The notes under the pieces: model-generated
What the model saw: the letters and a program-made list of their open reading frames with translations, nothing else
What the model was told of the DNA's origin: nothing
The model's database searches: none
Made by a program: the position numbers and the translations under genes
Part shown: piece after piece, positions 1-64,000 of the stretch
How positions within the stretch are numbered: the first letter of the stretch is position 1
Layout of the letters: every line of letters begins with the position of its first letter
From: Tetramitus jugosus
Lineage: Eukaryota; Protista; Heterolobosea
Length of the DNA: 64,000 nucleotides
Reading direction: 5' to 3'
Assembly: GCA_937625935.1 (NCBI GenBank)
Contig: OW569361.1
Location: 310,001-374,000 of the forward strand

Positions 1-98
1 AATGATTGACCACATTGCTTCACCATGCGATCATGTTCATTTCTACTCTGTTTCTTCTTCTGCTTCTTCTTTTGTGTAACACTTGTTGTAGTCTCACT

Positions 99-142
<44 letters not shown>

Positions 143-491
143 CATGAGAAATCTTGAACAAGAGACAATTGATGAGACCACGTGTCAAATGAGGCAACAC
201 TTGAATGGGAATCGTAATGGCAAATCTCGTCAATGAACTGGTCAATTTGTCCACATCGGCATAACCCAATCGACACAACTCTAGTATCGTATCAATGGTT
301 GATGTTCCAATGGTGAGATTGTCACTGTGAATCATTGAGTAGAGTGTTTTGATGATGATACGAGTGGCATTGGAGTTGTTTTGAGATTGACACAGGGGAA
401 TGAAGGATCGAATGGCTTGTCGTTGAACATTGGGTTCACGACTCTTGATTCTCTCCTTTAAAATGTCAATCTTTTCTTCCAATAGTGTCAT
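1..491 (-). CDS. 5' part of a helical-repeat-like protein running off the window start (MTLLEEKIDILKERIKSREPNVQRQAIRSF...)
   Basis: Manual translation from ATG at 491 stays open to position 1 and includes a poly-Ser tract from (TCA)n. It is divergent from the gene at 613 and is absent from the ORF track because no stop lies in the window. Confidence 0.65.
99..142. repeat. (TGA)n microsatellite encoding poly-Ser on the minus strand
   Basis: Directly visible tandem trinucleotide run; many similar coding microsatellites occur across the first ~41 kb. Confidence 0.9.
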
Positions 492-612
492 ATGTGTGTG
501 TAGTGGTGTGTAGTGGTGGTGGTCGTGTGCTTGTTTTTTTACACAAAGTTTCTCTAGAGGATGAGTTCGTCAGGGAAAAAAAAACATACACAAAACAACA
601 ACACTTGTGAGC

Positions 613-1779
613 ATGCATCGAATCGGATATCATGGCAACAGAGTCACGTCAATGATGACTCACATGTCTGGTGCACCATCATCACTCAATATTCTCGTGC
701 CATTCTACCACTCTCCTTTTTTCCTAGCACGTGCCACCACCATCACACCACATTCAATCTTCAATCAACAACAACAACATTATTTTTCCACCTCCATCAC
801 TGCAACTGCAACACAGGTGAAGAAGCAAGAGTCAACAACAGCAACAACAATTGAACAACAAGAAGAAGAAAATGTTGATGAACAACCAACAGTCAATCAT
901 CATCATCATGAGAAGAAGCAGAGGAAGAATGCTCCTCCTACTCCTCGTCTCGTCAAAAAAGTGTACAACAAGGATCATGTCAACGCACCTGCTCCACCAT
1001 TTGTACTCTTCTTCAAGAAGTATTTGGATCATTTGAAAGTCATGTTGGAAACTGAGGAGAGAGATGGAGTGTTGTTGGCACATGGCATACCTCCCAGATA
1101 CAAGCAGCAACAGAAGCAGAAGCAGAAACAGTCTAGTAGTAGTGATAATAGTGGTGCTATTGATGGATTGGTGGAAGGAGGAGAAGCAGAAGGAGACGAA
1201 GCAGAAGCAGAAGAAGCACAAATCTTGGAAAAGTCGTTTGATTTGAGTGAGACGAGTCCATTTCGCAACAAGATTCAAATCAAATTATCACTGTTGGCCA
1301 CTCGAGTCTGGTATGATGACAAGTGTATGGAACAGGAGAAGAAACAAGTCATGGAGCAGTATCGGACCATGAGATTGCAATTCGTTGAGCAGAGAGCAGC
1401 ACAGGAACGCAAGATCAAGTATGAGAGAGCAGTGAGAAGATTGTTGGGTGGACAGACCAATACCGAAATGACGGAGCAAATTGCAGCTCGGTTGATTGAG
1501 AGAGATGTGCCCTATCCAAAGCGAGTTTCATTCTATTTCACATTTAGAACACTAAAGGACAGAGAGGTGTATGAGCAGAACCCTGGTATCGACAGCAAAG
1601 CAGCATCCAAGATTCTATCCAAGTTGTACTCTGAGATGACAGCAGAAGAGTATGAGAAAGTGCAGGCTCTGTATGCTCAACCGTTTAGTGACTATTGGAA
1701 GACGAAGGAAAATTTTGCAAAGCAAGTTGGCGCCATTTATCAAGAGTTGATGAAGGAACACTTGGAAGGACAACAATAA
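613..1779 (+). CDS. HMG-box protein with a predicted mitochondrial presequence (TFAM/Abf2-like nucleoid protein candidate)
   Basis: R/H/S/T-rich, acid-free N-terminus. HMG-like segments APAPPFVLFFKKY and PYPKRVSFYFTFR...NPG...ASKILSKLYSEMTAEEYEK. First ATG is at 613. Confidence 0.65.
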   Translation: MHRIGYHGNRVTSMMTHMSGAPSSLNILVPFYHSPFFLARATTITPHSIFNQQQQHYFSTSITATATQVKKQESTTATTIEQQEEENVDEQPTVNHHHHEKKQRKNAPPTPRLVKKVYNKDHVNAPAPPFVLFFKKYLDHLKVMLETEERDGVLLAHGIPPRYKQQQKQKQKQSSSSDNSGAIDGLVEGGEAEGDEAEAEEAQILEKSFDLSETSPFRNKIQIKLSLLATRVWYDDKCMEQEKKQVMEQYRTMRLQFVEQRAAQERKIKYERAVRRLLGGQTNTEMTEQIAARLIERDVPYPKRVSFYFTFRTLKDREVYEQNPGIDSKAASKILSKLYSEMTAEEYEKVQALYAQPFSDYWKTKENFAKQVGAIYQELMKEHLEGQQ

Positions 1780-1865
1780 ATGACATCTTGAAATTAGATA
1801 AACAAGAGGAATATTTATGATATATGATGAGTGTACAATGTAGTGCAGTGCAATCCAACCCGAGT

Positions 1866-4478
1866 TTACACTTGTTGGGATTGCTGTCTCAAGTTCTTCA
1901 ACTTTTGAATGTGTTCCATAATATCCTGTACATTTCTGTTCAAATCTCTATTGTTCATGAGTTCTGAACGACTGAAGCTTCTTAATCTGGTTGGTGCCTT
2001 ATCAATCATGTGCAGCAAGCAGTCTACATCGTCTTCATCATCGTCAGGACTCGTGTCCACTACATGATCGCGTTGTTGTTGGTTTGCTTGTTGTTGGCTA
2101 GAAGTCTTTTCATTGTCTTCCACAAAAGCCAATCCACTCGAGTGCAAGTGAGAGAATGGACCTGAATGCACTCCTGCACTGCCATAGTGCAAATCATTGA
2201 TCAACAGATCGTCGTCCTGTGACAAGAGATCATCCTTTGAATCAGTGTCTCTGTCATGAGAAGAATCCGTGTCTCGCTCCAAAAAGTGTGGAGTAAAGTC
2301 CAAGAAGCTGTTCAAGAACAGGTCATTATCACTTGTTTGATCGAGCGAAGAGTGAGATCCTACTTGTTGACCATTTTTGTTGTTGTCCCTATTCACAGAA
2401 TCACTGGTAGCAATTGCAGTTGAAGCATCATTCTTGTTGTTCATCAGAGATTGATCAGTACCACCGTTGGGATGACGAGTGAATATCGTAGGCACCATAC
2501 AGTTCATCATCAATCGATTCTCTAGAGAAGTACCAAGTAATGTCCCACTGCTGTTGGATGGAGATGAGCCATAGGGTGTCTGTGCATTGATTCCATGTGG
2601 ATTGGCAGTGAATTGCTTGAGACTGGCTGAGAGTGCCGATGTGCTTGGTTGATAATGATTGAGTGCACAGTCGGCCAATGGAGAGAAACTGAGCTTGAAT
2701 GCACTGCTATCACGGCTTGCTCTTTGTGCACTAGAGTTCCTGTAGGACGAAGCAGAAGCACCAATCAAATAGTTGCCAAATGGAGGACTGGCACCGCCCA
2801 GACTACCCGTGCTACCAGTGCTTCCCACACTGGACACTGAATTGGCTCTTGCTCTGCTGCTGTTGATGGGCAGAGAGTTTGGAGGATATTGCTGCTGTTG
2901 TTGTTGAGCTTGTTGTTGTTGTTGCTGCATCATCATTTGTTGTTGCAAGTGCTGTTGACTCAATCGACTGCTGCTGCCATGACTGCTGCCATAGGAACCA
3001 TAGGATTGTCTGCTGAATGGAGGTGTCTCATCAAATGCAGCAATCTGTTGTTGAGAATCTGTTCTTCTCATCTTGATTGGTATTCCACTGCTACTACTGC
3101 TGTTGTTGCCATTGGGTTGCTGTTGAGGAGAGTAGTATTGTTGTTGTGGTTGTTGTTGTTGATGATGCATGTGATGAATGGTGGACAATGATGATGTTGT
3201 TGTTGTAGGAACAGAGGTGGAAGGTCCCTTGTACACTGGTGGTTTCGAAGAAGATGTAAATGTTGTCTGGTTACCAACATTACCACTACCACTGCCATTA
3301 CTCGTATTAGTGTTATTATTATTAGTACTAGTATTGACATCATCAGTTGCATCATTGTTGGATGGGTGTTCCTGCTGCTGCTGTTGTCGTTGTTCGAGGA
3401 ATGCCTTCGATAGTCCACCACTCTGTTTCTTCATTACAATCATTGGAGAACTGTCACTTCTTGCTCTCATACCTGCATTTACATTGTTCATCGTATTTAC
3501 AGTAGCTGTAACTGATGTGGCTCTACCATCCACAGTACTGTTCACTCTCTTATGATTATTGTTAGTATGGTTATTATTATTATGAACTGTAGATGACGAT
3601 GACCCAAAATGATCCATAATGAGCTTACTCTCAGTCATGAGATTATCACTCGTCACACTAAACAACAACTCTTCCAATTGAGGTGTCTTCTTTCTGTACA
3701 TGACACTTGTTTTAATCGTAGAGTTCATGGATGGGATATCAATGGCTGAGAATTTGAACAATGTGCTCGCATTCTCTTCAAATACTCTGGATTGATCCAT
3801 GGATTGAGATGCCATGATATTGTAGTGTACACGCGAGCCATTTCTTCTATTCTTTAGATTCTTTAGATAGAGTTTATAGGATGGCAGTAGCAAGAGATAG
3901 GAGTAGACACTTCTCATGAGAACCATTACTTTTCTATATGCATTGTGTAGTTCAATTGTACTACTAGTAGTAGTAGTGTTACTATTATTATTATTGTTAT
4001 TGCTTGTAGTAGCAGTAGCAGTAGCAGCAGCAGCAGTAGCAGTATTGCTACAACTGAGAATCCATCTCTCTAATAATACATTGATTTTTTTGTTATTGCT
4101 GCTGTGATGTTGTTGATGATTGGATGATTCTACATAGACATCAATGTACACGTAGAGAGAATTGGCTTTTGATGCCTGTGCTTTCAATGTCTGACTCAAC
4201 TTGTTTGTCACTTCTTCTACTGTGTCTACTTGAAAATTGAACCATGTTCCATTATTATTATTACTATTATTACTATTACTATTATTATTATGATTGTGAT
4301 TCTTGATGTTGTTATTATTATTATTTGTTGAATTGTTCAGAGTAGTAGTAGTAGAGTGATTCATTTGAATGGGCCATATGATGCGTTGATTCAAAATCAA
4401 ATGAGTCATTTTCATGACAAAGTTGGCCCATAGACCATCAAATGTCTTCTCATCATTAATATTGTTGTGATTGGACAT
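1866..4478 (-). CDS. ATG13: Autophagy-related protein 13 (N-terminal HORMA domain plus long disordered tail)
   Basis: Motifs WFN, VLLERW and YRKVMVLMRSVYSYLLLLPSYKLY match the Atg13 HORMA domain; the C-terminal region is S/Q/N-rich. Confidence 0.85.
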   Translation of the reverse strand: MSNHNNINDEKTFDGLWANFVMKMTHLILNQRIIWPIQMNHSTTTTLNNSTNNNNNNIKNHNHNNNSNSNNSNNNNGTWFNFQVDTVEEVTNKLSQTLKAQASKANSLYVYIDVYVESSNHQQHHSSNNKKINVLLERWILSCSNTATAAAATATATTSNNNNNNSNTTTTSSTIELHNAYRKVMVLMRSVYSYLLLLPSYKLYLKNLKNRRNGSRVHYNIMASQSMDQSRVFEENASTLFKFSAIDIPSMNSTIKTSVMYRKKTPQLEELLFSVTSDNLMTESKLIMDHFGSSSSTVHNNNNHTNNNHKRVNSTVDGRATSVTATVNTMNNVNAGMRARSDSSPMIVMKKQSGGLSKAFLEQRQQQQQEHPSNNDATDDVNTSTNNNNTNTSNGSGSGNVGNQTTFTSSSKPPVYKGPSTSVPTTTTSSLSTIHHMHHQQQQPQQQYYSPQQQPNGNNSSSSSGIPIKMRRTDSQQQIAAFDETPPFSRQSYGSYGSSHGSSSRLSQQHLQQQMMMQQQQQQAQQQQQQYPPNSLPINSSRARANSVSSVGSTGSTGSLGGASPPFGNYLIGASASSYRNSSAQRASRDSSAFKLSFSPLADCALNHYQPSTSALSASLKQFTANPHGINAQTPYGSSPSNSSGTLLGTSLENRLMMNCMVPTIFTRHPNGGTDQSLMNNKNDASTAIATSDSVNRDNNKNGQQVGSHSSLDQTSDNDLFLNSFLDFTPHFLERDTDSSHDRDTDSKDDLLSQDDDLLINDLHYGSAGVHSGPFSHLHSSGLAFVEDNEKTSSQQQANQQQRDHVVDTSPDDDEDDVDCLLHMIDKAPTRLRSFSRSELMNNRDLNRNVQDIMEHIQKLKNLRQQSQQV

Positions 4479-4696
4479 TGTTCATACAATTCTATTCTCT
4501 ACCGTGGAACTGAAAACTCTTCTTCTTTGGTGAATATTGTGTGCGGTTGTTTGTTTGTTGGTTTTTTTGTGTTGGCTGAAAGCTTCGAAAACCATGTTCC
4601 GAAAAACCGGACAATCTCCATCTATTTTTGGTTGCAGAAAAACTCTGAACAACCAGTTTGTGATTTACAGCTGTGATATAGCCTGGGGTAACATCT

Positions 4697-7600
4697 TTAT
4701 GGGTGATGATTCTTGTGTTCAATTTCACAGTACAAAGTATCAATCCAGTCACACTGGTCAATGAGTGTATCTCTACCAAGATTGCTTATGTGATTGTTGC
4801 CACTCAAGTCTAAGTATTTGAGGGAATGCACGACAAGAGAGTCTCTCTTGAGATTTCTTCTCAAATTCGAAGAATGAGACGGGCTTGATCGAAGAATTCC
4901 ATACTTCACTGTCCGATCCGTGAGTTCATTATCTTGCAGGTCCAGTGATTGTAAATTGCATCGCCAATTGCTGTTGGAAGGAGCGCTGTGAGCCTGCAGT
5001 AGTTGAATGGCAAAGTTGTCAGTGATATGGTTACCGCTGAGATTCAATTCTGTTAAACATTTGGGAATCATTTTGATCAATTGAGAGGTGGAGATGGGTG
5101 AGATGGGAGAATTCACGGTTGAATGTGCATGGTCCCAACTATCGGAACCCAATAGCGCCTTTCCTTTGAAGGAAGTATCAAAATTCACATTCATGGGAGT
5201 GTTGAGTGGGGTATGCATCCCTTCTATACCAGTTGTTTGATGATGATCGTGGTAACCATGATGATGACGATGCATGAACATTCCATTTCGAGCCATGTCA
5301 AGAGTTTGGATGAACATCAGATTGTTCAAGAGAACAACTAAGCTCTCTTCATTGTAATTGCATTGACTACAGTCTAGATAAGTCAGATTCGGAAAAATTT
5401 TTGCCAATAAGTGAGCAGAAGCATGAGTTAGCTTCACATTTCGACTGATCACCAATTTTTGTAAGCTTGGCAGAATCACATTGTGTTCACAAAGAACTAG
5501 AAATGAAGTATCAGAAATATCGTTTCTCTCCAAGTTCAGGGATTGTATTATACTTCTACTGTCCATTCGAGACAGACTGGTCAATAAGTGAACCAATTGG
5601 TGGTCTGTTATAGCGCATGACTCTAATTCAAGGACTGTCAAACAATAGCTCGTAATCCTAGGTGGATTCTCTAACCATTGTTGGACTCCAATGATATTCT
5701 CATTCAGATTGATATGCCCCAACTTTGTTCCTGGCGCTGAAAATAGTGTTGACAGTCCCCTTGTTATCGCTGTGTTATCCGATATATCCAAAAATTGAAG
5801 GTTGGGAAACCAAGATAGCAAACAATCCATTGTCTCATCATTCATTTCTGTGCGATAAAGGCATAGCGAGTTTAGTTGAGGGAAATTTCTATTGGAGTTA
5901 CCATTCTGGGTGATAGAAAGTGAGTTCCCCGATAAATCACAGCTCTTGAGAGTGTACAAAGTGCCCGTACGATTATGAAGAAGTTGATCGAAGTAGTCAT
6001 TCATGGAACCATTGATTCGATTATTTGCGAGGTTCAATTGTTGCAGAGAATGTTTTCGATTCTCGCCATGATATCTTAATTGCCCTTCTTCATAACTCAA
6101 GGAATATTCTTCTTGACTCGATGGATAACTCAAATTGTGTACAATGAGAAGCCAAGAGTCTAATGTCAAGCAATTATAACTGAGGTCCAATGATTGAATG
6201 CCTTTTAACAAACAACACTTCTTTGATGTTCGTTCGTTGTTTGTTCCACTTTCAGAGTCTTCCTTGCATACCTCATAGCTTAACATGTGTTCAACATCCG
6301 AAGGATGGAATGGATTATGCATATGCGACATTTTGAGTACATTCAAGTTCTTGAATCGTCGATCCTTAGTCACTGAATCATACAGTAGAGAACTGCATAT
6401 AAAACCAGGAGTAAGACTAGTTGTGCTGATATCCAGAGATGTCAAGGTATGAGAAGAGAGCCAATGATGACCCAGAATACATTTAGCGAATATCTCGTCA
6501 GACAACTTGTGATTTCCACTAATGTTCAATCGTTGCAATCGATTGTATTCGTGATAAAACATGTGATGTTGGGCCTTCGTGTCATCATGTGGTTGTTCTC
6601 GAGTGACAATACTCATCAATTGTTCTTCACAGTGGATCACATTGTCCGACAAGTCCAATGACTGAAGAAGAGAAATGTTGGGCAATAGTTGATGAAACGG
6701 TTTCATACTATGGCCATACACCAACCGAGTACAGGATATGTCAATGTGAGGAAACAGAAAATGTACTACTCTGTGAACATCATTTCTAAAGTACCCGTAG
6801 AAAGTGTGCAGAATATGCACAGGAGCAGCTGACGAATAGTTCTGTACCCTATTGTGGTGATCCTCTCTGTCTTTGTGAGTGGCAGTGATCAGGATCTTAA
6901 TATCTTTGTCTTGAGTTACATTGGGGTTATTGCTATTTGGTGGCAATAGTCGAGATGATGACGAATTGAGTGGTGGCCAAGCGGGAGTTTTAGGAGTAAA
7001 TGAAGTCACATAGGATGACACTGTACTCATCGAGTCACCGCTAGTCACACTCAACTCGTAATCTTCATCATCCATATCGTCGTCATCCTCCATTGGAGAA
7101 GTAGCTGTTGTGGTTGTCAATGTGGTCGTCATTGTAGTGGTACGAAGGGAAGGAGAAGCAGCTGTAGCGGTAGCGGTGGTGCTCTGAGTACCAGTTGATG
7201 ACAATGTGATGATTGTAGTGGTTTCGTCTTCTTCTCTCGTCATCACAAGGTTGTCCTCCTCCTCCTCCTCCTCATTCATGTTCACATCATCAGGTTCTTC
7301 ATCCATCATTATCATCATTGGATCTTGTCGGTTCTGTCGAATAAAAGTGTTACTTCCACTATCATTGTTGTTGTTGGTGGTGGTGGTGGAAGTATCATGA
7401 ACACCACTGCGACAACATAGATCTGGTCTCTCAGACAGACACAGAGAATAGAATGATAGGATATGAAGGATAACATCTTGGGGTAAAAGAGCAAATAAAA
7501 GTACAGATGATGCATGATTTGGATCTTGACTGAAATGGGAAACTGCTGCAGCGGCAGAGGTACTCGTACTGGTCATTGGAGTCGTACTTGAACTACACTT

Positions 7601-8020
7601 TACATGTTCTTTGTTAATACTAGTCAACGCATGATGATGACTAGCAGATGGAGTCGTTTCTACAATCACTGGGATGCTGCTCGCTGAACTATGGTTGTTC
7701 TGAATGATCACTCTTTTGGATTGGTTGCTCAATCGTCTTCTCTTGGTAACAATAGGTGGAAACATGAGATGATGTAGTTGTATTGGACCATGTGTGCTGC
7801 TGCTGTGATGTGGATCCACAATCAGAGATTCGCGATTATTATCTTGTTGTTGCTGTAATACTATAGCACTGGTTAAGTAATTGTAGTTGTTGTTGATGCT
7901 AGAAGACGAAGAAGCAGAGAGGGGTGAAGAAGTAGTAATCCAATTGTTATTGCCATAACCACTTCTGGACATGTAGATGGGGGAATAAATGGGAGAGGAT
8001 CTAGATCGAGATCTTTTCAT
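4697..8020 (-). CDS. F-box / leucine-rich-repeat protein
   Basis: F-box-like LLPQDVILHILSF followed by many LxxLxLSxN repeats. First ATG is at 8020 (the ORF track starts at a GTG at 8176). Confidence 0.8.
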   Translation of the reverse strand: MKRSRSRSSPIYSPIYMSRSGYGNNNWITTSSPLSASSSSSINNNYNYLTSAIVLQQQQDNNRESLIVDPHHSSSTHGPIQLHHLMFPPIVTKRRRLSNQSKRVIIQNNHSSASSIPVIVETTPSASHHHALTSINKEHVKCSSSTTPMTSTSTSAAAAVSHFSQDPNHASSVLLFALLPQDVILHILSFYSLCLSERPDLCCRSGVHDTSTTTTNNNNDSGSNTFIRQNRQDPMMIMMDEEPDDVNMNEEEEEEDNLVMTREEDETTTIITLSSTGTQSTTATATAASPSLRTTTMTTTLTTTTATSPMEDDDDMDDEDYELSVTSGDSMSTVSSYVTSFTPKTPAWPPLNSSSSRLLPPNSNNPNVTQDKDIKILITATHKDREDHHNRVQNYSSAAPVHILHTFYGYFRNDVHRVVHFLFPHIDISCTRLVYGHSMKPFHQLLPNISLLQSLDLSDNVIHCEEQLMSIVTREQPHDDTKAQHHMFYHEYNRLQRLNISGNHKLSDEIFAKCILGHHWLSSHTLTSLDISTTSLTPGFICSSLLYDSVTKDRRFKNLNVLKMSHMHNPFHPSDVEHMLSYEVCKEDSESGTNNERTSKKCCLLKGIQSLDLSYNCLTLDSWLLIVHNLSYPSSQEEYSLSYEEGQLRYHGENRKHSLQQLNLANNRINGSMNDYFDQLLHNRTGTLYTLKSCDLSGNSLSITQNGNSNRNFPQLNSLCLYRTEMNDETMDCLLSWFPNLQFLDISDNTAITRGLSTLFSAPGTKLGHINLNENIIGVQQWLENPPRITSYCLTVLELESCAITDHQLVHLLTSLSRMDSRSIIQSLNLERNDISDTSFLVLCEHNVILPSLQKLVISRNVKLTHASAHLLAKIFPNLTYLDCSQCNYNEESLVVLLNNLMFIQTLDMARNGMFMHRHHHGYHDHHQTTGIEGMHTPLNTPMNVNFDTSFKGKALLGSDSWDHAHSTVNSPISPISTSQLIKMIPKCLTELNLSGNHITDNFAIQLLQAHSAPSNSNWRCNLQSLDLQDNELTDRTVKYGILRSSPSHSSNLRRNLKRDSLVVHSLKYLDLSGNNHISNLGRDTLIDQCDWIDTLYCEIEHKNHHP

Positions 8021-8375
8021 TGTGTATGCGAGTTCAAAGGTTACCAATCGAGAGTCAACTCTTGCAAAATACAGGTGAATGAGTTGTTTATTGCTCTTGG
8101 AATTCAATTCGAGAGCAAAAAACGATCGGGAGAAACGTTGCATTCCCGAGCCCAACTTAGAAGGAAAGTCCTGCACGATGGGGACTCGATATTTTGCATT
8201 GTATCACCAGTGTTCGAAAATATCATAGGTCACTTCCCCTTCCTTATCGGGGCCATAATCCAATAAGCGCAAGCGAGACGGAGAAAAACACCAAAAGCAA
8301 ACAATCGTCATCACCCCAAAAAAACAACTCTGCATACAACAACAAGCAGACTGGCTCACTCAAACGTCATTCATC

Positions 8376-10067
8376 ATGAATACACTGTCTCTGCAGCAGC
8401 ATGACAATGATCCACAAGAGCAACAACAACAAGATCAGATAGATGTCATTGATCACAGTGATCATCAGAGCAACAGTAGCAGTAGTAGCAGTGATGATGA
8501 ATTAATGGATAACAACAACAACAACAATAACAACAATGATCGTTCCATCACCCACATGTTCACTCGACTGTTGAAACACAGCAGTCGGAGAATCATTGGT
8601 ATTGCATTGATTGCCAGTGTGGTGATTATATGGGTCGGTTCCAGTGAAGCCATCCAATTTGTGTTTCGTGACCTCTCATTTGACAAACCATTGTTTCTCA
8701 CCTATTATAACACATCACTCTTCTCATTGTATCTCATTGGATTTTTGTTTGTTCCTCGTTGGAGGCGCTCACTCGTCTATTGTTACACTAGAAGATCAAG
8801 AAGAAGAAGAGATCAATTCCACAACCATATCAATCATCATCATAGTAATCATCATCATAATAATAATCATCATCATCCTAATAACAACAACCATAGTGAA
8901 CATTATTATTACTATGATATACCGTATACTCTCATGACAAGTCTACTCATGTGTCCACTGTGGTTCCTAGCCAATGTCACATTCAACTATTCATTGTCAA
9001 AGACATCTGTTGCCAGCAATACAGTCATATCCAACACCAGTAGTCTCTTCACATTTGTATTGTGTCTCTTGTTGAGAATTGATCAATTTTCATTCATGAG
9101 ATTTGTGGCCATTGGATTCAGCATAGGTGGTGTTGCTCTTGTCACTGTCTATGACTCTCACAACAACAATAATAACAACAATAACAACAACAACAACAGT
9201 AGTAATAGTAGCAATGATAATCGTATGACAATGATTGGTAATTTATTAACCTTGTTCTCTGCATTCATGTACGGCACATACACGACACTGTTAAAGATTC
9301 GATCACCAGAGATTCATGACAACAATAACAATAACAATAACAATAACAGTATCAATAGTATCAATAATGACAATCGTAACAGTGCATCGATATCACCTGT
9401 AGTTGATGATGGTGTGGTTCCTACTGTTCCTATTGTTGTTGTTGATGTTGATGATGATGATGAAAAGAACAAGAACAACAACAATAAGAGATCAGTCTCA
9501 ATGCCCATGGTGTTTGGATTCATGGGTCTGTTCAATATTCTCATGCTGTGGCCACTGTTCTTTATTGTCCATGGATTGAACATTGAAAAATTTTCATGGT
9601 TTCCATCCAAAAAGGTGTTTGTTGCCATTACGCTCAATGGATTGATTGGAACCATGTTGTCTGATTTGCTGTGGGCATTCAGTGTTGTTTTTACGAGTCC
9701 TATTGTGTCAACCATTGGATTGGCGCTGACAATTCCATTGGCCTTCACGAGTGATGTGTTCATTCATCAGACAAAGAGTTTCTCTGCGGCCTATCTCCTG
9801 GGATCCTCTCTCATTATTTGTTCATTTGTCATGGTGAACATTAGTTATCAGTTGCCTGCCAAGATTCGTGCCTATGACTCACCTAGTTTCCAATGGTTGA
9901 TCAATCGATTGCCCTCGGAGTGGCAACAAGTGTTATTGTTGTCCAATAATTCATCATTGACGCAACCATCAACAGCTGCTTATGCAACACTGTTGGATAG
10001 CATGGACAGTAGCTCGAACAGCGCAACAACAGAGACACCACAGAGTGTCGATGATGAGAGAATCTAA
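8376..10067 (+). CDS. SLC35F5/Thi74-like EamA (DMT) family transporter
   Basis: Multiple transmembrane helices; motifs FDKPLFLTY, LWFLANVTFNYSLSKTSVASNTVISNTSSLFT and LSDLLWA...TSPIVSTIGLALTIP. Confidence 0.85.
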   Translation: MNTLSLQQHDNDPQEQQQQDQIDVIDHSDHQSNSSSSSSDDELMDNNNNNNNNNDRSITHMFTRLLKHSSRRIIGIALIASVVIIWVGSSEAIQFVFRDLSFDKPLFLTYYNTSLFSLYLIGFLFVPRWRRSLVYCYTRRSRRRRDQFHNHINHHHSNHHHNNNHHHPNNNNHSEHYYYYDIPYTLMTSLLMCPLWFLANVTFNYSLSKTSVASNTVISNTSSLFTFVLCLLLRIDQFSFMRFVAIGFSIGGVALVTVYDSHNNNNNNNNNNNNSSNSSNDNRMTMIGNLLTLFSAFMYGTYTTLLKIRSPEIHDNNNNNNNNNSINSINNDNRNSASISPVVDDGVVPTVPIVVVDVDDDDEKNKNNNNKRSVSMPMVFGFMGLFNILMLWPLFFIVHGLNIEKFSWFPSKKVFVAITLNGLIGTMLSDLLWAFSVVFTSPIVSTIGLALTIPLAFTSDVFIHQTKSFSAAYLLGSSLIICSFVMVNISYQLPAKIRAYDSPSFQWLINRLPSEWQQVLLLSNNSSLTQPSTAAYATLLDSMDSSSNSATTETPQSVDDERI

Positions 10068-10093
10068 AAAATGAGCTGTAGTCTTCTTCTTCT

Positions 10094-13000
10094 TTATTTT
10101 CTGCTGTTGAACTTTAGGTGATGACCCTTGGCCAACAATGCTTGACTCGCTCTGCCAACAATCATGTATGATGGTGGAATGCGAGTGAAGAAGGCAATCT
10201 TCTTCTTCAGTTGCTCGTGTGCCTCGAAAAAGTCCAAGGTTTCTACATCGGATGGCTGCTTGTACAGGAGCTTTACCAATTGTTGTTGCAATTGATACAC
10301 TTCGTTCAATACTTGAATCATACCTAGTGCTTGTGCGCCCAGTCCAAGTGCTGGTATCTGTGCCAAGTATTGAAACACTTCATAAATAAATAATCGGACG
10401 GATCCTTGAGATCGGAATGCAATCTTTGCCAGAGCTTCAGTGCAAACTGTTCTGACTTGCGGGTTATTGTACATGCAATTGTGAGTCAGTCTAATAATGA
10501 TGGCTTTCATGGCACCATTCTGGATATCGAACATTTCTGGTCGTTGGAATATTTGCTTTGGATCCATCATTTGCTTCTGTTGTTGCGATTGTGGTGCAAC
10601 ATTGTCTCGTTCGTCTCTCGGTTCACCAGTCACCTTGTTTGCAATATCGCCCAAGAAGGCATACAGTGTCAGACTCAATTGAACACTTTCCTTGCTGCCC
10701 GTGAGACAATTGTCCAGTATGTGAAACATCATTCGGAGGAACTTGGATGCAATTTGATTCCTCTTGGGTGCGTCTCTGCTTGGCACAACAGCTCTCAGCA
10801 GTGCAATCAACAGATCAAGGTCCAATCTCTCTGATAGATAAATGCACAGGAAGCATGCAAAATCAGCAAAATGTTCAAACACTGCAAACTGTACACGAGA
10901 GAACTTGAGCAGTGTGAGCATGAGTTCATGAATGTGGAACGGTGTCCATGTCATGTTGCTCTTGACTTCCATCTTCAACAGCTTGAGAGTCGATTCTAGT
11001 GACTCTTGTCTCCACAGAATAGCTTTGAACGCCTGCAGTCTCACAAAACAACAATCAAATGTTGTCAGTTCATCAATGCTGTCATACAGTCGCAATAATG
11101 AAGCAGCACACTGTTTCATTTCTGGAGACTCTGGTGGATGACTCGAATAGGGATCAATGGAGCAATAGGTCACAAACTTGGCATAGGACATGAGCAAATG
11201 CTCTGATGCTTTGCATGCAGCATGAATCTGTGTTTGAGACTTGTGCTTGGCCAATGAGTTGCACAATCGTTTCACCACAAAGTCCAAAATGGTTTGTGCA
11301 CTCTGTTGATTCATATCCTTTTGGATAAAGAAGGAAAAATTGCGAAGTGAAATGTGCTTGATAGCCTCAAAGAACACAACCAAGTTCTCATCATGAATCA
11401 AATACTTTAGCAAATCAGAGTACTTTTCATCGTCGTTGCTCACTTGTGCACTACTACTATTGTCATCATATTGCTTCTTGGACGATGATGATGATGATAA
11501 TGATGGTAGATTCAATGTCTTGACAACCAGTGCACTCATTTGACACAGGTGATACCGCGAATACACATCATCCGTGTTCAAATAGGGCAACAGTGTCGCT
11601 TTTTTCAGATCAGATTTCTTTGCTGGTTCCGTATGACTGTAGGCAAATGAGACGACACCTGAAGCACTGGCACTTGCACCACCTATACCACCACCACCAC
11701 CACCACCGCTGCTGCTGCTACCACCCATGACACTTGCACCACCAACACTTGGTATTGCTGATGATGAAGAGGATGCACTGACAGCGATGTGAACACCTGG
11801 TGGATGAACACTAATCGAATACTTGGGTATCCATCGAGACATGGCATCCAACACAATGTTACTCAAGTGACTTGTTTGAATATTGGATGACAATTCACAT
11901 GCAATGCACGAGAGAGCTGCAATGGATTCTCTTGCACAGACAAGGTCCTTGTTTCTACTCACATTCAACAATGAATCAATAATGAATGATGATGTCTGTT
12001 GTTGTGATGATTTGGATGATTTAGTAGCAGGAGTAGCAGTCGTAGTAGCAGTAGTAGTAGATGACAAGATGTGATGATTGGATATCAAGTATTGAATCAT
12101 GTATGGTCTCTGAATCATTTTGACACTTGTTTTCAACAGATTGAGTTTGTTGATTTTTTCCTTTGAGAAACCAACGTTCAACAAACTGGACAATCCCTTC
12201 TTCTCTGCAAATGAATCTGGTTTACCATACTCTTCAAACACTTGTTTAATAAATGTATACAGTGTTTCAATCATTGTTGTTTGATGACTACTACTACTAC
12301 TACTACTAGTATTCGTATTTGAATTCATGTTTTTTGCATTCTTGTTACTATTATTACTACTATTGTTATTCTTGGTATTATTACTGTTGTTATTAGTACT
12401 GTTGTTGTTGTTGAGATGAGAAGAAATCAATCGATCGACAGTCTTGACACAATGCATTCGATTAATAATGTTAAACATTGAGAATTGTTTCTTGAGAGTG
12501 GACAAGAGTTGATTTCTCTCCAATTCTGACAAGTTCATCTCACATACAAACACATGAATCAACTCGACTAGTTTCTTATCATCTACAGTAGATAGCACTA
12601 TATATACATCAATCAGATGGTGTGAGTCGGTTGACAAGGATAAACAAACAAACAAACAGACAAACAGACTGAATGGATGGATAGATAATCAACATACATG
12701 ACAATAGAATGTGAAAGAATTGAGTCATGGTAGCACTCATGGTACTACTATCATTGGTGTTGTTACTACCACTGCTACTACCACTACTATTCGATAAATT
12801 CATGCTGCTAGTCGTTGTGGTAGTAGTTGTGGTGGTGGCAGTGGTCATGAGCACAGAAACATCTTGGAAGGATCCAACTGAAAACAACAATGAAATCTCT
12901 TCCATGGTCTTCAGAATGGTTTTCACATTTTTTTTAATGGTTTCAGCATGGAATGTTCCTGACTTGTTATTCACATTCCATCCCATCAATGCATACAACT

Positions 13001-13364
13001 CTTTGACATAGTCTGATGCTGATTTTGATTGATTCATTTTTTGAACAATGGAAGGATGAAGTATTTTAGAGTACTGGGCCCATTGTTGATTGGTGGAATG
13101 AAATTCTTTGAGGGTGCTGCTCGTTCCACCACTACTACCGCTGCTGTACTCTACGAATTTGGTCATGGTCACGAAAGCAGAGTCAAAACTAGAGTTTTTA
13201 GACATGGACAACGGTGTTGGTGTCTCATCATCAAAGTTGTGACTGATTCGGTGCATCTCGATTTGTTTTTTTTTGATTTGAGTTGTTAGTCCGCTTGTGC
13301 TTGGAATTTGGGCAAACGAAGTCGATCCGAAATCGCCCAGCACCGCCAAGCTCATCCGTTCCAT
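10094..13364 (-). CDS. TSET/TPLATE complex large subunit TSAUCER (TASH3-like); 2 exons, intron 12598-12697
   Basis: Two track ORFs join in frame through a GTATGT...TAG intron. The C-terminal RLTHNC...VRTVCTEALAKIAFRS...RLFIYEVF...GLG...MIQVLNEVY...HEQL...FTRIP matches my recollection of the plant TASH3 trunk end. No SH3 domain. Confidence 0.75.
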
Positions 13365-13921
13365 GCAGAGACCCGAGCACTACGATACTTTTAATGACAC
13401 AATTTTTTCTACATCCCCAAAAACTCATCAAAGAGTCAACAGTGATGAAGAACTTAAACAAACTTATTAACAATACATAACAATATTTTATTAAACATGT
13501 TAATTGCGAATTTTTTTAACAAACATGTAACCACACAAGTACGAAGTTCAGTCGACATTAATTTGAAATCTAATAGACGGTGTGTCTTTCCAAATAAATT
13601 ATTTATACTTTTTGATGGACTTAATTTACCGTGACTTCGAACACGATAGAGATTAGTTTCGAGGCAATAGCGCCTACACACGTGAAAACATCAGTTTAAG
13701 ATTTTGGCTGGGTTTCCTTACTTCCACCGCGTTACAATTCCGCACCTGGGACACACAGGAGCCACCACAACCTAACGTTAGGTTATGATAATCAGTCGTG
13801 CACTACCTCCATACTTGCGTATCCCACACTCAGAGAGATGGTCAGGTTTCTCCGAGAACCACAACAAAACAAACAAACAAACGAACAAAAAAAGCACACC
13901 AACCTCCCACCCAAAGTGAGA

Positions 13922-14611
13922 ATGCAATTTGAGGAACAGTATGACATCTTGTACAAGGTTGTACTCATTGGTGATAGTGGTGTAGGCAAATCGAATCTCA
14001 TGTCCAGATATACGCAGGACAGAGTGGACATATCGGCCAAGAGTACCGTCGGTCTGGAATTTGCCACCAAAACCATTCACTTGCATGGCAAAGTCATTAA
14101 ACTACAGATTTGGGACACTGCAGGTCAAGAGAGATTCAGAAGCATTACGAGTGCATACTATCGGAATGCAGTGGGCGCACTCTTGTTGTACGATATTACC
14201 AGTTCAGAGACATTGGCCAATGCACAGAGACGGTGGCTCAAGGAACTAAAGGAGAATGCAGCACCAGACATTTCTGTTATTCTCATTGGACACAAGTGTG
14301 ATCTTGTCAATTCTAGATCAGTGGACAAGGAAGAAGGACAAAAGACTGCCAACAAGAACCAGATTGGCTTTTTGGAGGCATCTGCCTTCTCAAACACCAA
14401 TGTATCTGAAGCATTTGAACAATTGGCACAGGCAATCTATGAGGAATCGAACAACAATAACAACAATAATGGTGCAAGTAGTACCACCACCAGCAAAGGT
14501 GACAACAATGGCACCAATAAGAAGACGAACAATCATTCAGATCCCAATGTTGTCACACTGAACAACAACAATGGAAGCAATACTCAGAATGAGAAGAAAA
14601 AGTGTTGCTGA
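13922..14611 (+). CDS. Rab11-family small GTPase (divergent paralog)
   Basis: YDILYKVVLIGDSGVGKSNL, STVGLEFATK, WDTAGQERFRSITSAYYR and a C-terminal CC prenylation motif. Likely start at ATG 13922. Confidence 0.9.
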   Translation: MQFEEQYDILYKVVLIGDSGVGKSNLMSRYTQDRVDISAKSTVGLEFATKTIHLHGKVIKLQIWDTAGQERFRSITSAYYRNAVGALLLYDITSSETLANAQRRWLKELKENAAPDISVILIGHKCDLVNSRSVDKEEGQKTANKNQIGFLEASAFSNTNVSEAFEQLAQAIYEESNNNNNNNGASSTTTSKGDNNGTNKKTNNHSDPNVVTLNNNNGSNTQNEKKKCC

Positions 14612-14745
14612 TTCGAGTGGTGGTGGATTAGATGTGTGTGTGCGTGTGCGTGTACTTTTAGTGTAAACATTGGTTCATAGTAGGCATGGAACTTGTTTGA
14701 CCAAATCCGAGTTATATAAAAAGAAATAATTTATATGTTTATGCA

Positions 14746-17700
14746 TTATTGCTTTGGTGGCCACATGTCCTGCACTGTTGTCTTGAATCGCTTCTTGACG
14801 AACCGCACGTATTCATCTCTGAGGAACGTGGGTTCCTTCTGCCACCTTTGAATGAGTCGTTGTTTGCTGACAGAGTTGTCATTGCCAAACAGGGAACGAA
14901 TGGCGTTGACAAATTGAATTGCCTTCTCACTGTTCATCTTCTCCACTTCCATACCAGAGGATTCGAGCTTGTCCTTGAACACTCTCAGATCCTTGAACAC
15001 TTTGCCTTCGATCAACAGACGAGCAAATGTACCAAACACGAAATTGGAGCCATATTGGTCGACTGTGATCTCGATCTGTTGGATCGGCAATTGCCACACG
15101 TTGTTGCCCTGTTGTTGAGCAACGCTAGAGGATGCATCAGCATATGAGGCATGAACAAATGCATACATGGCATCGTCTTTGGAACTGAATCGGGGTGCAG
15201 GGACATCCAACGGCTTGGACAGCTTCACCATTGGTTTAGCAAACTCGGAGAGCCAATTGGGTTGGATAGCTGTGATGCCCTTGATGTAAATCTTTCCACC
15301 CTTGGACTTCGAAATGTCATTGTACACAACGTACTCTGGATACTTGCCAAATAAATAGGAACTTGGATGGATAAACACTGGTGTTTTGGCACCAAGTTGA
15401 ATCGATATGTATGGGCGATTCTTTGAGGTGAAGGAAGCGTCGAGTCCCGGCCATTCTTCCTCTGTTGCCAAGCGAGCCACTCTGTCGACTAGACCAGCGC
15501 AGATAATTTGCCTAATGACTAATTCATCTTCCTCGGTTGGTGGTCTCAGAAGACAATCTTCTTCCTCTTCGTCGTCATCACTCATTTCACTGTTGCCTTG
15601 ATCATGCTCATCAATAATACGTTGCAATTGTCGCATGAGTGAACTGACTTCTTTCATATTCTTCGTATGAAGGAACCATTGATGACAGAATTGAGTTGGA
15701 TTAGGGCTCAAGCGATATGCACCCACTGCTCTCAGTAAACTCAGCAAGTCACTTGTTGGATGACTCCACATTTGCTTTGCCTTTCCGCAAGACTCTCTCA
15801 TTTTAAGTTCTTGAGCGGACAACACGTCCTCCTCATTCATCTGATTAATGGCTTCTTCGTCGTCCCATTCTTCCTCTTCATCGTCTTCCTCCTTTTCTTC
15901 ATCATCGGATGCCGTGTCCAAACCAATCGCACGCCTCTTCTTCTTGGCGGCCAACACCTGACTTCTCTTTCGCTTCTCTTGTTCGACGCGCTGTCTGAAA
16001 TGATTCAAGTGTGAATCGAACATGAACAGTTGACTCACAGTTAGAGCACTGACAATGGCCGAAATGTAACCCTGAACTGATTGTTTCCTGGATAGGATCA
16101 ACATCTTGGCATACCGAGGATTCAATGGGAACTCGTTCATGGCACGGCCAAGTGCGGTGATCGGACGACTCTCAGACTTGTCCAGTGCTTGAATGTTGAC
16201 AAGACTGTTCACTGCAGACTTCAATGATTGCTCATCTGGTGGAGTAGGGAATGGGAAATTCTCAACATTCTGAATGCCCATGTTCTTCATTTGAAGAATA
16301 ACAGTATCAATTGGTGTGAGCAAAATATCTGGATCAGTAAACTGTTTGAACGTGTTGTCATACAGTGCACTGCTGTAGAGACGATAGCAATGACCAGGGC
16401 CAGTTCTTCCAGCTCTTCCCGCTCTCTGATCTGATGATGCCTTCGAGGTCCACTTGATCACAAACTTTGAAACACCAGTCACCTTATCATACTCCTTGTC
16501 TTTGACACGACCAGAATCAACAACATAACGAACGCCTGGAATGGTCAAACTTGTTTCGGCGACGTTGGTTGCAATGACGACAAGACGACATCCTGGTGGA
16601 GGTGGTTCAAACACCTTCAATTGTTCATTGGGTTGCAAGAGAGAGTAGAGTGGAAGCGCATACAATTCCAGTGGCTCTGCTTTCTTCTTTCTTAGCTTCT
16701 TGTTGTGGTTGAGACCGCTTTGTAACACAGATTGATCCTTGATATTATCAGAGAAGAGAACCCGATCAATATTTTCCTCATTGTTAGCTTCCAGCAGTTT
16801 CTCCTCTAATTGTCTTTGTTCATTGATTGATGATTTAGTGTCATTGGTGACGAGTGCACCAGTCTTCTCATCAGTCACGATAGCAGCATTCTCATCAGCA
16901 TCAACAGAAGTCTGCTCCTTCTTTTTGTCAGCCTTAGCGTCACCTTCCTCCTCATCCTCATCATCCAAGTCTCCCATATTATTGATCAAGTCTTCATCGT
17001 CAATCATCTCTTCATCGTCATCTTCTTCTTCTTCTTCAGCATTGCCCTTTCCTTCCTGTTGTTGTTGCTTCAACAACTTTTCTCTCTTCCTCTTCTGCTT
17101 CATAGCATACTCTTGCAGCTTGGACACGAGGAAATCAATCTCTGATTTACCAGTCAAGAAAACAAGGATTGCACCATTGGGTAACTTTTCATGAATCGTG
17201 ACGACCTTACGATAACAAGCATCCACATAATCGTCAAACACTGTTCTCTTGTTGAAGTGAACAGTCACAGGGAATTGACGACTCGTAATATTGATCACAG
17301 GTGGTGCCACTGCAAGTGCTCCATCCACGTTCTTCTTGTCATCATCATCCTCATCGTCATCGTCAGCATGACTCTGATTGTGCTCCAATGCCAAGTGTGG
17401 TGATGTGAACAATCGTTTGTTCTTCACAAAATCATCGACTCGCAACGTAGCACTCATAATAATGAGCTTGAGTGGAGTAATCTTGACACCGAGTGGTGTG
17501 ACAACTCCTTCACGAGCCATCTTGTTTCTCTGAGGAATGAATCGACTGAGCCATCCAATCAAAATATCTGTGTTGACATTTCTTTCGTGAGCCTCATCCA
17601 GAACAATGACCGAGTATTTGAGCAGGAGAGAATCATTTTGAATCTCCTTCAACAAGATACCATCAGTCATAAACTTGATCAATGTCTGCTCGGACAAGTT

Positions 17701-19572
17701 GTTGTCATACCTCACATGATAACTCACAACAGTACCAAACTCAATATTCAACTCCTCTGCGACTCTCTTGGCCGTAGACAGTGCAGCCACACGCCTTGGT
17801 TGAGTTACAGCAATAAAACCAGGGTGACCACTCTGTTCGTGACCATAGCCTGCCTCGTACAGGAACTGGGGCACCTGGGTCGTCTTACCTGAACCTGTTT
17901 CACCACACAAGATGACAATATCATTGTCCGTAATAGTCTCCATAATGTTTGACTCTTCGCACACGACTGGCAACTGATGTCTCACATGTTCAATCTGTGG
18001 TTGTCTGTGAACAGGTATGAAGAACTTTGTGTATCGAATACGTTTCTGATCCTCTGTTCGTCCATCGTCAATCTCTTTGAGAATGGATTGAATCGAGTCA
18101 ATGCTCTCTGTGCTGTATTGATCGGCTGACATGCCCTCCAGTGAATGTCTCAGTGTGTCTCTCAATGAGAGTGCGTACTGACGATTGGACTCTTCATAGT
18201 CTTCCTCTTCTTCTGAATTCTCATCGCCATCACTCTCATCATCGTCATCACTATCATTCTCATCATCTGGCACTACAAAGTCCAACAAGTGATAAATCTC
18301 TGCCAATAGAATGGACTTTGCTTCACTGTTGCTCACATGCTTCTCCACAGTATCAATCAGAGATGAAAACTTTTTGCACACTTGCTCATTGAATGACAAT
18401 GGTTCTCCATCTTCTCCATCCTCTTCTTCTTGGTCATCATTCTTATCACCAGCCATTTGTCCATTGATTTGATCTGATTCTTCATCTTCATTCTCCCTTG
18501 ATTCTTCTTCATGTTCTTCATTGTCACTATCATCATCATCATCACTATCATTCTTGTTCGACAAGTCAAATGCCACTCTCCTTCTCTTCTTACTATTCTG
18601 TTGTTGGTCATTCTTGTTACTCGTATGGGTAGTAGTGGTGGATGAACTTTGACCAAAGAAATCAAGAGTAATGAATGGAGTACTGCTCTTCTTCTTTGGT
18701 GTATCATTGACCTTGCTATTATCGGTTTTTGTTGCTACTGTTGCCACTGTTATTGATGATGATGATGATGGTGGTGGTACTCGTTGTTCTTCATGATTCT
18801 TGTCTTCATCATTTGTATCATCATTGTCATTATTATCATCATTGATATCATCATTGTCATCCATCAAACGACTACTCGTGTTTCCATACAATAATTGCTC
18901 TGATGATTCATTCCATCGATCCTTCCATTGTGCTCTATTGCCCCAATACTTTGATAATCGATCTCTTTCATTCTTGTTCATCATTTGAATTGTTGTGGTT
19001 GTTGCTGATGATGATGATGCTAATGTATTTGTTGTTGCTGTAGTAGTAGTAGTAGATGATGGCTCTAGAGCAGTACCACCAACAGATGAAGACGATAAAA
19101 TTCGATCATGAAGTGCCACTCTCTCCACCAATTGTTTCGTAGTCTCTGTTCCCACACCAATCAACTTGCTACTCTTCAACAATTTCAAATGTTCATCATC
19201 CACCTTGTTATTCTCAATAGTCTCCATCAGTTCACCTCTCTCTGACTCCTTCTTCTTCCGTATTTGCAATGACTTTATTTTTCTTTGTTTTCTCTTGGAG
19301 AGCTCAACAGTCGGTATGACTTTCTTGGTCTTTTTCTTAATGTTTTGATGCAATAGGGCAGTACTCTTCTTTTTCTTATTGTTGTTGATTGATGATGGCA
19401 ATAAGAGTGTATTGGTATCATCTGCATCGACTTGATCAGAATAATCATTTCGATTCTTGGAATGATTGATGACATCAGCAGACAGCACAATCACTGGTGA
19501 TTTGGAACTGTCGCGACTACTATTCAATTTCCTTCGTTTCTTTTTATTGTTGTTGTTGGTCTCATTTGTCAT
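14746..19572 (-). CDS. DHX37: DEAH-box RNA helicase DHX37/Dhr1
   Basis: GETGSGKTTQVPQFLYEAGYG, DEAHER, SATLRV, QRAGRAGRTGPGHCYRLYSSA, with the long N-terminal extension typical of Dhr1. Confidence 0.92.
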   Translation of the reverse strand: MTNETNNNNKKKRRKLNSSRDSSKSPVIVLSADVINHSKNRNDYSDQVDADDTNTLLLPSSINNNKKKKSTALLHQNIKKKTKKVIPTVELSKRKQRKIKSLQIRKKKESERGELMETIENNKVDDEHLKLLKSSKLIGVGTETTKQLVERVALHDRILSSSSVGGTALEPSSTTTTTATTNTLASSSSATTTTIQMMNKNERDRLSKYWGNRAQWKDRWNESSEQLLYGNTSSRLMDDNDDINDDNNDNDDTNDEDKNHEEQRVPPPSSSSSITVATVATKTDNSKVNDTPKKKSSTPFITLDFFGQSSSTTTTHTSNKNDQQQNSKKRRRVAFDLSNKNDSDDDDDSDNEEHEEESRENEDEESDQINGQMAGDKNDDQEEEDGEDGEPLSFNEQVCKKFSSLIDTVEKHVSNSEAKSILLAEIYHLLDFVVPDDENDSDDDDESDGDENSEEEEDYEESNRQYALSLRDTLRHSLEGMSADQYSTESIDSIQSILKEIDDGRTEDQKRIRYTKFFIPVHRQPQIEHVRHQLPVVCEESNIMETITDNDIVILCGETGSGKTTQVPQFLYEAGYGHEQSGHPGFIAVTQPRRVAALSTAKRVAEELNIEFGTVVSYHVRYDNNLSEQTLIKFMTDGILLKEIQNDSLLLKYSVIVLDEAHERNVNTDILIGWLSRFIPQRNKMAREGVVTPLGVKITPLKLIIMSATLRVDDFVKNKRLFTSPHLALEHNQSHADDDDEDDDDKKNVDGALAVAPPVINITSRQFPVTVHFNKRTVFDDYVDACYRKVVTIHEKLPNGAILVFLTGKSEIDFLVSKLQEYAMKQKRKREKLLKQQQQEGKGNAEEEEEDDDEEMIDDEDLINNMGDLDDEDEEEGDAKADKKKEQTSVDADENAAIVTDEKTGALVTNDTKSSINEQRQLEEKLLEANNEENIDRVLFSDNIKDQSVLQSGLNHNKKLRKKKAEPLELYALPLYSLLQPNEQLKVFEPPPPGCRLVVIATNVAETSLTIPGVRYVVDSGRVKDKEYDKVTGVSKFVIKWTSKASSDQRAGRAGRTGPGHCYRLYSSALYDNTFKQFTDPDILLTPIDTVILQMKNMGIQNVENFPFPTPPDEQSLKSAVNSLVNIQALDKSESRPITALGRAMNEFPLNPRYAKMLILSRKQSVQGYISAIVSALTVSQLFMFDSHLNHFRQRVEQEKRKRSQVLAAKKKRRAIGLDTASDDEEKEEDDEEEEWDDEEAINQMNEEDVLSAQELKMRESCGKAKQMWSHPTSDLLSLLRAVGAYRLSPNPTQFCHQWFLHTKNMKEVSSLMRQLQRIIDEHDQGNSEMSDDDEEEEDCLLRPPTEEDELVIRQIICAGLVDRVARLATEEEWPGLDASFTSKNRPYISIQLGAKTPVFIHPSSYLFGKYPEYVVYNDISKSKGGKIYIKGITAIQPNWLSEFAKPMVKLSKPLDVPAPRFSSKDDAMYAFVHASYADASSSVAQQQGNNVWQLPIQQIEITVDQYGSNFVFGTFARLLIEGKVFKDLRVFKDKLESSGMEVEKMNSEKAIQFVNAIRSLFGNDNSVSKQRLIQRWQKEPTFLRDEYVRFVKKRFKTTVQDMWPPKQ

Positions 19573-19773
19573 TTTCTCACAGTGTTGGGCGGTTTTTGTG
19601 CTTCGTGTTTGTCCGTGTGAACACTGTGTGCACTGAAAATTGTGTGTGTTGCATGCAATCTGTGAAATTGTTGAACCTTCAATAAAAAATGAAAAAACTA
19701 CCCCACCATTGTATACCGAAGAAGAGCATCTACGATTGATTTCATCCGGTGAGGGATGGAAGATGGTGATTCT

Positions 19774-20798
19774 TTATTCTTCTTCGTCTTCGTCATCCTT
19801 CTTCTCCATCTTTGCCAATTGACCTCTCAGCTCCTTAATGACATCATTCTTAGAAATGAGAATCTTTTTCATGTTTTTGAATTGTGTGGTATCATTGATT
19901 TTACCAGTCAATTCTCTTTCCAACTTCTTCATCCTGTCCTTTTCTTCTGCCAATTCGTTCTGGAGGCGATTATTCTCCAACAAAATTCCTTGAATCTTAT
20001 CATCAAGTACAGTCGTTTCAGACTTCATGCTGGATGACAATTCCTTCAGTTGTTCTTCTTTTGCAGATGTCTGCTGAGAGAGGCGCTCAAGTTTTCGCTT
20101 CAATTCTTCATTTGACTCTTTCCATTCCTTTAACTCATCCTGAGTCTGTCTCAGTTGAGATGCAATTGTTGACTTCTCAGTCATCATCTGAGTGTGATGC
20201 TTTTGTACAGCAGACAGCTTCTCTCTCAATTGTTCATTCTCATTCTTGAATTTGAGTCCTTCTTCAGCCGTCACAAGACCGTTGATTGGCTTCAATGGAG
20301 ACAATTTTGTTTTAGCTTGATTCTTTGGATAGAGTTTATCTTCTAATGATACAATTGCCTGAATAGCATCCTCTGACTCGATGGATGAGATATCAACTTG
20401 AACAGTCAATCCACACAAATCCGCTTCTTCAAATATCTGTCTCAATAACTCTACATTGGTGTGCATGATGTTCTGAGACTCCTCTCTTATATTTGACTTG
20501 ACCATTGCACTCAAATCATTGAAGATTTGTGTGACTTGATCCAGAGTATAATTGTCATCCAACAATCTGTTGAAAACAAAGGTTCGTGTGTGTGTCAATC
20601 TTCAATCCGCTCGACAGCAATAACAGAATGAAATCCATACCTGCTGTTGACAATGGAATCCAATTGAGTCTGAACCTCTTTCAAGTGCAAATCAGTTCTG
20701 TGCCTCCCGAATTTCAAGTAGGCTTTTACAACATCCTGATAGTGTTTGCTCAAATCTTGTACAGCAGTTCCCATTAATATACCATCGTCCGACGACAT
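19774..20798 (-). CDS. LZTFL1: LZTFL1/BBS17-like BBSome regulator; 2 exons, intron 20567-20640
   Basis: Exon 1 (LSKHYQDVVKAYLKFGRHR) joins in frame through a GTATGG...CAG intron to RLLDDNYTLDQV...HTNVELLRQIFEEA and a coiled coil ending TTQFKNMKKIL.SKN. Confidence 0.8.
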
Positions 20799-21024
20799 CT
20801 TTCTCACGACTTGTTGTTGATCGGAAATCGAATAGTTTGTTTTGCTGCGTGGTTACTTGGTCGTTCCAGAGAAGAGTCTCAGAAGTTCCTCCCGTAGATG
20901 AAACGACACACAGCACAACAAAAAAGAATCAAGGCGGTAAAAACGAGGGGCTACACATGTGAACAGTGCTCGTTTACTATAGGACCACCATGCTCTATCA
21001 TTCGACTCCCGATCATTACCTACG

Positions 21025-22684
21025 CTAGTGTAAATTAGGGTTGTTCATAATTCGTTCAATTATTCTCTTTTTCGTTGCTTCGCTGAGTGGAATCGACCGA
21101 TGGAAGTTAACCTTGGAATAATAGTATGGAGAGTGAGGTGAGACATTGTCTGGCACAACATCGTCAATGTTGCTCTCTTCCTTTGTTGATTCATTCTTGT
21201 TGCTGCTCTGTTGTTGCTTGTCTTGTTGCCTGTGAATCATTTTGAGCACGTGATTGTGAATCACAGTACTATTCTCATGAATGACTCTTTCTTCGCTCAG
21301 ATCCATAATACATGCGTCCAGTGCCTGACTCCACTCTTTCCAATCCTGTTCATTATCTGCATAGAACATGTACTGTTGCTTGTTATGCGTACTGAATATG
21401 CTCATGCTGTAATGACATTCCTTCTTGACTTTGAAGTCAGCAGTGCTCAACAGTGTAGCACCCTTGAGTGTCACAATGTCCAACGGACGATCCAAGGTGT
21501 TACTGTCCATGTACACTGATAGCCAACAATCGTGTAATCGACAGAAACGAGGCTTCAATTGATGAGTAAACGGATTCGAGTGCACTCTCATGGTCAATGC
21601 ACCTTCCTTTTCATGTTGCGCACCAGCTATGTTGTTGTCTTCACCGCTACCAGACAAAGCATTTGCATTCATAGTAGCAGTAGCAGTTGTAGTAGTAGCA
21701 GTAGGTGTAGTAGTAGTAGAAACCGATGCAGATGACAAATTGGGATCATTCCACAAGTGCGTCAAATGATTGTAGTAGACAGATGCCCTGAGAGCATAGA
21801 TCCATGCACTGGACCTCTCTTCTCCACCATCTGAACAATACATGTAATAGTTTCTATTCTTGGTCACAATGGCAAAACAGTTTCTCTTGCCACCAATCTC
21901 ATCCGAGTCCACAGAGATGATGGAACTCGATGGTTCAATAATGAATTGACCCTTGGGAGTCGGAGAGCTCTTGTTGGCAAAATAGGTGAGCACATTGCCC
22001 TTGAGAATGGCATATCTGCGCTTCCAATTCTTTGTTTTGAGACCTTGTTTCGTAATCCAGCCAAAATGCTGCACACTGTCCAATGGAAACCTTCTCGTCA
22101 ACTCAAACTCTACTCTCTGAGCAGCTGCTCCACTACTACCAACAATACTGCTATTGTTCATGTGATTCATGATGGCACTCGCAATCGTATGATTATGATT
22201 CTGACAGATATTGCCACTATCATTGTGATTATGAGCAATCGTAGTAGCAGTAATCGTGGGAATAAATTTTTTGTGAATATACTTGCTGATAATAAATTGT
22301 CGCCTGTACTCTTGTGTATCACTGCTCAACGGTTTCTCAAACGGAAAGACATTGCACTCCCAGTAGGCATTGGATTTCAAATTGCCAATGCGACTCATTT
22401 GAATCACATGCTCTCTCTCCCAGACGTCCAACGAAAGTGAACGAACCTTTGAGATGTGAGTGCCGAGACTCCGATGAATACCAGAGCAGTGAATACAGAG
22501 GTAGATGCCCAGATTGACAGATGCCCACTCTGTTTCATTGCTCAAACAATCTGCACATTGCCTATTGTAGGATGAACTGTTTTTGATGAGATGAACGAGT
22601 TGAGACTCTGTCATGGGTTCATCGTCATCCATGTCGACATCGAGTCCATCGATTCCTCCACTACTATTCTCATCTCCTTCACTA

Positions 22685-22715
<31 letters not shown>

Positions 22716-23004
22716 TCTGATTGTTGTTGTTGCGATTCTTTTGGTTGCGAAAAGTGTAAAAGGAATAGGATTTTCTCTTATTGTTGTTATTGTTGTTGTA
22801 ACTGTACATGCCATTGTTGTTGTTGCTGTTGCTATTATTATCGGTGCTGTTGCTGTGAAAGAGTGATTGATAGTATTCTTCTAGTTGTTCTTCATCGTAC
22901 AAGTTGGGTGATATCATTTGAGTATTGCTATGGTGATTATTGTTGCCATGTTGTTGTTGATCATTGATGAGCACCATGCCCTCATTGGTGAACACGTGAA
23001 GCAT
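21025..23004 (-). CDS. ArfGAP with two PH domains (ADAP/centaurin-alpha-like)
   Basis: CADC...[22 protein letters not shown] zinc finger; PH domains starting HFGWITKQG...KNWKRR and EKEGALT. Confidence 0.88.
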
Positions 23005-23270
23005 TTTATATTTGAATTCAAAGAGTCGACTACTACTGCTATGTTTGTTTGTGTTGCGCTACTATGATCTACTGTTTGCTTTTGGAGAGAATGTGTGTGT
23101 GATAGGCAAGGAGGATTGTGGTTGATGTTGATGATTTCGTCTTCGCTCAATGGGTTTTTGAGTCAAAGGGAGAAGACGATTTGACATTTGACTCCAACGG
23201 AGAATATTGAGCCAGTTACATTTTTGCCGACATTCGGCCAAATACAAAAAACAAACAAGGGAAAACACAA

Positions 23271-24617
23271 ATGAAAGCTCTAGGTCGCAGACAACTTTTG
23301 ACTTTAAACAAGTCTGTCCATCATCATCACCATCATCACCACCATCATCACGGCCACACATTGTCCATTCTTTCAACACAATGTCGATACAATCAATGTC
23401 ATCAAAATACGACAACAACGACAACAACAAATCACCTGAATAATAATAATAGTCATACGAATACAAAAAAAAAGAAAATAATCAAAGCATGTGCACTTGA
23501 TATTGATGGTGTATTGATCAAGGGCAATCAACCTATTCCAGGTGCAATCGAATCACTCATCAAACTTAAACAATACAATATTCCATTTGTTTGTCTGACA
23601 AATGGTGGTGGCATGTCAGAAGAACTCAAAACCATTAAATTGAATCAAATTCTAAACAAGTACTACAACAATCATAATCATCACAATACTCACATTATAA
23701 CACCAGATCAAATGATACTATCGCACACACCCATGCAACACTTGGCATCACTCTATGCCAATGATCACGTTCTCATTATTGGTGGAGGTGATTGTGATGA
23801 GTTGATGAGAGTGGTGAAATCATATGGATTCAACCATGCAATTCACATTTCACACTACGTTCAAATGAATCCCATTCTGTACCCTACCTTTCCACCACCA
23901 CCACTCTCTCCATCCAATCATCAACAAATAGAACAACAACAACAAATAGAACAACAAATAGAACAACATGTCTTGACCAATCATGATTTCAAAGCCATTC
24001 TCGTCATGTACGATTCAGATCACGTCGGTAGAGATGCTCAAGTGTTGATTGATGTCATGAGATCCAAGGGAACACCTGGGCGTGAACTTTATCATCACTC
24101 CAATAATAATCATCATCATCATCATCACGTACAATTGTACATGTCACATGAAGACTTTTTGTACAGCAGTAATTTCGTATGGCCTCGATTCGGACAAGGA
24201 TTCTTCAAGATGACTGTCCAACACATTTTCAAACAATTGACGGGTCATGATCTGAGAGTAAACATGTATGGTAAGCCTCATGTATCCACCTATCGCTACG
24301 CAGAAAAAGTGTTGCACTCGCAAGTCTTATCTCGTACTAGTCGTATCAGTGACAGTGATGAGAATAGGGATAGTAGTAGTATTGATAATGATGGTGATGA
24401 TATTGAATGGATCATCTATGGTGTGGGTGATAATCCATTTAGTGATATTGCAGGTGCCAATGGAGCAGGTGAACATTGGAGATCAGTGTTGACACGAACA
24501 GGTGTATTCTCAAGTGATGATCCCTCGCTGTTGAATCATGATATTCATCCAGCAGATTACGTTGTACAGGACATTTCACAATTCGTCGATGATTTGATTC
24601 ATGATCGACTTGCATGA
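23271..24617 (+). CDS. HAD-superfamily class IIA hydrolase (HDHD5/CECR5-like), probably mitochondrial
   Basis: ALDIDGVL, LTNGGG, QMILSHTP, YGKP and VGDNPFSDIAGAN motifs; basic presequence-like N-terminus. Confidence 0.88.
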   Translation: MKALGRRQLLTLNKSVHHHHHHHHHHHGHTLSILSTQCRYNQCHQNTTTTTTTNHLNNNNSHTNTKKKKIIKACALDIDGVLIKGNQPIPGAIESLIKLKQYNIPFVCLTNGGGMSEELKTIKLNQILNKYYNNHNHHNTHIITPDQMILSHTPMQHLASLYANDHVLIIGGGDCDELMRVVKSYGFNHAIHISHYVQMNPILYPTFPPPPLSPSNHQQIEQQQQIEQQIEQHVLTNHDFKAILVMYDSDHVGRDAQVLIDVMRSKGTPGRELYHHSNNNHHHHHHVQLYMSHEDFLYSSNFVWPRFGQGFFKMTVQHIFKQLTGHDLRVNMYGKPHVSTYRYAEKVLHSQVLSRTSRISDSDENRDSSSIDNDGDDIEWIIYGVGDNPFSDIAGANGAGEHWRSVLTRTGVFSSDDPSLLNHDIHPADYVVQDISQFVDDLIHDRLA

Positions 24618-25065
24618 TCATGTCCTCTTTCTAGAGGAATCTTCTGGAGGAGACGGGGATGCTTCCCGCATTGACATGGAGTATTCTGACCTGGTGGAGA
24701 GACCGCACGCACGAACTCGACTGGTCCTTGCTCTACGGTGATATCCTTGAACCACACAACCGAATCAACCAAAATTTTATTTGCCTTTTTATAATTCAAG
24801 TTACGCGATCGCAAGCTGGATAATTCACAAAAATATACCATAGCACAAATTTGAAAGGCTCACAGGAGCGAAACTCGCGTGTTACACGGGACTTTTCGCT
24901 GATTCTCGTTTGAACAATAAACACACACAAAGCAAAGCGATAACAGCGAGCTCTACCACACAGTATCCAATATTTGCTTTGTGATTCATCATCATCAACA
25001 AACAACAAACCAACCCGAATCATATCAATCAATTCATCATCATCATTCGTTCGTTTTAACCATCA

Positions 25066-27768
25066 ATGATGGAATCGATAACAAAATCATTCACCACGTG
25101 GAAAAACAAGTGGAAATGGAGACAAAAGTACATGTTTTATCTCCATGTGCTCTACATTGTTCTGGTCGGACTGTTCATGGGTACTTTGATTTATGGGATT
25201 GAACGTGTTCATTATCGCAGAAATCATCATCATCAACCCATTGCGAATACAACAATAATCGATGCATCCAACAACAATAACAACAACAACACTAACACTA
25301 CTACCACTACTACCACTACTACACAAAAGAATCCAATCAGTTATTTAGACAGTGTATTCACATCTTATTCAGCTCTGTGTGTCAGTGGTCTCATCACCAT
25401 TGACAACTCAAAGCTCACTATCGCAAGTCAAATCATCATCTTTATATGCATATGTCTCGGTGGTTTCACATTCACTAGTCTGCCTGCTCTTCTCGTCAAG
25501 ATTCATCTCGAGAGAAAACGAATGATGAGAAGGAGGAGAGTGAGAGAAATGGCACTGTTGGCATCTTCTGATTACCCCACGACTACTACTACAACATCAA
25601 CAACAAATGTTGCTGCACCTCAATACAATAATAATAACAATAATAATAATGTAACATTGTTGATACCTCAACAACAACAACAACAACAACAACAACTATC
25701 ATCATCATCATCATACACTGATACAACAACAACAATGGATGATTTATCATTGGATCACACAACAAGTCATGGTAGAGGTAGAGGTAGTAGTGGTGGCAGA
25801 AACAATAATCGCAGTAGAGACAATACAACGAGAATGGTGTTTGATATGGAGAGACCGATACCAACAACACCTCAATCACGTCAACAACAACAACAACAAC
25901 AGCAATCACAACAACAACAGCAGCAGCGACAACAAACAACATTGCGACCACCACCACCACCGCAGAATCGCAATCATCGTAGCAACAGTGTCAGTAGCAA
26001 TGAAAGCAACGATGATGATGAACCAACAAGTGGTGCTGTGATTGATCATGTACCCGTCATGCTCACCAGTATCTATTCTACGACTGCTGCTGCTACTACT
26101 CCAACGAGCAGTCATCATCATCATCATGATCATCATCAGGGCACTTCCACATCTTCACTCTTACCACCCAATCATCGCTATTCACATGACATTCCACGTT
26201 TGATCACTCAAGAACCACCATCATCATCATCATCATCACTACAAGCATTATCACAACAACAACAACAACAACAATCGAGAACATATCGCAACATTGTCTC
26301 TCAAGTACTAAAGTATAAGCCACCACCTGCATCGGACATTAGTTACTTGGCTCACGTGTGGCTCTTTTTCATGATTTTATTGTGTGAGGCCGTAGTGCTC
26401 CTGTTTGGATTTGTTTCTCTGATGGCATGTCTCACCGTGTACAAGAAGAATAATGGGCCAGATTCGTTGGACGGTGTCAACACATGGTGGTCCTCCCTGT
26501 TTCTGACCATGTCTGCGTTCAACAATGCAGGCATGACCACCTTTTCGGACAATGTGATGCGATTCAAGGAGAATGCACCAGTGTTGTTAACCATATCGGT
26601 GTTGATTGTCTTTGGTAACACATGTTTCCCCATTTTGTTGCGAGCATTCATCTGGTTGTGCTACGTCTGTTCCAAGCGAAACCGTCTCGTCTTCAAATAC
26701 ATGCTCGACAAGCATCATCACATGACGGTTCACTTGTTTCCCAGTTTGCAAACCAGAGTCTACGCCACCATTACCCTCACATTACTCTCCTGTGGCACAC
26801 TGCTCGGTTTCATTACACTGGTCGCACAGCCCAATGCATTCACAAAGTATTATGATATGAGGCGATCAAAACTCTTTCTCACAAGCTTCTTCCAGGCAGT
26901 GTCCATGAGAGCAGCAGGGTTTCAATCCGTGGATCTCAACATGTTCTCCATGGGTACACTGGTTTTTTATGTGATGATGATGAGAATCAAGTCTCAGATG
27001 GCATGTGACCTCAAGGAAGGTGCCTACAAGATTGACAAGAGAGAGATTCAATTTCAACAAGACAACATCAACAAGATCAATTCAGCGGTACCACCACCAT
27101 TAGCTGTAGTGTCATCCTCAGTGCACCAACAGCAGCAGCAGCCTCAAGACCAACTGCAACAAGAAGAAGAAGAAGAGTTGGATCCCTATGCTGTTCAACA
27201 CATGTTGCGCATGAGAAATCACTCACAATATATATCCAACATGCTAAAGTACGAGATTGATAATACGGAGGACTCTCTGATCGAAAGCATGGTGGATGAT
27301 CTTTCCACCTCCAAGTCCTCTGTACTATGGAAAACTACATTAGCAAAAGCTCGGCTCTACCTGCGAAAGATTTGGCATCATTCCATTTCTCTATTGCAGA
27401 GGAACAACATGTGGTTGGTACTCATTATTATTCTCATTTGCCTCACAGAACAGAAAAAGCTCGCTTCGGATCTAAACTTTACCTTCTTCAAGATTGTGTT
27501 TGAAGTGATATCGGCATTTGGAAATGTTGGAGTGTCTCTGGGTCATCCAAGTGTGATTGTGAGCTTCAGTGGCGTCCTCAGTCCCTTCTCACAATTTCTC
27601 ATCATCTGGACAATGATCATGGGTAGGCATCGTGGTCTGTCCGGCTCGATGGATGATCAAGACCAGTTAATTTTGCTGCAGCGGATTGACGATGAAAAAG
27701 AGCTTTTGCAGTCGGTTCCACAACAACCCGCAGAGCTCAGCACCTCCACTACTATTAAAATGGATTAA
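25066..27768 (+). CDS. Trk/HKT-family K+/Na+ transporter
   Basis: Four pore motifs (SALCVSGL, SAFNNAG, AVSMRAAGF, FEVISAFGNVGVSLG) and a terminal MIMGRHRGL. Confidence 0.9.
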   Translation: MMESITKSFTTWKNKWKWRQKYMFYLHVLYIVLVGLFMGTLIYGIERVHYRRNHHHQPIANTTIIDASNNNNNNNTNTTTTTTTTTQKNPISYLDSVFTSYSALCVSGLITIDNSKLTIASQIIIFICICLGGFTFTSLPALLVKIHLERKRMMRRRRVREMALLASSDYPTTTTTTSTTNVAAPQYNNNNNNNNVTLLIPQQQQQQQQQLSSSSSYTDTTTTMDDLSLDHTTSHGRGRGSSGGRNNNRSRDNTTRMVFDMERPIPTTPQSRQQQQQQQQSQQQQQQRQQTTLRPPPPPQNRNHRSNSVSSNESNDDDEPTSGAVIDHVPVMLTSIYSTTAAATTPTSSHHHHHDHHQGTSTSSLLPPNHRYSHDIPRLITQEPPSSSSSSLQALSQQQQQQQSRTYRNIVSQVLKYKPPPASDISYLAHVWLFFMILLCEAVVLLFGFVSLMACLTVYKKNNGPDSLDGVNTWWSSLFLTMSAFNNAGMTTFSDNVMRFKENAPVLLTISVLIVFGNTCFPILLRAFIWLCYVCSKRNRLVFKYMLDKHHHMTVHLFPSLQTRVYATITLTLLSCGTLLGFITLVAQPNAFTKYYDMRRSKLFLTSFFQAVSMRAAGFQSVDLNMFSMGTLVFYVMMMRIKSQMACDLKEGAYKIDKREIQFQQDNINKINSAVPPPLAVVSSSVHQQQQQPQDQLQQEEEEELDPYAVQHMLRMRNHSQYISNMLKYEIDNTEDSLIESMVDDLSTSKSSVLWKTTLAKARLYLRKIWHHSISLLQRNNMWLVLIIILICLTEQKKLASDLNFTFFKIVFEVISAFGNVGVSLGHPSVIVSFSGVLSPFSQFLIIWTMIMGRHRGLSGSMDDQDQLILLQRIDDEKELLQSVPQQPAELSTSTTIKMD

Positions 27769-28015
27769 TTTGGTGAACTCGCGAACATTCATGTGCGGTT
27801 CTTTTCAGTATTCATTCTGACTGTCTGATCTTCGCGTTCCATTCACGAGCAATTTTCCGACCATTCAAGACCCCGCCGTTGATGAATTTCGCTTGTTCAG
27901 AACGAGAAGAGCTCAAACCAAACTGGATCGTTTCGAGCAGGTACCAGATCCTATTTTATAAACGAAAGAAACACGCTCTCACCCATCATCAACCAACGAA
28001 CGACCCATCACACAA

Positions 28016-29137
28016 ATGAACAGCAACAATAACCACCGGAACCATCAGAACAGTAAAGACAGCCCGAGTGGTGGTTCCATGAACAACAATCGAATGGACT
28101 CTTACTTTTTTCAACTCTTCTCCAACCACATTCTCGATGGAAAAGGAGTAGATGGAGGCAGCAGTGGTGGAGGTGCACCACCGAATGGCAGCAGCACAGC
28201 CACCACCACCGCCACCACAACAACAACAACAACACATGCAACACAAGATGAACAAGCACAAAAATTATCCACTCCACCTCCCAATCAAAACACAGTGCAA
28301 CCAAGATTACAACCCAGAACAACAACATCAACAACTGCATCAACATCCTCCGCACTCTTTCAAGACAGTGACGATGATGATGAAGAAGAAGAAGATGATG
28401 ATGATGCCAATGATGCAGAAAAGTTGAGATTGTTGAATGAGATTGAACGACTGAGACGATCGAATCATGAACTCGAGGAGGAAATTATGATCTTTAGGGA
28501 TGATGTCATGTTCCAGTTTGACGATGCCGACGTTTCTGCTTGTGTGGGACAAGAACAAAACGAACAGGGGAGTCAAAAAACATGGATCGGATTCATTGCG
28601 GCAGACAGCAATGATCAACTGTTGCTCATGACTGATCACTTGAGAGAGCAGTTGGGTGTTGATAAACTACGAGTGAGAGATTATCACTGGAGCGATCTCA
28701 TGCAGTCGTTGTCAACCACTGCGGACAAATCTGACTCCCATTCTTCCTCCTCCACTCATGATCATGACACGAGTCGCAATCGTCAATCTCCTCACTTGAA
28801 TACAATGATCAACTGGGATCAACTATCAGTGTTCCCTCTTCAAAATCATCTCAACAATAATATCTCTGGCAACAACACCAACACCACCAATTACAATTAC
28901 AGTCGTTTTCAGAATGGAGGAAGCAATTCCTTTTGTTATCTGGGGGCATTCCGGTTGAGACATTTAAATAGTGAGAACAATCGTGCATCAATCGTTCAAT
29001 GCAAGAAAGCAATTAGAAGAATGACTTACTCGAATACGATGAGTAGTGGTTCTCCACAGCAGAGTAATAATCACAATACGACATCACCACCCTTGTGCTA
29101 CAGTATGACGAAACTGTACTATTTCGCTTCTCGTTGA
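28016..29137 (+). CDS. Hypothetical protein (low-complexity N-terminus, short coiled coil)
   Basis: 373-aa ORF with host-like composition; no family recognised. Confidence 0.6.
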   Translation: MNSNNNHRNHQNSKDSPSGGSMNNNRMDSYFFQLFSNHILDGKGVDGGSSGGGAPPNGSSTATTTATTTTTTTHATQDEQAQKLSTPPPNQNTVQPRLQPRTTTSTTASTSSALFQDSDDDDEEEEDDDDANDAEKLRLLNEIERLRRSNHELEEEIMIFRDDVMFQFDDADVSACVGQEQNEQGSQKTWIGFIAADSNDQLLLMTDHLREQLGVDKLRVRDYHWSDLMQSLSTTADKSDSHSSSSTHDHDTSRNRQSPHLNTMINWDQLSVFPLQNHLNNNISGNNTNTTNYNYSRFQNGGSNSFCYLGAFRLRHLNSENNRASIVQCKKAIRRMTYSNTMSSGSPQQSNNHNTTSPPLCYSMTKLYYFASR

Positions 29138-29238
29138 CCGTGCATGAATGACACACTGAAGAAGACACACAAGAAAAAGTTTTTTTGGCAAGGTGATACA
29201 TGCATTACATTGAAGAGAGACAAATAACTCGTTTTTTT

Positions 29239-29708
29239 TTATTGCGAGAGTGCACTAATGTAATACACTGTCATTTGGCAACCAAACAAAAAGGAGAATA
29301 AATGTCCATCCGAAAACAGATCACACACGTGCAACAATTGTTAGCATGGAATAATGAGCAGCACAAGACACAAACAATAAACATAACATTGCAAGCAACA
29401 ACAACAACAACAACAAAAATCCAAATCTCCCATCATGATCGATCATCTGGCACTCAACTCAGCTAACATCTAACAAACATACCATTGTTTCCTCTTATAA
29501 ATGTATCACCAAACATATTTGTCCTACTTCCATTGACAAACTCCTCAGTCTGTTCCAGTGCAATGTTCATATAACCGTCCAAACAAGCCAAAACTCCTCT
29601 GTATTCGACACCAGAGTTTAATTGTACAATAACTGGTTTACCAACGACTTGTCGCAGAAAATCAGATGGTTTCTTTCCACTGGATGGTGCATTGGCCGAT
29701 GATTGCAT
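29239..29708 (-). CDS. LSM6: U6 snRNA-associated Sm-like protein LSm6; 2 exons, intron 29268-29482
   Basis: PSDFLRQVVGKPVIVQLNSGVEYRGVLACLDGYMNIALEQTEE...FIRGNN, with the last exon VYYISALSQ* joined through GTATGT...CAG. Confidence 0.92.
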
Positions 29709-30087
29709 TCTCGTTGAACTTCTTGTTGTTGTGGGATACAAAGTTTATCTTCTTTTTTTCCCCGGTTTTTTTACTTCCCGCCAAAATCTACTTTTAGATT
29801 GGGAGGAACCCCAGAACAAAGAAATAATGGTGCAGCCAAATTTTTTTGTTCGTCAGGTTCTTTGAAAAACAGAAACAAACGAACGCACACGCTCCAACCA
29901 GTTGTTGTTGTCTGTTCACCCCACGCACACCACATTTTTGATACAACAACAATCTTTCTTTGCGTGACCTTCACACACAAATCCGTTCAACCGTACCTGA
30001 ACAAATACTTTTCCTCTCAGTGTTGTACAATCACACAAGTGTTCAACCAACCGTCACTGAACAAATACAAACAATACAACAAAAAAA

Positions 30088-31107
30088 ATGTCCCTCACAA
30101 CAACTACAACAATGGCTCCACCACCAGGTTCCTACCACAAGAGTGGTGCTCCCCCTCAGAGTGACCACTACAAGAGACAGATGCAAATGAAGACACAGTA
30201 TGAGCTCCGATGCTCCGACTGTGGCACAGCAGAGTACCTTGTGGAAGACGGTGGCTCCACCAAGTGCACTGAATGTGGATTGATTGCAAGTCAATATGTG
30301 ATCGATATGGGTCAAGAGTGGCACAATTATGATGATGATGGTGGTGATGATAAGAGCAGAGTGGGTAACGTAGGTGATCCATTGTTGGGTGGTGATCTGA
30401 GCACTGATATTAGCAATACAAAGAATGCAAAGCATTTGATGCGTGGTCACATGAGAAACACAAAGAATGATGCCGAACGAAACCTAAAGGAAGGATTTCA
30501 AAAGATTGAGGAAATGGCAGGAAAGTTGGAAATTCTCAGCAGTTATACCAACACTGCCAAACAACTGTACAAGATTATGTACGAACTAAAGCCAATCAAG
30601 TCATCAAAGGACATGATTGGATACGCAACAGCATCACTGTATGCCGCGTGCAAGATTGGTGGCATTGCACGTCAACTCAAGGAATTCATGGCAGTCAGCA
30701 CTCTGGACAAGAAGACAATTGGCAAGTTTTATAAGAAGATTGAAACAGAGTCCAAGAGAGTGGGTCAGAACGGTTCTGCAATCAACGAAGGAATGGATCT
30801 AGGCTACCAATCCAACACACCTGCTCAAATGATTCCTCGATTTGCCACAGGTCTCAAACTGGATAACAAGGTGAGATCCGCAGCAGAGAGAGTGGCACAG
30901 AAGGCTGTTGAGTTTGGTATTACATCTGGTAAGGCACCGACGACCGTGGCTGCTGCTGCTATTCTCATGTGCTCCCAGTTGCACACCAACAAGACTCCCA
31001 TCAAGGACATTATTGAGATTACTGGTGTGACTGAATCTACGATTCGAAAGTGCCTCAAGGACCTTGAAGCCAACCTGGAGAAGTTGTTGCCTGGTGGTAA
31101 GCTCTAA
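30088..31107 (+). CDS. TFIIB: Transcription initiation factor IIB
   Basis: Zinc ribbon CSDC...CTECG, IDMGQEW...SRVG, and two cyclin folds (ASLYAAC, GKAPTTVAAAAI, GVTESTIR). Confidence 0.9.
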   Translation: MSLTTTTTMAPPPGSYHKSGAPPQSDHYKRQMQMKTQYELRCSDCGTAEYLVEDGGSTKCTECGLIASQYVIDMGQEWHNYDDDGGDDKSRVGNVGDPLLGGDLSTDISNTKNAKHLMRGHMRNTKNDAERNLKEGFQKIEEMAGKLEILSSYTNTAKQLYKIMYELKPIKSSKDMIGYATASLYAACKIGGIARQLKEFMAVSTLDKKTIGKFYKKIETESKRVGQNGSAINEGMDLGYQSNTPAQMIPRFATGLKLDNKVRSAAERVAQKAVEFGITSGKAPTTVAAAAILMCSQLHTNKTPIKDIIEITGVTESTIRKCLKDLEANLEKLLPGGKL

Positions 31108-31171
31108 AATACCCATCTATTCTCTCTCTATTTTAAATTCAATAAGAATGATTGATGGCGCCAATGTGGAC

Positions 31172-32401
31172 TCAACAAATGTTTGTTTTATTCATCATTC
31201 CCATGTAGGTGACATGGTCATCGTACAATGATGGCCATGCATCATCCTGTGCATAATTTGAGAAATCAGGTCGAATGGTCATCGACCAATCAATAAATAC
31301 CTTCCATTGATCCATTGTCATTACCTTGTGTTTACTTTGATGCAGGAGATAGCGACAGAATGAGTCAACGTGCACAGATCGCTCCCTCATGATGCAGTAC
31401 AGTGCATGTGCAGCAACAACAATATCTACGCACTTGGTCATGGTTGCTGCTCTCTGATTTTGTACAAGATGACTGCTGTTCTTAATCACGACCAACAACT
31501 GGAACGCAAATGTCATGAATTGTTTCACTTGATCCATGGACCACATGGTTGTTTCGTGCATCAATTGAATGCGTACCCAGTGACACAACTTTTCAATGGA
31601 ATCAACCTGATTCTGAAACATGAGAAACATCCAATCATTTCTCGTAATCTTCATAGTCATCATCACTTGTGAATGACGGTCATCTACTGCTGCAACAGCA
31701 TCGGATGATGTAAAGTGTTGCTTCTTCTTGTGTAATATGAGCTTGTACATGAACAGAAAATAATGAATATTGAACATGTTTTGTATTCCCATATGTTGCA
31801 TCATGAGCTCTAATCCTGATGATGCTGTGGATGTATAATTTGTTGGTGGTATTATTGTTGTTGTTGTTGTATTATGATTGGGCAGTTGAAAAAAGGGATG
31901 ATTGTATGACATGATCAGTTCTTGAGAATTGTTTGTATTCTGTGTATAGTATTCAAACAATTGAATACACTGATCCATTCTGAATGATGAAACCTGTGGT
32001 GGCAGTTTTGGTGATGAGCGATGATGGACTGGTTGATGTTGTTGTTGTTGTTGTTGAGTTGTTGATGTTGTTCGTTGCTTCTTTTGATTGTTGTCAATGT
32101 GGTGGTGATGGTGATCCAATGAGTCAATATGCACACATTCGTCATCATCCAGACTTGAATACTTTCGCTTGTTGTTGTTGTTGTTGTTGCTGAGATGGCC
32201 AACACTGAGTGGTTGCGTCATCTCCGCAGATTGGCACCGGCACATAACCATTGGATGATGATAGCAAATGTTGGCTGCAACGTTAATATACTTGTGATAA
32301 TGGAGCATGTTGGTGATGTCTTTGAGCACAACAAACGAAGTCTTGTCTTGAGATTGTTTTTTGGCCTGGTGTGAATTTAGATTCGGCGTAAAATGACTCA
32401 C
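31172..32401 (-). CDS. Divergent DCN1-like (cullin-neddylation PONY domain) protein; start uncertain
   Basis: C-terminal KVMTMDQWKVFIDWSMTIRPDFSNYAQDDAWPSLYDDHV matches the DCN1 DxW...D.SNYD...AWP.L.D motif. Confidence 0.7.
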   Translation of the reverse strand: MSHFTPNLNSHQAKKQSQDKTSFVVLKDITNMLHYHKYINVAANICYHHPMVMCRCQSAEMTQPLSVGHLSNNNNNNKRKYSSLDDDECVHIDSLDHHHHHIDNNQKKQRTTSTTQQQQQQHQPVHHRSSPKLPPQVSSFRMDQCIQLFEYYTQNTNNSQELIMSYNHPFFQLPNHNTTTTTIIPPTNYTSTASSGLELMMQHMGIQNMFNIHYFLFMYKLILHKKKQHFTSSDAVAAVDDRHSQVMMTMKITRNDWMFLMFQNQVDSIEKLCHWVRIQLMHETTMWSMDQVKQFMTFAFQLLVVIKNSSHLVQNQRAATMTKCVDIVVAAHALYCIMRERSVHVDSFCRYLLHQSKHKVMTMDQWKVFIDWSMTIRPDFSNYAQDDAWPSLYDDHVTYMGMMNKTNIC

Positions 32402-32508
32402 AGGTGGTCCAGAAAAGAGAAGAATTCGATTTTTTGCAGGAAAATGTGTTCTCCGCGCTTTACTGTAGAGGAGACGTGATTTGACCGATGATAAATATTG
32501 TAAACAAG

Positions 32509-33327
32509 TTAAATGAAGGGGATCACATTTGGCAAGTTGACGTCCTCAAAGAAATCCTTCACCTGCTTTCTCTTCAAAGTGTGACTAAAGTGAATGAGAA
32601 CAAAGTTGGTGTCTGGATGACTCCGGACGATTGGCTCCAAACCCTGCCAATGCATGTGACCTTTGCTGTTTGACTGCTCTCCTTCGAGGAACGTGCACTC
32701 CACAACGACGTAAGGCATCGTGCTCAACACTGGATTTTGTTCGAATACCTCTGGTGTCGTATCACCCAAAAATGCAAACAATGGAACTGAGATTTCCTCA
32801 GAGACATCAACACCACTCTTTCTCAACTCACCCACTTGTCTTCCGCTCATGGTTGCGTACTCTGCCTTCAACTTCTTTCTCTTCTCAAAGAATGCATAAC
32901 CAACACATGGAACAGTGTGGCAACACTTGATTACTTGACACGAGTAGATATCACTGAGTGCAATGATATCGTTTGGTGCCACTGGTTTCAGTGAATAAAA
33001 CTCTCTCTCACCCATGGGACTCTCCACTCCGTCATTCATGTTCTGAGCACTCTTGAGATACGAATAGAGCAAATGCTTCGTCTCCTGTGGAGCAAAAATA
33101 TCAAGAATTTTTCCTCTAGTGTACGTGTAGGGCACATGATAGGAATGATCCGAGTGACAATGCGTAATGAATAGCTTGGATGGCTTGTGCTTGAGTGTTT
33201 CACCTGCATCGAACATGTAACCAAGTTCTGGACAGTAGATGCATGTGGCATCACCTGCTCTCGAATAACCAGTCAGTGTTAACTTGTTGTTCAGTATTTT
33301 GATTGTGGTTGTCGGTTTCTCCTCCAT
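32509..33327 (-). CDS. Short-form (TM-type) tRNase Z, metallo-beta-lactamase fold
   Basis: GYSRAG..TC, FDAG, THCHSDH, HTVPCVGY, KLKAEY (TM-type exosite), GDTT, ECTF, GHMH and LIHFS. Likely start at 33327. Confidence 0.82.
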   Translation of the reverse strand: MEEKPTTTIKILNNKLTLTGYSRAGDATCIYCPELGYMFDAGETLKHKPSKLFITHCHSDHSYHVPYTYTRGKILDIFAPQETKHLLYSYLKSAQNMNDGVESPMGEREFYSLKPVAPNDIIALSDIYSCQVIKCCHTVPCVGYAFFEKRKKLKAEYATMSGRQVGELRKSGVDVSEEISVPLFAFLGDTTPEVFEQNPVLSTMPYVVVECTFLEGEQSNSKGHMHWQGLEPIVRSHPDTNFVLIHFSHTLKRKQVKDFFEDVNLPNVIPFI

Positions 33328-33561
33328 GATTTTCTCTGACGATCGTTTGTTTTGTCTTTGTGTTTTCCAGCAATAAGGGCATTCTTCTTTTATGCGCGAA
33401 GTTTCATGCCCAGCGTCCATGTGAGAATTGAACTCGGAAGTTTCTCGTCGAACTTCAACGTCGACATCCAAATAACTCCGTTATGACGGAAGAGGAAGCT
33501 TCTTAATTGACAGAGTTACGCCATGAAAAAACTCTGATAAATTGCAGCTAAAAAACTTGTC

Positions 33562-34667
33562 ATGAGGTTGTTATGGGTTGCCGTATTATCGCTAAGTGTG
33601 ATACTTCAAGTTGTACAGTCTGGTTTATTGACCTCTCTCAATTTCATTCCCTCTCCGTGTAGTGGAGATCTTGAGGGTAGTCCTTTCAGTTGTGTCACGA
33701 TGCATGGTATTGCTACTTTCACAAACAACGATAATGAAAGGTTGCAAACAAACATCATCTCATACGTGGACACATCCGGTAAAACTGTGACGTTTGAAAC
33801 ACCAATAGGTCTGGATATATCAATTACAAATGTAACATCCACCTTAATATTCCTGAACTCCAAGATAATGTACAATGGATACGAGGAGTATGAACCGGGA
33901 GAAACATGCTCAATCGCACGTAACTACGGCCTGTGTAGAGATCCTAACACTAAGCCTTCAGGTGAAAATAAAATACTATGTTGTTTGGATCGGTCTCCTC
34001 GAGGAATGGGAGGCCACTGTTACCGTAATGATTACACTCAAAAATATTATCTGTATAATGGAGTGTGGACTTCAGAGTCTAGTCACGGGCGTGTTGCTAT
34101 CACACAGAGAGGAAAAGTATCAGAGTTCATATTAGATCCACCTACCTATGTACAATCTATCGCAAACGAGGGAGTGGCATCCATTCATAGTGAATATTCT
34201 GAGTCAGGGGATGCCTTTTATGCACTAGCCAACCGAATTATGCGAGACGCAAGAGATCCTAGTGTTCCCATCACCAACCGAGACAAGTTTTTCGTTGTAT
34301 CCAGCGAAACAGAGTCCTATCTGAATGCTGCAAAATATTGGGCACAGCACTCAACATGTCAAGATCCTCCAGGCAAATTCGCAGTGCATGACATCAAGGA
34401 ACACATTCGGTATGTGGTTTAATATTAATAATTACATGTGAACAATTCACTCACTAACTCTCTCATAACCAAAGTGATCAATACTATGTAGCGAGAAATG
34501 ACACAATTGTGAAAGTGTTCAAAAAATATGGTGCCCAGTATCCAGATTCACTCGAAGTGATACCATCGAGCCAAGACAGTCAACAACCGTTTGGCTTACG
34601 ATTTAAATTTCCATCAGATCTCTCTCTTGTCACTTTCCAAATGTTCAACATAGTCGTAAAGAAATAA
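33562..34667 (+). CDS. Secreted HAP2/GCS1 (fusexin)-like protein, domains I/II only; 2 exons, intron 34410-34474; 346 aa
   Basis: Signal peptide and HAP2-like motif order (C33/C44, TPIGLDI, GYEE, C..C..CC, R, HCYR..Y.LY, LDP, Q..C..PPG, SLVTFQM). The intron GTATGT...CACTAAC...AAG restores the frame through to TAA at 34665-34667. Confidence 0.65.
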
Positions 34668-34673
34668 ATGCGT

Positions 34674-35513
34674 TCAATCATCCGGAGGAGGTAACAATAA
34701 TTGTGTGGCCTTGATTTCTGTTTCCGTCAGCTCTGGATGCCAAAAATCAACCAACAATACAATTCTATCCATTACAGCAGCACTGTTTGTGTCATCACTC
34801 TTAAATATAACCTCATGATTAAACGTGTCATCAAATATCATAGCTTCACCTTCAACATATGTTCGCCACTCATCAGCAACTCGAATCTTCACCTCCTGAT
34901 GGGAATCAACTTGCAAGGGAAGTTGTAATCGAAGCTTAAGATTGCACACACCACAGTGAGGAGTAATGTGAGTTCCTGGCTTGATTCTACTGAAATAAAC
35001 GTAGCCAATTCCACTGCCCGTACACAGTGCATGATTTGGGAATGCTTCTTGCAAAATTCTCCAAGTCTCAGGACACAGTGCAATCCTTTCATGGTCAACA
35101 GCACCTTGGTTCACCAAGTAGAACGCATTCCATGTACCCTCCTTGTTTGTCGAGCTAAATATTCGATCCAGTTTGGGTCCTGATAGTAATTCATCATCAT
35201 TCTCTTTCAACGTGTCAGAATCGCCATAAAAAATATGTTGACACTCATGTTTCATGAGTGCAAGATTGTTTGGATCCTGCAAAGTGTTGAGCGCATGAGC
35301 GTACATAGGGTGCTGCTGCTCATCAAAGAAGGGAACAGAAGCAATCTCAGGATAGATGAAAAGACTTGGTCTCTGACAGGGATGTTTCTGTTGTTGGTCA
35401 ATCAGAAGTGCTCGATTGCACTCCGACATGGCAGTCACTGTTCGAAACAAACGAGGAGGTCCACTCAGGAGCAACTCATTCAACAATTCTTGATCACTCT
35501 CAGATAAGTCCAT
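34674..35513 (-). CDS. Aspartyl/asparaginyl beta-hydroxylase-domain dioxygenase
   Basis: CPETW, YFSRIKPGTHITPHCG, LRLQLPL, FDDTFNHEV and RIVLLVDFWHPEL. Confidence 0.88.
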   Translation of the reverse strand: MDLSESDQELLNELLLSGPPRLFRTVTAMSECNRALLIDQQQKHPCQRPSLFIYPEIASVPFFDEQQHPMYAHALNTLQDPNNLALMKHECQHIFYGDSDTLKENDDELLSGPKLDRIFSSTNKEGTWNAFYLVNQGAVDHERIALCPETWRILQEAFPNHALCTGSGIGYVYFSRIKPGTHITPHCGVCNLKLRLQLPLQVDSHQEVKIRVADEWRTYVEGEAMIFDDTFNHEVIFKSDDTNSAAVMDRIVLLVDFWHPELTETEIKATQLLLPPPDD

Positions 35514-35582
35514 TCTGCAGAGGCAAGTGTTTGGCGTATTGTCGGAACGAGTGGAAAATTAGTCGGACCATTTTTTGTTGAA

Positions 35583-35645
35583 GAAGTTCATTGAACCTCC
35601 TGGTTGACTAGTATCAACCGCATTATTTCGATGTGTTAGAAAAAT
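35583..35645 (+). promoter_or_regulatory. Candidate ribosomal-protein promoter elements upstream of RPS14
   Basis: GAAGTTCATT, CCWGGTTGACT and AGAAAAAT are also present upstream of RPL5 (49036-49094). Confidence 0.4.
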
Positions 35646-35690
35646 CACAAAAACAACAAAACAAAGTCATAACCTCACATTTATATCAAC

Positions 35691-36146
35691 ATGTCATCCA
35701 AGAAGGGTAAGGTCAAAAAAGAGCAGGAAAAGCTGTACTACGGTCCACAAACCAAGCAAGACGAACTTGTCTTCGGTGTTGCTCACGTGTACGCTTCATT
35801 CAACAACACTTTCATCCACGTGACTGATATGTCCGGCATGGAAACCATCATTAGAGTTAACGGTGGTATGAAGGTTAAGGCTGACAGAGATGAGTCTTCC
35901 CCATACGCTGCTATGATGGCTGCTCAAGACGTCGTCGCCAGATGCAAGGAACTCGGAGTTAACGCACTACACATCAAGCTCAGAGCTACTGGTGGTGTTA
36001 TGAGCAAGACCCCAGGTCCAGGTGCTCAATCCGCTTTGAGAGCTTTGGCTCGTGCTGGTATGAAGATCGGAAGAATTGAAGACTCAACTCCTGTTCCTCA
36101 CGATTGCACTAGAAGAAAGGGTGGTAGAAGAGGTCGCCGTCTCTAA
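35691..36146 (+). CDS. RPS14: 40S ribosomal protein S14 (uS11)
   Basis: [37 protein letters not shown] and [10 protein letters not shown]. Confidence 0.98.
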
Positions 36147-36411
36147 ATTTTCAATAAACCTCACTATTCTTAACTAGTAATTTTTTGAGTCCTTTCACTT
36201 ACGAGATCTATTCCTTTGGCAATACAATTTTTGTGCATTGTTGTTCCTTTCAGTTGTCAAATTACTCCTATCAACACAAAATAGATACTTTTTAATTTTC
36301 CGAACGTTTATCGAATATCACAAACAAAATAACAACAACAGAATCAAAAGAGCGAGTTTTTCAATCAACATCACAAAAACTAGTCATAAAACGATTAATT
36401 AATATATATTC

Positions 36412-37981
36412 ATGTCCAACCAAAAATCTACATCAAGAGAACAAGAAGCTAGACACAAGAAGGCATTGCAAACCCTTTTGAAGCTTCCTGAGAACAGAGA
36501 GTGTGCTGATTGCACAGCAAAAGGTGTTAATTTGTGGGCTTCTGTCAATTTGGGTGTTTTCGACTGTATTAAATGTGCTGGTATTCATAGAAATTTGGGC
36601 GTTCATATTTCAAAGGTCCGTTCAGTGACTTTGGACAAGTGGACTGATGACCAAGTGGAGGTATGTGTGGTGATTGCCTTTTTTTTCATGATTTTCCCGA
36701 AGGTATCATTGTGACTCACCAACAATATGGCTATTTTTTTTTCAATGTATGATTGAATAGACGATGCAAAGAATTGGTAATGCAAGAGCAAAGGACCTCT
36801 ATGAAGCAAAGAATGCACCACCAAAGCCTCGTGAAGACGAAGATGCCACAGTCATTGAAAAGTACATTAGAAACAAGTATGAGAAGAAGATGTGGTTCGC
36901 TGCTGATGCCGATCATGTTCTCAAGTCAGGCGTCTCTCATCAGCGAACAGTCAGCTCTGACTCGAGCAGAGAGCGCACAGACAGAGACGATACCGAGTAT
37001 CAATCAAGCTCTTCGGCCAGAAAACCAACTGCAACAACATCATCCAGCAGCAACAATGGTTTTTCTGTGAGATCAAACAATAACAGCAGCAGCAATAGAC
37101 CATCCTCTGCCAATGCATCTGCAACCACGAGAGCTGCACCTTCTTCATCCAGTCAAGCTCCACTCTTTTCATTTGATGACGAATCATTCACTTCTACTAC
37201 TACTACTGCTGCTGCAAACAACAATGGTAACTACAGTCGTAATGCCACTTTTAACATCAACAATGCTCAGACTGTAGCAAACAATAACAACAATAACAGC
37301 AACAACAATAGAGCCAATGTGTCGCCAGCAGCAGCAACAGCAACTGCCACACCAGCAAATGCTTCTTATCGCTCAGGTGCTCACGATATTTTGGCCATGT
37401 TTGACACACCAATACAACCAACTGCTACTGCCACCACCACTCCACCCAAGAACAATACCAACTTTAATTATAACAACAACCCAAGTATGATGAACAATAA
37501 CAACAATATGAATTACACTGGTGGTTATAATAACAATGGATCAATGGGAATGAACTATAACAACAACAATAATTATCCACCACATCGACCACCAATGATG
37601 ATGAACAATCAGCCACAACCACCACACATGAATTATCCACCTGTTAATAACAACAATAACAACAACATGATGATGGGTGGTGGTGGCAGCGGTGCTTCCA
37701 TGAACAGACCAGCCATGAATCAACCACCAATGGTCAGATCACCAATGGGTATGAATAATCAACCAATGATGAATGGCAACAACAACAATGGATACACTTC
37801 ATATCCACCAATGATGGGCAATCCTAACATCAACAACAACCCAAACAATTCATTCATGGGATACCCACCTGCTAACAACAACTACAACTACAATGCCAAC
37901 TACAATAATAACAACAATAATAAGATGGGTGGTCAACCAAACAACAACAACAACAACATGAATCAAAGAAACTTTTTCTAA
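36412..37981 (+). CDS. SMAP-like ArfGAP with N/M/P-rich tail; 2 exons, intron 36661-36760
   Basis: ENRECADC...WASVNLGVFDCIKCAGIHRNLGVHISKVRSVTLDKW joins in frame through GTATGT...TAG to TMQRIGNARAKDLYEA...YIRNKYEKK. Confidence 0.9.
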
Positions 37982-38275
37982 AGTTGCTTTGAATGGTACA
38001 GAGTTTGTTGTTGTGAGCAAATAACCGATTTAGCAACATTAACAACAATAACCAGTCATCGTTCGAATAATGTTTGATTTAACGTTAACCTCCTATTATT
38101 ATTATTATTATATTATTTTACCATAGCATGATATGGCAAATGAACCCATGCCTGTCATGAAGGACAGCAGCTCATTTTTGACAGAGTTTGAATTCAAACC
38201 CAAATAAAAAACATTTCACAATTGAACAAAAAACAAATTGCGCACAAAAAGACAACAACAACGACAAGACAGGAC

Positions 38276-39982
38276 ATGTCCTCCAACAATCCATCACTTT
38301 TCGAACAACAAGCCTTGACAACAACTCAACAAGTCAATGAATTGCCAGATGATTTTCTGATCCAGAATGCAAATGAACTATTGACTCGACTCTCCACCAT
38401 GTTCTCCTCTCACCTGAATCCAGACAAGAGCACTGTATTGTCCATTCAGCAAATCTGTCGGTCATTGAGATTGATTGCAACGAGAGACTCATTCCGTGCA
38501 CAATTCAACCAACTCGGTATCATTGATCAATTGGTTCAATCATTGATCACGAGCATTGATCAATTGGAGAGAATAAAGGACACGAGTGGTGATGGTGATG
38601 ATGATGATGATGTTGTTGAGAGAGAAGAAGAACATTTAGAGTCAATCATTTATCATTTGTGGAGTGTCATGATGAACAGTGTGACGCAACAGGAGAGTAC
38701 AGTGTTGTCTCTCATATCAAGCAACAACAACAACAACACTAATAATAATAAGAATAGCAATGACTCTGGAGAACGATTGTGGAATGATGCAACAACAAGA
38801 ACTATTGATTTGTTGTTTGACTATCGAAGAACAATTAAGGTCGTGTGCATGACACTGTTCAATGCCATGTCATGCTGCTCACAAATGAAACAAGTCGTGT
38901 TCAACAATCAGAAACTGTTGTTGCTCTTGTTGGAGGCATACATGGAAGAACAGAGTACGGATGATGCATCAGAGTGGATATTGTTGATATGGAGTCATTT
39001 GTTGACTCATGTAAGTGATTTGGATGACTATACAGATACGGTTGTGTCATTGGTGGCACAATTGCTTAGGAAGAAGAAGACGAGATCAACTTTGCATCTC
39101 GCTGAGATGTTACACATTTACACAAAGGACAGAACGATACAGAGAGAGGATTTAGACAGGCAAATTTCAGACGAAGATTCCGTTACCTTAAAAGTCATCA
39201 GTAATATGGCTATTCTGATTGCAAAGTGCATTTTCTATCGTGTAATGGAGTCTGTACATCAATTGTCTTGTCCATTTCAACTCGATACACAAAGGGTACA
39301 CTACTTGAAGTTTGCAGAGTTTGAAACGTTGTTTTTATGTCTTGAAATATTGGCAAATACAACCTCGATGGATCACGATCTTATCCAGACACATTTGATG
39401 TCTCATCAGATCATACATTTTGTGTTGGATGTATTTAGTAAGGCACCCCCACCAGATCCAAAAGCACCAGGTCACACCACAGCTTCAACACAAGAGGCGT
39501 CAATGGATGTTCAAGCGTATTTGGAGGACACTGGAGAGAGTGTTTCTATCAATCGAGACATTTTAAATCAGACTGGAATACCAGTTCTGTATGAAACAGA
39601 GGATGAACACGGCACACTTATCGACCAGTCCATGTTTCTAGGCTATCGGTGTCATTTGTTGCGATTGGTGGGTAATATGTGCTTTGATCGTCGAGAGAAT
39701 CAAGATTTAGTTCGAACATTAGAGGGAATACCTCTTGTGTTGAATCATTGCTACTCGGACGATCAGAATCCATATTTGCGTGAATGGGGCGTGTTCTGCA
39801 TTCGAAACTTGACTGAGAACAATTTGGAAAACCAAGAGTTAATTAGCAAGTATCAGACATTGCAAGTTGATCCAAGAACTCAAGATATGCTGAATGAGAT
39901 GGGTGTGCAGGCAGAGTTGGACCCTAACGATGACGGACTCTCAGCCAAGCTAACTATCAAGAGAAAGAGTGGTGACGAATAA
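38276..39982 (+). CDS. ATXN10: Ataxin-10-like ARM protein
   Basis: C-terminal LLRLVGNMC...NQDLVR.LEGIPLVLNHC..DDQNPYLREW..FCIRNLTENNLENQ. First ATG is at 38276. Confidence 0.85.
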   Translation: MSSNNPSLFEQQALTTTQQVNELPDDFLIQNANELLTRLSTMFSSHLNPDKSTVLSIQQICRSLRLIATRDSFRAQFNQLGIIDQLVQSLITSIDQLERIKDTSGDGDDDDDVVEREEEHLESIIYHLWSVMMNSVTQQESTVLSLISSNNNNNTNNNKNSNDSGERLWNDATTRTIDLLFDYRRTIKVVCMTLFNAMSCCSQMKQVVFNNQKLLLLLLEAYMEEQSTDDASEWILLIWSHLLTHVSDLDDYTDTVVSLVAQLLRKKKTRSTLHLAEMLHIYTKDRTIQREDLDRQISDEDSVTLKVISNMAILIAKCIFYRVMESVHQLSCPFQLDTQRVHYLKFAEFETLFLCLEILANTTSMDHDLIQTHLMSHQIIHFVLDVFSKAPPPDPKAPGHTTASTQEASMDVQAYLEDTGESVSINRDILNQTGIPVLYETEDEHGTLIDQSMFLGYRCHLLRLVGNMCFDRRENQDLVRTLEGIPLVLNHCYSDDQNPYLREWGVFCIRNLTENNLENQELISKYQTLQVDPRTQDMLNEMGVQAELDPNDDGLSAKLTIKRKSGDE

Positions 39983-40010
39983 TGAACCGATGATCATAAG
40001 TTAAAATAGT

Positions 40011-41078
40011 TTATTCTTCTTCCTCTTCGTCATTCTCTGCTTGGTTGGCAATATCTGCAAACGGATCTTCAAAATCTCCAAACTCTTCCTTGTCTTCTCC
40101 TTCTTCGATATGAGCATCAGAAGATGGCTCCACAGGTTCCTCGATCTCACTCGTATTATGGGATGCCTCTGCCTTCTCAAATGACTGATAATCAAAATAT
40201 TCAACGTCGTCTGACTTTGACTCGCTTGAACTCTTGTTATTATTATTGACATGGAATGAGTCATTCTTTAAATCATTCCATTCATTGATTTCATTTTCGG
40301 TCAATATCGTATGAGCATTAGTCTTGTTACTATTATTATTATTATTGTTGTTCTGATGGAGAGATGACGAGCGAGTTGGCACGTGATCACTACTATAGTT
40401 GGTCGAAATGTACTCATTTTCCTCATCTGATGAATCGTCATCATGTTCATCACTGCCATTACTCTTCCTATTCTGTTGATTGACATCTTGTTCGAACAAC
40501 ATGGAATACGCTTCATATTCAGATGAAAGTTGCTTCTTCTTCTCCTTTTCCATCATATCGAGGTACAATCTCCTCTCTTCTTCTTCCTCCCTCTCATATC
40601 TCTGTCTTTCCATCCTCCTCTGTTCATCCAACATCTGTTGTTGCTGCTCCTGTTGCAATTTTTCATCTGGTGATAGGGATGATGTTGATGTCGATATGGA
40701 TGATGCCGTATCATTTGACACCTTTGCAATTGCATCTTGATTGACTACAATGGACTCACTTTGACCACCAGTGGTAGGATTGTGAACGAGCACTGTGACC
40801 GATGTGGTTGCTAATGCTGCATTTTGCTCTTCTTCTGCTCCTCCTGTCAATGTTGCCTTTTCTGTTTCTTCAATGTTGTGTGTAACGGGTGACAATGGAC
40901 TTGTGCTGTTTTGAATCGTGGCAGTAGAAGACGGTATACAGGATGATACTATACAATTGTTGAACAGGAGAGAATTGGAGAAGAAATAGGACAGAAGACC
41001 ACCTTTTGAGTTGGCGGCAGCAGTATCCTGTTTATTGGACGATACTGCTGATGGAGAAGTGATGACAGTCTTGTTCAT
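40011..41078 (-). CDS. Hypothetical acidic low-complexity protein (ends EEFGDFEDPF, an adaptor-binding-like motif)
   Basis: Long ORF with host-like composition; likely start MNKTVITS at 41078. Confidence 0.6.
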   Translation of the reverse strand: MNKTVITSPSAVSSNKQDTAAANSKGGLLSYFFSNSLLFNNCIVSSCIPSSTATIQNSTSPLSPVTHNIEETEKATLTGGAEEEQNAALATTSVTVLVHNPTTGGQSESIVVNQDAIAKVSNDTASSISTSTSSLSPDEKLQQEQQQQMLDEQRRMERQRYEREEEEERRLYLDMMEKEKKKQLSSEYEAYSMLFEQDVNQQNRKSNGSDEHDDDSSDEENEYISTNYSSDHVPTRSSSLHQNNNNNNNSNKTNAHTILTENEINEWNDLKNDSFHVNNNNKSSSESKSDDVEYFDYQSFEKAEASHNTSEIEEPVEPSSDAHIEEGEDKEEFGDFEDPFADIANQAENDEEEEE

Positions 41079-41216
41079 AATGTTGCTTGTGTGTGTGTTT
41101 TGTTTGCTGCAGACAAAGGGGTTCTGAATCCAATCCGTCCGATGACAACCTCCTTTCTCGGACAATTGGGCGAGAGGGGAATTGAGTCAACAAAAACAGG
41201 AACTCAAAAAAAAAGA

Positions 41217-42560
41217 ATGAAACATTGGGTGGTTGTGCCTTTGCTTTCAACTGGAAAGCTCAATGTGTCTGCATATGAGAGTGCATCTCTGTTGCAAGAA
41301 GTGATCACGAATGAGGGTATGATAGAAGAGGAATTGATCGAGAATAATGTGCATTTGGTGCTTTTGTTGAATTCTACTGGTACGGCTTCTGGTGGTAGTG
41401 CTGGTGACGATCAGTCTAGTGAGGATGAAGCTACAACAGGAAGGATCTTACAATTGTTTAAATCTTCAAAATTAAGTGATCACATCACTCTGGTGAATGA
41501 TGTTTCGAGACTTTTGGAGAGTTTGCAAGAAAGAATGAAAAAAGAAAGTTCATGCACAATCTGTTGTCAATCATCGTGGAGATTCCAGAGCGTTGTTATG
41601 AAACGCTTAATGACAGCTACGGGAGATGTATCAGTTGTTGAAGAAGCAAAGCGCAAGTACAAGACGGCATCTGAATTAACAAAGTTGTATTCTGTGGAAA
41701 TAGCAGATGATCATAGCCTAAGATCAATGTATTCAATAAGGGAAGTCATTTATGTGCTTGGACCGAACCGAAATCCAGAACAACCGGACTTTATCAAGAG
41801 TGAGAAGGAAGCTTATGACTTGATTAGGAAAACATATCAGAATATTTTTCACCACTGTATCAAACAATCGTATTCAGAGCGGTCTGTGGTTGAAAGTGCC
41901 TCAAGCTCTAGTAGCAACGATGCTTTGATTTTGACAGATAATGTGATTCACTTTGGTAGATTTGATCCACCACCTGTTGGATTTGGTACTTCGAGATTTA
42001 ATTGGCAAAACAGCTTGATTGATGTCGTTGAGCATCCAAACACCGAACAGAACAAGCGAAAGATTATGTATAGAGATGCTCAATGTGCATTAGTTTATGA
42101 CGCCTATCCAAAATCAAAGGTGCACCTACTCTGTGTTGCTGCGACAAATGTGAACAGTGTATCAGATCTGAACAAAACTCATGTAGCATTGATCAAACAC
42201 ATGCAAAAAGTTATTCAGATGGTAATTGCACATCTGACAAAGGAATTCCCTGGCACTCAATTCAAGGCTGGTTGTCACAGTGTCCCCTCTCTCAATCGGT
42301 TACATATCCACGTTAATTCGTGTGACTTTATTACTGATTGTATGAAGAACAAGAAGCACTACAACTCATTCTGCACAGACTTTTATGTTCCGGTCGAACG
42401 TGTTGTTCGTGAACTCGAAGAGAAAGGGCGAGTCCAGATTGACAAGGAGGCCATGGAGAATTTACTCAAGGGTGAACTGAAATGTCACATTTGCTCTCAA
42501 GTCTGCAAGACTATCCCTGCTCTAAAGACTCATCTCTCACGCACCTGTCTGTCATCCTAG
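41217..42560 (+). CDS. APTX: Aprataxin-like protein (macro-like region + HIT + C2H2 zinc finger)
   Basis: DAYPKSKVHLL, GCHSVPSLNRLHIHVNS, MKNKKHYNSF and CHIC...LKTHL. Upstream VIYVLGPNRNP resembles the macro domain of plant aprataxins. Confidence 0.82.
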   Translation: MKHWVVVPLLSTGKLNVSAYESASLLQEVITNEGMIEEELIENNVHLVLLLNSTGTASGGSAGDDQSSEDEATTGRILQLFKSSKLSDHITLVNDVSRLLESLQERMKKESSCTICCQSSWRFQSVVMKRLMTATGDVSVVEEAKRKYKTASELTKLYSVEIADDHSLRSMYSIREVIYVLGPNRNPEQPDFIKSEKEAYDLIRKTYQNIFHHCIKQSYSERSVVESASSSSSNDALILTDNVIHFGRFDPPPVGFGTSRFNWQNSLIDVVEHPNTEQNKRKIMYRDAQCALVYDAYPKSKVHLLCVAATNVNSVSDLNKTHVALIKHMQKVIQMVIAHLTKEFPGTQFKAGCHSVPSLNRLHIHVNSCDFITDCMKNKKHYNSFCTDFYVPVERVVRELEEKGRVQIDKEAMENLLKGELKCHICSQVCKTIPALKTHLSRTCLSS

Positions 42561-42669
42561 ACATTGTCGTCGTAAACTTTTCATCAGGTCAGATTTTCCC
42601 GTTCTTTGAACTTCCTTTTTTTCTTTGGCCCCAAAAAAACAAACGCCAAAACCAAGAACATAAAGAGCA

Positions 42670-43176
42670 ATGCGATCGTTCATTTTATTACTGTGTCTCA
42701 TTGTTGTGATGATGACGTTCTCATCAATCATGTGTATGAGTGAGGAGAATCCTCACACTATTGATAGTCACACAAAGGTTGATTGGATCAAAAATGAAAA
42801 ACTTCACTCCATTTTGGATCAAGCACATGAAAAATGCTTGAAAGAGTGCTCGCAGACATCTATTGTCTGTGTCGATGCATGTTCATTGCTGAACAGAAAT
42901 CTTATCCAGAAGAATCCATCCACAAAGAGTATGTGTGTGTTGTTTTCAACACGAGTTCATTGGAATGAATTGTATATCTCATGATGAGATCAGTGCTATG
43001 TGCAAAGAATCAAAACAACACCAACAAACGAACTAACAACCCTTATTTTGAAATGTGTGTAAATGATAGATTTTCAACAAATTGCAAAGTTGTTGCTATC
43101 CAAGGGAGCGAACCCAGCGGACAACTTTTTGCAGAAATTGAAGGAAGCTTCCGTTTTGCCTCACAACACCCTCTAA
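42670..43176 (+). CDS. Small secreted/ER Cys-motif protein; 2 exons, intron 42929-43069
   Basis: Signal peptide and CxxxC...CxxxC. The intron GTATGT...ACTAAC...TAG gives an in-frame exon 2 ending ...PHNTL*. Confidence 0.6.
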
Positions 43177-43252
43177 GCTTCTTTTTGTATTATTTAATCG
43201 ATAGAACCAAGTATTAACTACTGCTGTAAAACAACAAGTACATGATTATTTT

Positions 43253-44694
43253 TTATGAGTCAAGAAAGTCTTTTATGTGAATACTGTTTGTTGCTTTTGC
43301 TGGACTAGTTGTCAAACTTGGTTGATTGCTATTGTGGTTATAGTTATCTGTGCCTGCTCCTCTCGTTCTTCTCTGAACAAAGCTTGAGGACAACGAAGAA
43401 AAGTGCTCTAACGTACTTCGACTCATGTTGGATGGGTGGGGTATTGAGTTTTGCTCGCTGCTACAATCGATTGTTGATGATCGACGTTGATGAGCAGTCT
43501 TTTTCGGTGATCCTGTCTGATGATCAACTCCTGCATTAGTACTACTGCTTCTCCTTCGCACTTTGTTTTTGACACCACTGCGCTTCATCTCATAATTCAC
43601 TCGCGCTATCAAACTATCAACAGTTTTCGTAATGTTACGCACGTCATCTGACCTTCCACTATTCAAGAATAGATCACTAGATGATATGGATGTATCATTT
43701 TGAGAATATTGAGGTGTGTATGTTAGGTCATGTGACTCTTTCGCCAGATGAACGAGATTCTTCTGTTCCTTGCGACTGGTTGTCTTTTTCATTGACGGAA
43801 CACCAATCGGTGTATTCTGTTGTATTACATCGTAGTAATGTTTTGGATTTTCGCTAAAATATTGTTGAAGCCAGCCATACTTAAACCCTGGCTTTCGTTT
43901 GCTTGATTTAATGAGATCATAATCCATTGTGTATTTACCATCCACTTGTTTGTATGATTTGTCGTACATGATGTCATTCTCTGCGGATTGTTCAAGTGTT
44001 AAACTCCTTCCCTTGATCTTACTCCAATCTAAACTATTGTGCAATGTATTAGAAATGCAACAATCCACTCTTACTTTCTGTTTATCATAGAGGGACGTCC
44101 CGATTGGATTATAGAAATCGAGATGATTTGTCAATGAATTAACTTTGGCAAGTTTTGTCATAAAGTGGTTATCTCGACCGCTAGTCTTCTTCATGTTAAC
44201 AAGAACATGATTCTTGGGTAAAACAAAATTCCTGTTGGGATCGTACTCTAAAGTGCTCCTATCATCTACATGTTCGGGAAAAATACTACCTAGAGCTCTA
44301 CTAGTCGTTTTCTCCATATCTACAAGCACAGGTTGTTTTGGTTCAACAACATCATACACTATTTGTTTCTCTTCTGTTGATTTTGTGATGTTATCCCTCT
44401 GAAATAATTGTTACGATGCAGTTAGTTAAGACAAAACTATTGAAACGAAATAGAAGTACTTACCAACTTGGAATGTTGAGGATTGGAAAATATAGGAGCT
44501 TCTCTGGATAATCCTTTACCTATGTTCGTCACTGGTTCGCGATGATATTTTGATAGAACCTTGATTCATTCAGAGTTAGAACAACGCAACATGGATGACT
44601 TAAAATGACCATAACTTACTTCGAAATCAGTCAAGTTTCTTCCAGAATGAATGGTAGGATTTGTCTTCGATGCTTTCAATCTACTCATGTCCAT
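43253..44694 (-). CDS. Hypothetical protein with repeated MxKTxSR motif; 3 exons, introns 44560-44619 and 44399-44463
   Basis: Two short GTAAGT...CTAAC...AG introns join ATG 44694 in frame to the 43253-44398 ORF. Confidence 0.65.
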
Positions 44695-44913
44695 GTGATG
44701 AAATTGCTTCCCTCAAGCAATTTGTCCTTTCACGGTTTCATGGTGCTGTAACATTATGAAACTGCGCCCTAAAATCGCGCTCCGCTCTCATAATTGATTC
44801 TTCAATCCTCTGAGTCAACCATAATTTTACAACCGAGCGCAGAAATTCCAATCACGCAAACATCCGTTTTTTGAGGCTGTCGGTGAATCATAACACGCAA
44901 AGCAGCAAAGAGA

Positions 44914-46476
44914 ATGATTAGAGGTGCAACTCATTTGACAAAGCGCGTTGCTTCTGGCAATAAACAAATAAAAAATGCATGGCCAATCATACAAGCATGC
45001 TCCTTCTCTTCCGGTGTTCAACACAACAACAAAGTTCACGGAAATTTGAGTGATGCTGACAGAATTTTTACCAATCTATATTGTGACTACGATTGGCATT
45101 TGCAGGGTGCTGAGATGCGTGTATGTTGTTCTTCAAGACTTGATATTTTTGCCTCCAAATCCATTGATTGTGATCATTTTTCGCTGACATGAAACTCTTT
45201 TTTTTTTGTCAACAAATTTGTTGATAATAATGACGATGATCATTCCTATTTTTTTGCTCCATGATGATAGGGTGATTGGTATAGAACCAAGGACTTCCTT
45301 GTGAAGGGACACGATTGGGTCATTGATCAAATTAAACAATCTGGATTGAGAGGAAGAGGTGGAGCTGGTTTTCCATCCGGTCTAAAGTACAGCTTTATGC
45401 CAAAGAAGAACCCTGATGGCCGTCCTTCTTATCTTGTCATTAATGCTGATGAGTCCGAACCTGGTACCTGCAAGGATCGTGAAATTTTGAGACACGAACC
45501 ACACAAATTAGTTGAAGGTGCACTTTTGGTTGGTTTCTCAATGAGAGCGCGTGCTGCTTATATTTATGTGAGAGGCGAGTTCTACAATGAAGCACGTCAT
45601 TTGCAAGAAGCTATTGATGAAGCTTATCGCGCTGGAAAGCTCGGTAAGAACGCATGTGGCTCTGGATACGATTTTGACGTTTATGTTCACAGAGGAGCTG
45701 GTGCTTATATTTGTGGTGAGGAAACCGCTTTGATTGAGAGTTTGGAGGGTAAGCAAGGAAAGCCTCGTTTGAAGCCTCCTTTCCCAGCAAACATTGGTCT
45801 CTTCTCTTGTCCAACCACTGTCACTAATGTTGAGACTGTCTCTGTCGTTCCAACCATCTTGAGACGTGGTCCAGAATGGTTCGCATCATTTGGTAGAAAG
45901 AACAACACCGGTACAAAGCTATTCTGTATTTCTGGACATGTCAACAATCCATGCACTGTCGAAGAAGAAATGAGTATTCCATTGAAGGATTTGATTGAGA
46001 AGCACGCTGGTGGTGTCAGAGGAGGATGGGACAACCTTTTGGGAGTCATCCCTGGTGGTTCTTCCGTTCCTGTCATTCCAAAGCACGTCTGTGAGAATGT
46101 GTTGATGGACTTTGATTCCTTGAAGGACGCTCAATCCGGTTTGGGAACTGCTGCTGTTATGGTTATGGATAAGAGCACAGATATGATTGCTGCTATTGCA
46201 AGATTGTCCAAGTTCTACAAGCACGAGAGTTGTGGTCAATGTACTCCATGTAGAGAAGGTACTGGATGGATGTTGAAGATGATGGACCGTATGGTTCAAG
46301 GTAGGGCGGAAATTGAAGAAATTGACTCATTGGACGAAATTTCGCGTCAGATCGAAGGTCACACTATTTGTGCTTTGGGTGATGCTGCCGCATGGCCAGT
46401 GCAAGGTTTGATTCGTCACTTCCGACCTGAAATGGAGGAGAGAATCAAGCAATACAAGCTTGCTCAAGGCAAGTAA
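44914..46476 (+). CDS. NDUFV1: NADH:ubiquinone oxidoreductase 51 kDa flavoprotein; 2 exons, intron 45121-45270
   Basis: Presequence + [59 protein letters not shown] and [13 protein letters not shown]. Confidence 0.97.
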
Positions 46477-46659
46477 ATTTTGAATGGGATGGAAGCTTCC
46501 AGAAGAATTGATCTGTTCGTAAATATATTATATAACTCTTGAATTGTACACCATGAGCACATCAAGTCTTTTGTGTCCAACACATGCATTCTCACCTGTG
46601 AAAAGCGGTGAAAATGGAATGTTAATTGAACTTTTTTCAAACAAAACAACAACAAACAA

Positions 46660-48027
46660 ATGCATCGATTCTTATTGAAACATACCAACAACAGAGCCAA
46701 GTGCGCCTGTTGCCCAAGAATATCATCAACAAGCTCTCCATCCTCATACAGTACGGCTGCCTCTGTCGACCATTCTCAACAACAACCTCAACAACCACAA
46801 CAACCATTCTATTTTGAGGTTGTTCATCAATCGTCAAAGAAGGGATCAAAAGCCAGAGTAGGTCGCATCCATACGCCACACGGTATCATTGACACACCTA
46901 ATTTTGTCGCTGTGGGTACCAATGGATCTATCAAGGGACCAGACAACATTATGCTCAATCAAATGGCTCAAGTCGATGTTCAACTCATGTTCTGCAACAC
47001 TTATCACATGATTATTCATCCGGGAACAGATATTGTCAAGAAGGCAGGTGGTCTTCACAAGTTTATTAACAGAGATAGGCCTATTATAACGGATTCTGGT
47101 GGATTTCAAGTGTTTTCATTGGCAACAGATGATTATCATGCAGAGGAGAATGATTTGCAATCATCTGGAAAGGAACTGAAGGGTGGAAATAAGAAGAAGC
47201 ATCAAACAATGAAGTATGATCCTCAAAGTGACGTCCATCAGGGAAAAGTACTCAAAGTTACAGAAGAAGGTGTCACTTTCCGATCATACAAGGATGGCAA
47301 AATTGTGTTGCTGACTCCAGAGACAGCAATACGAGCACAGAAGGATCTAGGTGCTGATATTATCATTCCATTGGACGAATTATTGCCACTGAATGTTTCC
47401 AATAACAAATTATTGGATTCTCTGGCTCGTACTCACCGTTGGGAAAAGAGAAGCTTGGAAGAGCACTTGAAGAATCCCAATAATCAGGCAATGTACGCTG
47501 TTGTGCACGGCGGTGTTGATCAAGAACTGCGAAAGCTCTCAATTGATACGCTGGCTGCAGAACCATTCGATGGATTTGCCATTGGTGGATCACTGGGTAA
47601 AAACAGAGATGAACTCATTGAGTTGTTGAGCTATGTTGTACCGAGAGTGAATGAAACTGGAAAACCGAACCATGTTCTGGGTATTGGAGATGTGGAGAGT
47701 GTTTCTAGATTTATATCTTTGGGAGTGGACACATTTGATTCTGCCTATCCTACCAGAGTCGGAAGACATGGCAACTGGTTCATCAATAATCCCGATGGAA
47801 CAATGGGTATTGCATCGCTGCGTCAAGAAAAGTATGCTCACATCTTCGACAAGGTTGATTCCACTTGCGATTGCTATGTGTGTAAGAATTACACGGCCAG
47901 TTATCTGCATCATTTGTACAAGATGCATGAGCCAGCATTTGTGACATTGTCGGCCATTCATAACTTGCACTACATGTATCGCATGACCAAAACAATCAGA
48001 GAGAAAATATTAAATGATGAAATTTGA
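46660..48027 (+). CDS. tgt: tRNA-guanine transglycosylase, Chlamydia-like type, with N-terminal presequence
   Basis: ARVGRI.TPHG.IDTP, FCNTYH, TDSGGFQVFSL, GADIIIPLDELLP, AIGGSLG, DSAYPT..RHG, CDCYVC...HNL and ILNDEI*. Confidence 0.9.
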   Translation: MHRFLLKHTNNRAKCACCPRISSTSSPSSYSTAASVDHSQQQPQQPQQPFYFEVVHQSSKKGSKARVGRIHTPHGIIDTPNFVAVGTNGSIKGPDNIMLNQMAQVDVQLMFCNTYHMIIHPGTDIVKKAGGLHKFINRDRPIITDSGGFQVFSLATDDYHAEENDLQSSGKELKGGNKKKHQTMKYDPQSDVHQGKVLKVTEEGVTFRSYKDGKIVLLTPETAIRAQKDLGADIIIPLDELLPLNVSNNKLLDSLARTHRWEKRSLEEHLKNPNNQAMYAVVHGGVDQELRKLSIDTLAAEPFDGFAIGGSLGKNRDELIELLSYVVPRVNETGKPNHVLGIGDVESVSRFISLGVDTFDSAYPTRVGRHGNWFINNPDGTMGIASLRQEKYAHIFDKVDSTCDCYVCKNYTASYLHHLYKMHEPAFVTLSAIHNLHYMYRMTKTIREKILNDEI

Positions 48028-48086
48028 AAGGTAGTGCAACTTAATTTCATGAAAGATTGTTTTAATCGCAAAAAGGTTCAAATGAT

Positions 48087-48971
48087 TTAAGCGCTCATTC
48101 TTGCAATCAACATAGCCTTCTTTTGGGCAACTCTTGCTTCTCTCTCCTTTCTGGAAATCTTCTTCTGGTTGAATCTCTTGAAGGTCTTCTTTGCCTTGAC
48201 TTCACGAACTGGGTTAGCTCTGATAGCAGCGTGGGTCTTCTTGTACAAAGCCTCAACGTCCTCAGACTTGACACCAGCAGCAATGAACTTGGAGAATTGT
48301 CTGTTGTACAACTCTTCGTTGTCTTCCTTGAGCTTCTTCATCCATTGAGCAACGTGAACACCGAAGATTCTGTCTCTGTGAACCTTTGGGTCGTAGCTTT
48401 CCTTCTCACCACTCTTCTTGTAGCCAGGGAATCTCTTGGCAGAGTGAGGGACATGGAGACCACCATCACAAGCACCCTTCATGGCACCGAAAATCTTAGC
48501 ACCAGTGGTGGTTCTTGCCAAACCAACATCCAAGTTAGCTCTGAATGGTCTTTGGTCACCTTCCTTGTCGGATGGAACCAAGTAGTCCTTACCGTCGGTG
48601 GACTCAATACCAGCGTACTTGTCAGCCAAACCAATTTGGGTCAACAATCTTCTGGCCAACAACAAACCAGTGCAGTAAGCAGCGGAGTAGTTAGTCAAAC
48701 CAACCTTCAAGCCATATCTTGGCAATTCGTGGGAGTAAGCTGCGCAGTGGACGAAGTCACCAATAATCTTGGAGGAGACGATTTGAGCGATAACGTCAGC
48801 GTTGGTAACTCTGATAACCATTCTATACTTTGGAGCATTGAACTTGGTCTTGTCTTGGGAGATCAAAGCTTGTCTAGCTCTGTAGTCGGTCTTACCTTCT
48901 CTACGTCTGCGATACTTGGTTTGGAATCTCTTGTAGTAAGCCTTGTTCTTTTGGACCTTAACGAATACCAT
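48087..48971 (-). CDS. RPL5: 60S ribosomal protein L5 (uL18)
   Basis: MVFVKVQKNKAYYKRFQTKYRRRREGKTDY, AYSHELPRYG and LDVGLARTTTGAKIFG. Confidence 0.98.
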   Translation of the reverse strand: MVFVKVQKNKAYYKRFQTKYRRRREGKTDYRARQALISQDKTKFNAPKYRMVIRVTNADVIAQIVSSKIIGDFVHCAAYSHELPRYGLKVGLTNYSAAYCTGLLLARRLLTQIGLADKYAGIESTDGKDYLVPSDKEGDQRPFRANLDVGLARTTTGAKIFGAMKGACDGGLHVPHSAKRFPGYKKSGEKESYDPKVHRDRIFGVHVAQWMKKLKEDNEELYNRQFSKFIAAGVKSEDVEALYKKTHAAIRANPVREVKAKKTFKRFNQKKISRKEREARVAQKKAMLIARMSA

Positions 48972-49035
48972 CTTGTGATTTTATGACTTTTTGGTTTAAT
49001 TGCTGTTGTTTTTTTTGCTTGGGTGTGTGATTTGA

Positions 49036-49094
49036 ATTTTTCTGATATCGAGAAGCGCGATGCCAGGTTGACTTCAATTTATTAAATGAACTTC
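49036..49094 (-). promoter_or_regulatory. Candidate ribosomal-protein promoter elements upstream of RPL5
   Basis: GAAGTTCATT (49085-49094, minus), CCAGGTTGACT (49063-49073) and AGAAAAAT (49036-49043, minus), all shared with the RPS14 upstream region. Confidence 0.4.
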
Positions 49095-49509
49095 CTGAAT
49101 GAAACAAGCCAGGCAAGTTTTGGTGTTTGGAAATGCAGTCGCACGTACAATCCTTCGTTCTGACAACTTACTATCCACAAACATTTTTTCTCTCAACAAA
49201 CTTTTATGCATCCTTTGGCCATCGGAATCACTTTGGTTATATTGCAAAGACTTTCATCATGAAGATTAATTTGATATCCTTATTTATTGTTTTTGCATAT
49301 GTACACGAGATGTGCTTTTTTTCTTCTCTATTTTGTCAAAGTGGAGCAAAGGAAACTTCGGACTTGTTGGAGAATGTGCTGTGTGATACATGGGAACAGC
49401 ACATTCTTAACGAGAGTCACAACATACCATCATAGCTCCGATGATGAGTGAGATCCTGACCTTGTTGATGATTATTTGGAGAGCAGAATAATTGTGTCAC
49501 ATATTCTTC

Positions 49510-50244
49510 TTATTCTTCATCGTCATCATCATCACCTGCTTCCTCGAGTAACTTTCGTTCCTCTTCAGTCAAATTCTCCAAGTCAATATCATCTTCGTCG
49601 TCATCATCATCAAGGTCCACCTCTTCCTCGTCATCAGCCTCTTCTTCATCATCTTCAATGTCAATCTCATACTCTGCATCATCGCCCATGATGTCTTCAC
49701 TCACTGGAGGAACATACTTTTTTGGTTCAGGCATCTTAAAGTCAGCTGGCAGCTCTCTCAGTGCCTTTTGTGCCAATCTTTCATTCTTGAGATTGAAGCT
49801 GGCTCGATCATCCCTGTACTGCTTTGCACAGTCCACATTGGCTGCACTGTAAATGTTTGGATCGGACAACATGCTCAACACACTGAGCAAGATGGTTGAG
49901 GCATTCTGGGTGGGCAACCAGCGCTCCTCTGGTCTCTCGCCACTCATTTCATCTTCACCTGGTGGATGGAGAATGGAGATGCACACGGAGCCGTCTTCAT
50001 AAATGTTGGGGTGCCAAATCTCTGAGAGGAATTTGAGCTTGGGTGGTGAGAAGGGATAGTCCTCTGGGAATGATAACTGTGCTCGGTAGATGCCCTTCTC
50101 GTAGCACGTCTCACCAGGTCCCTTCAGAAACACGTTCCAGATGTACAGGTCTGATTCGTCTGATAGTTCACAGCAGAATCCTTCGATTGGTTCTTTTATG
50201 AGCTCCTTTAGTTGATTTTGTAAAATTCTGGCACTGGCGTTCAT
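49510..50244 (-). CDS. Ubiquitin-conjugating enzyme E2, Cdc34/UBE2R type with acidic tail
   Basis: FPEDYPFSPP, WHPNIYEDGSVCISILHPPGEDEMSGERPEERW and a D/E-rich C-terminus. Likely start MNASARIL at 50244. Confidence 0.9.
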   Translation of the reverse strand: MNASARILQNQLKELIKEPIEGFCCELSDESDLYIWNVFLKGPGETCYEKGIYRAQLSFPEDYPFSPPKLKFLSEIWHPNIYEDGSVCISILHPPGEDEMSGERPEERWLPTQNASTILLSVLSMLSDPNIYSAANVDCAKQYRDDRASFNLKNERLAQKALRELPADFKMPEPKKYVPPVSEDIMGDDAEYEIDIEDDEEEADDEEEVDLDDDDDEDDIDLENLTEEERKLLEEAGDDDDDEE

Positions 50245-50625
50245 TGTTCTTCCTATGTATGGGTTGGTTGGTGTTGGTTGGTAATAATTTATATAATGTT
50301 TTTTTGTATTGGACACTTGGTTGATTTTCTTGATGGTAATGATATGTACAGCACAAATGAGTTTTGTTTAGTGGGTATTATGGACGAGAGAGAAGCAATC
50401 AAGAATTTGCTTATCAATACTGTTGTTGTTGTTAGTTGTTCGTTGTGGCTTGGTTTTTTTGTTGTGAGCTCGAAGTTTTGGCTTTGTTGGAACCAAAAAA
50501 AAGCTTGCTTGGAATATTTTTGTCTCGTGTGCCGCAGTGCCTGTTCTTCAGTGACGTCGGACGTGATGGGAAGGCGCACAACCAAATCAAACATCAAGGA
50601 CTGTTGACCACGGTAGAGGCGACTT

Positions 50626-53163
50626 TTATTTTCGCTTGTAGAAGTACATGTAACCCATGTCGAATGGTGGATCTTCTGACTTTGCAACCTTGGAATCATT
50701 AAACAATACCCAGTGACTCTCATCTCCCACTGTCTTCTTAATGTGAGCTACATAGTGACCGCAATTGGTTGATGTTCCAATGTGACTCACAAATGCAAAG
50801 AGCTCATACTTTCCACTGCCGTCCGTGTAAGCTGGTTCTGCGGCTTGTGTCGTTGCTGAACTTTGGCCCCCAGTTGGTTGGGTCTCTGCGGCGAGCAGAG
50901 CTGGAATTTCATCCATATGACTAAACACCCAGTCGATTGCTCTCTCAACATTGTTGTCTGTGTTTTTCAGGGCGAGTATGGCGTGATCACGCTCAATACC
51001 CATTCCAGTTATCATGTCCACAAGATCTTCGTTCACAGTTGGGGTACTGGTGCTGCTTTCTCCCTTTGGCTGCTCAAGTGGTGTATCGATGTCAGCATCA
51101 GTGCTATGTTCAAAGATCCAATTCATTGCTGGTTCAACACCTGCGTTGTTCGTGTTGATTGCTGCCTTTTGAGCATGTAGTTCAGAGAAACCCATATCAA
51201 CAATTGCAGACACAATACTTTGATCAAAAGTAGGCAACTGGGAGGTTTGTGTTTCTTCAACCACCTCCTTTTCTTGTGGGAGCTCAACTTCATTAGGTTG
51301 CAGTCCGTGACCTCTTAGGTGACTAATATCGATTTCTTGAGGCTCTTCGACAAATACATCGAGCTTCTTGAGTGCCCATCCATCTAGGATGAATCTTCTT
51401 ACTTGAACAACCAGATAGTCTGGGAATGTTGCAAGCTTGTTGGTTTGTATACCAGTTGTTCTGCGCTTAAGAGCAGAGCTATAGAAGCCACTAATCGCTT
51501 CTGCTTGACCAAGAGCATCAACACAGGACTTCATCAATACCTTTGGACGCACAACAGGTTCCTTTTCCTCATTTTTCAGAGAACGCTCGTTAATGTTACT
51601 CGCATTATCCTTCTTTTCTGCTCTTTCTTTCTCTTCTCTTTGCTTTTCTCGGAGCTTATATTGTTCGTATTCGTCCTTGTTGATCGCTTGCTCGAGAGGC
51701 ACCGGTACAGATAGAATATTATCGCTATTGTATATGTACTGAACTTGGTGTGATTCTGAGCATTCTGTTCTTTGCTCAGTCTTAAACTTGAACAAGTTTG
51801 TTGGATCAAAGAGTGCTTTGACATTTGGGTTTGTCAATTGATTTCTTTCATACAAGCTCATCAAGTGTTGATAGAATTCCATAGCATCCTGCTGTCTCAT
51901 GGTACTGAATTCAGGATGACTCTTACCAATTGTTTGCTTGAAGCTCTTGGGTCCAACACCTTCTTGATATCTGCTATTCTCATCTCCATCCTTTGCTTCG
52001 ATTGGATGGGAGTATTCACCAGACAACAAACCATAAGCAAGCTTTCTCGTTTGAAGCTCAACACTATCGATTGGTGTATCCGTTTCGGCATAGATGCTCA
52101 TATCAGCATCAAAGAATCGCTTCTTAAACTCTTGAATGGAGAACAGTGATTGCATGACTGATGCCAAGTAGCAACTATTTCCAAGATTTCTAAGACCAGT
52201 GAAGTCAGGTCCAAAGAGTGGCTGCAAAATTTTATCACTCTCTTGAATTCTGGAGAAATCAAAGCTCAAATTTTGATCCAACTCTAGCTCGGCCATTGTT
52301 TTCTCAGTCTTTTTCATTTCCAACACATTGATTCCAAAATAGTTCATATGATCGATCAAGTTCTCATCAATGACCATATCATCCTCAGGATAAGAGTAAA
52401 CATCAGCCTTCTCACCGCCACTCTCAATCGTTCCCAATTTGACAACTAATGGATGCTTCGTATTCTGATAATGCTCTACACCATGATTATTACCACCTGT
52501 TCCATCCCAAAACTTTCTACCACATGAAATTTCACCACAAGACAAGCAAAGCCACAAGTTTTCAGTCTTATCACAGTGCTGGCACTTCCATCCATGTGGA
52601 GGGATTTTGACATCTCCGACTTGGACCAAGTCTTTGGCGTGTGGTGATGGCTTTGCAGGCGCAGCTTCCCATGCATTCAAATCTTCCTTTCTTTCTACTG
52701 ATTCTGATTTCATAATTGCATCGACAGCCATTTTGACCTTCTCTGGAATGTCATTGTTGGGCAATGGAATCACCTTGTTGATTGGATCGAGACACACGAG
52801 TGACAACAATTGTTCATATTCTACATTTTGGTTTGGATCAGAGTCCTTGTATGCAGGGAAACCACCGTCTACACCAATAGCAACTTTTGTTGGTGCGTTT
52901 TCTTTGTTTGATGCCTCAGCACTCACTGGTTTCTGCTTCTTGATTTGCTTAATGTTCAAAAAGATGTTGTTTCCAGTCTTTTGATGATACATTTTAGTGA
53001 AACGAGAGCCAAAGGCCAAAAACGTATTCAAACAAATGTTGAGACCATGCTCAGACTTTGGTGTATCGAATGATAGGACACACTCATCCTTGTACACTTT
53101 GGATTGAGCTGTTGGTATGTTGATCTTGGAAAAGTTCCACTTAATATCTGAAATGTCTGACAT
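50626..53163 (-). CDS. USP5: Ubiquitin-specific protease USP5/13 (Ubp14, isopeptidase T)
   Basis: VYKDEC, ZnF-UBP (NLWLCLSCG...CGR), GLRNLGNSCYLASVMQ, two UBA domains and H.G.S..CGHYVAHI. Confidence 0.93.
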   Translation of the reverse strand: MSDISDIKWNFSKINIPTAQSKVYKDECVLSFDTPKSEHGLNICLNTFLAFGSRFTKMYHQKTGNNIFLNIKQIKKQKPVSAEASNKENAPTKVAIGVDGGFPAYKDSDPNQNVEYEQLLSLVCLDPINKVIPLPNNDIPEKVKMAVDAIMKSESVERKEDLNAWEAAPAKPSPHAKDLVQVGDVKIPPHGWKCQHCDKTENLWLCLSCGEISCGRKFWDGTGGNNHGVEHYQNTKHPLVVKLGTIESGGEKADVYSYPEDDMVIDENLIDHMNYFGINVLEMKKTEKTMAELELDQNLSFDFSRIQESDKILQPLFGPDFTGLRNLGNSCYLASVMQSLFSIQEFKKRFFDADMSIYAETDTPIDSVELQTRKLAYGLLSGEYSHPIEAKDGDENSRYQEGVGPKSFKQTIGKSHPEFSTMRQQDAMEFYQHLMSLYERNQLTNPNVKALFDPTNLFKFKTEQRTECSESHQVQYIYNSDNILSVPVPLEQAINKDEYEQYKLREKQREEKERAEKKDNASNINERSLKNEEKEPVVRPKVLMKSCVDALGQAEAISGFYSSALKRRTTGIQTNKLATFPDYLVVQVRRFILDGWALKKLDVFVEEPQEIDISHLRGHGLQPNEVELPQEKEVVEETQTSQLPTFDQSIVSAIVDMGFSELHAQKAAINTNNAGVEPAMNWIFEHSTDADIDTPLEQPKGESSTSTPTVNEDLVDMITGMGIERDHAILALKNTDNNVERAIDWVFSHMDEIPALLAAETQPTGGQSSATTQAAEPAYTDGSGKYELFAFVSHIGTSTNCGHYVAHIKKTVGDESHWVLFNDSKVAKSEDPPFDMGYMYFYKRK

Positions 53164-53426
53164 GAATTCTTCAAGATGCTGATGTGATTATTGATGATGG
53201 TTTGTTTCTTTGTGTTGGGCGACAGCAAACAGAACACGAAGAAGATCTTTCTCTGTTCGAAGTTGTAAGCCTCACAGGAATATTTTATTTTTGGGTGTTG
53301 TCATATTTTCGCCGATTCTGTTTGCCGCCAAAAAAATTGAGGAAAAACTCTTTCTCGAACCAACAACAACATTCTTCGTGATTTGGATCAAGTCCCCCAT
53401 TTGACAAACAACAACGACAACGACAA

Positions 53427-55376
53427 ATGAATCCAGATCAACAACGATTCTTGGATATTGATGATGATATCTTTGACCTGCAAAGTCACAATCTCTCTGC
53501 GCAAGAAGAGAATGAGCAACACGAAGCGTCTCACAAGGACAAGAAAACAGGTCGAACAAAACAAGACTATTATTCCGTTTTGATGCTCAACACAGAAAAC
53601 AGAGACCATATTACGGTAGAAGATGTGACTCAAGCGTATCGTGCACTGTCAAAAAAGTTTCATCCTGATCGAGCAGTGCATTCTGCAAGGCAGAGAGGCA
53701 TTATTACAACAGAGACTCAAGCAGAACACTTGAGACAACAGTACGAATTGAAACAGCAATTGTTGAATGAGGCATATTCTGTGTTGTCTGATCCTGTCAA
53801 GAAGGTTCAATATGATATTTTGGGACATGATTCGAATTTGAAGCTGCTGCCATACACTGATTTTGAGAGTGCTGCACAATACAAGCAATATATCCAAGAG
53901 GAGAAGAGATATCAACACAAGAGGAGACAAGAAATGTTGACCAATGGTAGAACACAGATGCAAATGTCAGTCGATGCACAGAGCATGTTCAATCCGAAAC
54001 GGTCCTCCTTCATCTTGAATCCAAGAAGAAAGATTAATGATCCACTGCTATTCATCTCTGGTTCCAATATTGTAAACTCGTTTACTACGCCAATATCGGA
54101 TCGAAGCATGTTGCGATTGTCCGGTTTTGCAAGCATGGATGACACTACAATGAAACCAAGTCACTCCATTAGTGCAGAGTATGTGAGAGCCATCGATCCT
54201 CAAAGAGAAGTCACCACTGCTTCATTGAACCTTACCTATAATTCAAAGGTGGGCAATCACATGTTTATTGCTTCTCCATCACTCAAGACAAAGTTGAGTG
54301 AGAGATCATCGTTGGGTGTCACATGGACTCACGTTCTGACTCCTTATTCCACAGTAATCAACATGCTCCATTTCGTAGGATTTAACATGTATTGCAAGTC
54401 TCAGTTGTTGAATGATAAGACCTTGAATGGAAAGTTTGTTTGGCAACAACAGAACACAAGTCAACACATGAGCCTTGAAGTATCTAAACAATTTGAGGAT
54501 TCTTCGCTGGCTGGAGAATTGAAGACGGGCGAGACATCTTCAATGTCCCTCCAGTTTTCAAAGGAGTTAACCGATGAGAGTGATGAATTCGGTCAGTATA
54601 CATTAAATGCTTCTGTGACAGCTTCTATGGAGTCACTAGAAGAAACAGATTTAGAAGCTAGTGTCAGCGTTGAAAAGACTTTGTCCAAGAGGAGCAGCGT
54701 TGGTTTTGGAGTTGATGTGAGTCAATCATCTGGTGTTGCTTTGAAACTTTCCTACACAAGGGAGAGACATCAATTTGATTTACCAGTTCAAATGACTGAC
54801 TTTTTCGATTATAGAGTCGCATTGTTATCTGTTATTGTACCTGTTACTACTTTCTTCTCAATCAGAAGATTCATCTACAATCCATTGCAGAGAAGATGGA
54901 AGAGACAAGCTCTCTATAGTCAATTGAAGCTTGACTATGAACAAACAAAGGCGGAACGTGAGAGAGCACAGGAAGCACGTGAGGATATGCTGCAAGGTTC
55001 GATGGAGAGTAAGCTGCGAGAAGGACAGATTGATGGTTTGATAATTATTAATGCTCAATACGGAATGAAGGTTGGCGAAGATAAGCAATTACTGGAACAA
55101 GTTGAAAAGTATCCTCCATTTATTGATGTCACCGATCAGCTTCAATTCCAAGTACGTGACTCAACATTGAAACTACCTGAATACTCGAAATCCAAGCTCG
55201 AGGGTTTCTTTAATCCATGTCCAAGCTCATCTGATGATCTGACTCTCGTCGTCACATATAGTTTCAGAGGTAAGAAGCATCGCGTTCAGATAGCGGATGA
55301 GGAGGAATTAGTAATCCCTCTCGAAGAGGATTTGATCGAGGGAGTCAATGATGATCAAGAAGGCGAATCCGAATAA
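53427..55376 (+). CDS. DNAJC11: DnaJ homolog subfamily C member 11-like
   Basis: J domain (DYY...AYRALSKKFHPD...AYSVLSDP), beta-rich core, and C-terminal GLIIINAQYG...IDVT..LQ...SKSKLEGFFNPCP...L.VTY.F. Confidence 0.88.
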   Translation: MNPDQQRFLDIDDDIFDLQSHNLSAQEENEQHEASHKDKKTGRTKQDYYSVLMLNTENRDHITVEDVTQAYRALSKKFHPDRAVHSARQRGIITTETQAEHLRQQYELKQQLLNEAYSVLSDPVKKVQYDILGHDSNLKLLPYTDFESAAQYKQYIQEEKRYQHKRRQEMLTNGRTQMQMSVDAQSMFNPKRSSFILNPRRKINDPLLFISGSNIVNSFTTPISDRSMLRLSGFASMDDTTMKPSHSISAEYVRAIDPQREVTTASLNLTYNSKVGNHMFIASPSLKTKLSERSSLGVTWTHVLTPYSTVINMLHFVGFNMYCKSQLLNDKTLNGKFVWQQQNTSQHMSLEVSKQFEDSSLAGELKTGETSSMSLQFSKELTDESDEFGQYTLNASVTASMESLEETDLEASVSVEKTLSKRSSVGFGVDVSQSSGVALKLSYTRERHQFDLPVQMTDFFDYRVALLSVIVPVTTFFSIRRFIYNPLQRRWKRQALYSQLKLDYEQTKAERERAQEAREDMLQGSMESKLREGQIDGLIIINAQYGMKVGEDKQLLEQVEKYPPFIDVTDQLQFQVRDSTLKLPEYSKSKLEGFFNPCPSSSDDLTLVVTYSFRGKKHRVQIADEEELVIPLEEDLIEGVNDDQEGESE

Positions 55377-55475
55377 ATTATTCGTTCAATCCTATGAAAA
55401 GGAGTGTCATAGAATCTGAATGTGATGGCAGCACACAAAAAGATTTGCTTGTACTTCGCATGTTTGTATCGTCTA

Positions 55476-56507
55476 TTAATTCGCTTGATTATAAATCTTC
55501 ATCCATGTCTCTCTCATCTTCTTCAGTTCGTTCATTTCTGATTCGAAGAACTTGCCACTGTTCGGTGTTTCATATTGACGATCGTCCCATGGCTTCACAT
55601 GTACAAAGTGAAGGACACTTACATCCTTCTCCAAATCGTACGCATGAGGATAGTGCATCACATGCAATTGATCCACATTGTATCGGAAATCCAATCGAAC
55701 AAACTCCTTTCCATAATAAGAGTTCAACAGTCCCTGGTCGGCCTTGTCATAACTCTTCAATTCACCTGATTTCAATCCTTTGATCAATCGAGTAAACACA
55801 GATGCACTCGGCTTCAATACCATGAGACCCGAGTTAAAGTGATCGCAGCAGTCCATGGCGGCGGCCAATTGAAAATCATTGGGATTTGCAGATGAAGAAA
55901 GCACATCAAACAAGTGATCAATATTGTGCAACACAATCATATCTGCATCCAAGAAGATCACAGTAGAGAACTGAATGAGTTCATATACTCTCAGTTTCGT
56001 AAACGTATCTGCCCATCGACTCTGAACCGCTTCTGTATAGGGAGAAGCAATGCTCTGAACCATGATCGGTTCACATACTTTGTCTTGTTTCATTTGTGAT
56101 TGAACCGTGGTGGACACCGATGGAGTAACCATACAATAGAGCAGAGCTTTGGACTGGACACGTCGTAAACTCTGAGAAAGCGCGCGAACACCCTTGAAAT
56201 AATTGTCATTGGTCATCATGGTCACATAGGCCACCGACTGACCTGGTGGCGACGCACGTTGTCGCTTATGATTTGTAGTTTTGGAGGATGAATCACCAGA
56301 GAGAGTGGCTGATCGATCATTCCATTGTTGCTGTTGAAAGAGAATGAGTGTCAATGTGAGAAATTGGAAGAGAATGAGAGCAATGAGGATGGTGATGACA
56401 ATTTTGGAGTTGCGACTGGTGGGCCACCACCACGTGGAAGGACTAAAGCTGTTGATGATGGGAGTGGAGGATGGAGAGGCATGTTGATCCCGGGTGAGTG
56501 GCAACAT
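55476..56507 (-). CDS. Type II membrane glycosyltransferase family 8 (glycogenin-like)
   Basis: N-terminal transmembrane helix; AYVT...Y..G..AL..SL, FTKL, FLDAD, FNSGLMV.KPS, DQGLLN and LHFVHVKPW. Confidence 0.87.
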   Translation of the reverse strand: MLPLTRDQHASPSSTPIINSFSPSTWWWPTSRNSKIVITILIALILFQFLTLTLILFQQQQWNDRSATLSGDSSSKTTNHKRQRASPPGQSVAYVTMMTNDNYFKGVRALSQSLRRVQSKALLYCMVTPSVSTTVQSQMKQDKVCEPIMVQSIASPYTEAVQSRWADTFTKLRVYELIQFSTVIFLDADMIVLHNIDHLFDVLSSSANPNDFQLAAAMDCCDHFNSGLMVLKPSASVFTRLIKGLKSGELKSYDKADQGLLNSYYGKEFVRLDFRYNVDQLHVMHYPHAYDLEKDVSVLHFVHVKPWDDRQYETPNSGKFFESEMNELKKMRETWMKIYNQAN

Positions 56508-56564
56508 TGGATTCTTGAGGTGTTTTCTTTGGAGTTTTCTCCCTTGTCAGAAAGAAAAAGAGAT

Positions 56565-56638
56565 TGCGGGTTGTGAGGATCGAACTCACGACCTTAGGAT
56601 TATGAGACCTACGCGACTACCAGCTGCGCCAAACCCGC
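56565..56638 (-). tRNA. Elongator tRNA-Met (anticodon CAT)
   Basis: GCGGGTTTGGCGCAGCTGGTAGTCGCGTAGGTCTCATAATCCTAAGGTCGTGAGTTCGATCCTCACAACCCGCA folds as a cloverleaf with a paired acceptor stem and GTTCGA T-loop; a T-run follows. Confidence 0.95.
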
Positions 56639-56710
56639 TTCTATTTTCATTTTCCTCAATTATTGACAGTTTTGTCCTAAAATCGGTTACACCCAGGGGC
56701 AAGCACAAAA

Positions 56711-56829
56711 GCCTACATTACTGAGGGTTCTCGAGTAGTCTCCTATCTCAATACTAACTCAGCCAGATGGTGCTTAACTTCTCTATTCGAAATGGGAAGA
56801 GGTGGTTCCACCATTGTATGAACGTAGAC
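56711..56829 (-). rRNA. 5S rRNA (119 nt)
   Basis: GUCUAC...AUAC...GAAGUUAAGC...GUUAGUA...GGAGAC...GAA...UGUAGGC. The ends pair (helix I) and TTTT follows at 56707-56710. Confidence 0.93.
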
Positions 56830-56830
56830 A

Positions 56831-57056
56831 TCAATGACATAAGTTGGATCGACTTACGCGCTGTTCCCTGGGAAATGACCAGAAGGATGTGTTGATGGAA
56901 GGAGCTGGTTGTGCACGGTCGCAAGAAGAGGGAAACAAAGTTAAAAGGCTGGTGAATGCAACGAAGAGGTCTTGCATCAAAAGGTTACATAAACTGCGGT
57001 TCTGAGCGACGACACGTCTCGCTGTAGTGTATAGAATAAAGGGGCAACAAATGTTG
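56831..57056 (+). mobile_element. Short 5'-truncated 3' end of a non-LTR retrotransposon (copy A), abutting the 5S 5' end
   Basis: Encodes ...KVKRLVNATKRSCIKRLHKL, homologous to KIRRVIDSVKRSCIKALYKI of copy B. Its 3' end 57024-57056 is 30/33 identical to 58142-58174. Possible 7-bp TSD GTAGACA (56824-56830 / 57057-57063). Confidence 0.7.
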
Positions 57057-57100
57057 GTAGACAGTCATTATGTCCTTGTAATTTTTGGCGCCGGTGTGCC

Positions 57101-58114
57101 CTTGGTTGGTGCGCCAAACTACTCCATGGCTGTGGTGTCACAATCACGACCGACAATTGTCACGAATGCGAGAGATGCAGCATTGGTTGGTGCCTTCCCA
57201 CCGGCGACGCAAGGCTCCTCCGAGGTAGTGGGATCTTTAAGAACCATCAGCTTTTTGATGAGGATGGTATCATGACTGTACCCTACAAAGAAGCGAAGTC
57301 AAAGTTTAAGATGGTTGGTATAGGACCAAAAAGGTACATGAGGATTCGTGCCTACATGGAGCTGCTTGGTAAACCATGCGATGAAAAGTGGATTGATCAA
57401 AGAGTTGCACGGCAAGAGATCTCAGTGATTGTCAGTGACAGGGAGATTGTTGAGAATAACATCAGGAAGGGTTTGACTGATCACTTCTCAACGGAAAGGA
57501 GTGGAAATATCTCAAAGCACGCGGAATGGTGGCTGGAAGCTGCATTGCAGCAAGACAAGGGGTGGAACAACTTTCTCAAATGCCCTTTTGGTCTGGAAAG
57601 AAGGGAAATGTGGTTCTATCACCAGGTGAGGAGTGGAACTCTCCATACAAGAACTGGTATTCGTATGCTGTATAATTCATCGATGGATGTCACTTGCACA
57701 CACTGTTGCGCGGCTCCAGAAACCATAGTTCATCTTCTTGTGGAATGCGAACCTGCAAGGGTAGCAAGAAGCAAGTTGGTTGAAGAGCTGAGGGAGAAAT
57801 TGAGCAAGCTGAGTTTGCCAGGCTCGATCAAGGTTCCCATATGGTTCGAGGATGTTTTATATGAAAGTGGAAAGATTCAACCACGAAATGTTAAGCGAAC
57901 TCCTGAAGGTACACTACAGGGACTGATGGGTAAGGAAGGAGACTTCCAGGAGGTGTTCCTAGACGAAATGAAGCTCTCCGGTAAGAAGAGAAGTGAAGCA
58001 GAGAAAAAGATCAGGAGAGTCATTGACTCAGTCAAAAGGTCGTGCATCAAGGCACTATACAAGATATATATCAACTCTGTCGCGCGGAGGAGTGAAACAC
58101 TGCTCGTCACCTAA
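57101..58114 (+). pseudogene. Truncated ORF2 C-terminus (post-RT region + zf-RVT CCHC finger) of copy B
   Basis: The frame is open from the TSD, not only from ATG 57272. GIFKNHQLFDEDG...KFKM...YMRIR resembles the L1/Tx1 post-RT segment; CTHC...ETIVHLLVEC is the zinc knuckle. No RT or endonuclease domain remains. Confidence 0.8.
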
Positions 58115-58195
58115 CGGTGCCGAGCGGAATCATGACTCATAGTAGAGTATAGAATAAAGTGGCAACAAACGTTGTATGGAAAAAAAAAAAAAAAA
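57102..58195 (+). mobile_element. 5'-truncated L1/Tx1-like non-LTR retrotransposon (copy B) with poly(A) tail and TSD
   Basis: A16 tail at 58180-58195 preceded by AATAAA. Flanking direct repeat GGCGCCGGT(G/C)TGCCC at 57087-57101 and 58196-58210. ORF2 C-terminal frame is open. Confidence 0.9.
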
Positions 58196-58320
58196 GGCGC
58201 CGGTCTGCCCATCATTTGTTGGCCCTAGACGCTGTTCGACGAATTGCGCTAATACTTGGTTTATGATAAAAGCAATAGACTCTTACGTTTAAGTCGCGTT
58301 GCTTATTTGTTCCGATTTAT

Positions 58321-58641
58321 TCAGAAAACATTCATGCTTTGTCTCAATCGCTCTTGAGCCGTATGGCAATACTCTTGCTTAAAAAAATTGTATCCTTCTG
58401 GCATCAATTCATTCATCTTGTTTTTGACATCTTCCACAGTCATAGTTCCCCTGCACTGTATGAGCGTAGACATTAAACATATTGTTTCACAGAGTTTGGC
58501 TTTCGCGAATTTGGCGTCTGGGGAAAACGTTCGGACATCTGATGCAGATATTCCGAACGTCGGGCAGCAGTTTAGTGACATCATTGTCATCGCTACGAAA
58601 AAAAGAGGAACCCAACCGTTCCCACAAACAACATCTCTCAT
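58321..58641 (-). CDS. Possible small Cys-containing secreted protein
   Basis: ~106-aa ORF with a hydrophobic N-terminal stretch that fills the gap between the retroelement and the patatin gene; no family recognised. Confidence 0.35.
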   Translation of the reverse strand: MRDVVCGNGWVPLFFVAMTMMSLNCCPTFGISASDVRTFSPDAKFAKAKLCETICLMSTLIQCRGTMTVEDVKNKMNELMPEGYNFFKQEYCHTAQERLRQSMNVF

Positions 58642-58659
58642 TTTTTGCAACAACAACAA

Positions 58660-59640
58660 ATGAACCAATTCCTTTGTCTGACACTGGGCTCCCTATTATT
58701 GCTCATCCTCTCTTGTGCAACTCTCTCATTGGCTGCCACTGCTGAGCAAAAATCTCCTCAAATCTGCCGTGCACTTGCACTGGGTGGTGGAGGAGACAGA
58801 GGAGCTTACGAAGCAGGTGTCATCAAAGCTCTCGTTGCTCTATTGCCTGCTGAGCAAGTCAGATACGATGTTGTGACTGGTATTAGTGCTGGATCCATCA
58901 ATGCAGCTGGTTTCTCTCAATTTGCACTTGGTCAAGAGAAACAAGCCTCTCAATTCTTGGTTGACCAATGGTTGAGAATCAAGAGAACTGATATTTACAA
59001 GAACTGGATTCCTGGTGGTATCGTTGAGGGTTTTGCTCTCAAGAGTGGCTTGTTGGACACGAGTCCTTTGCGCGCTACTCTGAAGCAATTGTTGAATTTG
59101 GAAAATGTAAAGAATTCTGGTCGTCGATTGCACGTGGGAACAACCAATTTGAATCAAGCTTCCGTCCAGTTCTTCAATGAAACGAGCAGCAATCTGATTG
59201 ATGGTATCATGGCCAGTAGTGCTGTTCCAGGAGTGTTTCCTGCAGTGATCATTAATGGAGAGAGCTTTGTTGACGGTGGTGTCGAGTACATGGATGCCAT
59301 CTCTGATTCCGTTCGTCTCTGCTTTGACAAGTATGACAATGATACCAGTATTCAAGTTCAGTTGGATGTCATTTTGGCAATCAGTGACGTGGGCTATCCA
59401 AAGTTCTTGGACGCCTTTAAGACAACTCCATTCATTCTTACTCAATCATTGTTCACAATGGCAAACAATATCTTGATTGCTGATATTCAGAACACTAAGG
59501 TAGCATTCCCAAAGACCAAGGTCAGAGTGTTTAAGCCAAGTTCTTGGCTCCCAGGATGGTTCCTAGGCTTTAGTAGTGCCGAGGAGATGATCCAGAGAGG
59601 TTATGACGATGCTGTCAAGATTCTTAAAGAAAGTCATTAA
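58660..59640 (+). CDS. Secreted patatin-like phospholipase
   Basis: Signal peptide; GGGGDRGAYEAG, GISAG nucleophile elbow, ASSAVPGVFP and DGG. Confidence 0.9.
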   Translation: MNQFLCLTLGSLLLLILSCATLSLAATAEQKSPQICRALALGGGGDRGAYEAGVIKALVALLPAEQVRYDVVTGISAGSINAAGFSQFALGQEKQASQFLVDQWLRIKRTDIYKNWIPGGIVEGFALKSGLLDTSPLRATLKQLLNLENVKNSGRRLHVGTTNLNQASVQFFNETSSNLIDGIMASSAVPGVFPAVIINGESFVDGGVEYMDAISDSVRLCFDKYDNDTSIQVQLDVILAISDVGYPKFLDAFKTTPFILTQSLFTMANNILIADIQNTKVAFPKTKVRVFKPSSWLPGWFLGFSSAEEMIQRGYDDAVKILKESH

Positions 59641-59738
59641 GGAGCAACGATCACGAACATTCAACCTAAATTTTGATCCTTTGCGATCACTGTACTTTAG
59701 CAAGATTATGTCAGATGCAATCCAAAAAACATAAATAT

Positions 59739-62700
59739 TTATTCGTCTGTAGATGGCTCGTCACCGTTATTTTGAAAAGCAGCAAGTTTGTTCTCTAGCT
59801 GTTCAACAATCTCCATCATGTCATCGTTATCACGTTCTTGTTCCTCAATCTTTTGAGTTTTCTCGACAATCTGGTTGTTAAGCTCTGTTATTTCTTCATC
59901 TCGTGCGAGGAGCAGCTGCTGATTGTCTGACAGCTGTTGTTCTAATTGCTTCACGATCAATTCCAGAGGGAGGAGCTCTGCAATTCTCTGATCCTTTTGA
60001 GCAATTTCATGTTTTAAGTTTTCAATCTCACTAAATCGTTGCCCAAACTGAGTTTGCAGCTGGGAAATGAATTTGTCCTTGTCTTCCAGAAGTCTTCTCA
60101 TTTTAGCGATTTCTTCACTAGATTCGTTTTGTTGCTTGAGTGAAGTTTGCACCTCGATCTGATGCTGTTGATTGATATCTGAGAGTTGAGTCTGTAATTG
60201 ATTGACCACATTTTTCAATTCATGAATTTCTGAATCCTTCGTCGAATGCGCAGTCTCTGATTGCTGTAGTGACTCTTGCAGTGTACCAAGCTTGGCTTGT
60301 AGTTGTTGAGTTTGCGCAACTTGTTCACTCAGTTGATTCAATTGAGATTGCAGTGATTCCTTCTCTTGCTTCAATTTCCTGCTCTTTGACTCTTCATCTT
60401 TCCATTGCTTCTGATATCTTGTGGAATCTGCTTCCTTCTCATCGAATAGTGTTTGAATTTGTTCATATGCTGTTGATAAGTTCTCCAACTCTTGTTCCTT
60501 ATTGTTTAGTTGAAGATTGAGAGCTTTGATGTTCTGTTCAGATATGTTTCCTTGTGCAGTAATTTCTGACTGTTTCTCCTGTAATGAGTGGGTCAATTGT
60601 TCAATTTGGATTTGAAGGTTCTTAATCTCTTCTGTGTGTTGCTCTTCCAGTAAACTTGTGTTATTTTGTTCCTGTTGCAACTTTTCTTTCTCTTGTTTCA
60701 CTTTTTGCAATTGCTCCTCCAGGGTAGTCATGTTGCGCTTACTCTCATCCAGCGATGATTGTAGGCCTGTTGTTTGCTCTTTTAGTTGTTTAACTTCTTC
60801 TTCTTGTTGCTTAATGATTGATTTTAGCTCGTTTAGAGCTGTTTCATCGACAACAGGAGTTGCTGGTTTTGGAGGCTCGACTATTGGAGAGCGGTTAGGC
60901 CGATCCGTGTTCGGTGTTGATGGGATGAACTTTTCAGGATTAGCAAAGAATGATACAATATTACTGTGGACATCGGAGGCAAAAGTAGCAAAGGTAGAGT
61001 CGTAAACATTAAAACCAGTGGGTTGAGCAGGTAATGTTTGAAGCATCGATGTCGCATCAACTTGGAGCGCAATGTTGAATTCATGAGTGGTTGAAAGCTG
61101 ATTCCAGAGCTGATTTAAGCGATCAATGCCAACACGCTTAGACACTGTGTCAACCAAGCTTTCTTTGGAAAAGCCTGCCACATTGTCATCATCTCCCTCA
61201 TATTCGATACAGAGCAAACCCAAAATAAGACTGCCCAATCCTTGAGTGTGAACAGTTGCATATTCCCATGTGCTCTTTGGAGATACAAGCTCGAGGAAAA
61301 ATAGTAGGTTTGAATTGTTCGTCATAAATGCACGAGCAGAGGCTGGAGACCCACTAATCCAATAGCACAATAGCTGCAGTAATCCTAATCCCAGTGTTTC
61401 GTGGATTCTTGATTTCGTTGCTTGTAGCGTAGCTTTTATCAGACACTCGAAGAAAGGAATCGGTCTCTTGCCCTTATTCACTTCGTATGGCAACTCTAAC
61501 AAAATATCCTTACACTTGTTATTTTGGCGAAGAATCTGACTCAGAACAGAAGCGCCATGAAAGCTCTCTGCAATATGGTGCTTTGGCTTATCATAGCTTA
61601 ACACAGCATTGGCCAGTGTAATACCACATAACATTCCCTCTTCGGCAGATGATGCTACTAATGTGGGAGCTTTGATCGTCGATGCAATAATGAACTGTCC
61701 CTCCTTATTATCAAACAAGAATTTGCGCAAGCAGTCATTTGCGATCTGTCTCTTCAGTTCATTTTCATCATAGAGCACAATTCTAACAAGTCTAACAATC
61801 GCTGCTTCCATAACTTCACTTCTCGGTCGTTCAAACGTAAAAGATTCCAAAATTTCTTGGGCAGGTTTGAACTGATACACAATCAATCCGAGAATGAACA
61901 ATGCAATATATGAAATGGTCACATTTTCGAAATCTACGAGTGCCAATGCAATAATATTGTTCAAAATGCCCGTATTGCACAACACCAACTTCATCTCATC
62001 ACTTCGTCTCGGATCCTTGATCAACTCATACACAATTTCCAACGTGGTCATAATAATTTTCACTTTGTGGTCACTCAGTGAACAATTGGCGTACATGTCC
62101 GTGGTGGGAGACACTGGCGTCGTCACATTATCACCCACTGTTCTCTTCACTGGCAACAACAAGTGATACAGGTATTGAACGCACTTGATTTCGTTCAAAT
62201 ACTTTTGATTCGACTCATTTTCATAAATGAGATTGAATATGATTTGCAAACAGAGAATGACATTGATTCCACCATCGGTGCCTCCTTCCTCAAAAATAAT
62301 GTGAAACAATTTCTGGAACGTTTCCTCAAATACAATAATCTTTTTCACTTCTTGACTGCCCAGCATGCTCAACTCATTCAACAGTTGCATTCCCTGACTC
62401 TGTATCGTCTCTCTCTGATCCACCAACGTGGACACCAGTATCGGTATCACTGACTCTGACAGAATGGCCTGTTGCACCAAATTGGCATTGTGTCGGAGTA
62501 ATAGACTCAACAATTGCAACGTGTACAGCATGAGACGAGTGTACTCTCTCGTATTGTTATGCAACAAATTCAACACAATACTCAAGTAATGAGATTGACT
62601 GACAATGACTGACATGTATTGTTCACCCATCTTGGGGCATGACACCAAATTCCACACAATCAACAACACTTGACTCGTAAACACATGATCATCTCTCTGA

Positions 62701-62957
62701 CTGTTCAACAATTGAACCATTTTTTGAAAGCTTTCATTGTTGGAGAATTGTTTGGTTCGATTGGGTTGAGAACTCAGTTCGACCAGCTCTTCCAGTGCTT
62801 CCATCTTGTCTTCGTACATTTGACTTGATTCGACACGTTGAACCAATTGAGCTACACTTGTGTTGCTATTGTTGTTATTATCATTGTGATCCTCATTGTT
62901 CATGTCATCATCATCATCACCATTGTTGGTTTTGATGGCGTTCAATATCCAATCCAT
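59739..62957 (-). CDS. USO1: General vesicular transport factor p115/Uso1
   Basis: ARM head (VAQLVQRVESS, VKKIIVFEETFQKLFHII.EEGG.DGG, N..NQKY), long coiled coil and acidic tail. Confidence 0.85.
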   Translation of the reverse strand: MDWILNAIKTNNGDDDDDMNNEDHNDNNNNSNTSVAQLVQRVESSQMYEDKMEALEELVELSSQPNRTKQFSNNESFQKMVQLLNSQRDDHVFTSQVLLIVWNLVSCPKMGEQYMSVIVSQSHYLSIVLNLLHNNTREYTRLMLYTLQLLSLLLRHNANLVQQAILSESVIPILVSTLVDQRETIQSQGMQLLNELSMLGSQEVKKIIVFEETFQKLFHIIFEEGGTDGGINVILCLQIIFNLIYENESNQKYLNEIKCVQYLYHLLLPVKRTVGDNVTTPVSPTTDMYANCSLSDHKVKIIMTTLEIVYELIKDPRRSDEMKLVLCNTGILNNIIALALVDFENVTISYIALFILGLIVYQFKPAQEILESFTFERPRSEVMEAAIVRLVRIVLYDENELKRQIANDCLRKFLFDNKEGQFIIASTIKAPTLVASSAEEGMLCGITLANAVLSYDKPKHHIAESFHGASVLSQILRQNNKCKDILLELPYEVNKGKRPIPFFECLIKATLQATKSRIHETLGLGLLQLLCYWISGSPASARAFMTNNSNLLFFLELVSPKSTWEYATVHTQGLGSLILGLLCIEYEGDDDNVAGFSKESLVDTVSKRVGIDRLNQLWNQLSTTHEFNIALQVDATSMLQTLPAQPTGFNVYDSTFATFASDVHSNIVSFFANPEKFIPSTPNTDRPNRSPIVEPPKPATPVVDETALNELKSIIKQQEEEVKQLKEQTTGLQSSLDESKRNMTTLEEQLQKVKQEKEKLQQEQNNTSLLEEQHTEEIKNLQIQIEQLTHSLQEKQSEITAQGNISEQNIKALNLQLNNKEQELENLSTAYEQIQTLFDEKEADSTRYQKQWKDEESKSRKLKQEKESLQSQLNQLSEQVAQTQQLQAKLGTLQESLQQSETAHSTKDSEIHELKNVVNQLQTQLSDINQQHQIEVQTSLKQQNESSEEIAKMRRLLEDKDKFISQLQTQFGQRFSEIENLKHEIAQKDQRIAELLPLELIVKQLEQQLSDNQQLLLARDEEITELNNQIVEKTQKIEEQERDNDDMMEIVEQLENKLAAFQNNGDEPSTDE

Positions 62958-63137
62958 GTTTTAGCTGCTTTTGTTTGTGTTGTTGGTGTTTTTTTTGATG
63001 ATCTCCTGCCTCAGTTCTGTTGGAAGGATTTTCTGTTTTCACAGAAGGGAAACTTTTTTGGGTTCAACGAGAAGATTCGAATAAATTTTGTTGTTGGTCA
63101 AATTGTTGCGTTGAGTTGCTTGCCCATGAGCTATTCT

Positions 63138-64000
63138 TTATTGGTTGAACAAGGACTCCAGTAGGAGAGGAATAATGGCGGTGGGTGTGCTGCTCTGTTG
63201 CTTCTTCTTTTTCCGATTGGCAATCACGTTGGCAATGACAGAGTTGGGACCCAGTAGTTTGATTCCAAATGTTTGTAGGATCAAATTCGTGAGCAGTGCT
63301 GCGATTCCCAAAGTGCTTACCACAATGACCAACAAGATGATAACTTTGGAGCAAGCGAGGTTTCTGTACAGACTACTCATTTCTTTCTTGGCTCGTTTCA
63401 TACCGGTTCCCACTTCGTTGACCTCACGTTCAAACATGTCCAGCTTTTCCCTCTGAGCTTTCAATCTTGCTGCAGCTCTCTCTCCAATTTGAATCGTGTC
63501 TTCATTCAAGTCAACCATGAAGGCCAATCGATCCAAATTATCGGACTGCAGATCCACAATTTGCTGCATCTGTTGGGGATACTCCTCTGTAATGTTAATC
63601 TCTCCATCTGTGCATGGTGAAGCTCCTTCTCTTGCATTGCTACTCAATAGTTTTTGTCTGTCGCTGAAGTTGGGAGAAGACAAGTCCTTCAACTCTGAAA
63701 ATTCTTTTTCAAGTTTTGTAATTCGGTTCTTCAATCGATTCAAATCCACTTCATACACAATTCGTTGCTGTGGTTCCGCACGGTAAAACACTTGCTCTAC
63801 TCTTTCCAAAGCTTCCTTGGCTCTGGTCAGAGCTTCTTCTGCTTTCCTACTCTTTCGGTCTCTGAGGGGAGCAAGAGTCGAAGATGTTTTGGAAAATTTG
63901 AACAGTCGTTTTCTCAACTCCTTCACTTGTTTTTCCAATGAGTCGAAGAGTGTGGGTAGGGCGATGATTGGTTCATCCAACACAGCAATGGTGTAATGAT
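63138..64000 (-). CDS. Q-SNARE (Vti1/NPSN-like), 5' end outside the window
   Basis: Helical N-terminal bundle, SNARE motif IGERAAARLKAQREKL and a C-terminal transmembrane helix; the frame is open to the window edge. Confidence 0.75.
   Translation of the reverse strand, partial: HYTIAVLDEPIIALPTLFDSLEKQVKELRKRLFKFSKTSSTLAPLRDRKSRKAEEALTRAKEALERVEQVFYRAEPQQRIVYEVDLNRLKNRITKLEKEFSELKDLSSPNFSDRQKLLSSNAREGASPCTDGEINITEEYPQQMQQIVDLQSDNLDRLAFMVDLNEDTIQIGERAAARLKAQREKLDMFEREVNEVGTGMKRAKKEMSSLYRNLACSKVIILLVIVVSTLGIAALLTNLILQTFGIKLLGPNSVIANVIANRKKKKQQSSTPTAIIPLLLESLFNQ

Follow-up and report, generated by a model that had tools for sequence, protein, structure and literature searches.

A secreted, anchorless protein family from Tetramitus jugosus and its homologues with a predicted class II fusogen fold confined to domains I and II

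All class II fusogens described to our knowledge, whether viral, HAP2, EFF-1/AFF-1 or archaeal Fsx1, are anchored in the membrane and possess a domain III, the fold-back of which provides the power stroke of fusion. HAP2, a single-pass type I membrane protein that functions in gamete fusion, adds to its domains I and II an Ig-like domain III, a stem, a transmembrane (TM) helix and a cytoplasmic tail, and the chains that have been crystallised comprise 442-529 residues. Its ectodomain has sixteen conserved cysteines in a signature pattern, and the tip of domain II is organised by a salt bridge between E126 on strand b and R185 in the cd loop; the latter residue falls in the 34-residue segment between C170 and C204 that also carries F192 and W193, the fusion loops (PMC5332557). 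The nematode proteins EFF-1 and AFF-1 share the class II fold. EFF-1 has a domain III, a stem and a TM anchor and fuses cells bilaterally; like the family described below, it lacks a hydrophobic fusion loop at the tip of domain II (PMC8784728). In Fsx1, where domain I/II occupies residues 26-337 (PMC9259645), there are domains III and IV and three TM helices.

Soluble portions of these proteins can influence fusion. The EFF-1 ectodomain modulates it when supplied in soluble form, and so does soluble domain III (PMC8784728); anchorless constructs of the alphavirus E1 domain I/II core do likewise, according to the account of that work given in a later paper (Liao and Kielian 2005, cited in PMC5332557). 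Engineered soluble class II fragments of this kind bind fusion intermediates and thereby inhibit or modulate fusion, but they are laboratory constructs, whereas the protein described here, which is predicted to have the domain I/II half of a fusogen, belongs to a natural, conserved, intron-bearing family under purifying selection.

The gene lies in a window of 64,000 nucleotides from T. jugosus (contig OW569361.1, positions 310,001 to 374,000, assembly GCA_937625935.1), and all coordinates below are positions in that window. An initial annotation, made from the sequence alone, had read it as a secreted protein with a HAP2-like order of cysteines. Translation begins at an ATG at 33562 on the plus strand and the coding sequence is divided between exon 1 (33562-34409), an open frame for residues 1-282 and two bases of codon 283, and exon 2 (34475-34667), which supplies the final 64 residues and a TAA stop; together these 848 and 193 nt make 346 codons plus the stop. 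The spliceosomal intron between them (34410-34474) is 65 nt long, in phase 2 and of the GT..AG type, with a GTATGT donor from 34410, a branch-point-like CACTAAC and an acceptor AG ending at 34474, and it brings an in-frame TAA (34420-34422) into the unspliced message. A spacer of six bases (34668-34673) separates the stop from that of a convergent gene of the Asp/Asn beta-hydroxylase family (minus strand, 34674-35513, stop codon at 34674-34676; Pfam PF05118, E 1.2e-36), and in a spacer of this size further downstream exons have no room.

The encoded protein is predicted to be secreted, with a size of 36 kDa. Hydropathy is highest at residues 3-24 (Kyte-Doolittle 1.88), and this segment coincides with a predicted signal peptide (33562-33621, residues ~1-20) that is probably cleaved after VQS; AlphaFold2 run on exon 1 as a single sequence, which yielded an unusable model (pLDDT 37.6), drew residues 2-25 as a helix, and the homologues likewise start with hydrophobic N-termini. 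A Kyte-Doolittle scan of the whole protein revealed no second membrane segment after the signal peptide, all other values being at or below 1.03, which is also the maximum for exon 2. The eight cysteines, all encoded by exon 1, are residues 33, 44, 116, 125, 140, 141, 153 and 266. The gene structure, signal peptide, eight cysteines, 11-residue gap between CC and HC and 6-bp spacing given in the initial annotation are thus each present in the sequence.

An exhaustive protein search among 1.84 billion representatives recovered 13 homologues (E 7e-43 to 1e-4). These span about 285-380 aa, and no relative longer than the longest of them (378 aa) emerged from that search. Word-based searching with exon 1 recovered nothing beyond the protein itself, and with the family profile it recovered just two members already known. 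The weakest match of the exhaustive search, P0015 (881 aa), was set aside as a bacterial LRR/DUF5018 protein and no relative, and a degenerate DNA pattern for G.HC.RYDY...Y..Y picked up four bacterial Tyr-rich peptides only, all chance matches. ESM Atlas feature searches with exon 1 and with the homologue P0007 gave nothing usable, nor did an Atlas shape search. Neither a single-sequence nor a profile search found a paralogue in the same genome, and our searches turned up no description of such a family.

The relatives bear directly on where the protein ends. The family profile matches exon 1 at E 7.8e-88 and exon 2 at E 5.5e-9 (profile positions 278-337), with exon 2 aligning straight after exon 1 against the C-termini of intronless homologues, so that intronless members terminate in the same C-terminal column as exon 2. 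The intronless homologues have opposite-strand genes 3-18 nt after their ends; in the case of P0007 such a gene lies 3 nt downstream in two contigs. The closest relative, at 33-37% identity, has an intron at the identical site and phase (contig L010) and precedes a different convergent gene. The initial annotation had suggested that there is no continuation into domain III or TM exons, and both the lack of room for them and the common end point of the intronless relatives bear this out. The notion that the organism's true full-length HAP2 lies here with such exons missed has nothing in its favour beyond the fold, and the convergent neighbour, strongly matched by Pfam and only 6 bp beyond the stop, the homologues that end alike with opposite-strand genes 3-18 nt on, and the want of any relative over 378 aa in the exhaustive search leave it a negligible chance.

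Fold prediction was based on P0007, an intronless natural homologue, rather than on the T. jugosus protein. P0007 is 22% identical to exon 1 in the family alignment and 30% in a local phmmer match; for T. jugosus itself the two exons were queried separately. With 16 aligned sequences AlphaFold2 gave a P0007 model of pLDDT 85.9 and pTM 0.76, and all five models reached at least 82.7. When the model was compared with the PDB by Foldseek the top eight rows were all HAP2 (E 1.5e-11 to 2.5e-9, TM-score 0.50-0.61), and the same HAP2-first ranking was obtained in both the Foldseek-dependent and the exhaustive VIA searches. HAP2 structures from Chlamydomonas (5MF1/6DBS/6E18), Arabidopsis (5OW3) and Cyanidioschyzon (7S0K) matched best, over domains I and II, with Z 13.3-15.1 across 265-281 aligned residues and at a sequence identity of 10-14% in the structural alignments. 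EFF-1/AFF-1 (4OJC/4OJD/4OJE; Z 8.8-9.4) are more distant, as are Fsx1 (7P4L; Z 9.8-9.9), which aligns through domains I and II but differs in the secondary structure and disulfides of domain II, and viral Gc (Z at most 9.0). Among the 48,161 chains that were searched exhaustively, each match with Z of 5 or more was a class II fusion protein. In class II topology domain I is a beta-sandwich and two insertions into it build an elongated domain II. For the homologue P0007, then, the modelling supports a class II fusogen (fusexin) fold, closest to HAP2, as the predicted fold of the family, and the fold that the initial annotation had anticipated is placed first with HAP2 and then with Fsx1, EFF-1 and the viral class II proteins. 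It should be weighed against this that AlphaFold2 saw class II structures in training and that the P0007 alignment is shallow. For the homotrimer that fusexins form in the post-fusion state, a complex prediction on three chains of P0007 (residues 22-325) scored 0.00, with the alignment unused and the fold uncertain.

The aligned ranges stop at the limits of domain I/II in the reference proteins (26-337 in Fsx1, 1-288 in alphavirus E1). By reference to the P0007 model, exon 1 covers the entire domain II together with those strands of domain I that are N-terminal. Exon 2 contributes one short helix and then the three beta-strands that close domain I, which correspond to residues 293-300, 303-309 and 314-321 of P0007. 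The modelled chain finishes on one of the domain I beta-strands, with charged residues at its end, and there the protein stops, with no Ig-like domain III to follow and fold back onto the trimer core; the initial annotation had placed the end at about this point. A stem and a membrane anchor, be it a TM helix or GPI, are likewise absent, given the lack of any hydrophobic segment after the signal peptide and the 6 bp that separate the stop from the neighbouring gene. The family is a conserved, undescribed one of secreted proteins with domains I and II only. That this fold and this architecture, secreted domain I/II without domain III, stem or anchor, are correct for the T. jugosus protein we consider very probable.

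Conservation is most informative in the tip region of domain II (33871-34020, residues 104-153, assessed by column counts over 14 members). Here N105, R147 and G150 are invariant in all 14 family members, and E108 is Glu in 13 and Asp in the other; the region also includes C116, C125, C140, C141, H152 and C153. The candidate conserved Glu (in GYEE) and Arg (in SPRG) picked out in the initial annotation are E108 and R147, and the family columns confirm both. Of its Q..C..PPG motif the cysteine is conserved family-wide and the rest is not. Because all eight Cys columns are kept in the 13 homologues together with invariant or near-invariant Asn, Glu, Arg and Gly residues, the cysteine pattern is not a product of chance. 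Set against the Cys framework, the Glu and Arg follow the order of E126 and R185 in HAP2. HAP2 and this family have in common a signal peptide, a Cys-rich domain II tip, a Glu before it and an Arg between two Cys; they differ in length, the HAP2 ectodomain being far longer than the ~346 aa found here, in the number of conserved cysteines (16 in the HAP2 ectodomain, eight in the family), and in the domain III, stem, TM helix and cytoplasmic tail, which the family lacks.

A further difference concerns the candidate cd loop (33985-34017), assigned from the sequence and the family comparison, which corresponds to loop 133-140 of the P0007 model. While the Cys-bounded segment around the Arg has 34 residues in HAP2 and carries F192/W193-type hydrophobic loops, its counterpart between C141 and C153 comprises 11 residues that are polar and Gly-rich and include the invariant Arg. 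Across the 14 members its length is 10-21 residues, mostly 11, and the residue that follows RG is variable and mostly polar. The initial description of the protein as lacking a fusion loop holds for this CC..HC segment; it does not extend to the mini-loop between C116 and C125, which holds a semi-conserved aromatic residue that could still contact membranes.

Direct sequence links to HAP2 are faint. Pfam searches with exons 1 and 2 found no family, the HAP2 family PF10699 included, at E up to 1, and PDB sequence searches with exon 1, the homologue P0008 and the family profile found no HAP2. Two homologues do match PF10699 in the Cys-rich tip region, both below its gathering score of 27.4 bits: P0008 with 19.5 bits (profile positions 122-182) and P0007 with 15 bits (positions 120-228). 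Elsewhere in this genome (contig C48 of G000; L005:290-1408 and L005:1392-6545) lies the sequence for an EGF-repeat protein with a membrane anchor, hereafter the C48 protein, which would exceed 2000 aa if both frames were joined and has ~13 EGF repeats, one TM helix and a ~260-aa tail. The family profile aligns with residues 5-192 of C48 by hhalign (E 2e-4, probability 46%), collinearly through the CC/Arg/HC region, and the stretch directly downstream of this match reaches 28.6-29.9 bits against PF10699, over the cut-off. Several of the family cysteines are missing from C48, BLASTP of exon 1 against it gave no significant pairwise similarity, and the upstream C48 frame yielded nothing in hhalign. 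With its anchor and its PF10699 match, C48 is a candidate for a divergent membrane protein of the HAP2 type in T. jugosus.

Taken together, the best explanation of the locus is that it encodes a secreted, disulfide-stabilised fusexin reduced to domains I and II, a putative regulator of fusion, and we put the probability of this reading at roughly 60%. Because it has no anchor, no fold-back domain and no membrane-inserting loop, the protein alone would be unable to drive fusion, and it is most likely to be an extracellular binding module. The mechanism that we favour, by analogy with the engineered soluble fragments, is that it would engage an anchored fusexin-like partner, for which the C48 EGF-repeat membrane protein is the candidate, and that occupation of the domain I/II core interfaces would delay cell-cell fusion or set its timing. 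As a mechanism, fusion regulation is on our estimate less likely than not. In its more specific form a soluble half-fusexin would cap the domain I/II core of an anchored fusexin (possibly C48), or assemble together with it, and so decide the moment of fusion or the choice of partner cell; this is the more doubtful of the two proposals.

The manner in which the gene is expressed bears on this proposal. At least five soil studies have it in their RNA libraries, where it shares contigs with the housekeeping-type neighbour; these contigs span the gene and leave the upstream intergenic stretch uncovered. Among strain variants in the soil metatranscriptomes 12 are synonymous and one non-synonymous, against 12 and 6 in the neighbouring gene. 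Every variant in exon 1 is synonymous (10/10), as are two of the three in exon 2, and the sole indel, a +A after 34464, falls within the intron. Purifying selection within the species is strong. None of the outcomes that the initial annotation had seen as fatal to its reading was encountered: a fusexin fold is predicted, downstream domain III or TM exons have no room and intronless relatives end alike, and the gene is covered by RNA-library contigs in which its variants are almost all synonymous. Occurrence in at least five soil metatranscriptome studies combined with such strong purifying selection is, however, atypical of gamete-restricted, fast-evolving fertilisation proteins. A rival reading is a domain I/II scaffold that has been co-opted for a non-fusion job, as an adhesive, wall, cyst or matrix protein or a binder of carbohydrates or surfaces, the fold being kept as a stable elongated beta scaffold. 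The presence of RNA alongside that of a housekeeping-type neighbour, the constraint on a single-copy gene, the absence of a hydrophobic cd loop and of any demonstrated partner all favour such a role, but against it stand the anchored relative (C48) in the same genome and the retention, at the domain II tip, of the Glu, the Arg and the cysteine framework, in the very region on which fusogen function depends in HAP2. Co-option is accordingly possible, if on balance unlikely.

The RNA also raises the question of which product is made. All RNA contigs from four runs, an oligo-dT library among them, pass through 34410-34474 without a joint, so that the intron is retained in all of them and the spliced form is a prediction; contigs drop minor forms, however, and absence of the spliced form cannot be read from them. 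Left unspliced, the message specifies a 286-aa product that ends in YVV and lacks the last domain I strands, and gene callers have recorded a 284-aa unspliced product (P0001). This shorter form could be the functional one, with exon 2 unused, or retention of the intron could be a means of regulation by which most messages stay unproductive. Against this, exon 2 matches the family C-terminus (E 5.5e-9) and provides three modelled strands of domain I, two of its three variants are synonymous, and the intron is shared in site and phase with a relative that is 33-37% identical. We regard it as improbable.

Two further readings deny descent from HAP2 altogether. In the first the host would have captured part of a class II envelope glycoprotein from a virus as an endogenous viral element, and in its favour many viral glycoproteins match the P0007 model (Foldseek E 1e-10 to 1e-8). 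Yet viral proteins fall well short of HAP2 in both Z (at most 9 versus 13-15) and TM-score (at most 0.46 versus 0.50-0.61), the gene is single-copy, sits among housekeeping genes and has a conserved spliceosomal intron, its orthologues occupy different genomic contexts, and such weak sequence links as exist lead to PF10699 and the genome's own anchored protein; viral capture is very improbable. We think it equally remote that the protein is no fusexin at all, the fold being an AlphaFold artefact and the protein a lineage-specific secreted Cys protein, for instance a C1q/TNF-like jelly roll. In favour of this are the small number of aligned sequences and the failure of the single-sequence model, and the sole PDB sequence matches of the family profile are to adiponectin C1q (E 0.0075 for a triple-repeat chain, 1.3 for a single domain), but all five models have a pLDDT of at least 82.7 and independent sub-threshold Pfam matches to HAP2 fall in the expected region. 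The adiponectin match to the C1q/TNF jelly roll, a ten-strand, trimer-forming domain of ~135 aa, was rejected after the exhaustive structural search, where no C1q/TNF chain appeared among the 689 top-listed chains that scored Z 2 or higher and those with Z of 5 or more were all class II.

A conserved and selected family that is secreted and keeps the domain I/II core alone would mean one of two things: the fusexin scaffold also serves a purpose other than fusion, or cells produce a soluble class II fusion regulator themselves, a type of molecule so far known only in the form of engineered fragments. In the latter case the protein would act from within the organism's own repertoire as a dominant-negative or a priming factor in cell fusion mediated by class II proteins, and a soil-protist lineage would have conserved it. 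The family adds a new branch from which fusexin evolution can be reconstructed, and a secreted protein of 36 kDa would offer a tractable experimental handle for studying what restrains HAP2-type fusion or sets its timing.

The gene under study encodes a secreted protein that is conserved, under selection and composed of domains I and II only, its predicted fold being taken from a homologue, P0007. Its stretch (G000:C18:310001-374000) belongs to a eukaryotic assembly of 26.35 Mb in 56 contigs, has a G+C content of ~41% with short introns and closely packed genes, and is also present in soil metatranscriptomes. The genome is without light-harvesting-protein genes, which suggests that the source organism is not photosynthetic. 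All features of the gene described in the initial annotation are present in the sequence: two exons encoding 346 residues, a signal peptide, eight Cys, a gap of 11 residues between the CC and HC motifs, and a neighbouring stop codon 6 bp away. Exon 1 (33562-34409, forward strand) opens at the ATG at 33562 and is followed by a 65-nt intron (34410-34474) with a GTATGT donor, a CACTAAC branch-point-like motif, an acceptor AG at 34473-34474 and an in-frame TAA; exon 2 (34475-34667) carries the frame on to a TAA stop. A typical signal peptide forms the N-terminus, no second hydrophobic segment is found in the protein, and the Cys lie at positions 33, 44, 116, 125, 140, 141, 153 and 266. The stop codon 6 bp past that of the gene is that of a convergent minus-strand neighbour (34674-35513) of the Asp/Asn beta-hydroxylase family (PF05118, E 1.2e-36), and the divergent upstream neighbour (32509-33471, minus strand) shows weak similarity to the metallo-beta-lactamase fold (PF12706, E 0.0084).

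Exons 1 and 2 were searched separately, each by reference. Neither matched a Pfam family at E up to 1 or a PDB sequence, a word-based protein search returned the protein itself only, and a protein atlas search found nothing for it. Exhaustive HMMER searching of 1.84 billion representatives gave 13 genuine relatives (P0002-P0014, E 7e-43 to 1e-4), all of at most 378 aa; the fifteenth match, P0015, is a bacterial leucine-rich repeat protein and was rejected as a family member. No paralogue was found in the genome, also by family profile, for which exons 1 and 2 were the sole six-frame matches (exon 2, E 5.5e-9). A degenerate family-motif search recovered, on JGI soil metagenome contigs (L006-L009), a small conserved bacterial secreted peptide that is unrelated to the half-fusexin and adjoins a gene with a citrate synthase-like product; it contains DDRGF(H)RD repeats, and its C-terminus is rich in Tyr and ends in GYCSY.

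The predicted gene model is confirmed by homology. Full-length intronless members (P0005, P0006, P0007, P0010, P0012 and P0013) carry a D-Q-aromatic-aromatic motif and ~60 residues past the point at which exon 1 ends, and exon 2 opens with exactly this motif, aligns with their C-termini and has the same end point; P0008 is intronless too, but N-terminally cut. On the contig of the closest relative, P0002 (L010), a short GT..AG intron interrupts the gene at the same codon position, with identical phase, and leads into an exon homologous to exon 2; the stop of the P0002 gene lies 18 nt from a convergent gene that differs from the neighbour here; the P0007 gene has opposite-strand genes 3 nt downstream in two contigs. 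Because the intronless members end alike, the P0002 intron is conserved and the neighbours differ, the predicted short, anchorless C-terminus is a property of the family across several genomic contexts and no annotation accident.

RNA contigs from four libraries of four studies, placed on 33300-35600, cover the gene from 33571 on but leave the upstream intergenic 33377-33530 uncovered, which argues for RNA and against contaminating DNA; the oligo-dT one among them covers both this gene and its convergent neighbour in their 3′ parts. Strain differences are nearly all synonymous (10 of 10 in exon 1, two of three in exon 2), so both exons are clearly under purifying selection in their predicted frames; the convergent neighbour has 12 synonymous and 6 non-synonymous differences. 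The sole strain indel, an extra A after 34464 in two of the four libraries, is within the intron. No spliced joint was seen in the four libraries, oligo-dT included, and every contig crossing 34410-34474 retains the intron, which counts against the spliced gene model; the unspliced message would give a rival product of 286 aa instead of the 346-aa protein. These contigs keep the dominant form only, with no strand given, so that splicing is neither shown nor excluded by them, and retention may mean that splicing is inefficient or regulated, or only that the assembler picked this form. Single RNA contigs span 34099-35469, from the 3′ part of the half-fusexin gene through the 5′ part of the hydroxylase-family gene; with just 6 bp between their stops, the two convergent transcripts very likely overlap at their 3′ ends. 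In one RNA run (X3) a contig of depth ~386 (nearby 4-8) at 35440-35600 overlaps the hydroxylase-family gene at its 5′ end and has its start ~250 nt upstream of the open reading frame for ribosomal protein S14 (35691-36146), which suggests a long 5′ leader or upstream exon of the S14 gene.

A single-sequence AlphaFold2 model was unusable (pLDDT 37.6), and the fold was modelled on P0007, a compact, intronless member of 325 aa, with a 16-row family alignment (A3) in which the two exons formed separate rows (mean pLDDT 85.9, pTM 0.76; all five models at least 82.7). The fusexin fold that had been claimed for the protein is borne out by this model. In Foldseek against the PDB the top eight rows are HAP2 (Arabidopsis 5OW3, Cyanidioschyzon 7S0K, Chlamydomonas 6DBS, 5MF1 and 6E18; E 1.5e-11 to 2.5e-9, query TM 0.50-0.61), followed by phlebovirus, orthobunyavirus, hantavirus and flavivirus fusion proteins and EFF-1. 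VIA-align gives Z 13.3-15.1 over 265-281 residues for HAP2, then 9.9 for Fsx1, 9.8 for a T. cruzi HAP2 fragment, 9.4 for EFF-1 and at most 9.0 for viral Gc. A Foldseek-independent scan of 48,161 representatives returned the same ranking, with all chains of Z ≥5 being class II fusion proteins and the best unrelated chain at 4.5; BFVD viral models reach a query TM of at most 0.46. Adiponectin C1q, a weak family-profile match, is spurious, since only class II fusion proteins reach Z ≥5 in the structural scan. The family is therefore predicted to have a HAP2-like fusexin fold, as modelled on a homologue from a shallow alignment by AlphaFold2, which was trained on class II folds.

The P0007 model was matched from its first strand through its last residue, to residues 26-337 of Fsx1, 1-288 of alphavirus E1, 693-1018 of RVFV Gc, 26-382 of Arabidopsis HAP2 and 23-457 of Chlamydomonas HAP2. 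Domain III of E1 we take to start near residue 292. In Fsx1, domain I/II comprises D25-A335 and domain III P350-Q453 (Moi et al., PMC9259645). Because the matched ranges stop at the domain I/II limits of Fsx1 and E1, the modelled family consists of domains I and II and ends at the point from which a linker would lead to domain III, in agreement with the earlier claim that the protein stops at about the end of domain I. Exon 2 accounts for one short helix and for the three final strands, which close domain I.

HAP2 has 16 conserved Cys and a salt bridge between E126 (strand b) and R185 (cd loop), the latter within a segment (170-204) between two conserved Cys that also holds the hydrophobic F192/W193 loop (Fedry et al., PMC5332557). 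Eight Cys columns are conserved in the family alignment, together with three invariant residues (Asn, Arg and Gly; N105, R147 and G150 in the protein studied here), a Glu present in 13 of 14 members and replaced by Asp in one (E108), and the motifs L-C-C (C140-C141) and H/Y-C (H152-C153). Both N-terminal Cys are jointly absent from P0005, as expected if they pair. The Glu ends a long strand reaching the tip and is followed by a Cys-Cys mini-loop of 9 to 10 residues (C116-C125, with a semi-conserved aromatic), a polar Pro/Ser/Thr/Asp-rich stretch and a strand closing in L-C-C; then comes a segment, usually of 11 residues, with the invariant Arg, and G-x-G-x-H-C. The Arg-bearing segment is modelled as an eight-residue loop joining two strands, and the residue following R-G is variable (M, T, N, V, Y, P, Q, L) and mostly polar. 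Two homologues have weak PF10699 matches in exactly this tip region, both below the cut-off of 27.4 bits (P0008, residues 80-148 on profile positions 122-182, 19.5 bits; P0007, residues 112-246 on positions 120-228, 15 bits). The equivalences to HAP2 drawn initially are reasonable, and the putative counterpart of the HAP2 fusion-loop segment is shortened to a stub.

A genome search for HAP2 itself (PF10699) matched a single place, on contig C48 (29.4 bits, cut-off 27.4, profile positions 339-463), in a large type I membrane protein at C48:60789-67044 (L005:290-1408 and L005:1392-6545). Its main open frame of 1718 aa has ~13 EGF/teneurin-type repeats, one transmembrane helix near 1430-1457 and a tail of ~260 aa; the signal peptide lies in the upstream overlapping frame, and the two frames are probably joined by a short intron near L005:1392-1411. 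On the excised protein the match covers residues 234-366 (28.6-29.9 bits, above the cut-off) and, from its profile position and Cys pair, looks like domain III. Directly upstream, residues 5-192 match the family profile (hhalign E 2e-4, probability 46%), collinear over CC/Arg/HC. It therefore seems that the genome encodes a divergent fusexin-like candidate with a membrane anchor, to which the family would be remotely related.

Without an anchor, a fold-back domain or a hydrophobic loop, the half-fusexin would be unable to fuse membranes. The most attractive mechanism, at a probability of roughly 0.25-0.3, is that of a soluble regulator or decoy that would engage an anchored fusexin at its domain I/II core. 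This is preferred because engineered soluble class II fragments, on binding fusion intermediates, either inhibit or stimulate fusion, and because EFF-1 is functional without a hydrophobic tip (PMC8784728). The main rival, about equally probable, is that a fusexin scaffold has been re-used for an unrelated extracellular role; this would fit the occurrence of the gene in several metatranscriptomes from soil and a strong within-species conservation, unlike that of fast-evolving gamete-recognition proteins. Unlike HAP2 proper, the half-fusexin is without a Pfam threshold score, 16 Cys, domain III and a transmembrane helix, and because these features define HAP2 it is not classed as such. To our knowledge, the known HAP2 paralogues are membrane proteins. 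No description of a natural anchorless fusexin of domains I and II only was found in the literature searched, within which the HAP2-like half-fusexin represents a new architecture in a known superfamily.
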